Assembly (NCBI RefSeq): GCF_963506605.1
Contig: NC_083277.1
Coordinates: 63,984,001 to 64,048,000, forward strand
DNA: 64,000 nt
Origin: Zootoca vivipara
Lineage: Eukaryota
Reading direction: 5' to 3'
Shown here: one piece after another, positions 1 through 64,000 of the stretch
Layout of the letters: the number at the start of each line of letters is the position of its first letter
Numbering within the stretch: the first letter of the stretch is position 1
Notes under the pieces: generated by a model
What the model was told of the DNA's origin: nothing
What the model saw: only the letters and a program-made list of their open reading frames with translations
The model's database searches: none
Translations under genes and position numbers: made by a program

Positions 1-478
1 AATGACACTGGTTGCCCTGTCACATATAACACATTTTGAGTTTTCCAGAACACGAAGGGAAGACTAAGACATGCCTTGGGCTCTCCTAGCCTTGGCTATT
101 AGAGTACAAATACTAATCTTAATGAAAGGCTGCAGAGCTGAAATGTATGTCTTATTTTGAATGGCCTGATTAAAGAAAATAAACAGGCTTGAGGTTTAAT
201 CCATTCTGAGGCGAAAGCAATTATGTGCTTTTGGGGAAATGAAGGGGCTTAATGGCGCTTACAAAGAGCAATCAAGCAACAGAGTGAGGAAATGAGGAAA
301 TGTGCAGCATGGTTTAGCATCCACGCTTCAGCGTCCTGGAAAATAAGTCAGGGATTGTACATTTTCCCAGGTTAGAGCTGGGGAGAAAACTGTTGCTTAA
401 GCAATGGTGGTGCCCTTCCTGGTTTTTGGCCAAATCATGATCTAAGCAGGTGCTCTGATATGTACTCCCCTCCCCCCT

Positions 479-1432
479 ATTTATTAATTGCCTTTATATT
501 CCACCTCCCCACCCATCAAGGTGGCGTACGTGGTTCTCCTCATGCCCTCCTCATTTAACCCCCACAACAACCATGTGATGTAGGTGAGGCTGAAAGGCAT
601 TGATTGACCCAAAGTCGCCCAGTGAGCTTCATGGCAGAAAGGAGATTTGAACCTTCAACTCCCAGGCCCTAGGCCAGTGGTGGCGAACCTATGACACGCG
701 TGACAGACATGACACGCACAGCCATCACTGCTGGCACGTGCCCCATCGGCCCATTCGTGCTGCTGCTGTTGTTGTTTTTCCCCAATTTGTTCTCCCGCTC
801 CTCCTACAGCTTGTCTCCGCTGGAGCTTGTCTCCGCTGTTAAAACCCGGATCCTTTTTTGTTGTTGTTGCTGGTAGCCAGAGGTTGGTTTTTTAACCCTT
901 CCTGTGCTGTTTTTTTCTGGCGCTTTGGCAGACTATGATTGGGTGTAACAGCGTTCGTTTTTTAACCTGTTCTGTGCTGGGGTTTTTGGCGCTTTGGCAA
1001 ACTATGTCGGTGCTGCGTGTTAGTTCCAGTGAAGGTATTATTCGTCATTTATTTCTGTTCTCTCCCCCCCCCCAAAAGTGCAGCAGCTTTGGGGCACCCC
1101 CCAAAAGCAAAGCAACTTTTGCACCCCCCAAAAAAACCTCCCAAACTTTGGTCAGCAGCTCCCCCCAAAAAGCCCTTTGTGATAAATAAGGGGTTTTTGG
1201 TTAGGTTAGGTTAAATAATTAGTTTTTTGTTTATTAAATACAGTTAGATACAGTATTACAATTATACATTTTTGTTATTTAAACTATAAATATCGCGAAA
1301 TTGTGGTTTTTTCCTCGAAGTGACACACCACCCGAGTTATGCTCGGTTTTTTGGCGAATTTTGACACACCAAGCTCAAAAGGCTGCCCATCACTGCCCTA
1401 GGCTAACAATCTAACCACTGCACCATGCAGGC
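479..1432 (-). mobile_element. tRNA-derived SINE (Squam3/MIR-like), split by a hAT insertion at 675-1395
   Basis: Body CCCCACAACAACCATGTG...GCCCAGTGAGCTTCATGGC...GATTTGAACC (B-box on minus strand). The tRNA head resumes after the hAT element (CTAACCACTGCACCATGC). Same family as 5325-5528 and 49060-49300. Confidence 0.75.
675..1395. mobile_element. Non-autonomous hAT DNA transposon (hAT1-like termini)
   Basis: Imperfect TIRs CAGTGGTGGCGAACCT / AGGCTGCCCATCACTG. Perfect 8-bp TSD CCCTAGGC at 667-674 and 1396-1403. No transposase ORF. Confidence 0.9.
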
Positions 1433-1804
1433 TATCCTGAGTAGCCTCAAATGCAGCTAGTTGCACACCTTTGGCAATGACTCTGAAGTTATTGCCTGGC
1501 TCACTAACTCCTCCTCCTGTGGCCCAGGGAGGGGGGGTGAGAGAGAGGGGGGAAAGAGAGAGGGGGGAGGAGGTGCTGGCCAGGAACCCAGGCAACTGGT
1601 GTAGGGACCTTCAGTCCTAAGGCAGGGTTGTGTGGGTCTCATGCAAGCCTTAGATAAAAGTCCCACTGAACTCAGTTGAGTAACCGTGTATAATATCCAT
1701 TATATAGGATTGCACTTTTAGTCTGGTTTTACTGGCTGATATCCTTATACTGTATACTACTTTGTTTAAGATGGGCTCAACATTTAAGCACATCTGTGGA
1801 GTAT

Positions 1805-1915
1805 TCTAGCTCAGTCAGTAGAGCATGAACCCCATGTTGGGCAAAATATTATTGCATTACAGGGAGTTGGGCTAGATGACCCTCATGGTCCCTTCCAACT
1901 CTACAGTTCTATGAT
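1805..1915 (+). mobile_element. Degenerate tRNA-head SINE with CR1-like 3' tail
   Basis: TAGCTCAGTCAGTAGAGCA A-box and CR1-type end GGTCCCTTCCAACTCTACAGTTCTATGATT. Confidence 0.65.
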
Positions 1916-2833
1916 TTTTACTTCTCCTGACTGCTTATGAAATTAATTTGGAATATAGTCTATTACACAAAAAACTAGTTTCCAGGTACAGCAAATAAAT
2001 TCCACCCCCACCCCCTTTGGTTGTTTATCTGACTTCCAGCAAATCACTATACAGGTCTCCAGGAGGCGAGGCTTTGCTTTGCACATAAAATCTTCTTTTT
2101 GGTGCTGCCTCACTTGGCAAATGAAAGGGTGATGTCTGACCTTAAATCTCTCTCCTATGCAGTGTGTCACACGCCACCACCTCTCAACTGCAGTAAATGA
2201 AGGCAGGATCCAGTAGGCAGAAATAAATCATTGGCCTTTCATTTTTTTATCAATTCCATTCTGAAAAGTTCATTCCTTTCATGGGGTCTTATTCAGAGCC
2301 AGCTAATGCTGAAATGTTCATCTTCTCTTTTTCATTTTGGAAAAGGAAGTGACAAGCCCAAATGGCCTGGCCATTTTGCATCATTTGCCTCTACCTGCCC
2401 TCTCTTTTATTCACTCCTTACCATGCTGCCAACATCAAAACTGAGTTACCTTATCACCTTCTGCAGCTGGGAATTGATTAAAATAATCATTAAAGTGCCT
2501 TCAGGCCCCCTCTGCTTTGCTTGTACAGCAAAAGGCTCCCAAACATACCGGTAGCAGAGTTCATTGAGGAAAACCGATTGTTAAGACCAGAGTGTATAGG
2601 CTTAATAGCAATTTAACATCCCTTTAGATGGGATGGAATGAGACGGTGACAAGATACAGCTGATGAAATTCTCTCTTCTACACAACTGTCAAGAGCAGAG
2701 GAACACTTTTGCATCTTGCCACCTTATTAAAGGAATGGATGGTGAAACTGTAAAGATCCCATGTTTTTTTTAAGGGTGCCTGTATATCCTGCTAACTGAG
2801 AGTCAGTCAATGTGGTGCCTTACAGGTGCTGCA

Positions 2834-3330
2834 CTCCTTCATGGATCACTGCCTTGTCATGACGAAGGGGCTTGAATAACTCAGAGAAGCTATGAGGTGC
2901 AGGGCCACCCAAGATGGACAGGTCATAGTGGAGAGTTTTGACTAAACGTGATCCACCTGGAGAAGGAACTGGCAAGCCACTCCAGTATCCCTGCCAAGAA
3001 AACTCCATGGACAAAGACAACAGCCTTTGTTCTTAAGGAAATCAGCCCTGAGTGCTCACTGGAAGGACAGATCCTGAAGCTGAGGCTCCAATACTTTGGC
3101 CACCTCATGAGAAGAGAAGACTCCCTGGAAAATACCCTGGTGTTGGGAAAGATGGAGGGCACTAGGAGACGGGGATGACAGAGGATGAGATGGTTGGACA
3201 GTGTGAAGCTACGAACATGAGTTTGACCAAGCTGTGGGAGGCAGTGGAAGACAGGAGTGCCTGGCGTGCTCTGGTCCATGGGGTGACGAAGAGTCGGACA
3301 CGACTAAATGACTAAACAACCACAACAACA
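2834..3330 (+). mobile_element. Internally deleted BovB (RTE) element: 5' UTR fused to 3' end
   Basis: The 5' part matches the BovB 5' fragment at 52432+ up to GACAAAGACAACAG. It then jumps to the 3' end (KEISPECSLEGQILKLRLQYFGH) and a (CAA)n tail. 12-bp TSD ACAGGTGCTGCA at 2822-2833 and 3331-3342. Confidence 0.85.
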
Positions 3331-3837
3331 ACAGGTGCTGCATGACTCCCATCATCCCTCTCCATTGGCTGTGCTAGCTGGGGCTGATGGGAGTTGGAGT
3401 CAAACAAAATCTGAAAGAGACCACATTGACCACCCCTGTTCTAATTCATGATAGAATAGGGAGGGAATCGGAGCTATTGTAGTTGTCCACAGATGCCATG
3501 CAACTTAAATGAACAAGTGTATCTGTGATTACCAAAACACATTCTCTAGAATCATCCTACAGGTAGAGACAAATATCATATAAAAAGCGAATTCACAGTG
3601 GGGGTGCATGGCTCTGCTATAGTGTGAATCTCCCTTCCATCTGGTCTTGTCATGAGCCCAGCAGCACTGTTAAGATTGGGTTTGGATTCCAGGAGAAGAA
3701 ACAAAGAGGGGGAGCTGAACAGTGGGAATCTGTGTCAGAGCAGGAGAGCCCCTGGCCCTTTGCACCCTGACGTCAGCCATTTCGGAAGACAGAGCAGGGA
3801 TTCCAACTCTCCGGCATTGTTATTGCAAAGCTGAAAG

Positions 3838-3973
3838 CAGGCATCCCCAAACTTCGGCCCTCCAGATGTTTTGGACTACAATTCCTATCTTCCCCAACCA
3901 CTGGTCCTGTTAGCTAGGGATCATGGGAGTTGTAGGCCAAAACATCTGGAGGGCCGCAGTTTAGGGAAACCTG
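3838..3973. mobile_element. Palindromic hAT MITE
   Basis: Termini CAGGCATCCCCAAACT / AGTTTAGGGAAACCTG, inner inverted repeat CCCTCCAGATGTTTTGG / CCAAAACATCTGGAGGG. Perfect 8-bp TSD GCTGAAAG at 3830-3837 and 3974-3981. Confidence 0.9.
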
Positions 3974-5324
3974 GCTGAAAGCCTCGAGGCAGGCTGGGGT
4001 GGGCTTTGAGCAGCCAAGAAGAAGGCAGGTTAGGAGGCATCAGCAAATGAACAGGAAGGGGCAGTCTTGTTGCCTAGAACCATGTGCCATTTTCACAGAT
4101 GGTGGGGACTCATCCCCCTTGATGGAGCAAATGTATGCAATTCCTAGAAGACAAGCAACTCTTGTGAGTGAGTGCGCCACACCTCAACTTTCCAACTGCA
4201 TAAAAACTTGCTGGGGACATCTTTGTCACTTCTGTCAAGTTTTGAGCTTCTTGCCCTAATGACTCCCGAGCCTTGTGTCTGAGGCTGAGCCTCTGCTCTG
4301 TTACCTGCCTGAATTAAGCTCTTTTTCTTTCTTACAAGTAACAAGAACTGCTTGTGGGTTTGGGGGCAGGGCCACAGCATTTATAGCAGTATTTTGTTTG
4401 TGGGCTGTGTCATGCATCTTGTGCCCTTCCTCCCATATCTCATCTCACCTACTCCATTTTTTAAAAAAACTTATGTAAAATTTATATTTGTATGCTTGAA
4501 CATCCATTCATCACCATTTCTAAACTGTTTTTACATCTGAGAAAGAAGCCGTTCTGTGAAAAATGTTGGGGGATCTTTTAATGCTTTCCCCTTTCCTTTG
4601 AATTCTCACTGTATAGCATGTATGTGAAGAGCTAACTTCTTTTTAAATGTAGGCTCCAACCGTGCATTATTTTATAGAGAATTTATGGTTCGTGCAATCT
4701 GGAGTCACTCAGGACCAATTGTAAATCTGAAACTTTAATTACAAGCATTCCATCTCAACCGGTTGAGATGATGTGCATGCTCAGCTTTTTATAGGACACC
4801 ATTTAAGGCAAGTTGTCATTTGTTTATACGACACTAACCTTGTCTAACCATTACTCTACATTAACTGACAGGAAAACATTAATGCCAAGCTTATTGGAAG
4901 GCACATCTTTGTAAGACAACTTAAGGGAAGTTATATTAGCAAATATTCTATTCCGATTTTCCACCTATAAATGATGCTATTTCCCCCAAACATTTTTGAG
5001 AAATCACAAAAATGAGGGAGATATGTGTTAAGCCTGGGAATGCCTAGCAGCTACTACACCATTAACCCCTCCCTTTCTTCACCCATATTTGGGACAATAA
5101 ATGTGCGCAAGTGGAAGTGGCAGGAATAGCCCATGCTGGTCATTTATTCTGGATCTGTTGTTTGACAGGGAATGAAACACCCTATCAGTGCAGCATAGTG
5201 TCTGAGACAGTATGCTGGAGAAACAGCTCTAAACTACAAAAGGAAAAAGCCATTGTTTTAAAATGTGCACTTGAATTTCCCTTTCACCTTCTGATTTTTT
5301 TTTTTAAAGGAATCCACTGCTTCC

Positions 5325-5528
5325 ATTTTATTTTACTTACGTATTGCTGCATTTACACCACACCTTTCATCCAAGGAGCTCAAGGTAACCTCACAACAAC
5401 CCTGTGAGGAAGGTTAGGCTGAGAGTTGATAACTGGTGCAAAGTCACCCAGTGAGCTTCATGGCTGAGTAGGGATTTGAACCCTGGTCTCCCGGGTCCTC
5501 GACCAACAACACTAACCACTGCTCCACA
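5325..5528 (-). mobile_element. tRNA-derived SINE (Squam3/MIR-like)
   Basis: CACAACAACCCTGTGAGG...GTCACCCAGTGAGCTTCATGGCTGAG...GGATTTGAACCC...CTAACCACT. Confidence 0.7.
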
Positions 5529-5686
5529 TCATCTCTTTCTCTGCAAGTCTGAGAACTAAAATAAGCCTGAACACCCTTCTTTTCTCTTCCCACACGGTCT
5601 CCTCCAGTGCACTCATCTCTGCCCCCTAACCAACCATCAACCCCCGTTCCACCTGCCTTTCCCCCAACATCTTCTACACTCTAGTC

Positions 5687-6346
5687 CAGGGGTTCCCAAC
5701 AAAATTTTCTCGAGGACCCCTCATCGAGCCGCTACTGTGACAAGGACCCCCATTAATTCCTAATCCTAAAATTAAAAAGTGAGAGCCAAATTAAGAGTCT
5801 TTTTATATTTTATATTTATACGTTTTTTACAGTTACAACAGAGTACTCCATCAGTATACAGTTAGTTTTAATTTTCAGTTCTTAATGAGATGGACCACTT
5901 TTTAACCAACAGTCCATTTTTAACTACGCGAACTGTAGCTTCCGCGAAAAACAACGCTTTGTTTACAAACACTACTGTTTTGTAAAGAGGCAGCACGCGC
6001 CAGGGAGGAGGGAGGGGAATGGAGAAGACAGGGTACCTGTGCAGTAGCGCACAAATGAAGCTGACGCGCGCAAAGCATCTTGGGGAGGTGAGCGTTAGTA
6101 GAATGCGCGCGCTGCCTCTTTGCAAAACAGTAGTGTTTGTAAAGCGCCACCTAACGGCATACAGCAGAACTACTGCCTCTATCTAATTCTAGTTTTGTGC
6201 TAGACTCTGCTCATGCAGGAAGCGGCCAAAACAAAAAATCTGTTATCATACGAAATATATTTAATATTTTTTTAGCATCTTGCGGACCCCTCTGGCATAG
6301 CTCGCGGACCCCTGGGGGTCCGCGGACCACCTGTTGGGAACCACTG
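5687..6346. mobile_element. Non-autonomous hAT (Charlie-like) DNA transposon
   Basis: TIRs CAGGGGTTCCCAACA / TGTTGGGAACCACTG. Perfect 8-bp TSD CTCTAGTC at 5679-5686 and 6347-6354. CpG-rich interior. Confidence 0.9.
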
Positions 6347-7048
6347 CTCTAGTCGGAATTCCCTGCTCCATCCCATTTCAACAGGCAGTGATTATGGAGA
6401 CAGATCAAGAGGGCATGAACCAATCACCTTCCCCATGAAAGCAGAAGCACAGATGTCTGCCTTCCAGCAACCTAATCTGGATGTGATAAATGTTATTTGT
6501 CATAAGGTCACCTATCTGCTATCTCTAAATTACATTTTCTGTCATTGCTGATTGCCAAGATATGTGTGTGACATTATAAGCTGCCTTTATAGCAAGCCTG
6601 AACCATTTTTCTTCTCCAACCCCTCCCTTGAGAAGGCCGTGATTTAGTACTTGTTTAGCATTCTCACAATCATTTTTCTGTGAAAAGCCTTTGATTTCAG
6701 GCACTTACTCTGTAGAATCGGCAGTGAAAGAAATGAAAAAGAGAATGACATTTGGCTATCATACTGATAGGGCAGGACGTTACAATTAAGGAATTAATGG
6801 AAACAGTATTTTAGAGTTTAACTAGAGCCATCTAATCTATTTAAGAAAGCAACACAAATACCACTATTACTTTTTTCCACATTATGGAAAGCTTAAAGTA
6901 GGCACTTGGTAGCAAAATGAGACATGTTAATCTTTCTAGGCAAAATAGTAGATAGCCATATTGATCACTTAGAAAAACAACAGCAATAGTGTAACTCAAG
7001 AGGGGTCTAATTACACTGTTACTTTACTGTTTCTTTTGAAATTATAAA

Positions 7049-7409
7049 GGTAAAGGGCCCCCTGGCCATCAGGTCCAGTTGTGTCCGACTCTGGGGTTGC
7101 GGCGCTCATCTCGCTCTATAGGCTGAGGGAGCCGGCGTTTGTCTGCAGACAGCTTCCGGGTCATGTGGCCAGCATGACAAAGCCGCTTCTGGCGAACCAG
7201 AGCAGTGCACGGAAACGCCGTTTACCTTCCCGCCGGAGCGGTCCCTATTTATCTACTTGCACTTTGATGTGATTTCGAACTGCTAGGTGGGCAGGAGCTG
7301 GGACCGAGCAACGGGAGCTCACCCCGTTGCAGGGATTCGAACCGCCGACTTTCTGATCGGCAAGCCCTAGACTCTGGGGTTTAACCCACAGCGCCACCTG
7401 GGTCCACGC
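7049..7409 (-). mobile_element. Sauria SINE (POM/Squam1 type), full length
   Basis: Reverse complement of GGACCCAGGTGGCGCTGTGGGTTAAA...GGTTCGAATCC...GAGTCGGACAC...CCTTTACC. 14-bp TSD TTTGAAATTATAAA at 7035-7048 and 7410-7423. Confidence 0.92.
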
Positions 7410-7459
7410 TTTGAAATTATAAATCTGTGCTATCCAGAGTCATCTACCTCTGTATTCTA

Positions 7460-7643
7460 TTTGAGCAGTATATTTGGTCACCTCACTTAAAAAAGAATAT
7501 CGTAGAGCCGGAAAACATTCAGAAAAGGGCAACTAAAACCATGAAGGAATTGGAGCAATTCTCCCATGGGGAAAAGTAACAACATTTTGGGCTTTTTAGC
7601 TTAGAAAGAAGGCAAGTAAATGTGTCATAATACAGGTGTAAAA
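7460..7643 (+). mobile_element. Degenerate CR1 LINE ORF2 fragment
   Basis: TGGTCACCTCACTTAAAAAAG...CAGAAAAGGGCAACTAAAA...TTTAGCTTAGAAAGAAGG, typical of the CR1 ORF2 C-terminal region. Confidence 0.6.
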
Positions 7644-8194
7644 CAGTGTGCTGCACGCCACCCCAATTTTTGAGCAGTATGATATTTCAGGGGTTCCAGG
7701 TTGAGCGGTATGATATTTCAGGGGTTCCAGGCACTTACCCAGGGTTCATGTTTCCTTTTGGAAATGGGGCACAGCAGAGACTGTGGTGTCTTTATGATAT
7801 ATGGTTTATTTACACACATATACAACCTGAGCCTACAACGGAGGGGTTCACAGCACTGAACAGAAATCCCAGCAAACAAATAAGAATAAAAACTCAATAT
7901 ATCGCCAACATTGTCTAACCTCTCCAAACACGTTTGCAAACAAATCAGGATTAGCGCTCAATGAACAGATCAGCTGGAAGCAACCCTAAAAACAAAGTTT
8001 CTCAATTTTACCACATTTCTGGAAATATGATTGGTTACGTTTCCTCCCTACTTTGTAGGGGTTGTTAGTGAAGTGCTGCTTCTTTTACCCTTTTGTGAGT
8101 CAGAGCATAGAAATAGCTTAGCTGACAGCCTAACAAAGACCCTACTCTCTTAATGCACTGCAGAGATTAGTTGTCACCCTTCAGAAAAAACAGC

Positions 8195-8680
8195 TAATAA
8201 TGCTAATAATGCTAATAATAATAATAATAACAATAATTTATTATTTATACCCCGCCCATCTGGCTGGGTTTCCCCAGCCACTCTGGGTGGCTTCCAACAG
8301 AAACATTAAAATATACTAATTTCTTAAACATTAAAAGCCTCCCTAAACAGGGCTGCCTTCAGATGTCTTCTAAAAATCTGGTAGCTGTTTTCCTTTTTGA
8401 CATCTGATGGGAGGGCGTTCCACAGGGCAGGCGCCACCACCGAGAAGGCCCTCTGCCTGGTTCCCTGCAACTTGGCTTCTCGCAATGAGGGAACCGCCAG
8501 AAGGCCCTCGGAGCTGGACCTCAGTGTTCGGACAGAACGATGGGGGTGGAGACGCTCCTTTAGGTATACTGGACCGAGGCCGTTTAGAGCTTTAAAGGTC
8601 AGCACCAATACTTTGAACTGTGCTCAGAAACGTACTGGCAGCCAATGTAGATCTTTCAAGACCGGTGTTATGTGGTCTTG
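8195..8680 (-). mobile_element. L2 LINE 3' fragment
   Basis: ORF 8324-8608(-) VLTFKALNGLGPVYL...RAFSVVAPALWNALP is the L2 ORF2 C-terminus. 3' stem-loop and (TTA)n tail present. Confidence 0.88.
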
Positions 8681-9030
8681 AAATATCACTCTACAATTAA
8701 AATAATATATCAGAAAAATCCATTATTACACAATCATATATCTGTTGGTACATATGATTAGTTATGAATTACATACAAAACCAGGATAGCCATTGTCCCA
8801 CTTTACAAAGGCTAGTGCTTTATTCGAAAGAGTGCTTTGTATGAAGGACTGTCCAATCCAGGTCTGCTTTTAAGAACTGAGGACTCTAAGAACGGAGAGT
8901 GAGCAGGGGCCTTGAAGTTGCCCATTAGTACAGCAGACTAAGCAGGCGCACAAGAGATTGCATTGTATTTCTATTAAAATTACGGTATAGCAATATATTA
9001 CATTTACATTGATATATGCAGATTTTAAAA

Positions 9031-9386
9031 GGGACGCAGGTGGCGCTGTGGGTTAAACCACAGAGCCTAGGGCTTGCCCATCAGAAGGTCAGCGGTTCAA
9101 ATCCCTGCGATGGGGTGAGCTCCTGTTGCTTGGTCCCAGCTCCTGCCAACCTAGCAGATCGAAAGCACATCAAAGTGCAAGTAGATAAATAGGGACCGCT
9201 CCGGCGGGAAGGTAAACGGCGTTTCCGTGCGCTGCTCTGGTTCGCCAGAAGCGGCTTTGTCATGCTGGCCACATGACCTGGAAGCTGTATGCTGGCTCCC
9301 TCAGCCTATAGAGCGAGATGAGCGCTGCAACCCCAGAGTTGGTCACGACTGGACCTAATGGTCGGGGGTCCTTTACCTTTACCTTT
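9031..9386 (+). mobile_element. Sauria SINE, full length
   Basis: GGGACGCAGGTGGCGCTGTGGGTTAAACC...(ACCTTT)n. TSD TATGCAGATTTTA at 9015-9027 and 9387-9399. Confidence 0.92.
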
Positions 9387-9474
9387 TATGCAGATTTTAC
9401 GCAAAGCTGTGTCCTCTCTTTTGGCTATGCATTTTTCTCTCTCCTTTCTGAGAGAAAGGAGTAAACAGGTAAAA

Positions 9475-9564
9475 CATAGCTGCCAAGTTATCCCTTTTTT
9501 AAAGGGATTTTCCCTTATGCTGAATAGGCTTCCTTGCGAGAAAAGGGAAAACTTGGCAGCTATG
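9475..9564. mobile_element. 90-bp hAT MITE
   Basis: TIRs CATAGCTGCCAAGTT / AACTTGGCAGCTATG. Perfect 8-bp TSD AGGTAAAA. Confidence 0.9.
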
Positions 9565-10212
9565 AGGTAAAACGACTGAACCCATTTCTAATTCTTTTTA
9601 CTTTCAAATTCAAAGGAGATAGAAATGGAACATGAGCAGAGAGGGATGATGCTACTCCTACCTTCTCCTGATCTAATCCTTAAATGCTCTGAATATAAAT
9701 CCTGTAATAAGTAGATGCAGCAACTGGCAACTGTACAAATGCACACACATGCAGTGCTGTTCAGTTAGCCAAAGCGGCCTGCAACTTCATTATAGGATTA
9801 TACCTATTGTGATACTCCTGTAATCCCCCTTCAATGCCAATAGCATACTGTTAAAAGCTGGTAAGGTGCACTGGCTAGGGCTGTGACCTCTGACCCAGGA
9901 ACTCCTTGATTCCATCTCATGTCAGCTGTAAGCACAAGAAGCGGGCCACCCCAGCTATGGGGGCTGTATCCACACCTGCCCAATGATGTTATGGGTGAGT
10001 GTACACCAATATCACAATCACTACTTCCTTCTCAGGGGCATGTGCAGGAAAGAAAAGGTTTGGCTAACCTAATCAAGGGGTTACAAATGCATAAGAAGTA
10101 ACCACACTCACCCTTGTGGAGGGCAGGATCCAGAATCAATCTAGATTGAAAGTATAAGGGTGAGGGTGAGCATGAATGATGCCGTATTGAGAAAAGCTAC
10201 TTTTTTGCACAA

Positions 10213-10280
10213 TAAATAATAATATTATTATTTATAATATTTATTATATTATTATATATAATAATAATATTTATAATAAA
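10213..10280. repeat. AT-only low-complexity tract
   Basis: Degenerate (TAA/TAT)n run immediately before the Penelope fragment. Confidence 0.8.
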
Positions 10281-10282
10281 CT

Positions 10283-10426
10283 TCGGTTTCACTGTATCTG
10301 AAGAAGTGTGCATGCACACGTAAGCTCATACCAATGAAAAACTTAGTTGGTCTCTAAGGTGCTACCGGAAGGAATTTTTTTATTTTGTTTTGACTACAGC
10401 AGACCAACACGACTACCTACCTGTAA
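10283..10426 (+). mobile_element. Penelope-like element 3' terminal (pLTR) fragment with mutated hammerhead motif
   Basis: GTATCTGAAGAAGTGTGCATGCACACGTAAGCTCATAC...GGTCTCTAAGGTGCTAC...AGACCAACACGACTACCTACCTGTAA. Same family as 34751-35115 and 38638-39399. Confidence 0.8.
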
Positions 10427-10429
10427 TAT

Positions 10430-10560
10430 AATAATAATAATTTATTGTTTATACCCCGCCCATCTGGCTGGGTTTCCCCAGCCACTCTGGGCGGCTTCCA
10501 ACCAAATATTAAAAACAATACAGCATCAAACATTTAAAAACTTCCCTAAACAAGGCCGCC
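10430..10560 (-). mobile_element. L2 LINE 3' end fragment
   Basis: TTTATACCCCGCCCATCTGGCTGGGTTTCCCCAGCCACTCTGGGCGGCTTCCAAC, nearly identical to 8245-8300. Confidence 0.8.
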
Positions 10561-10577
10561 TGGGTTAGTGTCTACGC

Positions 10578-10661
10578 CAGGCATCCCCAAACTGTGGCCC
10601 TCCAGATTTTTTTGGCCTACAAGTCCCATGATCCCTAGCTAACAGGACCAGTGGTCGGGGA
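10578..10661. mobile_element. Truncated copy of the palindromic hAT MITE at 3838
   Basis: CAGGCATCCCCAAACTGTGGCCCTCCAGAT...CCCATGATCCCTAGCTAACAGGACCAGTGG. Confidence 0.75.
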
Positions 10662-11064
10662 ACATGAATAGAATGTGTCCTTTTAATTAAAATGCATCTC
10701 TGGGAAATCCCATATTGCTAGGGCTAATTATTTGCTAGCACAATAATATAGTTGAATACCACTCTCAGTCTTCATTAATTCTATAATAAAATGTGTGTAG
10801 TCAGCCACACTCTCCGCAATTCACAGATAAGAATAAGCACATTCTGGTACATGGATGGGTGAGGTTAAGATACAGCATGGAAAGCCAACAGCATGGCTGG
10901 ATAAAGAATGGAGAAGCCAACACAATCTGCATTCAAAGGTACCAATAGTTGAGAAAGTGGGAGCTCTCATTTGGGAGCAAATAGCACCAAATGGCAAAAG
11001 CAGCATAGGAAGTAACAGACCGCACAGCAAGTGAAATACACACACAATACCATCTAGAGGACAT

Positions 11065-11150
11065 TGCTCCCATTTTACAGATGAGGAAACAATGAGGCAC
11101 AGCAATAACCATCTAGTGAATTTATAGCAGAGAATTTCAAAGCAGAAATA
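11065..11150 (-). mobile_element. MIR/CORE-SINE remnant
   Basis: CCCATTTTACAGATGAGGAAAC..TGAGGCACAG is the MIR core motif. Confidence 0.6.
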
Positions 11151-11716
11151 AGCAAAGCAATAAATGAGTGAGAATATACAGTGCTTCCCTTCGGCGATGA
11201 GAAACTGCAGCACTCTCCCCACACACTTTGAATTTAAAGGGAGGCCACTGGTTTCTTTAACAAAGAAATCTGTCTACATTTTACTTCTGTGTGGGGGAGA
11301 GGAAAGGAAGCTGCTTGATTTCCAAAGAAGAAAAAGTAAGGCAAAACAAAAACACAACAATCAACAAACCAAACAAAGAAAAATGTTCAGACGTGGGACG
11401 TTGCTATGGGAATCTATACTTCTGCTGGTTTACCTGTCAAAAGTTGCCTGCACACATGCAAATCTTATTTTAAATAGCAGTTCTCACACTTTTAAAGAAG
11501 GGGATGAACCCAAAATAATTTTACTTTGAGTCTTTTTGTCAGATATATGTATGGACTCAGCTATGTATCTGCAGATAAAATGTTTTAAGTGTGTTTAAAG
11601 TTCAATATACAAGATGGCGATAGTGAGCCTTATGGAAAATTCAATGACTTTTAAAAATGCTTTTAAAAAACCATTTTTAGAACATTTTCAGAATGTGTGT
11701 AAATTCCACCTACGTG

Positions 11717-11891
11717 AACATAGAAAGCTGTCTTATTCTGAGTCCATCCCGCTCAGTATTCTCTACACAGACTGGAGGCAGCTCTCTAAGATTTCAGACA
11801 GGATTTGAGAAAGCTCTACCTGGAAATGTCAGGAATCGAACATGGGACATTCTGCATGCTATGAAGACTCTCCACCAGTGAGCTATGTCCC
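11717..11891 (-). mobile_element. Degenerate tRNA-derived SINE (family of 23555-23745)
   Basis: GGAATCGAAC (B-box, minus strand)...CCAGTGAGCTA (A-box), with a CR1-like tail GCTGTCTTATTCTGAGTC. Confidence 0.55.
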
Positions 11892-11984
11892 TAGTACCCC
11901 ATTCATCTGCTCACTGACTTTAATTTTCCTCTCTGTAGCACCCATATCCTTTGCAGGCCATTTGACATGCAGCTCTTTCACATC

Positions 11985-12607
11985 TTTGGTGATCACTCAT
12001 AGCCAAGTAAGATTATCTTCCATGAACACAGTCTTAACAGTAAGCCCATAAGTGACTATGTAGGCCAATTATGGATCCACACGTCCTTCCACAGTGGGGA
12101 CATAGGTTTCTGGGAGGGAGTTATCATGGTGAGGGTTTGCCAAACGTGTTCTCTTAGCGTGTTTCTCCCTTTTGTCCCGAGTTTGAGCATCTTCAAAATC
12201 CATGACACCTTTGGTAAAGGCTATTCTCCAATTTGAGACTAGTATTTCCCGGTTGTCGGCATAGCTGCCAAGTTATCCCTTTTTTTAAGGGATTTTCCCT
12301 TATGCTGAATAGGCTTCCTCACGAGAAAAGGGAAAACTTGGCAGCTATGGTTGTCGGTGTTTATACTACATTTTTAAAGATTTGCCTTAAGAGAGTCTTT
12401 AAACCACCAGCTTGTTGACCACCAGCATTACGCTTTCCATTTTTAAGTTCGGAATAAAGTAGTTGCTTTGGAAGATGATAATCAGGCATCCGAACAACAT
12501 GACCAGTCCAACAAAGTTGAATCATTGCTTCAACACTGGTGATCTTTGCTTCTTCCAGTACACGGGCATTAGTTTGCCTGTCTTCCCAAGTGATATGTAA
12601 CACTTTC
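11985..12607 (-). mobile_element. RTE-clade LINE (non-BovB) 3' fragment
   Basis: ORF 12361-12609(-) WEDRQTNARVLEEAKITSVEAMIQLCWTGHVVRMPDYHLPKQLLYSEL, the RTE ORF C-terminal motif. Interrupted by the MITE at 12260. Confidence 0.8.
12260..12349. mobile_element. 90-bp hAT MITE (second copy)
   Basis: Same TIRs as 9475-9564. Perfect TSD GTTGTCGG at 12252-12259 and 12350-12357. Confidence 0.9.
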
Positions 12608-12662
12608 ACATATGGGTCCCCAACCCCACCGACACTTTGTTCTGTCCTTTAGATGGATAGCT

Positions 12663-12795
12663 GGATAGCTTAGTTGGTTAGAGTGTGGAGCCAAGCCAAG
12701 ATTGCAGGTTCGATCCCTGTAAAGAACAACTACATATTCCTGTATTGCAGGGATTGGACTAGATGATCCTCATGGGCCCTTCCAACTCTATGATT
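12663..12795 (+). mobile_element. tRNA(Ile)-derived SINE with CR1-like tail
   Basis: TAGCTTAGTTGGTTAGAG...GCAGGTTCGATCCC...TTGGACTAGATGATCC...CCTTCCAACTCTATGATT. Confidence 0.75.
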
Positions 12796-13256
12796 GTAGG
12801 AGATAAAAAGATAAAAACCATGTTCTATCAGGTCAACATTCATCTGAGTAGGCCACTAGTCAGACTGTCTCCAACAGCAGCCAACCAGAACTCACTGGCT
12901 CTGGGAGGAAGTCAAAATGTGAACACTTTCATATCCATGCCACATTTTATTTCTGAAGCTCAGAGTTTGGCTTTTAGAAACGCTCCCCTTCTGCTTCAGT
13001 GACTGCTGATTGCTGATGACGAGCGGAGGGGAACACAACGGGAGACATTGCTATGAAACGCCTCTGCCGGATGAAACGATGATGGTGAGACAGTAGGGAT
13101 TATTTTATGAGGCAGGTGGTGTCGAGGCCTAGCCTGTCAGCCATGACAGAAAAGATAAAATGAGAGTTATTCAGACCGCCACATGTATTTCCGAGCATGT
13201 GAGTCATGGGAGATATGCTGTCTCCCCCAATATCTGAAACAATCCTAGCTATTTAA

Positions 13257-13399
13257 GGGCTCATCCACACGTCTGTTTGGTCCACGACTTCTTGTCCTGC
13301 TGCTGCCCCCAGGAAAACCCTCTGTTCACTGCTGAATCGGAACAAATGTCAGTCAGGTGCCAAATGGAAGAAATAATGAGACGAAGTGTGCATGAGCCC
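13257..13399. mobile_element. PIF/Harbinger-like MITE
   Basis: TIRs GGGCTCATCCACAC / GTGTGCATGAGCCC (1 mismatch), flanked by TAA and TGA. Confidence 0.6.
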
Positions 13400-13639
13400 T
13401 GAGTCTGCAGACACTGGAAGAGGCAGCGACTAACTAGCACTGAAAGGAAGACTTCTTCTCTGAAGGGGGTCTAGCAGATCTATATTGCATGGTCAGATAT
13501 GCATTGCCCGAAAAAGAAAAAGAGAGTTTGCATCACACAAGAGAACAGCGATTTGTATAAAATGTGCATGTGGTGATTTACATCTGCAGATGCAAATTTA
13601 AAATCATTGCTATAATTTAAATGGAAATAAAATATATCT

Positions 13640-14010
13640 TTTTTGAATTATGGTGCTGGAGGAGACTCTTGAGAGTCCCATGGACTGCTAGAAGATCAAA
13701 CCTATCCATTCTTAAGGAAATCAGCCCTGAGTGCTCCCTGGAAGGACAGATCGTGAAGCTGAGGCTCCAATACTTTGGCTACCTCATGAGAAGAGAAGAA
13801 TCCTTGGAAAAGACCCTGATGTTGGGAAAGATTGAGGGCACTAGGAGAAGGGGACGACAGAGGACAAGATGGTTGGACAGTGTTCTCGAAGCTACGAACA
13901 TGAGTTTGACCAAACTGCGGGAGGCAGTGCAAGACAGGAGTGCCTGGCGTGCTATGGTCCATGGGGTCACGAAGAGTCGGACATGACTAAACGACTAAAC
14001 AACAACAACA
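13640..14010 (+). mobile_element. BovB LINE, 5'-truncated
   Basis: FELWCWRRLLRVPWTARRSN...WRAMVHGVTKSRT and (CAA)n tail. TSD AAAATATATCT at 13629-13639 and 14011-14021. Confidence 0.92.
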
Positions 14011-15469
14011 AAAATATATCTCACCATAGTAAGGAAGACGCCAGGCTCAGACTTCTGACCATGTGTTGCTAAATGCTGATGGTCACCTTCAAGGCTTCTC
14101 ATCTCCCTTTTGATGCTTCCTTATCTTTTAGCCAAACTTGGACTGGTCAAACCTCAAGTAGAGGACACCTTCATAATACCATCCTCTGTAAATGAAGCCA
14201 CAGGGCCACCATAGATCTAAATGACTGTAAGTGCCAAATGCTGGGTATCAAATCCCTAGTGTTTGGAATAATGTGAGCCAGGACTCAGCTAGCCTGTTTT
14301 AAAATGCCAGGGATTAGGCCTTAGGGCAGGAAGCAGAATATTTATCTACTTAAATTATTTGTACAGAGTTTTCCAAAGACAGGAATTGCAAAATAAATAA
14401 ATAAATTGCAAATAAATAAATAAATAAATGGACAAATCCGTTTCTTTGTTAATGTAAGTATCTGGTTTGTTATGTAATCTTGGGGCACAGTTTTACCATA
14501 GAAACTAAGCAGCTGTAGAAACTTCTGGAGACATGTCTTTCTCCCTGCTCCGTCACGTCCCCTGGCTGGAAGTGATGTTATTCAGGTCTCTGCATGAAAG
14601 AGAACAAAAGAAACAGTCTGGAAACTGGAAGGGAAAGAGATAGAGGCCTGGCTCACTTCCCATGAGGGAATCCAAGTTTATGGCTTTGGTGGTGCCCCTA
14701 GAAACCTAATGTGGGGAGCAAGAAATGTCGGAGTGTTTATACATTGAATCTTCCATTTTATGCTCAGCCTAGCTATATGTGTAAATCATAGAATTGCCAT
14801 AAACTTCCAAGGAAACCAAACTCAAGGTATGAGCTGGAACACTTGAAACCTCTCGCTGCTCAGATATTGTACTACTGAAGTACTTGTGGCTGTCCCTTTG
14901 AACAACTTCTAACACTAGACAGATTACCAGGAACTTCCAGACTTCATGACTCAACAGACTACTGTCAACTCTCTGAACTTCCACAGAGACTACCATCTGT
15001 TTTCTGCTGTTGGCATTTACCACCCAAGCTACTCTGGAAAGGGTAACGCTTTGCATGTGATTTCATATGCAGAACAAGCCCTTGTTTTTAAACTGTTAAA
15101 TAAGCATAGCCAAATCAAAGCTGTTCTGGTGACTGCATTAAGGTGAGAAGACACTGCATTCAATTTGCACTCAAAGATGCCTTGAACTGAAAACCCAGCG
15201 GGACGTCTCTGCCCTTCTCAATCAAACATTAATTTCACTGATGAGATATTCAGGAGATCAGCCCTCTCCTGAACAGGCTCTCAGCCTCTGAGCCTTTCAG
15301 CAAGACCAGACAGCTCAAAGAGGCCAATATTATAGCATATCAATACTGATTAACCACTCTAAGCAAAAGAATAACACCGCCATCCCTATAACATTACTGA
15401 AGCCCGATTTTCCGTATCCTGCATTTTCTTTTTATTGGAGCATTTTTTGCATGGAATAGGGTAAGTTCT

Positions 15470-16200
15470 CAAGGTCAGTGGCAATACCAATGGGGACAAT
15501 GGGGACAAATGCAGAAGGATTGGTCCAAGGTTGGGCTCCAATGCAGAGCCTGGAACAATGGGCCAGGCAAGGTGAGGGCAGCCCAGGGTCATGTTACAAT
15601 TGGTCCATGGGCAAATAAAGGTATAGGCAAGCAACAAGTCAAAGGCAACCTGTGGTCAGGTTCAAAACTGGGAGGGGATCAGGACAGCAGGCAAAGCATA
15701 GCACTAGTAATAAGACAGCACTCCCAGCCTTGCACTGGTTTTTTTTAGCTGGAGCTACTGGAAACCATATGCTGACCTCAGCTGTCGTCATCCAGATGTT
15801 TTTACTCCCTAGAAGACTTTTACTCTGGAGGTTTCATTGCCTGCAGTTGAGCACTTTTCCGAATGGGGTGGGTTTCTTTCTGGCAGTTGAGGTGTCATCT
15901 CTCCCTCAGGTTTGGGGCTTGTTCTGCCTCAGTGTCAGAGGCCTAACTCCAAGGCCTCATATAAGGATCCTGACTCTTCAACCCCAGATTGAGCCTAATC
16001 CAAGGTCTAGTGATTACCAGGTCGTCCTCAGAGGAGGAATCTTCCAGCTGAGACATGGCAGTAGGGGAACAGTCAGGAGATTTCTGAAGCTACTATAGAT
16101 GTGCATGCAGCTTTAAGTCTGCGTTGTCTGGTGGTGCTGAAGAGCTTCTTGTGCTCTGAAGAGGGAAGTCTGCTTGGAATTCAGGTCCATTTCATTTGAT
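15470..16200. mobile_element. Possible degenerate Gypsy-type LTR-derived sequence
   Basis: General resemblance only (CAGGCAAG/GGTCAGG-rich tract followed by TTTTAGCTG...CAGCTG). No clear termini found. Confidence 0.25.
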
Positions 16201-16350
16201 TAAATTCTTTAGGAACACAGTTCCTTTTCCTCAAACACAATGTCCTCAACCATTACTGGAAAAAATAAAAACAAGGGAACACAGGAGCTAGTGGACTCAG
16301 CTATACAGCTGCAAATAAAACATTTTAAATGAGTTGTAAAGTGCAATATA

Positions 16351-16708
16351 GGGACCCAGGTGGCACTGTGGGTTAAAGCACAGAGTCTAGGGCTTGCTGA
16401 TCAGAAGGTCGGCGGTTCGAATCCCTGCAACAGGGTGAGCACCCGTTGTTCGGTCCCAGCTCCTGCCAACCTAGCAGTTCGAAAGCACATCAAAGTGCAA
16501 GTAGATAAATAGGGACCGCTCCGGCGGGAAGGTAAACGGCGTTTCCGTGCGCTGCTCTGGTTCGCCAGAAGCAGCTTTGTCATGCTGGCCACATGACCCG
16601 GAAGCTGTCTGTGGACAAACGCTGGCTCCCTTGGCCTATAGAGCGAGATGAGCGCCGCAACCCCAGAGTCGGACACGACTGGACCTGATGGTCAGGGGCC
16701 CCTTTACC
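16351..16708 (+). mobile_element. Sauria SINE, full length
   Basis: Canonical head and tail. 14-bp TSD TAAAGTGCAATATA at 16337-16350 and 16709-16722. Confidence 0.92.
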
Positions 16709-17111
16709 TAAAGTGCAATATACAAATGTGACACTAAATGGCAATAGTGAGCTATGCTAAATTTAATGTATTTTTCAAAACGGTTTTTTAAAAAAGCATT
16801 TTAACAACATTGTTTATATGTGTGTAGATTCCACCAGTAATACTTCCTGCTCCTCTGAACAGAACGTGACAGCTGTGCTATTATTTTTCTGCCCATAACA
16901 TATGAATGAAGTTCTGTTGAGAACAGGTGAAGAAAAGCATGTTGGGCTGATAAGAACCACAAAGGTGTGACAGCTTATGAAAGGAAAATGCTACTCTCCC
17001 ACAAAATTAAAGCCACCTTTATTCCGATAGGTCAAGAGTTTCAATGTGTATATGTCTGAAGTAAAATTGGTGCTTCCTTTTGTGCTGCTGAATGCATGAC
17101 GCAAATGACAG

Positions 17112-17430
17112 AAGAAGAAGAAGAAGAAGAAGAAGAAGAAGAAGAAGAAGAAGAAGAAGAAGAAGAAGAAGAAGAAGAAGAAGAAGAAGAAGAGTTTGGA
17201 TTTGATATCCCACTTTATCACTACCCAAAGGAGTCTCAAAGCGGCTAACATTCTCCTTTCCCTTCCTCCCCCACAACAGACACCCTGTGAGGTAGGTGGG
17301 GCTGAGAGACTTCAAAGAAGTGTGACTAGCCCAAGGTCACCCAGCAGCTGCATGTGGAGGAGCGGAGACGCGAACCCGGTTCCCCAGATTACAAGTCTAC
17401 CGCTCTTAACCACTACACCACACTGGCTCT
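17112..17430 (-). mobile_element. tRNA-derived SINE (Squam3-like) with long (CTT)n tail
   Basis: Minus-strand head AGAGCCAGTGTGGTGTAGTGGTTAAGAGC...GGTTCGCG. (GAA)n at 17111-17192. TSD TGA(C/T)GCAAATGACAG at 17097-17111 and 17431-17445. Confidence 0.85.
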
Positions 17431-19619
17431 TGATGCAAATGACAGTACTGTAGTTGTAAATTCATACGTATGTTTAACCCAGTGGGTCAAAGAGCAGTTT
17501 TGGGAAGATGATTTAGATCAGGAAAGCTATATGAATGGAGAGGGCTTTTAAAAAAACCAACACTTCCCCCAGCACAACTGCTCCAATCAAAATGGGAGCG
17601 CTTTGCAAAAATGGGATCCCTTTCTAAAAATAAACATTTCAGGAACAGAAGTTCAATCACAGATTTTCCGTGTCTCTCAGGTAGTTTGGAAACGACTCAG
17701 TGAATGTTAGTGGCTGCAATCAAGCATAAAGTAAGCATCCTCTGTCCTGTAGATTTCAATGGCCTTCAGTTCACCCAACTGTGTGTGCTGGATTGTGATA
17801 TGTAGGCTTGTTTCGGTAATACTCTGAAGCATCTCATAGTTAGCAAGCTCTATCATTTATCATATAACTTAAACTCAAAATTAGGACTAGAAACAGCTGA
17901 ACTCTTTCTCCTGTCCTCCGCCAAATCTATTTTCATCAATATTAGGCCCAAGGGAAAGATTAATAGTCTGACAAGTGTATCTAATATTGTTTCTGGCACT
18001 TAAAGAACCTCAAAATAGATGCAAGATAGTGGAAGGAGATAATACAAGCGATGCTGGTTCAAACCTAATGATCCTTTTCCTCCGTTGAAAGCCAGATTAC
18101 AGAAGTTAGTATGCGATACCAAATTTGGCAAGAGGGTTTTTTCCTTGGGTTTTATTTTTTTACAAAGCAGGGCATCAGCTAGTCCCAAAGTCTACATTGT
18201 TCATCACTGAATCACAGACAAGATAATCCCTTGTAGATAAAGCACTGAAATAATTACAAATCATGCCCAGGCAAAAATGTATTTGCCTTGGCTTAAATTA
18301 GTAATAATAATCAAAAGATACATGCCTAATCTCAGTAGAAGTTGCTGGCCATCTGTGACCTCTGTTTGGCAGAATTATTTCTTTCATTAACATATATTAA
18401 AAGAACTGATCTTGTCTCCTGATATGGTATTCGTATTACTGCAGGTCCTTTATGAAAAACACAAGACTTATTTATTTCTTTGTGTTCTAGCTTTATCCAG
18501 CCTCTCATGGGCTGTGAGACATATGCTCTCTTACATTGTTTGCTTGGAAGGAAATGGAAGAAATATCCAATTTGCAGTGCAAACACTTAGCGATTGATTC
18601 AGTTCAAGACTTAAAGCATGGTGGACCACATACATTTAACAAAATAATAATTATAATCATAATAAAATAGTTTTTAGCTCTTGTTTGCATATTTTATATG
18701 TATCTTTTCCTAGCACATTTCACGAATTGCAGATCAAGAATATCTACTGCAGTTCTGGAGTTGAGGGAGACTATCAATTTGTTAGTAGCAGGTTTGGAGA
18801 ATAACAAATCCAAAATGAAAAACTTAAAGAGGATTCCATTTCCAGATTTGAGGTTGTTTTGGGCAGATGTACTCAACAAAGAGAAAAGTCTATTGTTAGC
18901 ATTATTAAATGTATATAGAATTCTTTCTCGTCTTGGAATATTCTGACTTCCAGTTAATTTCCCAAATCCTCTACAACACATTTCTGTTAGCATTCCTGTA
19001 GTTGGAAAGCCTGCAATCTTCAAGCAGCTGTACATTGATTATGGACATATAGTTCTTCATTTCAATCTAATAAAATGATATACGGTATATGGAAAGTCTC
19101 TGGTAAAAGATGTGGAAGCCAGTGAATAATAGAGGGACAGTACAACCTACTTAGAAGGTAGAGACAAAGAGAGCAAACATTTTGCTTATTTATAGTGAGA
19201 TGTGAGCAAAGATGGTGTCATTGGGGGCATGAATTTTGGTGTAATGGCAAGGGGGCTGGTGTTGGGTGTAGACTCAAATCCCTGCTTGGCTATGGAACTT
19301 ACTATCTGTTAGCTTTTTGAAAGAGGTTGAGGGTGCAGGTATAAATTTAAAAATACCCATTCATTGCTATAACAGTAGAAAATTTCCCATTTCTAAGAGT
19401 GTTTTGGCATAGAAGTAAACACCCTTCCAATTTTGGATACAGTAATGAAGCTTTGTTTTTGTTTTGTTTTTTAAAAAATGAAAATCTCTCTCTCTCTCTC
19501 TCTCTGCCCAGACACAAGGGAGATACAGTAGCAGAGGAAGGTGGGAGGAATTACTCCAGCAACATATTCATTCATAGCACCATCTCCTTATTGTTGTACA
19601 TCCAGCTGCTTTGTATATA

Positions 19620-19820
19620 CAGTGGTACCTCGGGTTACAGGTTACAGATTCCGCTAACCCAGAAATAGTACCTCGGGTTAAGAACTTCAGGATGAGAACA
19701 GAAATCGCGCGGCGGCAGCGGGAGGCCCCATTAGCTAAAGTGGTACCTCAGTTTAAGAACAGTTTCAGGTTAAGAACGGACCTCCGGAGCGAATTAAGTT
19801 CTTAACCCGAGGTACCACTA
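19620..19820. mobile_element. Tigger/pogo (Tc1-mariner superfamily) MITE
   Basis: TIRs CAGTGGTACCTCGGGTTA / TAACCCGAGGTACCACT(A), TA on both sides. Confidence 0.85.
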
Positions 19821-20749
19821 TAATGTCAAATAACAAAACCTTTGGCTAGCTCATAGGAAACTCATTTGCTTCCCTGTCCGTCACAGCTGAGAGAAAGCTC
19901 TGATCCATTATAGATGTGGCTGAACACACTACTTTGACAAGCACTAGTGAGTATGAAATAGCTCTGTGAAATGTTTATGCATGAATCAAAATAGTTTCCA
20001 CTCCTTTAAGCCTCTTTTAAAAAAGAAACACAATAGTACTCTGTGAGTCTGAGGAAGATGCATGGCCATGCAAATGGAATGTGGAGTACAGAGCCCTTGC
20101 GTGCATTGCTTCTGACATCAACCTGACCCCCTCAGAAACAAATAGAACATCCCCAGTCATTTTGGTGGAAGTGAAACATAGTCCTTGGCCAAGGGGGACA
20201 GGAATTATTATATGGGGGTGGTGGTTTTTTATGTGTGTGCTTTTATGTATATATGTGTGTGTGTTATTTATGTGTTTACAGCCAAGAAATTATACTATGT
20301 ACAATCTTAATGCAGATTAATCACTTGGGATTTACCTGCATAGAGCCTGTGCATGTACAAACTGTACGTACGACAAACCTGTATACACAGGGTCAGGGTG
20401 TTCCTGTGACACCCCACATTGTGGAAATGATTCAGCGGAGGTTTAATAGGAGGCAGGTGCATGAAGGTTATTGAGATGGTGGTTCAACGGCAGCAGCCAC
20501 AACTAGCAGCTGAGCCAAATGCTAGAGTATAATATGAGTGGGGGGAAAGTATGACCCTCATCTTGTGCCTGATAAAAGAACATCCCTTTTTTTCTTTCAA
20601 TGTGTTTTTATTGATTTTCAAAAGACGGATAAAAAAACATCTAACATCCACGGAACTTGTCAGCATACTGCTTCCTTCAAGGTCTTAACATGAAGGAAGC
20701 CAGCTAACTGCATATAGAAATTTAAAGAAATTGCACAGGCTGATATTTT

Positions 20750-21049
20750 TATGGAGCAAATGTCTTTTCTGCTGCTCAAGAGGGTAGAACCTGAATCAAT
20801 GGATTCAAATTACAATAAAGGAGATCCCGACTAAAAGTAAGGAAGAACTTTCTGACAGTAAGAGCTGTTTGAGAGTGGAATGGAATACCCCAGAAGATGA
20901 TGGACTCTCCTTCCTTGAAGGTTTTTAAGCAGAGGTTAGATGGCTATCTGTCAAGGATTCTTTAGCTGAGATTCCTGCATTGCAGGGGTTTGGACTAGAT
21001 GGTCCTTGAGGTCACTTCCAGCTCTACAAGTCTATGATTTTATGATTCT
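20750..21049 (+). mobile_element. CR1 LINE 3' end
   Basis: AGGAAGAACTTTCTGACAGTAAGAGCTG...GGTTTTTAAGCAGAGGTTAGATGG...TTGGACTAGATG with an ATTCTATG-like tail. Confidence 0.85.
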
Positions 21050-22210
21050 TCTCTGAGAAACATAGCTGAATCCACAGGTCATGCACCAGGCACCCAAACT
21101 AGTAGGAAAACGAGGGAAGTTGGGGAGAGGGTAGGGGGTAGGGGGGAGATTAAAATGTATAAGGCAGAGATTTGCTTCCCTGGAAGATCTAGCTTTGTGA
21201 GAAGTGAAACAATGAGAATTCTAGAAACGCCTATGAGAATGCCTAGATGTTGATGTAAATATGCAATTTGTATCACCGGGTATTCCCTAACCCAGGGAAA
21301 AGGAGCTTGTGGCTGGATTTCACTTTCCTCCATCTCTGACTGTGGCGATGATGCTGGCTGTGGCTGATAGGGAATTCTTCCACATCTGTAGGGCCTTACA
21401 CAGAGTATGTATGGGTTTCTCTTACAGTATCTGCTTGTGCCAAGTACTGCCAAGGATTCCTGGCAATTGGCAGCCACCATTAATATGATAGCCTTTCTAA
21501 AGAATGGCCTGCCTCCCATTGATTTGTGTATGGGAAAGCTGTGTTTTGTTTTGTGGCCTTTACAAGATGGGAACAAATGAATGCAAACAACAGAAAGAAT
21601 GAAGAGACTGGAGAAATTAATTTGGCCTGGCAGCATACAACAGAGTTGGAGAGCTAGCTCACAGCAGGAGCCAGGAGGGCTCGGGATCAGAGTTTTGCAA
21701 TAGGTCTCACTGGAGCAAGTCTCTCTTAATAAGTTTCTTTCCTTTTGCTTTCCAGAACTTTACCCTTGCAGAACTAATAGTCTGACACAGTATGGCAAAT
21801 TCTATACTCAGTGCTTAGGGGAAAAGATAGCACCTTTCCCCTAATCCCTCAGATTTGAAAATCCTTCCTCCAATAACTGATTAATGAAATCTGCCTTGCA
21901 ATTACTCAGGTCTGAAAGAAAATGCACTCTGAGCCTCATGAAGGAAACTTCCATATAATTTTGCTTGATAGGTTCAATAATTGAGCCTTGGCACCAGAAA
22001 TTGATTCTGGGGCAAAGTAAGTCCTGTCTTATTGTTTTATATAGTCAGGAGTTGCAAATATAGTTCTCTTTTCCTCTCTCTCTTTCTTCCTCTATGTTAA
22101 GAAGGTATGAGAAGTCTTATTTTTCCATTTGGGAGAAATTCATTTTCTACCTGGTTGAGCACAGGCTTCAAATGACGCAAGTGACAGGCCGTTAAGAGTG
22201 CGGTGGCAAT

Positions 22211-23354
22211 AGTAAATGGCAACCCCCTACCCTCTCCGGGGGTTACGGAGAGGGGCCGCTGGCCCGCGATGCCCCCAGACCCACTCCGACTGTTTTTGGA
22301 GTGGGGGGAGCTTGGGCTGAGCACTTACGACGGCCAGGACTCCCGGACGCTAATCTGCATGGCGGGGATTTCCATGGTTAAAGAAGATAATTAGGCTTAA
22401 ATCTATGGACATACTTCAGAAGGAGGGGAAGAAGCGCTGTTTACTGCTGAGAATTTTATGCTGCTGAGCGAGAGGAGTCAAAGAATGTACGGCATCTGGA
22501 AGAAGGATTGATGGGGACGGAGCGATAAGGGAAGCAAGTTTTTATTTTTTCTTCATATTGTTGCCTCGTATCTTCCCGGACGCGATGTCCTGGCTTGTTT
22601 GGAGTGAAAGAGAAGCAAAAGACTGTGTGAGTTGAACTTTATAGCTGTTGTTACTGAGCATATTTCTTAAAGATGTGAAGTTGCCGAGGAGAAAAGCCCC
22701 CCCCTAGTCAGACGGAAGGAGTTCTGGACGCGTTCGGAGGATTTATGAGCTGTGACGCACTTTAAATTGGAGCAGCGACCTGAAGCTAAGTTCAGCTATA
22801 GGGCAAGGAGATCCATTAATTTACCAAGAGTTCATGGTTGGATGTTTGGGTCTCCTGCCTGAAAAAGCTGTAAATTCTATAAAGATAAATAAATCGTAAA
22901 TCTTCATGGCTATGAGAGAAAATGAAAGTGATTTGAGCCTTTTAAGATGGCGCGGCTACTCCGTCGCAACAGGGAGCTCCACTAAGAAGATTTATGGGGA
23001 GGCTGGACTGATTAACTCACACAGGAGAAAGAACATCTGTGAAACTTCGTTTGACATTTATCTCAGCAGCTGGAACAATCGGATGAAAGTGGAAAACATC
23101 TAGGTGACTGTAAGGGGAAGATTTGGAATATTATGAGCTTGGAGGACGATTTGAACTTTAGAAATAAGACGGCAGTGGACAGTTGCGAGGAATTCCCAAT
23201 TTCTTGAAGCATGGGAACCCAAAAATAAATTATTTAGATGATTTGGCATAACATTCGGTTTGATTGATATATATATGTGTATAATTTGAAATATTGAATG
23301 TGATATAATTGGTTTTAATTGGAAAATTAATAAAAATATTTTTTTTTAAAAAAA
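22211..23354 (+). mobile_element. Non-coding L1-type retroelement (1.14 kb)
   Basis: 17-bp TSD AAGAGTGCGGTGGCAAT at 22194-22210 and 23355-23371, at a TT|AAGA endonuclease-type site. AATAAA at 23329-23334, then a T/A tail. CpG-rich 5' end. No ORF over 75 aa. Confidence 0.8.
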
Positions 23355-23554
23355 AAGAGTGCGGTGGCAATCAAGCCTCTCTTGATGGCAAAGTTAAAAA
23401 TATGCTTCTCTGCCTGTCATAGTCTCAAAAAAAAATTTTTTTTTAAAAAAAGAAGTGGTATAGGCTGGGTTTTTTAATGCATGTTATGAATCCAGTGGAA
23501 ATATTGTGTCATGGGATGAGGCGGGGCATATAGGTTATTTCTCTCTCCTGAGAG

Positions 23555-23745
23555 GGGAGGGTGTAACTCAGTGGCAGAGCAACTGCTTTGCATAATGAAG
23601 GTCCCAGGTTCCGTTCCCCCACATCTCCAGGGAGGGGCCTGGGAGACAGCCCTGCTTGAAACGCTGGAGAGTCATTGCCAGTCAGCATGGCAATGCTGAG
23701 ATGGAGGGACTAATGGATAGGCTCAATATATGGTGGATTCCTATA
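23555..23745 (+). mobile_element. tRNA(Ala)-like-head SINE
   Basis: TAACTCAGTGGCAGAGCA..TGCTTTGCAT..GAAGGTCCCAGGTTCCG head; body CTGGAGAGTCATTGCCAGTCAG. Confidence 0.65.
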
Positions 23746-24690
23746 TTTTTCCTCCACCCCATGAGTCCAGACCATGTTTCATATTCATGATACCACATGC
23801 ATTCCCACCTCCACCCCTGAAGAACCTATATCTCCTTTTTATGAGCTATTAAAGATGTCACAACAAATGCCCTGCCTGGTCAGTGGTGGTTCCCCATTTG
23901 TTGAATGACTCCCTCCTTAGTGACTTTCAGGGAATCCTTTTAAAAACATTCCTGTTTACCCAAACACTATTTCTGGCAACCCCAAGATCATTGGTAGAAA
24001 ATGTTTTTAATCCCCCCAAATGTTTTAATTTATTTTTATTTGTTTTGTTTTTCATGATTTATCCTGGATCCTTTCAGAAGCAAAGGTGGGATATACGTTG
24101 AATAAATTACTATTTTTATTTTATTTTATTGCTTTCCTCTCCTCCGTTCAATGGATTAGTGTACTGAATTCCAAAGTGAAGATGCTCCCCTCATCTACTT
24201 ACTGATTCTGTAGCACACTGGAAATCTAGCACACAGAACTAATGGAATTAGAACTAATGGCATATGAGGGATTTAGTAGAACTCAGAACTTGGAAGTTCT
24301 CAGAAATTAGTGAGCCTCCATGTTTGAACTAGTATGTTCAAGTGGAATATATACAAGACTAAGACAAAATAGCATTGAGGTGTTAAATTCTGACCTTGTC
24401 ATTAGGTCCTCGTTCCACTTACTTTTACAAATCCTACTATCCTTGTGAAGAAAGAAGAAACCCTTAGAAGCAATGTCTGGTGACAGGTCACTTCTAGTAG
24501 TCTCGTGCTGCCTGCTTCGCCAAACCCATGTGATTTTCCTCTTGGCATGTCCTTGCTGTCATGGAAATATGCATGCAGAATATGTGTGACACCATATGTT
24601 AGCTTGCAGCAGCAGTAACCTGGTGTGTGGTGCATGATGGTGCAACAGAATTGCTAAACAGACATTCAATACAGGCAGGTGCATGGGATA

Positions 24691-24693
<3 letters not shown>

Positions 24694-24744
<51 letters not shown>
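24694..24744. repeat. (TG)n microsatellite
   Basis: About 25 TG units. Confidence 0.95.
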
Positions 24745-24745
<1 letters not shown>

Positions 24746-26190
24746 GCAGGAATAGCAGTATTGTGCTGCATGTGGCATAGTCCTCATGCAAAGAAATAGC
24801 TATGTTCTGGAAATTTGCTACCCATCCCTTCTCCCTGCCACTACCATTCCAGATACTCTGAGAAGATATTCCCCAACTTCGATATCCCTTCTCCCCTTCA
24901 AATGAACATTTTTGTGTGTGTCAGCATTGGAACACTTTTATTACTGCAGCTACCCTCTCCGGTTCTCCTGCCAACTGGAGTTTCCCCAGATCTTTCTCCT
25001 GAGGTGATGGCTGTCTCTGTTGGCACTGTTGTTTGTCCTCCCACTTTGCTTCTTGTTCTGAGCCTCCATTTCTTCAAGAGTGGATAATAGGGCAGCTAAA
25101 ATGCACCCATAGGCGATCCCCCTAGTGTATTTGCTCAGTCATGGGAGGTATGCCCCTGATGGACTAGTCGGGTACCAACTCTTTCCTTACCTATTCCTTT
25201 CAAGTTAGTTTGGCTACCTTTCTGACAAAAACATAAAAGGGAGAAATCAAGGGAAGGAGGATTTGTGCCTCCCAGCCCCACAAACTATTTAAATTGTGAG
25301 ACAGTAGCACAGCAGTCAGTTGACACCAGGCTGAAGGAATTGTGTTAAAACCATGTTGAGAGATAAAATAATCGCTTCAAGAACAGGAACTGAAAAATCT
25401 AGGGTGATAATGGGCACAGCACGGGAAGTTTGCAGGAAGGTTGGACGATGTCAGTTATTTCCTGAACATTCATTCTGATTTGTTATATGCTATTGCATTA
25501 AGTCTTATCCTACACTTTCCAGAGCATTTTTCTCATAATGTTCCTTATAGCAGAAAGTTCCAGTTTGGAAGGGGGAATGGATTTGTCATGCAAAAGCACC
25601 AAATCAACTATCAAAATAGCAACAGTCTAGAAGTGCCCATCATCTAGATTCTCAGGAATGAATGAGTGAGCAAATGACATCAAAAATAGAATAAAATGGT
25701 CTGTACTATAGCAAAGGGTGCTTGTTCCCCCCCCCCAATTTTAATAGGGCTGGGGAATGTTCAGGAGTGCAGGGGGATTGGCTCAACCATACACACTTGT
25801 ATTTCCAATGCTTATCTCACACACATTCTGTGGCTGTGCTATTTAAAGATTTAAAAATAAGCACACATCACCAAACTATGTGTTTAATGTAAAGTGCAGT
25901 TTGGTCCTATTAGTGACCTTTTAAGGACAGGAAAGTTCCATTCACTTGAAAGCAGAAATTCCAGTAGATTGTGCCCCATATTTCAATTCCAAACATGCCT
26001 ACCTGGCACATGGCACTTCAGTTTGGCCTTCACTGTCTTGGAACAATGTTTTGCCTATTTCCTGTGCATACATACCTTCTCCACCCAGAGAGCACAGTTT
26101 AAAAAAATGTTTTGGACCACTCAAAAACATTTGGCGAAAAGGGAAGTTATGTTAAAAGGCAAAATTATGAATGCGTTTAGGTGACTCCAT

Positions 26191-26536
26191 CAGAGCCATC
26201 TGCCCAGCACCCCCAAATTTAGTTTAGCCATCCCCAGATTTTTAGAGACGGGAGCAAACTCAAAGTTGTTGAGCTTTTTGGGGGGAGGAAATTTGCTCAC
26301 CTGTAACAACGATGCAGCGGAAATTACTGCTTTTGTTTTCTGACTCGGCGGGAATATTTGACACCACGGAGTAACAGAGTGACAGAGGATGAGGGCGGGG
26401 ACTTTCACTCCATTGCTTTTCACTGCCGCTGATCAAGAGGGACTGGTATACAGTAGGTATACATTTGCCCCCCCCCCCCAGAATTCAGCGCCTGGGAGCA
26501 CTGCACCCCTTCTGCCCCTGGGTAAAGACGGCCCTG
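26191..26536. mobile_element. Non-autonomous hAT (Tip100-like) element
   Basis: TIRs CAGAGCCATCT / AGACGGCCCTG. TSD GACTCCAT / GAATCCAT (7 of 8 match). Confidence 0.7.
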
Positions 26537-26863
26537 GAATCCATGCACAAACACAGTGCAAACACACACAAACACATATTCACCAGATCTAGAAAGAAAG
26601 GAAGACTCCATAGAAGAAGGAGGAGCCAGGGAGGACAGCCTGTAATTTCTGCCCAGAAAGAAAATTAGCATGTGCCTTATTAAAAAGAAATGAGCTTTTA
26701 AATACTGTACTGCCCTTTGAGCTGGAAGTGGAGTGCAAGCAGAGGCTGATCGTAGGATGCAGTATGAACATCACTTCCTCAAGACACCATTATCGGTACT
26801 TCCGGTTAGATGAAAAGCTGCCATTCTGGACAGCAACCATTCCAGTTTGTATCATTTGTGATA

Positions 26864-27094
26864 CAGTGGTACCTCGGGTTACAAACGCTTCAGGTTACAA
26901 ACGCTTCAGGTTACAGACTCCGCTAACCCAGAAATAGTACCTCGGGTTAAGAACTTTACCTCAGGATGAGAACAGAAATCGTGCGGTGGCAGCAGGAGCC
27001 CCCATTAGCTAAAGTGGTGTCTCAGGTTAAGAACTGTTTCAGGTTAAGAACGGACCTCCGGAACAAATTAAGTTCTTAACCCAAGCTACCACTG
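26864..27094. mobile_element. Tigger/pogo MITE (second copy)
   Basis: TA-CAGTGGTACCTCGGGTTA...TAACCCAAGCTACCACTG-TA. Homologous to 19620-19820, with a tandem GGTTACAAACGCTTCA. Confidence 0.85.
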
Positions 27095-27397
27095 TAGTCT
27101 GGAAACCTAGAAGAACCTAGTTAGTATGTCAGCTGAATCCATGTGTTGAACACTCAGCCTTTGCTTCTCAGTTGTTTTATAATACCTACCGTATTTTTAA
27201 AATTGCACACAATGAGTCATGAATTGTTTAGTCTTTAAAACTGGAAATAATAATATGCCTTTGGCATGAGAAATTCAAAAGAACAGGAGGACATGTCATT
27301 TAAAAGAATATACAGTGCATTTAATATATATAGCATACTGTCCTGTAGCTAGCAGTACTGGAGGCAAATACTTTCGTTCCCGCTGGATGCCTAAAAC

Positions 27398-27538
27398 CAG
27401 CCTTTCCCAACCTGGTGCCCTCCAGATGTTTAGGACCACAGCTCCCATCTGACCCAGACAGCATGTCAATTGGCCATGCTGGAGGTTATGGGAGTTGTAG
27501 TACAAAATGCCAGGAGGGCATTAGGTTGGGGAAGGCTG
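27398..27538. mobile_element. Palindromic hAT MITE in the probable NPY7R 3' UTR
   Basis: TIRs CAGCCTTTCCCAACCT / AGGTTGGGGAAGGCTG. TSD CCTAAAAC / CCAAAAAC. Confidence 0.8.
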
Positions 27539-27844
27539 CCAAAAACAACCAGTCCTATTCACCATTTCTCTCCTCTCTCAGATTATGGTAGAACTGAATG
27601 GAAAGCATTCTGTGAACAACATGTTTGTGCTGCTTATGCAACAAGCAACACAGAACTCAAAGCAAGGTTTAGTTAACTTGCTTCATGAGACAAAATAGAC
27701 AGTGCATGAGGTTCTTTGTTTGGACAGATAGACAATGTGCTCCCATGTGGGCTATGACAAGTAACACTATTTTGGCAATATGACACATTATGAGTTTTAG
27801 TCCTAGGTTCCTGCCCCTTTGTGGAGGTGCAGCTACTTGTGGTC

Positions 27845-29005
27845 CTAAACTGGCGTGGGCAGCTGCCCGTTGACTATCGAGTGCTTGATGCTCTCATTCA
27901 AGGTGGTGGCTCGGAAAGTGTAAGACCGCCCTCTGACCGAGCCCTCTGTATAGAGCCTCTCCGGCTTGTTCTGGCAACGGAAGAACATGAGGAATCCATT
28001 GCGGTAGTTCTTATTCATCCAGCCATAGAGCAGAGGATTAGCAAAAGTGGAGCACATGGCCACCACGTGGAAAACGGTGTAAAGAAGTTTATAGTCATGG
28101 AAGATGAGCACCAGGTCAAGGTCAACGGCAAGTTGGAAAACATGGAAGGGGAGCCAACAGACTGCAAACACCACCACCACCATGACCAGCATCTTTGTGG
28201 TCTTTCTCCTCCGGCAGTGACTGTCACTCCTAGCAGTGGGACTGATGTGGCTTTTCAGCTTGAACCATATTCTGATGTAGGCATAGCAGATGATGGAAAG
28301 AGGGAGGACATATTGCAAGAGGAGCATGGATAAGCTGTATATGGTGGCGTCCCTGCTTTCAGAAGGCCATTTCTCAGAGCAGACGGCGATTCTGAGATTG
28401 ATGGATGGGATTTCTTCGTACCTGTACTCTCGGAAGATGGCCAGTGGACTGGCTAGGACGGCGGCAACCAGCCACGTGAAAGCGATGATGGTGAAGCTGA
28501 CCTTCTTGGATATCCTGCTATCCAAATGGAAAACAATGCATCTGTACCTGTCCAGAGCAATCACAGTTAAGGTGAGAGTAGACACATGGACACTTAAAGC
28601 TTGAGCGTAGGAGACCAGGTGACAAAGCACAGCCCCGAACTTCCACTCATCCAACAGAGTGTAAGCCAAAGTGAAGGGCAAGCAGAGCGTGTCCACCATC
28701 AAGTCTGCCAGAGCCAGGTTAGCTATGAAGAAGTTGGTTACAGTCCTCATTGTTCTGTATCTCACAATCATGTAGACTACTAAGGAGTTGCCAAAGAATC
28801 CCAGAAGAATGATTAGGGAGTAGGCAGCTATCAATATGATCTGGACTCCCGGGATCTTGGTACTGTCCATCATAACATTACTGGATCCTTCAAGCCCCTG
28901 GCTAGGGGTGGCAAAGCCCTTTGCATGCCAGCTGAACGGCAGTTGTTTATCCAAGTTATGCTCTTCCAGGATGATAGTGCTGTTGGCTTGATCAAGCAGC
29001 CCCAT
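27845..29005 (-). CDS. NPY7R: Neuropeptide Y receptor, Y2 subfamily, most likely Y7 (class A GPCR, intronless CDS, 386 aa)
   Basis: Seven hydrophobic segments with GN (TM1), NLALAD (TM2), DRY, CWLP and NPLLY. Y2-family signatures MRTVTNFFIANLA, ASPLAIFREY, CSEKWP, KTTKML and AMCSTFANPLLYGWMN. DRY (Y2 has DRH) and NYRNGFL point to Y7 rather than Y2. Good Kozak context GGAATGG; N-glycosylation site NST at N8. Confidence 0.9.
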   Translation of the reverse strand: MGLLDQANSTIILEEHNLDKQLPFSWHAKGFATPSQGLEGSSNVMMDSTKIPGVQIILIAAYSLIILLGFFGNSLVVYMIVRYRTMRTVTNFFIANLALADLMVDTLCLPFTLAYTLLDEWKFGAVLCHLVSYAQALSVHVSTLTLTVIALDRYRCIVFHLDSRISKKVSFTIIAFTWLVAAVLASPLAIFREYRYEEIPSINLRIAVCSEKWPSESRDATIYSLSMLLLQYVLPLSIICYAYIRIWFKLKSHISPTARSDSHCRRRKTTKMLVMVVVVFAVCWLPFHVFQLAVDLDLVLIFHDYKLLYTVFHVVAMCSTFANPLLYGWMNKNYRNGFLMFFRCQNKPERLYTEGSVRGRSYTFRATTLNESIKHSIVNGQLPTPV

Positions 29006-29057
29006 TCCTATTTATTGGCTTATTTTCACTTCTGGGCTAATGATTTTGCAACTCCAC

Positions 29058-29090
29058 CTGTGAACATGGAAACAAGAACACACAAAAAGG
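29058..29090 (-). promoter_or_regulatory. Splice acceptor upstream of the NPY7R coding exon
   Basis: Minus strand CCTTTTTGTGTGTTCTTGTTTCCATGTTCACAG|GTGGAG. The exon would start at 29057, 52 nt before the ATG, with no upstream ATG. This fits the 5' UTR intron known for NPY2R. Confidence 0.7.
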
Positions 29091-31799
29091 ATATTTTAGA
29101 TAGGAGGGAGGGGAAACCCTAGATATTTCAGGTTTCAACGGCATATCCAAGAGAGCATTTCAAATTAGGCTCCATCCCTAAAGTCCTACCAACACTCTTT
29201 CAATTAAAATTCATTGTCCATAGTTTCCATACAAAGTTTCCATGGCTGTTCTTTGACTCAGTTAGATGCCCCCCCCCATTTTTATCCACATGATAAAATT
29301 AATACTGACCAAAGATCTAAGAGGCTCGTCTCAATTGAATTATTTGCATTAAAAATGTATTTACTTCACAAACTTTATTTGTCTGAAATTGAATGGGTTG
29401 GAAAGACCCTTTCAAATGTCATGCTGATCAAATCAGATAAACCAAATCTTCTATTTAGCTGCTAACAACAGGCAGCCCTTGGCCTGCAATCTGCCTCCGT
29501 GGTCTCTGGTGACATGGGCTCTGCTTGTCAGAATAATTCAATCTGAGAGAAGGATGGGGAAGGAATACAAATAAATATATAAATCAATAAAGGGCTGGGA
29601 AGGTAATAGAATCTGTGGCAGTTTGCCCATGGGGGTGACATAAAGTTGCAGTTCCACCACACACACTTACCTGGGTGAAATAACACAGTGGGAAGCAAAG
29701 TTGAGTCACATAGCATCCTTAGGTACCCACTGGGCCCAGAACCCTGGCAGGGCTGAGCACCACCACTTAGCCTGGCCCTTTGGCTGACAGTCCGATCCAC
29801 TGGTTGCTCATCAGCTACATCCTGGAGCTGTGTGTTCAATTTTCCACAGTGCCCTTGAAGTAGCATTTCTTTGGGGCACTGTGGGAAATTTAAATGGCTG
29901 CTCCCAGTAGGGATCTGGGAGCTGCCATTTAAATTTACCACAACACCTTGTAGAGATGCTTTGTTGGGGGAACTGGGCTGGGGAGATTTAAAAGTTGTTT
30001 CATCAGAGTGCTGCAGCCACCAGGTCATGTAGCTGAGGGCCCCCTCAAAGGTGGAGCTGGCTGTGTTTTGAATACACATACTTAGGATTGGGCTGTCAAA
30101 TGGAAGGCCTAGAGGACTTTCTGGAACCGTAAACTTTTCCCATTGTAGTATACAGAATTCAATTCCCCCCCCCCTAATCTGAATCAGTGAATTATTGGTA
30201 TGCTAGGGTTAGTAACTTTATCAGTCATTGCCAAACAAGATATGAGTGGATCTCACAGCATTTGGTTTGGTTTTTTTTTAAGATAAAATGAAGAGGGACA
30301 ATGTACCCAATTTCCCTGATTTAAATCATCCTATGATGCTGCTAAAGTAGCCATGGATAGGAAGAAAGACTGCTATACTCTGGGAAACAATTGGACTCAT
30401 GAAGCTAGCATAACTTGACGGTAGGTTGTGATAAGAAATCAAGTGAGTTACATGCACGAGTGAGCAAGCTCCAAGATGCAGATTTAAACAAGATAATGTT
30501 TCTTTCCTAGAGCTAGACACAGCTTCTGATTTACAACTTCCATTAAGCTTCATCTCAAATGAATATATCCCCAATGCGCCTTGAGTTTCCAGATGATAAT
30601 TATCTCATCATCCAGCACACCCAGCTGCTTATCACTCCCCTTTGGAACGTTCCAAACATTTGCTCTGACCATTCCATTTTAGCCTGAAGAAAGGTTATGT
30701 GAACCTGAAAATGTGATTATTGTGTTTTTGCATTTGTTCCTAAGCAACCTGCATTCATTCTCTCAATAGAAACGTTTATGCATTTCACATGCTACACTCC
30801 TCAACAGTTGGATCATGAAGACTTAGTGAAATCACTGGGCAACTTGCAAACAACTAGTTTAAAGATAGTGGAACTGAGTAATTTGGTCCACAAATATCAT
30901 TGACCTGGTTGTTGCTGGATCATCTATTTTCACCATGTGGCAGTTCTCTTGTGTTTTTCCGTGAAATGCATGCAGTGGTTCCTTAAACAAACAGGGGTGG
31001 GGGGAGAAAATGGCTGACCAGATGGTGACAAAGGCTGAAGTTATGTCACAATTCATAATAAATGTCCCTTTGTCCATTCATCACTTGGTAGAACAAAGTT
31101 CATAATCCCTCTTGAGAGCAGCTGCAGAAATTCATGTTGCTTGGCTGCTAAACTCTGCTGTATGCGAAGAGAGAAAGGGAGGAAGGGGCCTGGTTTAGAT
31201 TGGTCTGAGCTCCTTCCTCACTTAAATATTACTGGCTCACAGAGACGAACACCAATGGGTTGATCTGGGATGGTGACTTTTGTAGTAGATTCTCTATGAA
31301 ACACAAATTAATATCCTTCTGTACAGTTGTGGGGATAAAGACTGTCAGTTCAACTTCATTGCTGCCCAGAAACACTCTTCTGGCTCAAGCCTCCCTTGTG
31401 CTGTAGGGGTCATATTGACCCAAACTTTTCAGAAAGAATGAACAATAACTCACGACAGAACTCAAAAGTTGGTGACATATGGGATTAAGGTTGGGTATTG
31501 TGTTTCAAAGGCTCCCACACTGTCCTGTGTATTTAACCCTCATGGCCACAAATTTGCGTGTTAACATGTGCTAAGTTTCACTGTTGGTATGGCTTGTTTT
31601 TCTTGTCATTTCCCACCCTCCACCCCCACTACTTGCCATACTGGACATTTGCAAGCTTGAGGGAAATGGGTATTACGGTAATTGCATGGTGAGATATATA
31701 ATATGATAGCTGAGTTCACTTCTGATTTTACCAAATTACTTTTGTAGCAACTCCCTTTAGGCATTGCAGAATAGCGTGGTGGCCATATTTAGCCAGAGT

Positions 31800-32288
31800 T
31801 CATAGAATCATAGAATCATAGAGTTGGAAGAGACCACAAGGGCCATCCAGTCCAACCCCCTGCCAAGCAGGAAACACCATCATGGCATTCTTGACATATG
31901 TCTGTCAAGCCTCTGCTTAAAGACCTCCAAAGAAGGAGACTCCACCACACTTCTTGGCAGCAAATTCCACTGTCGAACAGCTCTTACTATAAGGAAGTTC
32001 TTCCTAATGTTTAGGTGGAATCTTCTTTCTTGTACAGTAGTTTGAATCCATTGCTCCGTGTCCGCTTCTCTGGAGCAGCAGAAAACAACCTTTCACCCTC
32101 CTCTATATGACATCCTTTTATATATTGGAACATGGCTATCATATCACCCCTTAACCTCCAGGCTAAACATACCCAGTTCCCTAAGCCGTTCCTCATAAGG
32201 CATTGTTTCCAGGCCTTTGACCATTTTGGTTGCCCTCCTCTGGACACGTTCCAGCTTGTCAGTATCCTTCTTGAACTGTGGTGCCCAG
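31800..32288 (-). mobile_element. CR1 LINE 3' fragment
   Basis: (CATAGAAT)n tail on the plus strand. [29 protein letters not shown]...RTRSNGFKL. Confidence 0.9.
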
Positions 32289-33158
32289 TTGTCTAGGATT
32301 ACTGGTACATCTAAAAGTTATCGTGAAATAGACTCACCACCACACTGACCATTAAAAGTATTGCCTACAGACACCAAGCTATGTTCAGTACCATGGTTGC
32401 AGGTCTAGCCCAAGTTAAGCACATTTATATTTTATTGATAAAGTGATCTTGGGATGAAGGGTGGTATATAAATTTAGTAATCCAGCCCCAATCCAGCTCT
32501 AGTCATGCATTCATTAGTGGCGTGGGCTGGGTAGCACATCACTGCTCCACATCAAAAGGAGCATCTGACCAAGGGCTGACCCAAGACATTCTGTTGCCTG
32601 ATATGAAGTGGCAAATGGAACCCCATTTTCCCCACCCCCAAGGTCAATGTGCATAATGTCCAAAGCCAGCCAAGTCATTTCGACACCTGAGGCAAAAAAC
32701 AACAACAACAACAAACCCAACAAGCACATTTCCCCCACCCTGGCAATAAAAATGCAACAACGACAAATTAAATGACTAAAATTATCCTTCTCTTTCTGGC
32801 TAGTTCAGTTGGATTCAGATGAGCAATGTAGCTGCAGATATTCATCCACATCCGCCACCCTGATTTAGATTGGTCTGAGCTTCTTCCTCACCATATTATT
32901 GGCTCACAGATCGCTCTTGATGGTTCCAAGGATAAACACTGAGGTATACAGACAAGCTGATGCAACACAGGATGTCTTAACATGTGTGAGCATTTGATAG
33001 TTTGTCTATAAGACCCTTTTATCCAGTAAAATATATTGAGACCATGCAAAAATAAATCAGTAAACTGCGGGTTTTCTCCATGTGTTTCCATGATACCATT
33101 CCCTTTACCGCTGTATTTGGCTTGACTGTCCCATTGACTTCCACATGCTGATAGCCAT

Positions 33159-33310
33159 GGATAGCTCACTTGGCTAGAGCATGGTGCTGATAATGCCAAG
33201 GTTGCAGGTTCGATCCCCATATGGGACAGCTGCATATTCCTGCATTGCAGGGGGTTGTGTTAGATGATCTGCAAGATCCTTTCCAACTCTACAATTCTAT
33301 GATACTATGA
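33159..33310 (+). mobile_element. tRNA(Ile)-derived SINE with CR1-like tail
   Basis: GGATAGCTCACTTGGCTAGAGCATGGTGCTGATAATGCCAAGGTTGCAGGTTCGATCCCC aligns to vertebrate tRNA-Ile. It is followed by a CR1 3' end TTCCAACTCTACAATTCTATGA. Confidence 0.82.
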
Positions 33311-34357
33311 ATCTGATATTGTGCTTGATTTCCTCATCTCCTTTGCAAGTAGGCTGAAATGGACAAAGGCTGCACAGCAAACTATGCTTGCTCCGCTGTC
33401 TTCTTCATATTTCCCCCCACTTCAAACAATTAGCTGCAAAGTAACAATTCCTGCAATTTCTAAAAGTTAACAATTAGAGAACAGTCAGAGGTACAATTAT
33501 TGTTCGGACCATTTCGGATTAATTGTTTTAAGTGTCTTAATGGATTTTTTAAAAAATAGGCTAACATTTCAGAATTAATTAATGCATTTCAGAAATGAGG
33601 CAAAGTAATAAGTGTGATCAAAAATAATTTGCAGTGCTTCTAGACTAGTTAATATCATGCGGCGGATTTCACCCAAACAGAAACCACGTTTTCTGAAAAC
33701 ATGCTGAAATTTTAAGCTGTAGCCAGACAGGCTCCTCGAGTAGATGGAGAAATTGCTGGTGTTTTGTAAGAATCAAGCAACAGCTAAGCAGTCTTGCTGA
33801 CCGGCACAGGAGGAAGAATTCATTTGTGACATGATATAGTTGTAAAAGCTCTAAGAGACTATTAAACTTTTGGTGGTAAACATTTTGGGTACTTTCATGT
33901 GTCTTCTTTCCCATGGAAGCAATAACTAGCGGGGGTCATGGCCAAACAGTTAAGGTGATACTAGGACAGTTAAGCTAATGCAGTGGATATACAAAGCAGG
34001 GTTTCGCAAACTGTGAGCTAGGGATCAACAGTGAGCCTCAACCCACTTTCAAGCTGGCCTCAGTGCTGCAGCCTTCAGCCTGCCCAGTGCTTCCTTGCTT
34101 CTTCATCCCACCCATGGGGTGGGATCAGCAGCTTCCCACATGTGGAGTATGGAGGCACTCATGAGTGGGAGCTGACTAGAGAGTGAGACTGAAGCGCATG
34201 AAGTTGGAGGGAGGAAAGAAAGAGAAGAAAAGAAAAGAGATTAGGAATGGGCAGAGTTGCTGGTCAAGTGTGAGGGAAGGAGGAGAAAAACAGGAAGGAG
34301 GCAGAAGGGATGGTGAGGCAGAGGAAGAGGAAAAGAAGCAGCAAGTGTTTAGTGGTG

Positions 34358-34405
<48 letters not shown>
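34358..34405. repeat. (CTG/CAG)16 trinucleotide repeat
   Basis: Pure TGC run, next to a purine-rich tract. Confidence 0.95.
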
Positions 34406-34842
34406 ATCTTCTGCCCCCTTCCGTCTCTCTCACACACACATGTACACTTGTTCGCTTACTCGCTTTCCCACAGCCCAGTCTTCCTTCTCAGCTAGGATGC
34501 CTCCCCTCACTGCCTTCAAAATGGCAGCCGCCTCAGAAAAACAAACAGCCACTAGGCAGTGGTGCTAGGAAATAGGCAACTGGTGTGTGCACATGTGCTT
34601 GCATGTGTCATGTGCTAGGACAGAGGAAAAGAAGGTGAGACTGAATGAATATGACCAGGAGAGGGAGGGGTTTGAGTTTGGTGGGAAGAGATAGTCTTCC
34701 TTCTCTGAGGTGAAAGGGTCCTCAGGAAGAGATAACAGAGAGAAGCTTTAGTTACAGGTAGGTAGCCGTGTTGGTCTGAGTCGAAGCAAAATAAAAAAAT
34801 TCCTTCAGTAGCACCTTAAAGACCAAATAAGTTTATATTTTG

Positions 34843-34880
34843 GTATGAGCTTTCGTGTGCATGCACACTTCTTCAGATAC
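34843..34880 (-). ncRNA. Minimal type I hammerhead ribozyme motif (Penelope-associated), complete core
   Basis: Minus strand GUAU-CUGAAGA-A-GUGUG(CAUG)CACAC-GAA-AGCU-C-AUAC: stem I GUAU/AUAC, stem II, palindromic stem III AGCU, cleavage triplet CUC. Confidence 0.75.
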
Positions 34881-34902
34881 ACTAGAAACAGAAGTGTCAG
34901 AC

Positions 34903-35068
34903 NNNNNNNNNNNNNNNNNNNNNNNNNNNNNNNNNNNNNNNNNNNNNNNNNNNNNNNNNNNNNNNNNNNNNNNNNNNNNNNNNNNNNNNNNNNNNNNNNN
35001 NNNNNNNNNNNNNNNNNNNNNNNNNNNNNNNNNNNNNNNNNNNNNNNNNNNNNNNNNNNNNNNNNNNN
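34903..35068. other. Assembly gap (N run)
   Basis: 166 N. Confidence 1.
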
Positions 35069-35075
35069 TTCTAGT

Positions 35076-35113
35076 GTATCTGAAGAAGTGTGCATGCACA
35101 TGAAAGCTCATAC
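35076..35113 (+). ncRNA. Minimal type I hammerhead motif, second copy (C11.1>U)
   Basis: GTATCTGAAGAAGTGTGCATGCACATGAAAGCTCATAC. Confidence 0.65.
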
Positions 35114-35430
35114 CAAGAGAGAAGCTGTTATGGGAGGAATAAGTGTGCATAACAGGAGCAGAGAAGAGAGATCAGGGAATGTAGACCTTATTCCTTCTCC
35201 CCACAAACTGAAGGGGAAGAGAAGGGTAAATGACAGAGATGAATAAAATACTTTGAAAGGCATGAGTATGGGGGTTAAAATATAAAATAACAAGCTTTCT
35301 CCACATGGGAGCCTCTGGGTCAGCAAATTCTGCTGAGTCATGATACCTCCAGAACCAACTGGAGGAAAGGTAAACTATGGAACTCCCTGTCACAAGGAAA
35401 TCACTGTGGCACATTTTGAAGAGGAATTAG

Positions 35431-35570
35431 CAGTGCTTTTTTTATTTTAAAAATGTTTAGGGGTACTCTCATTTTCCTACTCATATTGAAATACTGTCTC
35501 TCAATGAGGCCAAACTTAGCTTCACACACAAAATGTTTAGGGGTATGCATCCCCCCAGAAAAAAGCACTG
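35431..35570. mobile_element. hAT MITE
   Basis: TIRs CAGTGCTTTTTT / AAAAAAGCACTG. Perfect TSD GGAATTAG at 35423-35430 and 35571-35578. Confidence 0.88.
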
Positions 35571-36001
35571 GGAATTAGATATCAATTAAAAGCTATGTCA
35601 GCAATTGCCAGCAGATTATGCCAAACTCCACACTCTTCTGCCATCATTTTGTGACAGAGCTGGATCCAGGAGAACTCTCAAACTATACATTTACCATGGC
35701 AGGCAATTTACTGATTTCCTGGACCCAGAAACCCCTCACCCACCCACTTTGGTCTTTCAAATTGTAGTGGTGCCCTGTGTGAGGCAAAAATCTGTTGCCC
35801 CAGCACTTCTTGCCTTCTGTTCTGTGTGTGCACACTGTGTCACAGTTGCGATGCCCTGCAGCTCTGTCCCTTGGTTCAACACCCAGCACAGTTTATTATC
35901 CCTCATCCAGCCCAATGCTGTATGCAGACACCAGTCCAGGGCCTTTTCAGCCATTCCTGATTTAGAAATTACAGAGAATTAAAGTTGGGTATCGTGAGTA
36001 A

Positions 36002-36369
36002 TGATGCTTTTGAATTATGGTGCTGGAGGAGACTCCTGAGAGTCCCATGGACTGCAAGAAGATCAAACCTATCCATTCTGAAGGAAATCAGCCCTGAGTG
36101 CTCACTGGAAGGACAGATCCTGAAGCTGAGGCTCCAATACTTTGGCCACCTCGTGAGAAGAGAAGACTCCCTGGAAAAGACCCTGATGTTGGGAAAGATG
36201 GAGGGCACAAGGAGAAGGGGACGGCAGAGGACGAGATGGTTGGACAGTGTTCTTGAAGCTACCAACATGAGTCTGACCAAACTGCGGGAGGCAGTGGAAG
36301 ACAGGAGTGCCTGGCGTGCTATGGTCCATGGGGTCACGAAGAGTCGGACATGACTAAACAACAACAACA
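36002..36369 (+). mobile_element. BovB LINE, 5'-truncated
   Basis: DAFELWCWRRLLRVPW...VTKSRT and (CAA)n tail. TSD AT(C/T)GTGAGTAA at 35991-36001 and 36370-36380. Confidence 0.92.
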
Positions 36370-36399
36370 ATTGTGAGTAAACACCTTGCTCCAAAACTC

Positions 36400-36780
36400 C
36401 TAATGGCTGCTCCCAATTGCTTCGTGTAGATGTTAAATACCTTCAGAAACAAGATAGTGCCCTGTGGCACCACATAACCAGGGGGCCAAGGAGCACTCAC
36501 CCAACGCTACCTTTTGGAATCTGTTCTGGCGATAAGACCAGAGCCACTGCAGAACAGTGCCCCTTAAACCCATCTCCTGTAGAGGATCCAATATAGGATA
36601 CCATAGTCAATAGTATCAAAAGCCCATGAAAAATCTAGTAAGAGCAACAGGGTTGCAGTCCCCCAATAGGGGCCATCCATCTAGGCAGTATCAGTCCCAA
36701 GCCCAGTTTTAATCTGGTTATGTGTACACAGGCTGTATTTGGACTGGATTAGTTCAGACTCCCAAGTTGTGGGCAAGCAT
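36400..36780 (-). mobile_element. Old L2 reverse-transcriptase fragment
   Basis: Minus-strand translation around 36530-36650 gives LLLLDFSWAFDTIDYG...MGLRGTVLQWLWSY with a frameshift (RT LLDLSxAFDTIDH motif). Confidence 0.6.
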
Positions 36781-38040
36781 GATAATGTTCCTCCATGCAA
36801 CAAAGTACCATTACAAAGAATACTAGAATGTCTAGCCACCATCTCTAGAAGGATTTAAAAAGAAATAGAGGAACGTGAGCCCCCATGATTCAGAAACGTT
36901 ATACTGTACTAGAAATAAGTTGATCGTTACACAAATAAGTGGAGCATTTAATGGGACGGAATAAGATTCCAACATGATAGACTTTAAAGAAGCAATGGGT
37001 TTAATTAAAGCCAAGAAAGTACTTTAGAGGTCAACTAAAGTTGAGTAAGATCTCATAATATGTTTTGATGATATTTGATATAGGCTGGAGAATCAGGCTA
37101 AGGTACTCCGTAAGGTTAGAGGGAAACAGCTTAGAAGCCATTATGCTAATAATCTAAGTTCAGACAACAAAGTCAAAGGACTTGAATTGCTGATATTGTG
37201 ACTACTGTACAACTGAAATGTGATAACATTAGTGGGCATATGCACTTCTAGGGTAGATGCCATCTATGGAAGGTGGAGCTTGGATTATCTGAACAGTTGC
37301 AAAACTACAAGGTTTATTGAATACTAACAGCACCCTAATGTAGAATTGATCTGCCCTAGTAATATGATCCTAAAAGTTCTCGATCTCCCTTAGGGGTGTG
37401 ATTGGTGGCATAATGATCTACTGATATCTGCATGGGATCAGAAATTACCCTAGTGCTGGATCAACACTTCCTCTGCCATCAGAGGTAGCAGACTTTCTGG
37501 TAATTTTCTCTTGATGTGAATAAGTATAAATAAGTAAATATTTACTACTATAAGTAAATATTTGCCTAGATCATAGGTTGACTCTTGATTCAGGCCTTCA
37601 GAGCAGTTTTTTTTTTAATGATTGCTGCTGTTCTAAAGGCAACAGGGTAGGGTACTGATAACTTCAGGAGAGGATTGCAGTCCCTTCTTAGCAAGGCTTT
37701 CTCCTGATAATTTCCTGAGCCTCTAACCTCATGGCATGGCATGCTGTGCAATAACTGAAAGCCTCCTGCTAATGCTCCAGATTTGATCTGTCACTGCCTC
37801 AATTATCCTGCCCTACTGAAGATGTGGAATCTATGTCACAATACAATTCTCGGTGTTAGTGGTGCCACAGGGCTCTGCTGGGTTGGGTTTTTTTTTTTTT
37901 TTTTTTGCCACAACACACTGTAGCTTTAATTGCTTACCACGGGGTTTCTGGGTTGTGCTTGAATTTCTCCATTTCTGCTTGCTTTGACTCTGGATTTATT
38001 TCTACAGTAGCACTGGAACCATCCTTTAACCAGAACTGTA

Positions 38041-38068
38041 GTGTGTGTGTGTGTGTGTGTGTGTGTGT
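38041..38068. repeat. (GT)14 microsatellite
   Basis: Pure GT run. Confidence 0.95.
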
Positions 38069-38198
38069 AAGCAATTAAGAAGTTAGTGTTTTGTCAACAG
38101 ACAACAGATTCATATATGTATGAAAACATGGTTGGTATACTCTCCACCTTTGATATCGTTAAATGGGCATAACAAGTGATACAGCTGAATATTAATTA

Positions 38199-38525
38199 AA
38201 AGGTAAAGGGTCCCCTGACCATTAGGTCCAGTCATGGACAACTCTGGGGTTGCAGAGCTCATCTCCCTCTATAGGCCGAGGAAGCTGGCGTTTGTCCGCA
38301 GACAGTTTTTCCGGGTCATATGGCCAGCATGACTAAGCCGCTTCTGGCGAACCAGAGCAGCGCATGGAAACACCGTTTTCCTTCCCGCCAGTACCTTTTA
38401 ACTACAGTACTTGCACTTTGACATGCTTTAGAACTGCTAGGTGGGCAGGAGCTGGGACCAAACAACAGGAGCTCACCCTGTCATGGTGGGCATTTGAAGC
38501 ACCAACTTTCTGATTGGCAAGCCCA
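38199..38525 (-). mobile_element. Sauria SINE, diverged and 5'-truncated
   Basis: AAAGGTAAAGGG...GGCCAGCATGACTAAGCCGCTTCTGGCGAACCAGAGCAGC. Confidence 0.85.
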
Positions 38526-38637
38526 CCACAAGAATGTAAATAAAGTTATTTCTGTGTGGTCAATGTTTGGTAACTACTATTAAAGGGGGGCCATATTTGT
38601 CAACCTCTTCAGGCTTTTGTCATTCTCCTTTGATCCA

Positions 38638-39399
38638 GTTACAGGTAGGTAGCCGTGTTGGTCTGAAGCAGTCCAAACAAAATAAAAAATCCTTCCAGTA
38701 GCACCTTGTTGTTGTTTAGTCGTGTCCGACTCTTCGTGACCCCATGGACCATAGCACGCCAGGCACTCCTGTCTTCCACTGCCTCCCGCAGTTTGGTCAG
38801 ACTCATGTTTGTAGCTTCAAGAACACTGTCCAGCCATCTCGTCCTCTGTCGTCCCCTTCTCCTTGTGCCCTCCATCTTTCCCAACATCACGGTCTTTTCC
38901 AGGGAGTCTTCTCTTCTCATGAGGTGGCGAAAGTATTGGAGCCTCAGCTTCAGGATCTGTCCTTCCAGTGAGCACTCGGGGCTGATTTCCTTCAGAATTG
39001 ATAGGTTTGATCTTCTTGCAGTCCATGGGACTCTCAAGAGTCTCCTCCAGCACCAAAATTCAAAAGCATCAATTCTTCAGCGATCAGCCTTCTTTATGGT
39101 CCAGCTCTCACTTCCATACATCACTACTGGGAAAACCATAGCTTTAACTATACGGACCTTATAGTCGACTGTTAACGACTGCAAGAACAGTCATCTACAG
39201 GTTCACCACTCCTATCAGCCAATCACCCATTCCCACCACCCTTCTGAGTAATACCCCTCCCCACCCTCTGACTATACATAAGGGTCTGGTGACTTCTGTT
39301 TCAGTGTATCTGAAGCAGTGTGCATACGCATGAAAGCTCATACCTATGACAAACTTAGTTAGTCTCTAATGTGCTACTGGAATGATTTTTTTATTTTCT
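38638..39399. mobile_element. Penelope-like element (inverted terminus plus plus-strand pLTR), interrupted by BovB
   Basis: GTTACAGGTAGGTAGCCGTGTTGGTCTG at left. Plus-strand pLTR with degenerate hammerhead at 39306-39343. Flanking duplication TTTGATCCA at 38629-38637 and 39400-39408. Confidence 0.78.
38706..39160 (-). mobile_element. BovB LINE, 5'-truncated, nested in the Penelope element
   Basis: ORF 38639-39037(-) is the BovB C-terminus. (TTG)n tail on the plus strand. Confidence 0.92.
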
Positions 39400-41048
39400 T
39401 TTGATCCAAATATAAAAATTTATTAATTTGGACATTAATTCTACATCTCAGAGCTTTCTGGATCCCTGCACTATTTAAAGCATCTTCCCCACTAAGGGAA
39501 CTGTAATTTGTTATAGTTGCCCTACTCTGTAGATTACAAATTGTGGGCTTTACCCGAATGTGTTACTTGGAATGATACTTGGAAGGTAGCAGTAGCTTAG
39601 TGACAGAAGGCTTGTATAAACAAGGGAAAGGGGCAGAGATAACAAAAAACACACTCTGTAGAAACACAGCACTTTAATTTAAAAATTCCTCCCAAGAGCA
39701 GTAAGTTTTGATTGCCTCCTGCGAATGGAATGGGAGGAGCATATAGACTGGAATAAAATAACATCAAGAGGAGAGGACCCCTTACAATCACAAGTTATCA
39801 ACAGTGAAAAGCTAGAAATAAGGGTGTTTGAATTGTTCCAACCTCCTTTCTCTGTTTCATATGTGATTATCAAGAGATGGAAGCCATTTCCATCACCAGC
39901 TTTGGGGATGAAAATGTACAAAGAGGCATAACATTTCCTTCCAACTCAGGGTAATTTCTCCAACTGTTGTGCTGCTCTCCATGTAATATTGTTTATCTAC
40001 CTTTGCCTTTTTATAGTAATAAAAGAGGAGCCTTAAATTGCTGCTAACTCCCCATCTTTGTGTGTCAAATTAAACATTCACAGCTTCCCTTTACCTCCAT
40101 CATGCCCTCCCAGTCATCACTTTGGCTTCTTTTCCTCTGGCAATTAATTTCCTTCTCTTATCACAACTTTCATTATTACTCTTGCAGTAATTATACACCA
40201 GTTGTTTCACCCTTCCCTCGGGGTGCTGGTAAGGGATACCTTTAAAATAGCAAACATGCCTTGTAGAGGATGAGGGAATGCGGAGAATAATATATATTTC
40301 TTAAGGACAACTAGCTAACTTTTTGCACCAGGGAGGAGTGCAATGCTATCTACCTCAGATCCTGGAAGAAATCTGTAGAAATACTGTGTACTGGTGGATG
40401 TGGCAGGCAGAAATGGAAGCATACCAATGACCGTTAGGTCCCAGCAAGAAGAAGAAAATGTGATTAGCATTGCAAGTCTACTCAGATCAGCAGTAAGCCC
40501 CATCAAGCTTACTCACAGGTAACATTTCATAAGATTGTTTCCAAGCAGACCAATTCTAGCCCTCCAGCTCCTGCTCACCAGGGTGGAAGCTTGACATGCT
40601 GGTAAAACAGAAATGAACTGGCTTTGGATCCTGCAGATCCATCACCAGCCCTGTTTTGCTCTGTCTCACCCCCAGCTAATACAGTCAAGAACTCTGCTGG
40701 TGGTATCTTCCCAGCTGCCCTTGCTTTCGGTAGGGAGGCTCTCCACTACAGTTGACCCCCACCCACTGGAGGAGAGATGCAGCCACCTCACTCTCTCCAG
40801 AAGTGCTGAGCAAGGACTTAGGATTCAGTTAGTTCCTAGTCTTCATTTCCTTTGTCCCTCAGACTTTCCAGGTGGTTGGAGGGGCTGCTTAGCATGTACT
40901 CTGATAACACATGGCTGCACTCCCATGTACACTTACTTGCCAGAAAGTCTCATTGGATTCAAGAGCATTTGCTTCTGGGTAGCATTGCACTGTAAGGCTG
41001 CGATACTGCATTTTTATTCATTTCTATGTATGTATGTTTCCATGTGAT

Positions 41049-41196
41049 GCTCTGGTTTCACCAGAAGTGGCTTAGTCATGCTGGCCACATGACCTGGAGA
41101 AACTGTCTGTGGAAGCGGACAAACGCCGGCTCCCTCAGCCTTTAAAGCGAGATGAGCGCCGCAACCCCAGAGTCGTTTCACAACTGGACTTAATTG
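41049..41196 (+). mobile_element. Sauria SINE 3' half, running into a gap
   Basis: GTCATGCTGGCCACATGACC...GCGAGATGAGCGCCGCAACCCCAGAGTCG. Confidence 0.8.
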
Positions 41197-41351
41197 NNNN
41201 NNNNNNNNNNNNNNNNNNNNNNNNNNNNNNNNNNNNNNNNNNNNNNNNNNNNNNNNNNNNNNNNNNNNNNNNNNNNNNNNNNNNNNNNNNNNNNNNNNNN
41301 NNNNNNNNNNNNNNNNNNNNNNNNNNNNNNNNNNNNNNNNNNNNNNNNNNN
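41197..41351. other. Assembly gap (N run)
   Basis: 155 N. Confidence 1.
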
Positions 41352-44300
41352 TTCACCTTTCTGAAAAATTACCAGGGAGCAAGTTCCATCAAACTGATTG
41401 AGATTTACTTCTGACCAAAAAAGCTGAGGGTGCATTGTGAAAGTGCCTCTCACATAGTATCACTGGGTCGCTCTTCAGCGATATTCAAAGCACAGCTGCT
41501 CTCTCTGTACAGTCTTACGGTGTCTGCAATTCCTCAAAAGCACTTAGGAACTTAGCGGAATGTCTGTGTCTGCCAGGACCTCAAGAGAAAACAGCCAGGG
41601 AGGTAAAATGATGAAGCCTAATTAAGTGATTTGTCCCAGATGGCTCAGAAATCCAGTGGCAGAATACAGCTTTTAAGGGAGCTTCCTTGTTTTGTTTTGT
41701 ATTGTTTTGTATTGTTTTGATGTATCTGACACCTGCGAGCCACATGGGAATCTGGAACTACGCTAGTACCAGCACTGAATGATCCCTACTTGTCCAAATA
41801 GCAGATCAAGGGATTTGTGAGATCAAATGAGGGCTTTAGATAGCAGTCCTATAACAACTTGCACAACTTTGAACCTCATGTCTGCCTGGTATGGCTTTGT
41901 GTACATTGCTTTGTACTAAATCACTCACCGCAAAGGTATCATCTGATCGCTGCCTGACACCTTTTAGATAGTTCTTTGTCATTTTTTTTTTAATTCGGGC
42001 AGGCGGCAAAAGCTCCACCCAAAGGAAAGGTGGGAGATAGGGCTGTGCTCTGAAGACAGGATACTCTGTGAAAAGATCCAGACAACACAGCCAGGAGGGG
42101 GCAGCCACCGACACTCTCTGTTCAGCTATGTTGTTTTGTTGATGATTGCAACAACAATGTTTTACATTTAGTGTGAGACAGCACTCTGCTTTTTTCAAAT
42201 CGGTGCTGTTTCGTCATGTCAAGCATTTGGCTCAAGGGATCAACAGAAACAGCTGTTCCTTGCTAGGTGTGTGATGCTTCTTTGAGACAGCGGAAAGTGA
42301 GGGGCAAAGGGAAAGTATGGAGGATTCATAAACTGCAAGTTAAAATGGAACACCACAGAACACAATCTTCAGTAAGCCAAAGGCCCTGTGCTTAAAACCG
42401 AAACAAATCTTCACACTTCTGGACTATAAATCCAGCAAAACAAAGAGCTGTGTGTCCGACACTATATTCATGGCATCTGTCATAGCCTTATTCTGTTGAA
42501 CCAACTCAACCCAGATATTTCCATCTGAGCAAGCTTTTTCTTTCTTTCTCATGGGCATCAAATGCTTGTGAAATGCATTTGAAGATAACACCAGATATTC
42601 TTAAGCATGCCATTTCATGGAAATTCAGCTCAATAGGATTCACTCCTTAGGACAAGTGCAAGAAAAACAGCTGTTTTCTGGTGGCACTTAAAGTGCAAAG
42701 CTGTCTAGCGGGGGGGGGACGGGACAGGGTGGGCAGCAAATGAATTGTGCGTAGGGTAGGTTATGCATCTGGTATTTCCATTATAAGGAACACTTGTAGG
42801 GGTTCACTTTTAAAACCTATGCCCACACTGCTCCTCAAGCATGAGTTTCCCATGCAGTTGGACTAGTTAAATACTTTCTTTGCCAGGAATAAGTCAAGAG
42901 TTATGCCTGTGGAAGTGATCTGCCATGCACTTTGCAAAGGGAGGACAAGCATGGTGATGGAGGAAGGAAATAGAGAGCAGAAAGCACAGCAGGAAGTCTG
43001 TGCTGTATATCCCAACAGAGAGGTGGGTGGTGTTGTGGAATCAATGCTCCTCGTGCATGCAAGTTTGGTTTTTTTGCTGTGCTCACATGACATCGTTGGC
43101 ATCAAAATGCCAAACCAAGTTTTTCTACCATTGAACCTGAGTTTTCCCTTTCTGAGGGAAATCCAGTAAGTTGGTTTTTTTAAAACTACCTGTTGCCAAT
43201 GACTTGCTTGTGATATCTCAACGGCCTATTTGCAATATCTGGAAGCACCTGGAGTCTCTTGAAAAGTCACTCCATCTCTGTTGCATTTAACTGCTACACA
43301 TAAGCTGTTACAGGCTGCAGAATGCTCAAGAACTGGCCCATTCTTTTAATGCTATGTGTAGGATGCAGCCCAGAAGCAGGCTGAATGTAGCTGGCAAAAG
43401 AGCATGCCAAGGTGCACCAGCAAGAACCTTTCCCCTCATTCTGTAAATCCAGCATCTGCAGATAAAGGAGAGTACTTATAACTAGTCGGTAACCAGAAGA
43501 ATCAGACTTTGCACTGTTTTACAAAAGCTGCCTGGGAAGGTGAATGAGACCAGAACCCTCCAACATTGCTGTGCTGTGCTCTGGAGACAGAAAGAACCCA
43601 GATATGCTGACCAGTGAGTGACCCACCTTTTGCACATCTTTCTCCATCTCATCTCACAAACATTTTGAAACTCCTAGCACTATTGCTTGTAGCACATGCC
43701 TCTGTACCACCACCTGAGGCTTAGCAACAGACAATATTTCTTTCAGAGAAAAAAAAGGTGAAAAAGTGACACTACATGAATGATCCCTATTGTCTCAGTT
43801 CATGGGTTTTGCAAATTTGTGTAGCAGTGCTTTTAAAAACCTGCAAAACATGTTTAACCAGAGACTAAAGAAATAAGGGTATATGGCTCCACAGTGAAGC
43901 TATGCTTCCATGTTCCCAGCTTCAACTCTTTTTAAAACTATTGTCTGTCTTCAGACTAAAATTAGCTATACAGGAATGCTGTTTTATAAGTGATGGCAGG
44001 GGATGATAAAACATGCTAATTCTCAGCTGCACAGTAAGATACAAACTCTTCTCTCCCACCAACAAAATAAGACTCACAGAAAATGAAAAAGCATGCCCCC
44101 ACCCCCCACCCCAGTTCTAATTGTCCTTCCTGGATAATGAATAAAAGGAAAGCCACTTACCTGAAATTACTGTTTCATTGCTGCGACAAACCAAGCTCCT
44201 TGTTTCTGTCTTTGCACTCTTCTTCCACTTTGTGAAATCTCGTGGTGGCCAAGACAAAAGCACTTTCTCAAAGTAATTACCTGTACTTTCAGAGAGCAGC

Positions 44301-46312
44301 CCTCCACCCCTACCCATTTACAAAGGTGCCCTTTTCCCAAGAACCTGCTTCATTCTTGACAAAGAGAAAGGTGATGAGGGAGGCTTTGACTTCTGAACAT
44401 GACTGACAATCCCTACCCCTCAAAGCTGGATGCTCTGTGATGCTGAAAGAGAGGGGGAGTGTGCTTAACCAACAGCAAAGCACAGGGAAACAGGGAGGGA
44501 GGGAGGGAGGGAGAGAGAGAAAGCGCCAGCGGTTGCTGCTGCTGCTTAGGGATTGCTCAGCCCCCACTGGGCTTCTTACTGAGCTAAAACATCCAATGAC
44601 GGTGACCAAACCAGATTCTCTGGCAATGAAATATAGGTTACAGATAGCATGGTGCACATCAGCTAGAGCACCATCTAGTTGGCATTCAGAAGATCAGTGC
44701 TAGGTTTGCCCCTGGTACTGAGCAGCTTGATAGCCCTGGACAAGACCTCCTTTTCTTTGTGCCACTGTCTATGCCTTCTCATTACGTGATAAATATTTTT
44801 AAATACACATTAGGTATTACCCTTTCCTAGCTGTTGTATATCTGCAGTAAGTCACTTAGGTCTGCTTGCATATTAGCATATCATAGCATGTTTCCTACAG
44901 TATGTGATGTGCTTGCATCTGGCAGCATTATTCGAATCACTTGTTTATTTCTTTGATTACTGCATTTCTGATTGCAAAGCCTCATGATTTCATTTGGAGG
45001 GGATGACATTTTCATTGCTATAACCCAATGTATACTTACTCGGAGGAACTCCCATTGAAATCATACACCTTACTTTCAAGTACACATGCTTAGGATTGGG
45101 CAGCAATCACAGTGCCAGAAATAAGGGCATGGAATGCAGAGTATCATGTGAACCTTTTATTTTATTTTATTTAAGAAAAGCAATGTGGACCGGGCCTAGT
45201 TCCATAGGTCCTTAGTACATCCTGAGAACATGAATCTCACCTTTAAGAACTATGCTGATATACACACATACCCTGTCCTTACCTTTTTTCAGAGTTAGGG
45301 TACTTCCACAGTTGATTGTGGGTTCACATATGCAAGTTTTTCACAGCATCTACACAATGCCATCCTCATCAAAATGCCATCCCATATCTCCCCCACCCCA
45401 ATTTAATCCTGATTTCCTGTTTTGTTTTGTGTTTTACTGATTAGACTTTCTGCAGAAATGGTAAATCCAGATTAAATGGGGAGGGGGGATATGGGGTGGC
45501 ATTTTGGTGAGGACAACATTGTGTATGAGGCAGCCCCATTGGAAAATTGGAAGATTGGTAAAAAGTTTGGAGGAATTGTAGCAGCACACTTGACAACAAA
45601 AAGAATGATGTCCTGGTGAATTGGATAACATAAATAAGTATCCTAAAATGGATACCAAGTTTCACCCCATGTGAAATTTCAAAACTAACCAGAAGCTCCT
45701 GCCAGAGCACATGATTCAAGGAATTCTGAAGCAAAAGAGGGGGGGGAGAAAGAAAAGAATGCATTTTGATAAGTATATCAAAATTTCTCAAGGGGGTTGT
45801 GTGCACTCCTAACCCTGGTAGATGTAACATGTAAATATATATTTCACGGCAACCACATTGTTTCTCAATTATTCTGTTATTAGGTAGAAAGCAATATAAA
45901 TAAAGAAAAAAGAAACAGGGAAAGAGGTGGTATGAAGCAGAAGTTCACCCAAGATTGAAAGTCAGCATAGCAACCAACCACAGATCTTTAGAAAGAGTAG
46001 TCTTTCGGATAAAAGCTATGCAGCTGAGCTTCCTGCCAGCAAAGCCTGCAGAGATACAAGTGCCCAGTCTCTTCAGCTTGAAATCTAGGAACAAAAGAGA
46101 CTGCCTTATACTGAGTCAGACCAATGAGCCATCTAGCTCAGTATTATCTAAACTGATTGCAACAGCAGCAGCATTCAGCGCACTCTCTTGGGGCCCCCCA
46201 AAAAAATTTAAAGGGAAAAAAAACTGGATGTACATTTCCAAAATATAAGATAAATAAATAAATAAAATAAAACCTACATACAGCAACAGTGTTTTGTGTT
46301 GTGTAGGCTCCT

Positions 46313-46313
46313 A

Positions 46314-46354
<41 letters not shown>

Positions 46355-46398
46355 ATGATGATGATGATGATAACAACAACAACAACATCAACAACAAC
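46313..46398. repeat. Compound microsatellite (TAG)n(GAT)n(AAC)n at an L2 tail
   Basis: Directly visible. Abuts an L2-like 3' end TTTATTTGTATCCCACCCTCCC. Confidence 0.9.
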
Positions 46399-47235
46399 TT
46401 TTATTTGTATCCCACCCTCCCTGGCCGAGACTCAGGGCAGCTAACATCAAATATAAACATTGATATAAACAATAATTAAACCACCTCTTAAAAACAAATC
46501 AGGATAGAATTAAAATCTGAATTAGATGGCTTTCCGCAGGATTTGGGTTGGGAACAGTAAATGCTCATCAGGCCCAACTGTGTACGCTGATCTTATATGG
46601 GCCTGTGAGAATGCTGGGAGGCCCCTTTCGTACTAGTTCTTATACAAAAAGGGGAGGGGAGTCTGTTAGGTTTTTCCTTTAAGACTGATGTGGTCAATGG
46701 TGCTACACAGAGATGTGTGCTTGTAACCTTGATCTGAATAGTAACACACCTGTGAGCTTTTGCTAATTTGAATAATTGAAGGTAGAGTTTTCTTACTGTC
46801 ATGTGATTGGGTAATTGACTATTTTGAATTCTGTATTTAAGCTACCCAAATGGTTCATGGGTGTGGTGGTGATGTATTGTGAAATGAGAGGAATGGAGTA
46901 GAGGAGTGTGGTGTATATAATTGTAAATAAAAGCAAGCAAAGATACTGAAGACGACTTTGTTATTTCGTCAACCCTGCCGCTGTTGCCACTCGGTTGGTG
47001 TGTATTTTGCCCAACAGAATCAGGCTGAGCCCTGACCATAGGCCTGGCGGAACAACTCCGTCTTGCAGGCCCTGCGAAAAGATGTCAAATCCCGCAGGGC
47101 CCTGATCTCTTGTGGCAAAGCGTTCCAGGATCTCCAGGATGCTATTATTTGCAGACCGTAAGATCCTCCATGGGGCATACCAGGAGAGGCGGTCCCGTGG
47201 GTATGAGGGTCCTAGGCCTATTATGTAAGTAATGG
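46399..47235 (-). mobile_element. L2 LINE 3' fragment interrupted by a solo LTR
   Basis: 3' end at 46399-46445. Resumes after 47021 with GTCTTGCAGGCCCTGCG...AAAGCGTTCCA (reverse complement of the WNAL motif). Confidence 0.6.
46664..47016 (+). mobile_element. Solo LTR, Copia-like (353 bp)
   Basis: TGTTAGG...CCCAACA termini, TATTTAAG TATA-like box, AATAAA near 46926. 5-bp TSD GAGTC / GAATC. Confidence 0.75.
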
Positions 47236-47638
47236 GCCCCGCTTGCTAGCCTGCTCCCTAAAATATCACTGGTTTGCTCATTTCTATATACAGTGGTACC
47301 TTGGTTCTCAAACTCAATCCGTACCCGGAAGTCTAAAACAGTGACAATTGGTTGTTGACAAAGGACAGCTGGACATATAAAGGGCCTCATTACCTTCAGT
47401 AGCTTAGGGCCTCATCACACCTAAATCCAGCCCTGGTCTTGCCCTCTCTCTCCCCTAGTATGTGGCAGTGATTGGGAAGTGAGGTGGGCAGTGCTGAGCT
47501 GCCTGCACTGTCCCACCAACTACTGCTGACTGACTGACAACAGCTCTTCAGGACTTTGGACAGGAATCTTTGCTGGCCCGGCCTGGAGACACAGTGAACT
47601 ACAGCCCTTCCCCAGTCTAGTATTGAGAGGATAAATAT

Positions 47639-47752
47639 CAGTGCTATTTTTCTGGAAAAGAGGTATGCTCTTGCTCTCTTATCATGGCAATGGCGTCCAC
47701 CAAAGAGCTGCAGGAACTGAGTTCCGGTGAGTTCCTGCTGAAAAGAGCCCTG
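47639..47752. mobile_element. Degenerate hAT MITE
   Basis: CAGTGCTATTTT / AAAAGAGCCCTG. TSD ATAAATAT / GTAAATGT (6 of 8 match). Confidence 0.55.
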
Positions 47753-49059
47753 GTAAATGTGCAACGTACAACCCAAGAATGCAGAGCTTTCACCTGCTTT
47801 TAAGAAACATGAGTCGACATAGCTTCAAGATGCACTCAGGTGCATCTCACTCTGAAAACCCTTGCCAAGGAGGCAAAGCTAGGCATAGCGAGCGTCTGGC
47901 TCCAAGGGGATCGTTGCTGGAAACCTGGCAAGGGGTTCTTTGTCGGGAGAGGAGCCAGATGGTGCAACAGACAAAAGAAAGCAGCGAACATGTTCAAAAT
48001 GCAATTATCCTTCCCTTTAGCACATTAGCATCTCTTTTCAAGTCACCTGCGGCCTCCAGCCATTCAGCAAATGAGCATATGCAGCAAATATAACCGTAAC
48101 CATACTTGTTAATTTACAAGGCAAGCATTACTCAGAAGTCTCTGGTGAGTGCATTCACAACAAATGGGACCATATGTACCCCTAATAAGGATCGCCTAGA
48201 GATTGCCCAAGTCTGTTATGCTCTGTAGGAATAGCCAGGAGCAAGGAGTGAATATGTCACAGCAGACTTCCAAGCACCCTAACCATATGCGCTGTCAGAC
48301 CTAAGCAGCCGTACCTCCCATCTGGCAACAGCTAGACTACGCGGCAGTACAGAATCGGCGTTCTGTCTCCATCCACCTGGCAGGCTGCTTGGATATTGTA
48401 AGCATTGTGCAGAAGATAACTGAATGTCAGTCTTTGGCCCCTTGAGAGAAGGCATTTGAGCATGAGTGCTCACTTGAGATAATCTAAAGACAATGAAGTT
48501 TAATGATCCAAAGTTTAATGGCCCGACAAGGTTGTGTGAGAAAACAAATATACACAGGTCTTTTCTCCACCGGGTCTGCCACATACCATTTAGCAGCCAT
48601 TCAAATGTGTGCCTGAAGAATACGCCTCTAGAAAGCTGGTCGTGCGTCCCCTCACCGTATTGCAGGTAGTAGATATGCTACATAGGACACATGTAGGGAG
48701 CAGGCAGCCTCTCTGAACGCTCTCAACTTTACCAGGTATATTTGGAGGGGGAAAGGCAACAACTCTGTACCAGGAAAAAGGACACATAGTATTCCATGTC
48801 CTGATGTTGGGAGGCACTAAAAACAATTCAGGCATTTTAAAGCAAATTTGCATACATTATTTAATTTGGATACTTTAGTTTGATGGCAAGATTTTGATTT
48901 CAGAAGATTTTGTAAATTGCTTTCTACAGTAATAAGTGATGCAGAGAAGAAGTGAAACACTGAGGCTGCAATCCATTATTCTCACTTGCGAGGGGGTAAG
49001 CCCCATTGAGCTCAATGGGACTTCCTTCTGAGTAGAAATGTATATAATTACATGCCTTT

Positions 49060-49300
49060 ATTCTATTCTATTCTATTCTATTCTATTCACCAGTATTTAA
49101 TATACTGCATTATATCCCACCTTTTTGTCCAATATGCTCAAGGTGGCATGCATTCAACCCCACAACAACCTTGTGAGGTAGGTTAGGCTAGAGGCAGTGA
49201 CTGGCCCAGAGTCACCCAGTGAGCTTCATGGGATACGGGGATTTGAACTCTGAGCTCCCAGGTCCTAGTCTGGCACTCTAACCACTGCACCATACTATGC
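49060..49300 (-). mobile_element. tRNA-derived SINE (Squam3/MIR-like) with adjacent (CTATT)n
   Basis: CACAACAACCTTGTGAGGTAGGTTAGGCT...GTCACCCAGTGAGCTTCATGG...GATTTGAAC...CTAACCACTGCACCA. Confidence 0.72.
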
Positions 49301-51311
49301 TGTAAAGTGTTTTTTAAAAAAAAACAACAACCAACCAATTGAACCCTACTGGAATCTTGTACATATGCCAATAAAGTTTTGAGAATCTGATGAAGTGTGT
49401 GTAATTTGTGGATCCTGAAGTTGACTACATCAATAGGATCAGATTCTGGCCTGGCATGGTATTCAGCCTCCTCAGAATCCAAATTCTGGTTTTTAAGAAA
49501 CAAGTTCCCAGTCTTTGTGGCCACATGAAAAGGCTGAGAATGTCAGGCAATGTCCAGCCAAAACTCAAAAGCAGAGCAGAAATTCCAGCCTAGGACTCCA
49601 GTACATAGCTTTCCCTACCTACATTTATCCTTCATTTCCTCATCTTTCCCTTTTCCTATTGCCTCAGTGCATTCAGTGTCATTAGGAGCAGAATAAATTA
49701 TGCACAGAAAGTAAAGTACAGGGAATTTTGCTTAATTTCTGTATTATTTTATTTTGATCAATGAGCACAGTTTTTGGGTTCTTCATGAGAATTGAAGGGT
49801 TTTATGCAAAGTGGCCGTTCAACTCAAGTAACAGATTTACCCTTGTGCGACTGGATTTACCCATCCTTCTTTTCCCCTCCACCCCCTCAAAATCTGCTCA
49901 AAATGCAAAGTACTTGTAAGTAACCAAAAGGAGAAGGAACCTGCAAGTTTCTTTTCCAAATTTGACATGCTGATCGAAACTTGCATCACTCCACAGATTT
50001 ATTTAGGCGCAGCATCCTAAAATGGAATAATAGGTTTGCCTTCTGCTCATTTCAGTGACAAAAAAAATTATCCATACCCAAAACCATTTGTTGGACTTAT
50101 TCCCCCTTAATTGGAATGGCATTTCTTCATTCAGTCACAAGAGCAGTCTGGGGTAGGGAGAGTTAAGCAAGAAGGACTCTTATTAATTTGGGGAATGTGG
50201 CGGCAGTGGCGCAATACAGAATCTTGACAGCTTGGGTGCCAGCAATATTTATGCAGAAACTTCTGCCAGACTACATATGACCTTTAAATCAATCCTTTCT
50301 CTTCTCCCACAGCTAGAATGGGTCCCAGTGGAGGGTTTATCAACCAAAGATTAGATGCTTGGGGCGGGGGGGGGGGCTAATCCTGAATTTTCTGGCCAGT
50401 TAACCAATCATATTTTGTTGCAGACTCCAAGTTGCTTAATCAGAGGGGAAGTCTGAGTTTCCACCTCTCCCACAGCTACACAGGGTCAAGGGGCCTGGGA
50501 TATTGAGAAATCACCATGGAGCACTGATGGAACACAGAAACCACTCCTGGTCACAGCTTTGGCCCATCCAAAAAAAAAAAAAGGCTGCAAAGAAGGGGAC
50601 AGTGAGAAGCTTCTCAATAGTGTTAAACCAATGATCTTCTTGTTTTATGTGCACGAGGCCATAGAGCATTACACCAGCAAATGAAATAGATGAAGAATTT
50701 TAAAAAAAACTTATCACCAAGGAGCACTTCTCATTATTGCTGGAGGATACTAAACCTGGTCAAGCTCAATTTCCTCTTGATCTGCGTAATATATAAATCC
50801 GCTGCAAGCTGTGCCACAGGTCATAAACCTTTGCCAACGCATTGATTTGCCATTGTGGTGCTCAACACTGCTGTGATTGTAGGTTACAGATAATTACCCT
50901 GACCTGGATTTATTTTAGAAATCCCTGTACAACCTTGAGTCAAATGATGGTGTGGGAGGATGGGGGGGGGATGAATGGGCAGGTGTAATTGAAGACATTC
51001 TAACTGTGTGACAAGCACTCTATATGGGCATGGATGTCACCTAATTCTGCAGCACCAAACATAATGGAGCTCTCTGCATTTTTGTAGATGTAGACATTGG
51101 TTGGGTGCAGAACTGCATCACAACATTCAGTTACAGTAACTGTGAATTTGAAAGCTAGCTGTGTTTCAGTTTACGTATTGTTTCAGAAAGTCTGAATTCG
51201 ATAGATTTGGCCTTAAATGGATATTGAATTACATCTCTTCTATCCCCAGTGGTGGCACCCCAATACTAGCTTGCCTGGCACCGAGTTTGATGTCTTTTCA
51301 GCACCAGGTGA

Positions 51312-51392
51312 TTCTTCTTCTTCTTCTTCTTCTTCTTCTTCTTCTTCTTCTTCTTCTTCTTCTTCTTCTTCTTCTTCTTCTTCTTCTTCTTC
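51312..51392. repeat. (TTC)27 microsatellite
   Basis: Pure TTC run. Confidence 0.95.
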
Positions 51393-51706
51393 GCACAGCA
51401 CTTTGTGAACTAGTGAGTTTTTAGATCTGGTGGTTTTTATAGTTTTAAGCTGAGGCTGTTGCAGTTCTACCACTGTTATCAATTTTGGACCAATCTTATT
51501 GCTATGTTTTTAACTAGCGAAAACCACCCTGAAAATCATTTGATTGAAGACCTGGGTAGCAAGTTTTCATCAATAAATATATTGAGAAGAGAATTAAAGG
51601 CAAGATTTCCATTAAGAAATCTTTCCCCCATAATTCAAGCATTGACCAGACCATTCACTTCTCATAAAAGCTCCACTATATGACACTCCAAAATGTAATC
51701 CCATCT

Positions 51707-52075
51707 TGTTGTTTAGTCATTTAGTCATGTCCGACTCTTCGTGACCCCATGGACCAGAGCACACAAGGCACTCCTGTCTTCCACTGCCTTCCACAGTTTG
51801 GTCAGACTCATGTTGATACTTCAAGAACACTGTCCAACCATCTCATCCTCTGTCGTCCCCTTCCCCTTGTGCCCTCAATCTTTCCCAACATCAGGGTCTT
51901 TTCCAGGGAGTCTTCTCTTCTCATGAGGTGGCCAAAGTATTGGAGCCTCAGCTTCAGGATCTGTCCTTCCAGTGAGCACTCAGGGCTGATTTCCTTCAGA
52001 ATGGATAGGTTTGATCTTCTTGCAGTCCATGGGACTCTCAGGAGTCTCCTCCAGCACCATAATTCAAAAGCATCA
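51707..52075 (-). mobile_element. BovB 3' end (part of composite insertion 51707-52847)
   Basis: ORF 51808-52092(-) is the BovB C-terminus. Tail TTGTTGTTTAGTC on the plus strand. Confidence 0.9.
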
Positions 52076-52374
52076 TTACTCACGATACCCAACTTTAATT
52101 CTCTGTAATTTCTAAATCAGGGATGGCTGAAAAGGCCCTGGACTGGTGTCTGCATACAGCATTGGGCTGGATGAGGGTTAATAAACTGTGCTGGGTGTTG
52201 AACCAAGGGACAGAGCTGCAGGGCATCGCAACTGTGACACAGTGTGCACACACAGGACAGAAGGCAAGAAGTGCTGGGGCAACGTATTTTTGCCTCACAC
52301 AGGGCACCACTACAATTTGAAAGACCAAAGTGGGTGGGTGAGGGGTTTCTGGGTCCAGGAAATCAATAAATTGC
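52076..52374 (-). repeat. Inverted duplicate of 35703-36001
   Basis: About 300 bp of non-BovB sequence with roughly 6 differences by eye. The track ORFs are near-identical (AEKALDWCLHTALGWMR...). Confidence 0.92.
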
Positions 52375-52431
52375 TACACTACCTGGGGTGGCTCAAGGTC
52401 AGCAACCACACTACCTGGGGTGGCTCAAGGT

Positions 52432-52850
52432 GAAGGGGCTTGAATAACTCAGAGAAGGTATGAGCTATGCTGTGCAGGGCCACCCAAGATGGACAGGTCA
52501 TGGTGGAGAGTTTTGACTAAACGTGATCCACCTGGAGCAGGAACTGGCAAGCCACTCCAGTATCCCTGCCAAGAAAACTCCATGGACAAAGACAACAGGC
52601 ATATAAAAGTTATGACGCTGGAAGATGAGCCCTTCAGGTCGGAAGGCGTCAACATGCTACTGAGGAAGAGCAGAGGACAAGTACAAGTAGATTCAGAGCT
52701 GATGAAGCGGCTGGGCCAAAGCTGAAAGGTCACTCAGTTGCAGATATGCCTGGAAGCGAAAGGAAAGACCAAAGCTGTAAAGAAAAATATTGCGAAGGAA
52801 CCTGGAATGTAAGAACCATGAACCTTGGTAAGCTGGATGTGGTCAAAAAT
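52432..52850 (+). mobile_element. BovB 5' fragment (5' UTR and start of endonuclease), inverted relative to the 3' end at 51707
   Basis: GAAGGGGCTTGAATAACTCAGAGAAG.... Encodes GTWNVRTMNLGKLDVVK, the APE endonuclease N-terminal WNVR motif. Confidence 0.88.
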
Positions 52851-55800
52851 CACATCTACTGCTGCAGAAATAGTGACCATTCTTCTTTGTTTCAGCTTTC
52901 CAAGGGTGCAGCCAGGACTGAAAACCCCAATTTGGCCAGAGAACAGAAAGCAAGCAAACATGGGCACTGAAAAAACTGCCTGCATGCCTCTGAAAAACTA
53001 TTGTCTGACTCAGTACAAAATCTGAATTCGTCTTTCACCTGGTTATTATAACTTTTCCACCAAACATCCCATCTCGTGGAGAAATCGTGTCTCACAAAGT
53101 CTTGCTTTAGAAGGGGATGAGGGAGGCCAGATTACCTAAGCAAGTCATTGTGATGGATAATACATACTACCACCTTCTTTCAACCCCACATCCCTATACC
53201 TGGCACAATGGTGTGTGTGTGTTTTTAATATATATATCTTCCCCACCACTACCATGTGATTCTTTGGAATGAAAACCAGTCTAAAAGCATAATCAATCAA
53301 TCATTCAGACTAACCAAATGCTTCTGCAATGACGCTGTCTACAGATCTTTGCTTCCTTCACTGTGGGGTCGGGATGCATACAAGCATCTTTAATCTTCTT
53401 TGTACTGTAAAGTAATTATGACTGAATTTGTGTTCCTTCAACATCATGCTGAGAGCACCAGTCACATCCTGTGCTTCTAATTAGTTATATGAACCCCATG
53501 AAAGTCTGTACTGTGAGAAAGCCAGCCAGCTAGCTATAACTTTCCTCCTTGATCAATTAGGGAATGATTTGTAATAAATATCCTTACTTCTAACAGGTCT
53601 GGAAAGCAACTTATAGGCTGGTGCAGATGGGCTCAAGGCCTAGCTGCATCATAAAGCCTATTGCGTGTGGAGACCCTTTAACCTGGCCTAGAAATAAATT
53701 CAGATTGGACTCAAATTTTGGACTCTGGGCGACACCATGAGTCAGCCAGGTCAACACCTGGGATGGGAGCCATGACAAGCGCCACAACCCTGCTTGGGGA
53801 AGACCAACCAATGAGTTCTAGGATTCCTTTTACAGGAATACCCATGGATAGGGTTCGCTAGGAATCCTGCCACCCCATCAGCATGAACCAGAGCCTATCC
53901 GCCAACCTTATAAGCTGTGACGAATTGCTACGTGGCAGGCAAAACCCAAGTGGCACCAGCCAATCAGCCAAATGGGGAAAATTCCTGCTGTGCCCCTGCC
54001 CTAAGACACGATGGCATAGCAAGGTCAAGTGCAAGCCCTAAAGTAGGGAGAGGTGGGCGGGTGTTCTATCCTTCCACTCTTCTTCAACTTGAAGAACTTG
54101 GAGAAATTTTTAGTTGTGTGTCTGTCTAGTTGTTTGGGGTGTTGTTTGCTTGAGCTTGTAAGGTCTTTTTATTGGGTTTGAAAAACAAGTCAGTTTTTCA
54201 GGATAATGTGCCTTTCTTTTGATCTAAATCTCTGCTATGCTTCACAACGGATGTAAGTGGAGAGGTATTTACTGAGAGCAGGACTTAAAATAGAAGAGGA
54301 GGGCTGAGGAGGAAGCTTCCCCTTTATCTTTTGTGCTGTCTCCCATTGCTGTTTTCAGGGAGGTCTGTGAGGAGCATGATTCAGCTAAAATTGGGCACAG
54401 CCAAGGTGTGGAGCTTTTTGGCTTTACTGTAGACCCCCTACCTTTACTTCCAGCATTTGAACACGGACCCAGACAACCAAAGGCTCAGGGATTCTTGGGT
54501 AGGGGCTTAAAGCCAATGTGATCTGCAGAAAGGACACATTAGACCAGGGGTGCAGCCCTCCAAATGTTTCTGCACTGCAACTTCTATCAGCCCCTGCCAG
54601 CATAGCCAGTGATCAGGGATGGTGGGAGGTTTAGTCCAACAACATCTGGAGGACCACATGTTGTGCATTAGACCTTTGTACCTGGTCCTTGGTTCTAATA
54701 CAATTTTCCATAGAACTACTAGCTGCCTCAAGTTGAGCCCTAATCAGCAGAAGTATGAGGCTAATCTTGATTCTGTGTGGTGAAATTTGTGACTGTATTT
54801 TGCCTCTGTGAGAAAAGTGTCACACAGCTCTTCTAAGCAAGATTTTTGAGTCCAATACTTCTTCACAAAGCTAGTTTTCAGTTATATAAGACTGGCAAAT
54901 ATTTCTAAAGCATCCTCTCCATCTGTTTAATTCTGTGGGTGCATGTTATCACAACAAGTGTTTATAATATTCATATAAGCTCTTCATAGCCTTACTCCAG
55001 ATAGGCAGAAATTGCGTCACATAACTGAAGAAATTTTCCCTTTTGAACACAATAATGCCCGAATGCAATTAATTCAGCTGTTTCTGAGCGCTCTTAAGAA
55101 AATTGCCCACAGATGCAATAAGGGGCTATGTTGACAGACCGAAATGTGGCAGAATATTGTGCTATCAAATGATACATGAGCCAATGATGTGATGCAGTAT
55201 GAATATTATATCAAAGTTTAAAGAAATAACAATACCACCACTGGAAAAGCTCCATGGAGAACACTGTGTTCAGTTCCGGGTATCACCGTTCATGAAGGAA
55301 CATCAAAAGAAGTGTGTGTGAGAGAGGAAGGAGCACAATGGGAATGAAATGGAGATTAGAAAGCAAAGGGGGGGGGGGAATACACAGAAACTGATTATAT
55401 GTAGCATAGAATAAATTGGTCTTAAGAGCTTTCAGTTCTAACATATGGGTTAGGATTTACAGACTATCTTTATGTTCTACATTGATATCCCTCTCCAGTG
55501 ATAGTCTAACATTCATCACTTTCAGACCCTGCATCCACAGCCAGCATCTTAAGGCAGGTGCTCTGCCCACATTGCCTTGACCTACCAGCACTGATGCTTC
55601 CCTATGCCAGAGAGGTTGCTGATAAATATTATAAAAACTAAAACTTTTTAAAAAAGGAAATTAGGGTGGTTATGATAGGAAGAAGGTGAAACAAGGTGCT
55701 TTCCATTCATTGAGAGCACGTCATTCAAATAAAACTCACGCAGTCTAACAAAGGAGCAAATATGTCACAGGTTGGAAATTAAGGTAGAAACCTCAACTAA

Positions 55801-57084
55801 AGGAGATGTTCCTGTGCTTGTTCTGAACTGCTCTTGTGAACTGCTTTTAATGACACTTGCAAACCACATGCACAGTCTTCTTATCTTTTAAAAAGAGCCT
55901 CTTGTCCCCCTGGAGATTCAAGCCCCCCCACCTGCCACCTGGAAGGAGCCAAGCAAAGCTGGAGACTCTTGAGTTCGGGCAACCCTAGTCCCCCAAAGGA
56001 TCCAGTAGGAAGAGGTGGTGAAGCCATGAAGGATGGAGGAGAAAGAGAAAGGAAAAGAAAGGAGTTGATGGAGGTGTTCATTAATAAAGTTTGCACTTCA
56101 AGCTATACTGCTATCATATATTTGTAAGAGAACCAAGATACAAACTCTATATTATTATTATTTATTCCATTTACCTTAAGGACCCCAGTAACTTAAGGAC
56201 AGTCTTTCCCCTCATAAATCCCAAAATGATCAACATCTGAGGCCCTCCTCTCTTCAAGAGATGTTCAGAGGGTGGAACCCTAATTGCTTGCAGTTTTCAC
56301 ATATTATTTTCTCCTCAAGTCAGAATTGTTCATCCTGGTAACAGTGCCATTGTCACATAGCTGACCAAGTACGGTCTCATAACAACGTCGCTGAAAACAA
56401 ACAGACCTAATTCAGAGTGAGTGCAACGACCGCTGCCACCTCAGTGGCAACCACCCCAAACAGCATCTTCCTGGTCTGGATGTAAATGTTTCCTGATCAG
56501 GTCTCTAGGAGACAGGTAACTCTGACCTTGCTTGCCTTAACTGTCCTTCACCGTTTGCTTGTCCATTTCTTTGTTAGCTTCCTTGCCTGCCAACCCTCTG
56601 ATCTGATATTTCCGTACATTCTGCTTTCAATCGCCGTCAACGGTGGACCCCTCAGCTCTCTGACCTTGGTGATATTGTTGGTATCCATCTATCTCGAGAG
56701 ACAATGGAGTGCACCTCCGGGGACGGGTGGGTGCTCCATCCTTCCTCCAATTTAACAACTAGAAAAAAAGACATACAAAAAAGTTCACATGCAAAATCTT
56801 AGTAAAACTATTATAAGAATGGCAGCATTCATAAAACAGTTACCAGATACAAAGCATCAAAAGATCAAGACATCAGAAATTCAGATTATTCCACAGCAAT
56901 CTCCCTTACATCAGCCAAATCAATATACCTGGATAAGTATTATTATTATTATTTTAATGTATTACCCACCCATCACCCTAAAGTCCCAATTTAAAACAGA
57001 ACATTAAAAACAACTTACAATCACAAAAATAACATGTGTCTTAAGAATATACATCTCAGGTGTCAATGTAAGGAGCTGTATCTT

Positions 57085-57753
57085 TTTCTTTTTAATTTTT
57101 ATTTATGATTTTCAATTTTATACATTTCAATAATTTTATAATCATTTTAACATTTCAAAACTCGACTTCCTTCCCCCTCTTTCTGCAGTGCCTTAAATTT
57201 ATTTTATATATCTTCTGCATATTACAAATTAACTTAAGCATTTATTCATCCACTTTAAATGTATACTCTTATAAAACTGCAGGTTATTACAATAATCCTG
57301 CCACTATTCCTACCTGTTTGCAGTTTGTTTGTAAATATTCAATAAACCATTTCCATTCTTTTATAAAAAGATTGTTATCTTCATTTCTTATTTTCCCATT
57401 AAGTTTTGCCATTTCTGCGTATTCCATAAGTTTTTGTACCCATTCTTCTTTTGTCGGGACTTCTTCTTTCCATTTTTGGGCAAATAACATTCTTGCCACT
57501 GTAGTCACATACATGAATAAATTTCTATACAGTTTGGGTAGTACTGTCCCTATAATTCCCAAAAGGAAAGCTTCTGGGTTGTTGTTATTTTACAAATGTT
57601 ATTTTAAACATCTTTTCCAATTCATTATATATCATTTCCCAGTAAGCTTTAACCTTTCTACAAGACCACCATATACAATAAAAAGAACATTCTTTTTCTT
57701 TACATTTCCAACACTTATTTGATTTTGATTTATACATTTTTGGCAGTTTACTC
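57085..57753 (-). mobile_element. L1 LINE 3' fragment
   Basis: Poly-T on the plus strand. ORF 57287-57562(-) LFMYVTTVARMLFAQKWKEEVPTKEEW...EWKWFIEYL (L1 ORF2 C-terminus). TSD CAATGTAAGGAG(C/A)TGTATCTT, with the right copy split by a MITE. Confidence 0.85.
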
Positions 57754-57765
57754 CAATGTAAGGAG

Positions 57766-57888
57766 CATAGCTGTCAACCCCCAGATTTGAAGATAAGGAA
57801 TCCTATGGGACTGTCAACTCCCGGATATGAAAGTAAGGGCGCTGAATAAGGGAATTTCCTGTAAAAAAAGGGAAAGTTGACAGCACTG
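57766..57888. mobile_element. hAT MITE related to the CATAGCTG family
   Basis: CATAGCTGTCAAC / GTTGACAGCACTG. Perfect TSD GTAAGGAG at 57758-57765 and 57889-57896. Confidence 0.8.
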
Positions 57889-57896
57889 GTAAGGAG

Positions 57897-58079
57897 ATGT
57901 ATCTTAATCTGACACCTAAAAACCACTAGCATGGTGAACAGCTGGATCTCTTTGGGGAGGGAGTTTCACATCTGAGGTGCCACAAAAGAGAAGGCCCTGC
58001 ACCACATTGTTGCACCATGAGCTACGGATGCCAACAGAACTATGAGCAGGGTCTCTTCCACAGTCCTAAAGGCATAGGA
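57897..58079 (-). mobile_element. Old L2 fragment (host of the L1 insertion)
   Basis: GGGAGGGAGTTTCACATCTGAGGTGCCACAAAAGAGAAGGCCCTG resembles the L2 at 8408-8455. Confidence 0.6.
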
Positions 58080-58084
58080 TGTTC

Positions 58085-58795
58085 CTGTCACCGCGTGCCA
58101 CGCCACGCTAACTTCCCTGCGCCTCACTCCTGCCTCTCTTGGTAAGCGGCAGCAACCCGCAGTTTTTGGGCCGTCTTACCCACAGGCACTGGGACGCAGG
58201 TGGCGCTGTGGGTTAAACCACAGAGCCTAGGGCTTGCCGATCAGAAGGTCGGCGGTTCGAATCCCCGCGACGGGGTGAGCTCCCGTTGCTTGGTCCCTGC
58301 TCCTGCCAACCTAGCAGTTCGAAAGCACGTCAAAATGCAAGTAGATAAATAGGAACCGCTACAGCGGGAAGGTAAACGGCGTTTCCATGTGCTGCTCTGG
58401 TTTGCCAGAAGTGGCTTTGTCATGCTGGCCACATGACCTGGAAGGTATACGCCGGCTCCCTCGGCCAATAATGCGAGATGAGCGCGCAACCCCAGAGTCA
58501 GTCACTGTTCAGAATGGTCAGGGGTCCCTTTACCTTTTTACCTTTACCCACAGGCACTAGGGGTGCGGGCTCTCAGGGGCGCCAGGCCGAGAGTCCAGGG
58601 CCCAAGAGTTGAGTCCCGGGAAGAGGCCACCCATCGGCCAGAGCACTGCAGCAGGCTCTTTTGCTGCAGACGGTTATGTACTGCGAGTTCGGGGGTGACC
58701 GAGCCAGAGAGATGCTGAGGCGGCCGGCCAGCTCCACCCTCGTGCACGCCTGGGACTGGGCAACCGGGCGCTATAAGAAAATAGATTAGATTAGT
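58085..58795 (+). mobile_element. Unclassified CpG-rich element with L2-like 3' stem-loop and (TAGAT)n tail, split by a Sauria SINE
   Basis: GC/CpG-rich island in AT-rich surroundings. Ends CGCCTGG..CCGGGCG-CTATAAGAAAA-TAGATTAGATTAG. Possible 5-bp TSD TGTTC. Confidence 0.5.
58191..58543 (+). mobile_element. Sauria SINE, full length
   Basis: Canonical head and tail. 15-bp TSD TTACCCACAGGCACT at 58176-58190 and 58544-58558. Confidence 0.92.
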
Positions 58796-60281
58796 TGTTC
58801 GAGTATCCCTTTCAGTCCTACGACAACACCCATACAACTACTCAAGACCAGAATTTATAAATCCCTTTGCCAGTGTCTTTTTAAACTTATTCCTGTATAG
58901 TTTCATAACTAGAGGGATCTATACACAGAATATACTTTTGCTAGAATGTTTGGCAGCACTCAGGTGTCAACAGTCAAAACCAGCATACAGAGCAGATAAA
59001 AGAATAAGATTTTTCCTGCAGCTGTAAAAAGGGGGAAAGAGAGTGTCTTCCATAACTGCAAATCACAAAGCACAAAGTAAAGAACAGAGAACCAGACTTC
59101 AAAAGGTTAAATTTGGAAGCTCCAGATGGGCTGGTCCTGAGCTGCAGTAGATTAGATCAGCTGTCAGTTAATATGGCAATTTCTTGCATCAGGGAAAAAT
59201 TGATTCCTGTGGCAGAATATCACAAGCCATATCAGTCTATCAGTCGGGATTCCAGCCTCTACAGCAGGAGTTCCTGAGCTGTTTTGCGAAGCTTTCTTTC
59301 AGTTGCTGAGGTCTGGGCATGCTACCAGGTTCTGTTCCAGTTCCGTAGCAGTCAGTACTGTACTGGACTTAGATGCATCTGGGTAAAACCAGGAGTTTCT
59401 TGGTTGGAAAAAGATGTAAAGTTCTTCCTGAGCTTCCTGACTGGTGTAATCTTTAAGCCTGCATGTAGCAATTACTCATAGGGAAGCAAAGTGAACTCTA
59501 TAAGTTAGACGTGGAGTAGTAATGATGGAGGCAGCATCAGCACAGAAGAAGATTGGGAGGGTGATGTTGCTGGCATAAACACTGCCTAAATGACAGCTCT
59601 TCACAAGACCAAAGTCAGGGCTATTATTAGTGAAGTGTAAGTTGACGAGTCCTTTGGATTCAGTGGCTCAGAAAAGCTGCTTGATTGACAGGCAGAGAGT
59701 TAGGATTTCCCAAAGTGCTTTGCTCTCTCTGAAAAGATTTGAAGCGTGAGTTGCTGCTGAGCAGGTGCTTGTTGAAGGCTGACCTTTTTTTGGCACCTAA
59801 ACTGGAGGCAGTGCACCTGCTCCCAGAAGGCCAGTAATTTCAAGGGGCTTGCATGCACCTAAATCCAGTGGTGGCTCAGGAAACGAGCAGTGGCAGTGCT
59901 GTCCAATGGCACTGCATTTGTCAGGGAAACGGATGGGGCAGGGCGAGGGAGGCTCAGGGGGAGTTCTCGGTTGGCAGTGGCCCCATAGGTGCACCACTGC
60001 CAACCCAAAGTTTCTCCAGTCTTGTCTCCATCTCACCCTATCCCTGCCCTGCTGAGTGCACAACCACCACTGCCAAGAGGACAACGCTGCCTCCACCACT
60101 GTGCTGCACAAACCAACTTCATGATAGGAGAAGTGGGCCCTCTCTGCCCCCCCTTACAATTTGGCACTGAACCTGGGCACCAAGGCATCCGATCAATTAA
60201 TTTATAAGAAGAAAAATGTAAAGGTTTGGTTTTCAAAAATCCTGGGAAAAACTGTAGGAAACATGAAGCCTTTTCTTTTGA

Positions 60282-60284
<3 letters not shown>

Positions 60285-60312
<28 letters not shown>
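60285..60312. repeat. (TC)n microsatellite
   Basis: Directly visible. Confidence 0.9.
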
Positions 60313-60316
<4 letters not shown>

Positions 60317-61106
60317 TCCCCTTGAATTTCTTGAGTCACTGCCCTTGCTGATCAAGTTAGTTATCTCTTTCACTTCTTCCAAAAATATTGCTCTATAAAT
60401 TCAAAGGAGTCCTGGATTCTAGCCAGGAAAGACACCGAAAGACAGTTCTTTGCACGTACCACTCCTGTGCATGTACAATTTGTACACTCACAATTTCTTT
60501 TAGAAGTTCTGCTGCATCCATATAGTGCTCTAGCTATCAAATTAATATTTTTATCTAAGGGTGGGGATAAGTAGCACTAAAATTATAGGTGAGGTAAGAG
60601 CCCATAATGAAATATGTAACCACGGGCCTCCACGGTTGTGGCAATCACCCTGTAGAAGCAACTGTACCAAAAAGAACACTTTTAAAATCAGCAGGTTGAA
60701 ACATAGTGAGAATTTACTTCCAGTGAAGTATTACTGGAAAGCTTTTTTTTTTAATAGGTATTGCGTCGCTATTGGTTTTCAGCTGCTACTAGTTTAAAAT
60801 GTTTTTATCAACATATACTTTTAATTTTCTGTTTTATTGTCTGTCACTTTGGGTTATTAACAGAGAAGCAACTATCAAGCTCCATAATAAAATATAGGCT
60901 CTTTTGGTGTTCTCTGGTTCCCATGACTACTGCAGCCATTCACAGAGTTCATTAGTGTCTGAAGCCAAGTGCTAACATCTGAGCCTTTAGATTTTTCTCC
61001 TCTGATAATCTGAACGCAAATGTCCCTCAAATCAGCTCACTTTCTAACAACTTGCACAATGCATTTGGCAGATGTGCTTCCCAGTGATTCTAATGGGAAT
61101 ATATAA

Positions 61107-61190
61107 TAATCCTATAACGCTTACTCAGAAGTAAGTCAAATAGAGATCACTGGGACTAACTCTCAGGTAAATTTATATATGATTGCAGCC
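61107..61190. mobile_element. Small old palindromic MITE (other degenerate copies near 1630-1715, 45025-45100, 48963-49052)
   Basis: AATCCTAT..CTTACTCAGAAGTAAG....ATGATTGCAGCC, a recurring self-complementary pattern in the window. Confidence 0.45.
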
Positions 61191-64000
61191 TTTAGTTGTA
61201 TGTTCGGCACCTCCCAGCATGCTTCAGATGCCTAGTCCACTTTATAAAATAAATAAATAATTGCCATATAATTCTTTTGCGTTTGTTTGCCATTAATTTC
61301 TTTTTTTAACCCAAATCTATTTTAAGTTACAAAACCACTGCAGCAATTGGAGGGAGGGTTGGGACACTTCAGGTGGAATCCAATTATTGCAGTGCACAGT
61401 TGACCTCTACTGGAAAGTGGCAGGGCTGGTTTTCATGGAGTTTAACCTTGGACAGAAAATTGTTCAGCATTCTGTATACAACAAGACCTCCACAGCAGCT
61501 TAACCTCAAATAATATTCATTTGTATCCAGCATCAATGAGTGTTTTCTGCCCCAAATCTAGTTAAGGCAAACCTTGGGCTGAAATCTTGTATCATACAAC
61601 CTTGACTCAATTGCCTTGAATTCAAAGGAATTCAAAGGAGCATCTCTCTGATCATCAAAAGAATAACTGGACAAACTTGTATAAACTTGTTTTAAATTTC
61701 TATTGTTACTACAAAAGAAGGGTATCTTAAATTTTAGCTGTAACCTTCCTTGTGTTTGGTTTTTAGTTCTCATTCCATCTTATACAAAGATTTGTTGTTA
61801 TGGTGATAATTCCTGTAGGGATACATCACAGCACAGTGTTGGAGATGTTATTGTCATTGTTATTATAATTACCTTGCTGAAAGAGGATGTTGCCCCATTT
61901 CTGACCTTTCATTTCTTAACATTGTCTTCAACTTATATTGGGGATACTAGCAATATCTTTGCTGTGGTGCACAACATTTAAAATTAAAAACGTCTCATCA
62001 ACATTTTAAAAAAGTAATCATGGAGGCATTAAATCCATGTTTTATGATGAGCAAGAAAGCCTTCTAAAAGTTTAGCTAAGCCACAGTTCAGAGCAAATTA
62101 GGGTTTCAGATTGGTTTAGATTTGTAACACAATATGAGTCAGTGGGCTGGTCATGCATCCATATTCTTCTCAATGATTGCAGCATCAAATAGCAACTTGC
62201 ATATATGCATGAGCCTTCCACGGTTCCAGTTTTGCAAATGGAAATTTTAATATAATCTGCTCATCTCAAACACAGTAATTTCCAGTGCAATCGATTAATA
62301 CATTCTGTGGGTCATCAGACACTGAGAGATGAAATGGTGAAAAATCAAGAGGTGTGAACAATTGTTTCTATCTCACTTAGAGCTGGAGACAAAGCAGCAA
62401 AATAGGTTTGCCTTCAAAACGCACTGTTGTGGGATGGGGACAACAAATAGATCAACAATGAGGCTTCAAACAGAGGGATATTATGTGGATCTAATTGATT
62501 CTGGTGGAACCCACAGTGTAATAAGAATAATAAACAAATAAAACCGCATGACTTCATCTCTTTATTCTGTCTATTCTTGTACTTTAGAAGTTTCTCCACC
62601 TGCCTTGCACTTCTCCCAGGAATGATGCAGCCATTACAATAAAGGTACTTGCTAATTTGCCAAAAGGCAAGGGGGGGATTAGTGGGTTCCCATTTGTATG
62701 TATAATTATTCAGTTAGCCCTTTTAGAATTGCCCCAGTTTACATTTTAGAACTGGTTTTTTAAAAGTTTGGGCAGGGAAGAGAACACTAGGCTACATGGA
62801 AAGCAAATTGCTAGCAATCCTATTAACAGCTCAGAGCCTCATCTACAGGTTTCCCTGTTTGAGGCTGGCAGTGTTTGGTACACAGCATGTATGAAATGCC
62901 CATGCTTTGTCTAATGCCAGACCAATACATGCAAAATTTGGAACAAATTAAGCAAACAGCAGAGAGGTTATCTCATATTGTACTCCCAGAAAACATTGGC
63001 TTTGCAGCCGAGATCAAAGCAGCGCTAGGATTCCACATGGAATGCTCACACGGATTCCAAACTGTCCACCGAAGGGCTGGTATGGTAAATCTCTCTCATT
63101 AAAATGCCAGACTCCTTGACAGGCCAGCTTGTGATCTTTGCAGGAAGGAGGCCAAGCCAGGCAAAAGCTCTACATCTGTAAAGTGTACCTCTCTAGAACT
63201 AAACACACAGAGGAGCACCAAGGGTGGCAGGGCACACTACAAACATCGCAGGAGCTGTCACCCCAAAGGACAGCCCCTTGCCAGCAATTTCCCTCCCCTG
63301 CCATCAGTGCAGCTGTGGAGAAGAGGGATTCTTTTCTAAGAAACAAAACAGATAACAGAATGCATCTCCAAGATATGTGCTTTATCTGTGTTAAACCAGG
63401 GAGTGAGGCAATTTGGCATGGGGCAACACAGAGAGAGGTGGTTAACCTTCCTCCCCAACTCAGAAGACACACCTATTCCTCTCTCTACAAAGCCAAACAT
63501 ACAGCCGCCTGTACTGTGCATATGTATGTTTTCACCTTAGTGGCTAATAGCAGGCACAAAGCTTACGCAGTAGTTAAACTGTGGTATGGAGGCAGGAGGG
63601 CTTAAACCTCTTCCCTGTACCTGAACCCTGCTCCAAATCAACAGAAAGAGGGAGTTGCTTTTAGCAGCAGCACCAAGTGTCAAAAATGCAGTCCTGCCTA
63701 CTGGCAAGATTAGTAGGAAGGAAGAGTCATTGTGTTACATTGCTCTTTTTTGCTTGTCATATATTCTTGAAAAACTATTTTATTTTGTGTTTTTAAGAAA
63801 TGCAGTCCTGCGTCGCCACAGTTACATCTGGCCCTTCAAAATAATTACATGTGTTTCCATGTTAAAGGTTGTGGGGTTTGTGTGTAGGAAAGCACATTGT
63901 AATGATGGCCAGGCATGGGATAAATTGAACCAAACAAGGGGAGGAGGCAATTAAATATGAGGCTACTCCCCATATCCACACTGTTCTGACGAGATATGCC

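What the first reader, a model, noticed from the sequence alone, without database searches (positions are those of the whole stretch)
34737..35126. Penelope-like element with two inverted minimal hammerhead ribozymes, one with a complete catalytic core
Seen: minus strand 34880-34843 reads GUAU CUGAAGA A GUGUG-CAUG-CACAC GAA AGCU C AUAC. This is a type I hammerhead core with stem I GUAU/AUAC, an extra A after A9, and stem III reduced to the palindrome AGCU. An inverted second copy (35076-35113) lies across the gap, and an 11-bp flanking duplication bounds the unit, so the inversion looks real rather than misassembled. Established: Penelope-like retroelements carry minimal hammerheads that can cleave as dimers through a palindromic stem III. 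Inference: the intact copy is on the NPY7R sense strand 5.8 kb upstream of the ATG, so it may sit in the pre-mRNA, although a lone monomer should be weakly active.
Basis: partly seen in the sequence, partly recalled or inferred. Interest (0 to 1): 0.7.

Follow-up and report, generated by a model that had tools for sequence, protein, structure and literature searches.

The report
Penelope retrotransposon stub, hairpin-locked hammerhead
This is a short back-to-back piece of a very common jumping gene that landed in an intron of a neuropeptide Y receptor gene; its self-cutting RNA motif is one of about 18,000 identical copies in the genome and is predicted to be locked in a hairpin by its own mirror image, so it is likely an ordinary, silent insertion.

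Summary
The letters are as described: a minimal type I hammerhead on the minus strand (34880-34843), an inverted copy (35076-35113) differing by one base (C11.1 to U), and an 11-bp target duplication. The unit is a 5'-truncated, head-to-head insertion of a Penelope-like retrotransposon with Neptune-type linker. Its 31-nt ribozyme core occurs 17,895 times exactly in this genome; full-length 901-aa RT/GIY-YIG copies exist. Inverted arms, a one-sided tail and short duplications are the family's norm and are published for Penelope-like elements. But the pre-mRNA carries the second arm as antisense, upstream of the ribozyme, and it is predicted to pair 37 of its 38 bases. The inverted copy is a lock, not a dimer partner. 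Copy ends show little trace of cleavage. This scan's notes report the same thing in at least 5 other genomes. Ordinary.

The parts
34737..34747 (.). Left copy of the 11-bp target-site duplication AGAGAGAAGCT
   Evidence: 23 of 24 sampled inverted pairs have an 8-16-nt duplication
34748..34902 (-). Long arm: 3' part of the element's pLTR, from at least -159 to -6 relative to the element's ATG, including the ~40-nt tail (about 34748-34788)
   Evidence: (98% to full-length copy L031)
34843..34880 (-). Minimal type I hammerhead, sense to the host pre-mRNA; predicted cut between 34847 and 34846
   Evidence: features as in PMC4209133
34903..35068 (.). 166 N in the window; holds the inner head-to-head junction, not read; not an assembly gap
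35069..35116 (+). Short inverted arm, visible from -144 to -97 relative to the element's ATG; ends earlier than the family's usual short end (-40 to -62)
   Evidence: 5 of 205 hammerhead-bearing arms end before -64
35076..35113 (+). Second hammerhead copy with C11.1 to U (35101); antisense to the host pre-mRNA
35116..35126 (.). Right copy of the target-site duplication (first base shared with the arm)
27845..29005 (-). Single coding exon of a Y2-subfamily neuropeptide Y receptor, by elimination Y7 (386 aa)
   Evidence: a paralogue on contig C9 scores 596 bits against human Y2, this one 455
29058..44160 (-). 5'-UTR intron that holds the insertion (acceptor AG at 29059-29058; GT donors at 44160 and, alternatively, 40094)
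40095..40120 (-). 3' end of the nearer upstream exon (used in run X2); its 5' extent not mapped
44161..44185 (-). 3' end of the farther upstream exon (used in runs X1, X5); its 5' extent not mapped

Best explanation
This is a 5'-truncated, head-to-head insertion of a high-copy Penelope-like retrotransposon in the 5'-UTR intron of a Y7-type neuropeptide Y receptor gene, and its hammerhead is likely silent there because the pre-mRNA is predicted to fold it into a long hairpin with the inverted arm. How it likely arose (inferred): the element's GIY-YIG nuclease made a staggered cut about 11 bp apart; each free end primed reverse transcription at an internal site near the pLTR-ORF junction (here -6 and -97); the two short cDNAs were joined head to head and the gaps filled, giving the duplication. 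The hammerhead belongs to the pLTR, where it is kept by selection on active lineages; its working form would be a tandem or protein-assisted dimer on the element's own RNA, not this stub. Shown: sequence, copy number, family anatomy, intron position in relatives' transcripts. Predicted: the hairpin. Inferred: the insertion steps and the lack of cleavage.
For: 17,895 exact cores and 20,528 copies of the adjacent 27-mer. Full-length pLTR-ORF-pLTR copies and 3,030-bp tandems; 901 aa with RVT_1 (E 2e-11), CX4CxxC linker, GIY-YIG above the Pfam cut-off. In the first 100 anchor hits of contig C1: 48 arms end at 0..-12, 49 at -40..-62, 3 run on in a tandem; 48 arms form 24 tail-out neighbour pairs, 24 of 24 with one long and one short arm. 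Gap-free sister insertions L007, L011, L019, L024 have the same layout. In 73 arms spanning the motif only N7, the free position of CUGANGA, varies as a subfamily trait (A 60, C 10, T 2, gap 1). Pre-mRNA strand: 37 of 38 ribozyme bases pair with the antisense arm, P(stem I) = P(stem II) = 0. 0 of 100 arms start at the cut site; 6 genome-wide matches end there. Layout, tail and motif are published (PMC3846280, PMC8557442, PMC4209133); priming on both strands at two internal sites is shown in vitro for the anole element (PMC11167929).
Against: No cleavage assay. Folding is an equilibrium model with the N stretch left unpaired. 5' ends at the cut site are somewhat in excess genome-wide: 81 matches against 25 and 15 at two control positions, though the filters differ in capture rate and many cases fit short AT-rich microhomology. 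The short arm's end at -97 is atypical. The splice junctions come from contigs of other organisms, guessed to be RNA; same-species reads were too few to show a junction.
Confidence: 0.9

Rival explanations
1. The sense hammerhead cleaves the receptor pre-mRNA at a low rate, helped in trans by the element's protein or by a second hammerhead on abundant element RNA, and so lowers receptor expression.
For: The motif is intact, sense and intronic; intact ORFs that could supply protein are many; the anole hammerhead cuts when protein is added (PMC11167929).
Against: The antisense arm is transcribed first and is predicted to sequester the motif; flanking pLTR sequence alone already removes stem I; the dimer predicted to be most stable pairs the stem II palindrome (-25.2 kcal/mol) rather than AGCU (-3.9); monomers do not cut and dimers cut weakly (PMC4209133).
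Confidence: 0.04
2. The inverted arm arose by fold-back or self-priming of one cDNA (or from an antisense template), not by separate priming on the two target strands.
For: The two arms of an insertion agree at a subfamily-marking site in 21 of 23 pairs; junctions often sit on palindromes such as AGCT or TGCA; self-priming on an antisense template was proposed in PMC3846280.
Against: Simple fold-back does not explain why the two outer ends fall in two fixed classes, one of each in 24 of 24 pairs; one RNA primed twice also gives matching arms. This rival changes the route, not the verdict.
Confidence: 0.25
3. The inverted copy is an assembly artefact across a gap.
For: The window shows N between the arms; such structures trouble assemblies (PMC8557442).
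Against: The genome's copy holds no N there; an 11-bp duplication bounds the unit; the arms differ by a CpG transition and end at different places; the layout is common in gap-free copies.
Confidence: 0.02

Closest known systems
Minimal hammerheads in pLTRs of metazoan Penelope-like elements (Cervera and de la Pena 2014, PMC4209133; abstract, results, discussion and part of methods read)
   Same: Core CUGANGA/GAAA/UH, extra base after A9, G10.1-C11.1, palindromic 15.2-16.2, 4-bp stem I, place in the pLTR, thousands of dispersed copies, pairs on opposite strands 100-700 bp apart, present in reptiles.
   Different: Stem II is 5 bp with a palindromic loop (7-8 bp in the Schistosoma examples); here the motif is nearly invariant across 17,895 copies, more like their D. 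virilis case.
EN+ Penelope-like insertions with inverted 5'-truncated pLTR, one-sided tail and short duplication (PMC3846280 and PMC8557442; passages read)
   Same: Head-to-head arms, 30-40-nt tail on one end, 8-10-bp duplications, TATA plus initiator-like motif in the pLTR.
   Different: This copy has no coding sequence in view and its short arm ends at -97 instead of about -45.
PAc, Poseidon element of Anolis carolinensis (Frangieh et al. 2024, PMC11167929; main text and part of methods read)
   Same: Lizard RT + GIY-YIG element, two internal start sites that define the tail, hammerhead at the pLTR-ORF junction, little sign of cleavage in vivo.
   Different: In PAc the ORF starts inside the hammerhead (cut 26 nt after the ATG; starts 111-118 nt into the ORF). 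Here the cut is 103 nt before the ATG, the ends lie before the ATG, and a CX4CxxC linker points to Neptune/Nematis rather than Poseidon.
Animal non-LTR retrozymes (bioRxiv 10.64898/2026.07.22.740005; abstract and results read)
   Same: Non-coding, pLTR-derived, hammerhead-bearing.
   Different: Retrozymes are head-to-tail tandems; this unit is head-to-head with a target duplication.

Membership tests
Metazoan minimal hammerhead (min-HHR) | Conserved core CUGANGA ... GAAA ... UH | tested here: met
   Both copies
Metazoan minimal hammerhead (min-HHR) | Extra base between 9 and 10.1, and G10.1-C11.1 pair | tested here: met
   Minus copy has both; plus copy has G-U at this pair
Metazoan minimal hammerhead (min-HHR) | Palindromic stem III remnant | tested here: met
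   AGCU
Metazoan minimal hammerhead (min-HHR) | Stems I and II supported by covariation | tested here: inconclusive
   No stem variation within the family; single look-alikes L173 and L180 have other stem II sequences that pair, but no element ORF was found beside them
Metazoan minimal hammerhead (min-HHR) | Self-cleavage as dimer or with protein | not testable with these tools
   Needs an assay; indirect genomic trace weak
Rfam hammerhead families | Score at or above gathering threshold | tested here: not met
EN+ Penelope-like elements | Single ORF with RT and C-terminal GIY-YIG in the parent family | tested here: met
   901 aa, RVT_1 433-577, GIY-YIG 799-840 in L031 and L035; not in this stub
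EN+ Penelope-like elements | pLTRs, tandems, inverted 5' copy, one-sided tail, short duplication | tested here: met
Neptune clade | CX2-5CxxC linker before the GIY-YIG motif (shared with Nematis; PMC8557442 preprint passage) | tested here: met
   CNKPRCQLC in L031
Neptune clade | Placement by RT phylogeny | not tested
   No reference RT set was on hand; the clade label rests on the linker alone
Non-LTR retrozyme | Head-to-tail tandem of hammerhead-bearing monomers | tested here: not met
   Arms are inverted
NPY7R | Y2-subfamily receptor distinct from the Y2 orthologue | tested here: met
   Y7 as the Y2 sister per PMC9177570 passage; no tree or synteny test

The most novel reading that the evidence does not exclude
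The intronic hammerhead escapes its hairpin during transcription, is switched on in trans by the element's protein or RNA, and cuts the Y7 receptor pre-mRNA; with some 18,000 intact cores in the genome, retrotransposon activity would then tune many host transcripts at once.
Probability: 0.04. Interest if true: 0.7.

Novelty: new member of a known kind. Interest (0 to 1): 0.12.

Why it matters
The locus itself matters little. The family is a useful test bed: young, with many intact ORFs and about 18,000 identical ribozyme cores. Its copies give numbers for two points that the papers read here describe only in words: the two outer ends of an inverted insertion fall one in each of two fixed classes (24 of 24 pairs), and 38 of 100 copies stop at -146..-117, beside a TATA/initiator-like motif, rather than at the cut site. 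Both fit two-site priming on an uncut RNA. If sense, unlocked intronic copies proved depleted, that would be in vivo evidence that minimal hammerheads cut.

Tried and rejected
Rfam: no hammerhead hit. Folding z-scores: uninformative (-0.44, 0.37, -0.52). A guessed splice donor near 34460 that would have put the element upstream of the gene: no coverage in 34308-34543 in 4 runs, and the real donors lie at 40094 and 44160. The look-up of sequencing runs: no RNA holder listed; same-species raw reads X19, X20, X21 (about 6 in 100 of each run read) gave too few reads on the gene to show a junction. Footprint of cleavage in copy ends: 81 vs 25 and 15 for 5' ends; 23 of the 81 are GGT|ATACC palindromic joints; of the first 50 of 206 tight inverted junctions, 6 centre on AGCT and 1 on the cut site; 6 for 3' ends, no control run. 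Left as weak and unresolved. Covariation from other hammerhead families: 11 hits against 102 for the control pattern, so no family found; 191 stem II variants were nearly all point mutants among the 100 listed. Arms copied from two different RNAs: 21 of 23 pairs agree at one marker, no support. A paper search by host group and searches for Y7 and G10.1-C11.1 gave listings of little use. Presence or absence of the insertion in other individuals was not tested. Supplements of the papers were not read; they may hold lizard hammerhead alignments and the PAc sequence.

Full report
Observation. The motif, its inverted copy and the 11-bp duplication are present at the stated places. The two hammerhead copies differ by one CpG transition at 35101, which makes G10.1-C11.1 a G-U pair; the unpaired core is intact in both. 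Rfam finds neither, and the 38-mer is no more stable than shuffles. The N run between the arms is not an assembly gap, since the genome's copy of this place holds no N; the inner junction was not read.

Family. The left arm has 947 first-look candidates in the genome, the 40 scored being 95-100% identical. The 31-nt core occurs 17,895 times exactly (control 0), about once per 80 kb, and the adjacent 27-mer 20,528 times. Twelve fetched long loci show pLTR-ORF-pLTR units, tandems of period 3,030 bp and inverted partial copies. The ORF is 901 aa from its Met, with RVT_1 and GIY-YIG above Pfam's cut-offs and a CX4CxxC linker, which PMC8557442 gives for Neptune and Nematis; no tree was built. The predicted cut lies 103 nt before the ATG. 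Across subfamilies whose pLTRs diverge upstream, the hammerhead stays fixed; in 73 arms only N7 varies as a subfamily trait. This fits selection on the ribozyme in active lineages (inference), not on this copy.

Anatomy of insertions. I took the first 100 anchor hits of contig C1 (0-3.4 Mb), all fetched. 3' ends: 48 at 0..-12, 49 at -40..-62, 3 inside one tandem. 48 arms form 24 tail-out neighbour pairs within 6.5 kb (7 tail-in and 7 same-strand neighbours also occur); 24 of 24 have one long and one short arm; 23 have an 8-16-nt duplication (lengths include microhomology), and one pair 5.85 kb apart may be two insertions. 5' ends: 38 of 100 at -146..-117, 3 at -116..-88, none at -103; 3 were cut off by the locus edge. 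A TATA-like run near -170 and an initiator-like word near -141 match the motif reported in PMC3846280, so the pile-up likely marks the RNA's 5' end and the stem II palindrome (inference). The window's unit fits this pattern: long arm to -6, 11-bp duplication. Its short arm ends at -97, which is rare: 5 of 205 hammerhead-bearing arms end before -64.

Host gene. The ORF at 27845-29005 (-) is a Y2-subfamily receptor; a second one on C9 is closer to human Y2 (596 against 455 bits), so this one is Y7 by elimination. Contigs of runs X1, X5 and X2 (other organisms, RNA by guess) leave the genome at the AG acceptor 29059-29058; their loose ends map once each in the window, at 44164 and 40100, beside GT donors at 44160 and 40094. 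The insertion is thus inside the 5'-UTR intron in both forms. Same-species reads were too few to confirm.

Does it cut? On the pre-mRNA strand the antisense arm comes first and is predicted to pair 37 of 38 ribozyme bases; both stems have probability 0 (N left unpaired). Without that arm, flanking pLTR sequence still removes stem I in most contexts tested: in 6 copies, stem I reaches 0.75-0.85 only in the -141..-90 fragment. In PMC4209133 a monomer did not cut and dimers cut weakly; in PMC11167929 the anole ribozyme cut only with protein, was not needed for insertion, and no RNA-seq ends were seen at the site. Against my reading, 5' ends at the cut site are in modest excess (81 vs 25 and 15), but 23 of the 81 are palindromic joints, others fit AT-rich microhomology (30 inspected), and among the first 50 of 206 tight inverted junctions 6 centre on AGCT and 1 on the cut site. 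Even at face value this is about 1% of copies (my estimate).

Mechanism. Most likely a staggered cut, priming of both target ends at internal sites of an uncut element RNA, and head-to-head joining of two short cDNAs. Both-strand cleavage and two internal start sites are shown in vitro for PAc; their use here is inferred. Fold-back on one cDNA remains a rival route.

Novelty. Motif, layout, tail and duplication are all in print. Seven notes of this scan, in at least 5 other genomes, describe the same kind of unit (unchecked, not counted as support; my hairpin test was sent before I saw them). New member of a known kind; interest 0.12.

Noticed in passing
L043:820-3242 (G000:C1, about 2,777,300-2,779,750): Four hammerheads in a head-to-tail array of period 598 bp: pLTR plus both ORF ends with the middle deleted. 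Looks like a retrozyme-type non-autonomous tandem born from this family, with direct copies able to dimerise.
   Followed up: partly
C1 sample: 24 of 24 tail-out neighbour pairs carry one long and one short 3' end, although the two classes are equally common overall; suggests the two target strands are primed at different fixed sites in one event.
   Followed up: partly
family pLTR, -146 to -117 relative to ATG: 38 of 100 copies stop here, just downstream of a TATA/initiator-like motif; would make many 90-135-nt copies run-off products of priming near the RNA's 5' end.
   Followed up: partly
family pLTR, about -156 to -147; window 34891-34900 (-): Upstream GACACUUCUG can pair with the core's GAAGAAGUGU in read-through RNA of the window's subfamily; weaker in other subfamilies.
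   Followed up: partly
window 40095 and 44161 (-): Two alternative upstream exons splice to the same acceptor of the Y7-type receptor in relatives' contigs.
   Followed up: partly
L035, L036, L037, L039, L040, L042: Many open 925-codon frames and multi-copy tandems: the family looks recently or still active.
   Followed up: no
L173, L178, L179, L180: Hammerhead-like words with other stem II sequences; L178 and L179 share flanks, hinting at an older family. No ORF match nearby.
   Followed up: partly
window 34357-34405; 35970-36370; 38630-39170: A (CTG)n tract in the same intron, and two fragments that look like RTE/BovB LINE ends (label recalled, not tested).
   Followed up: no
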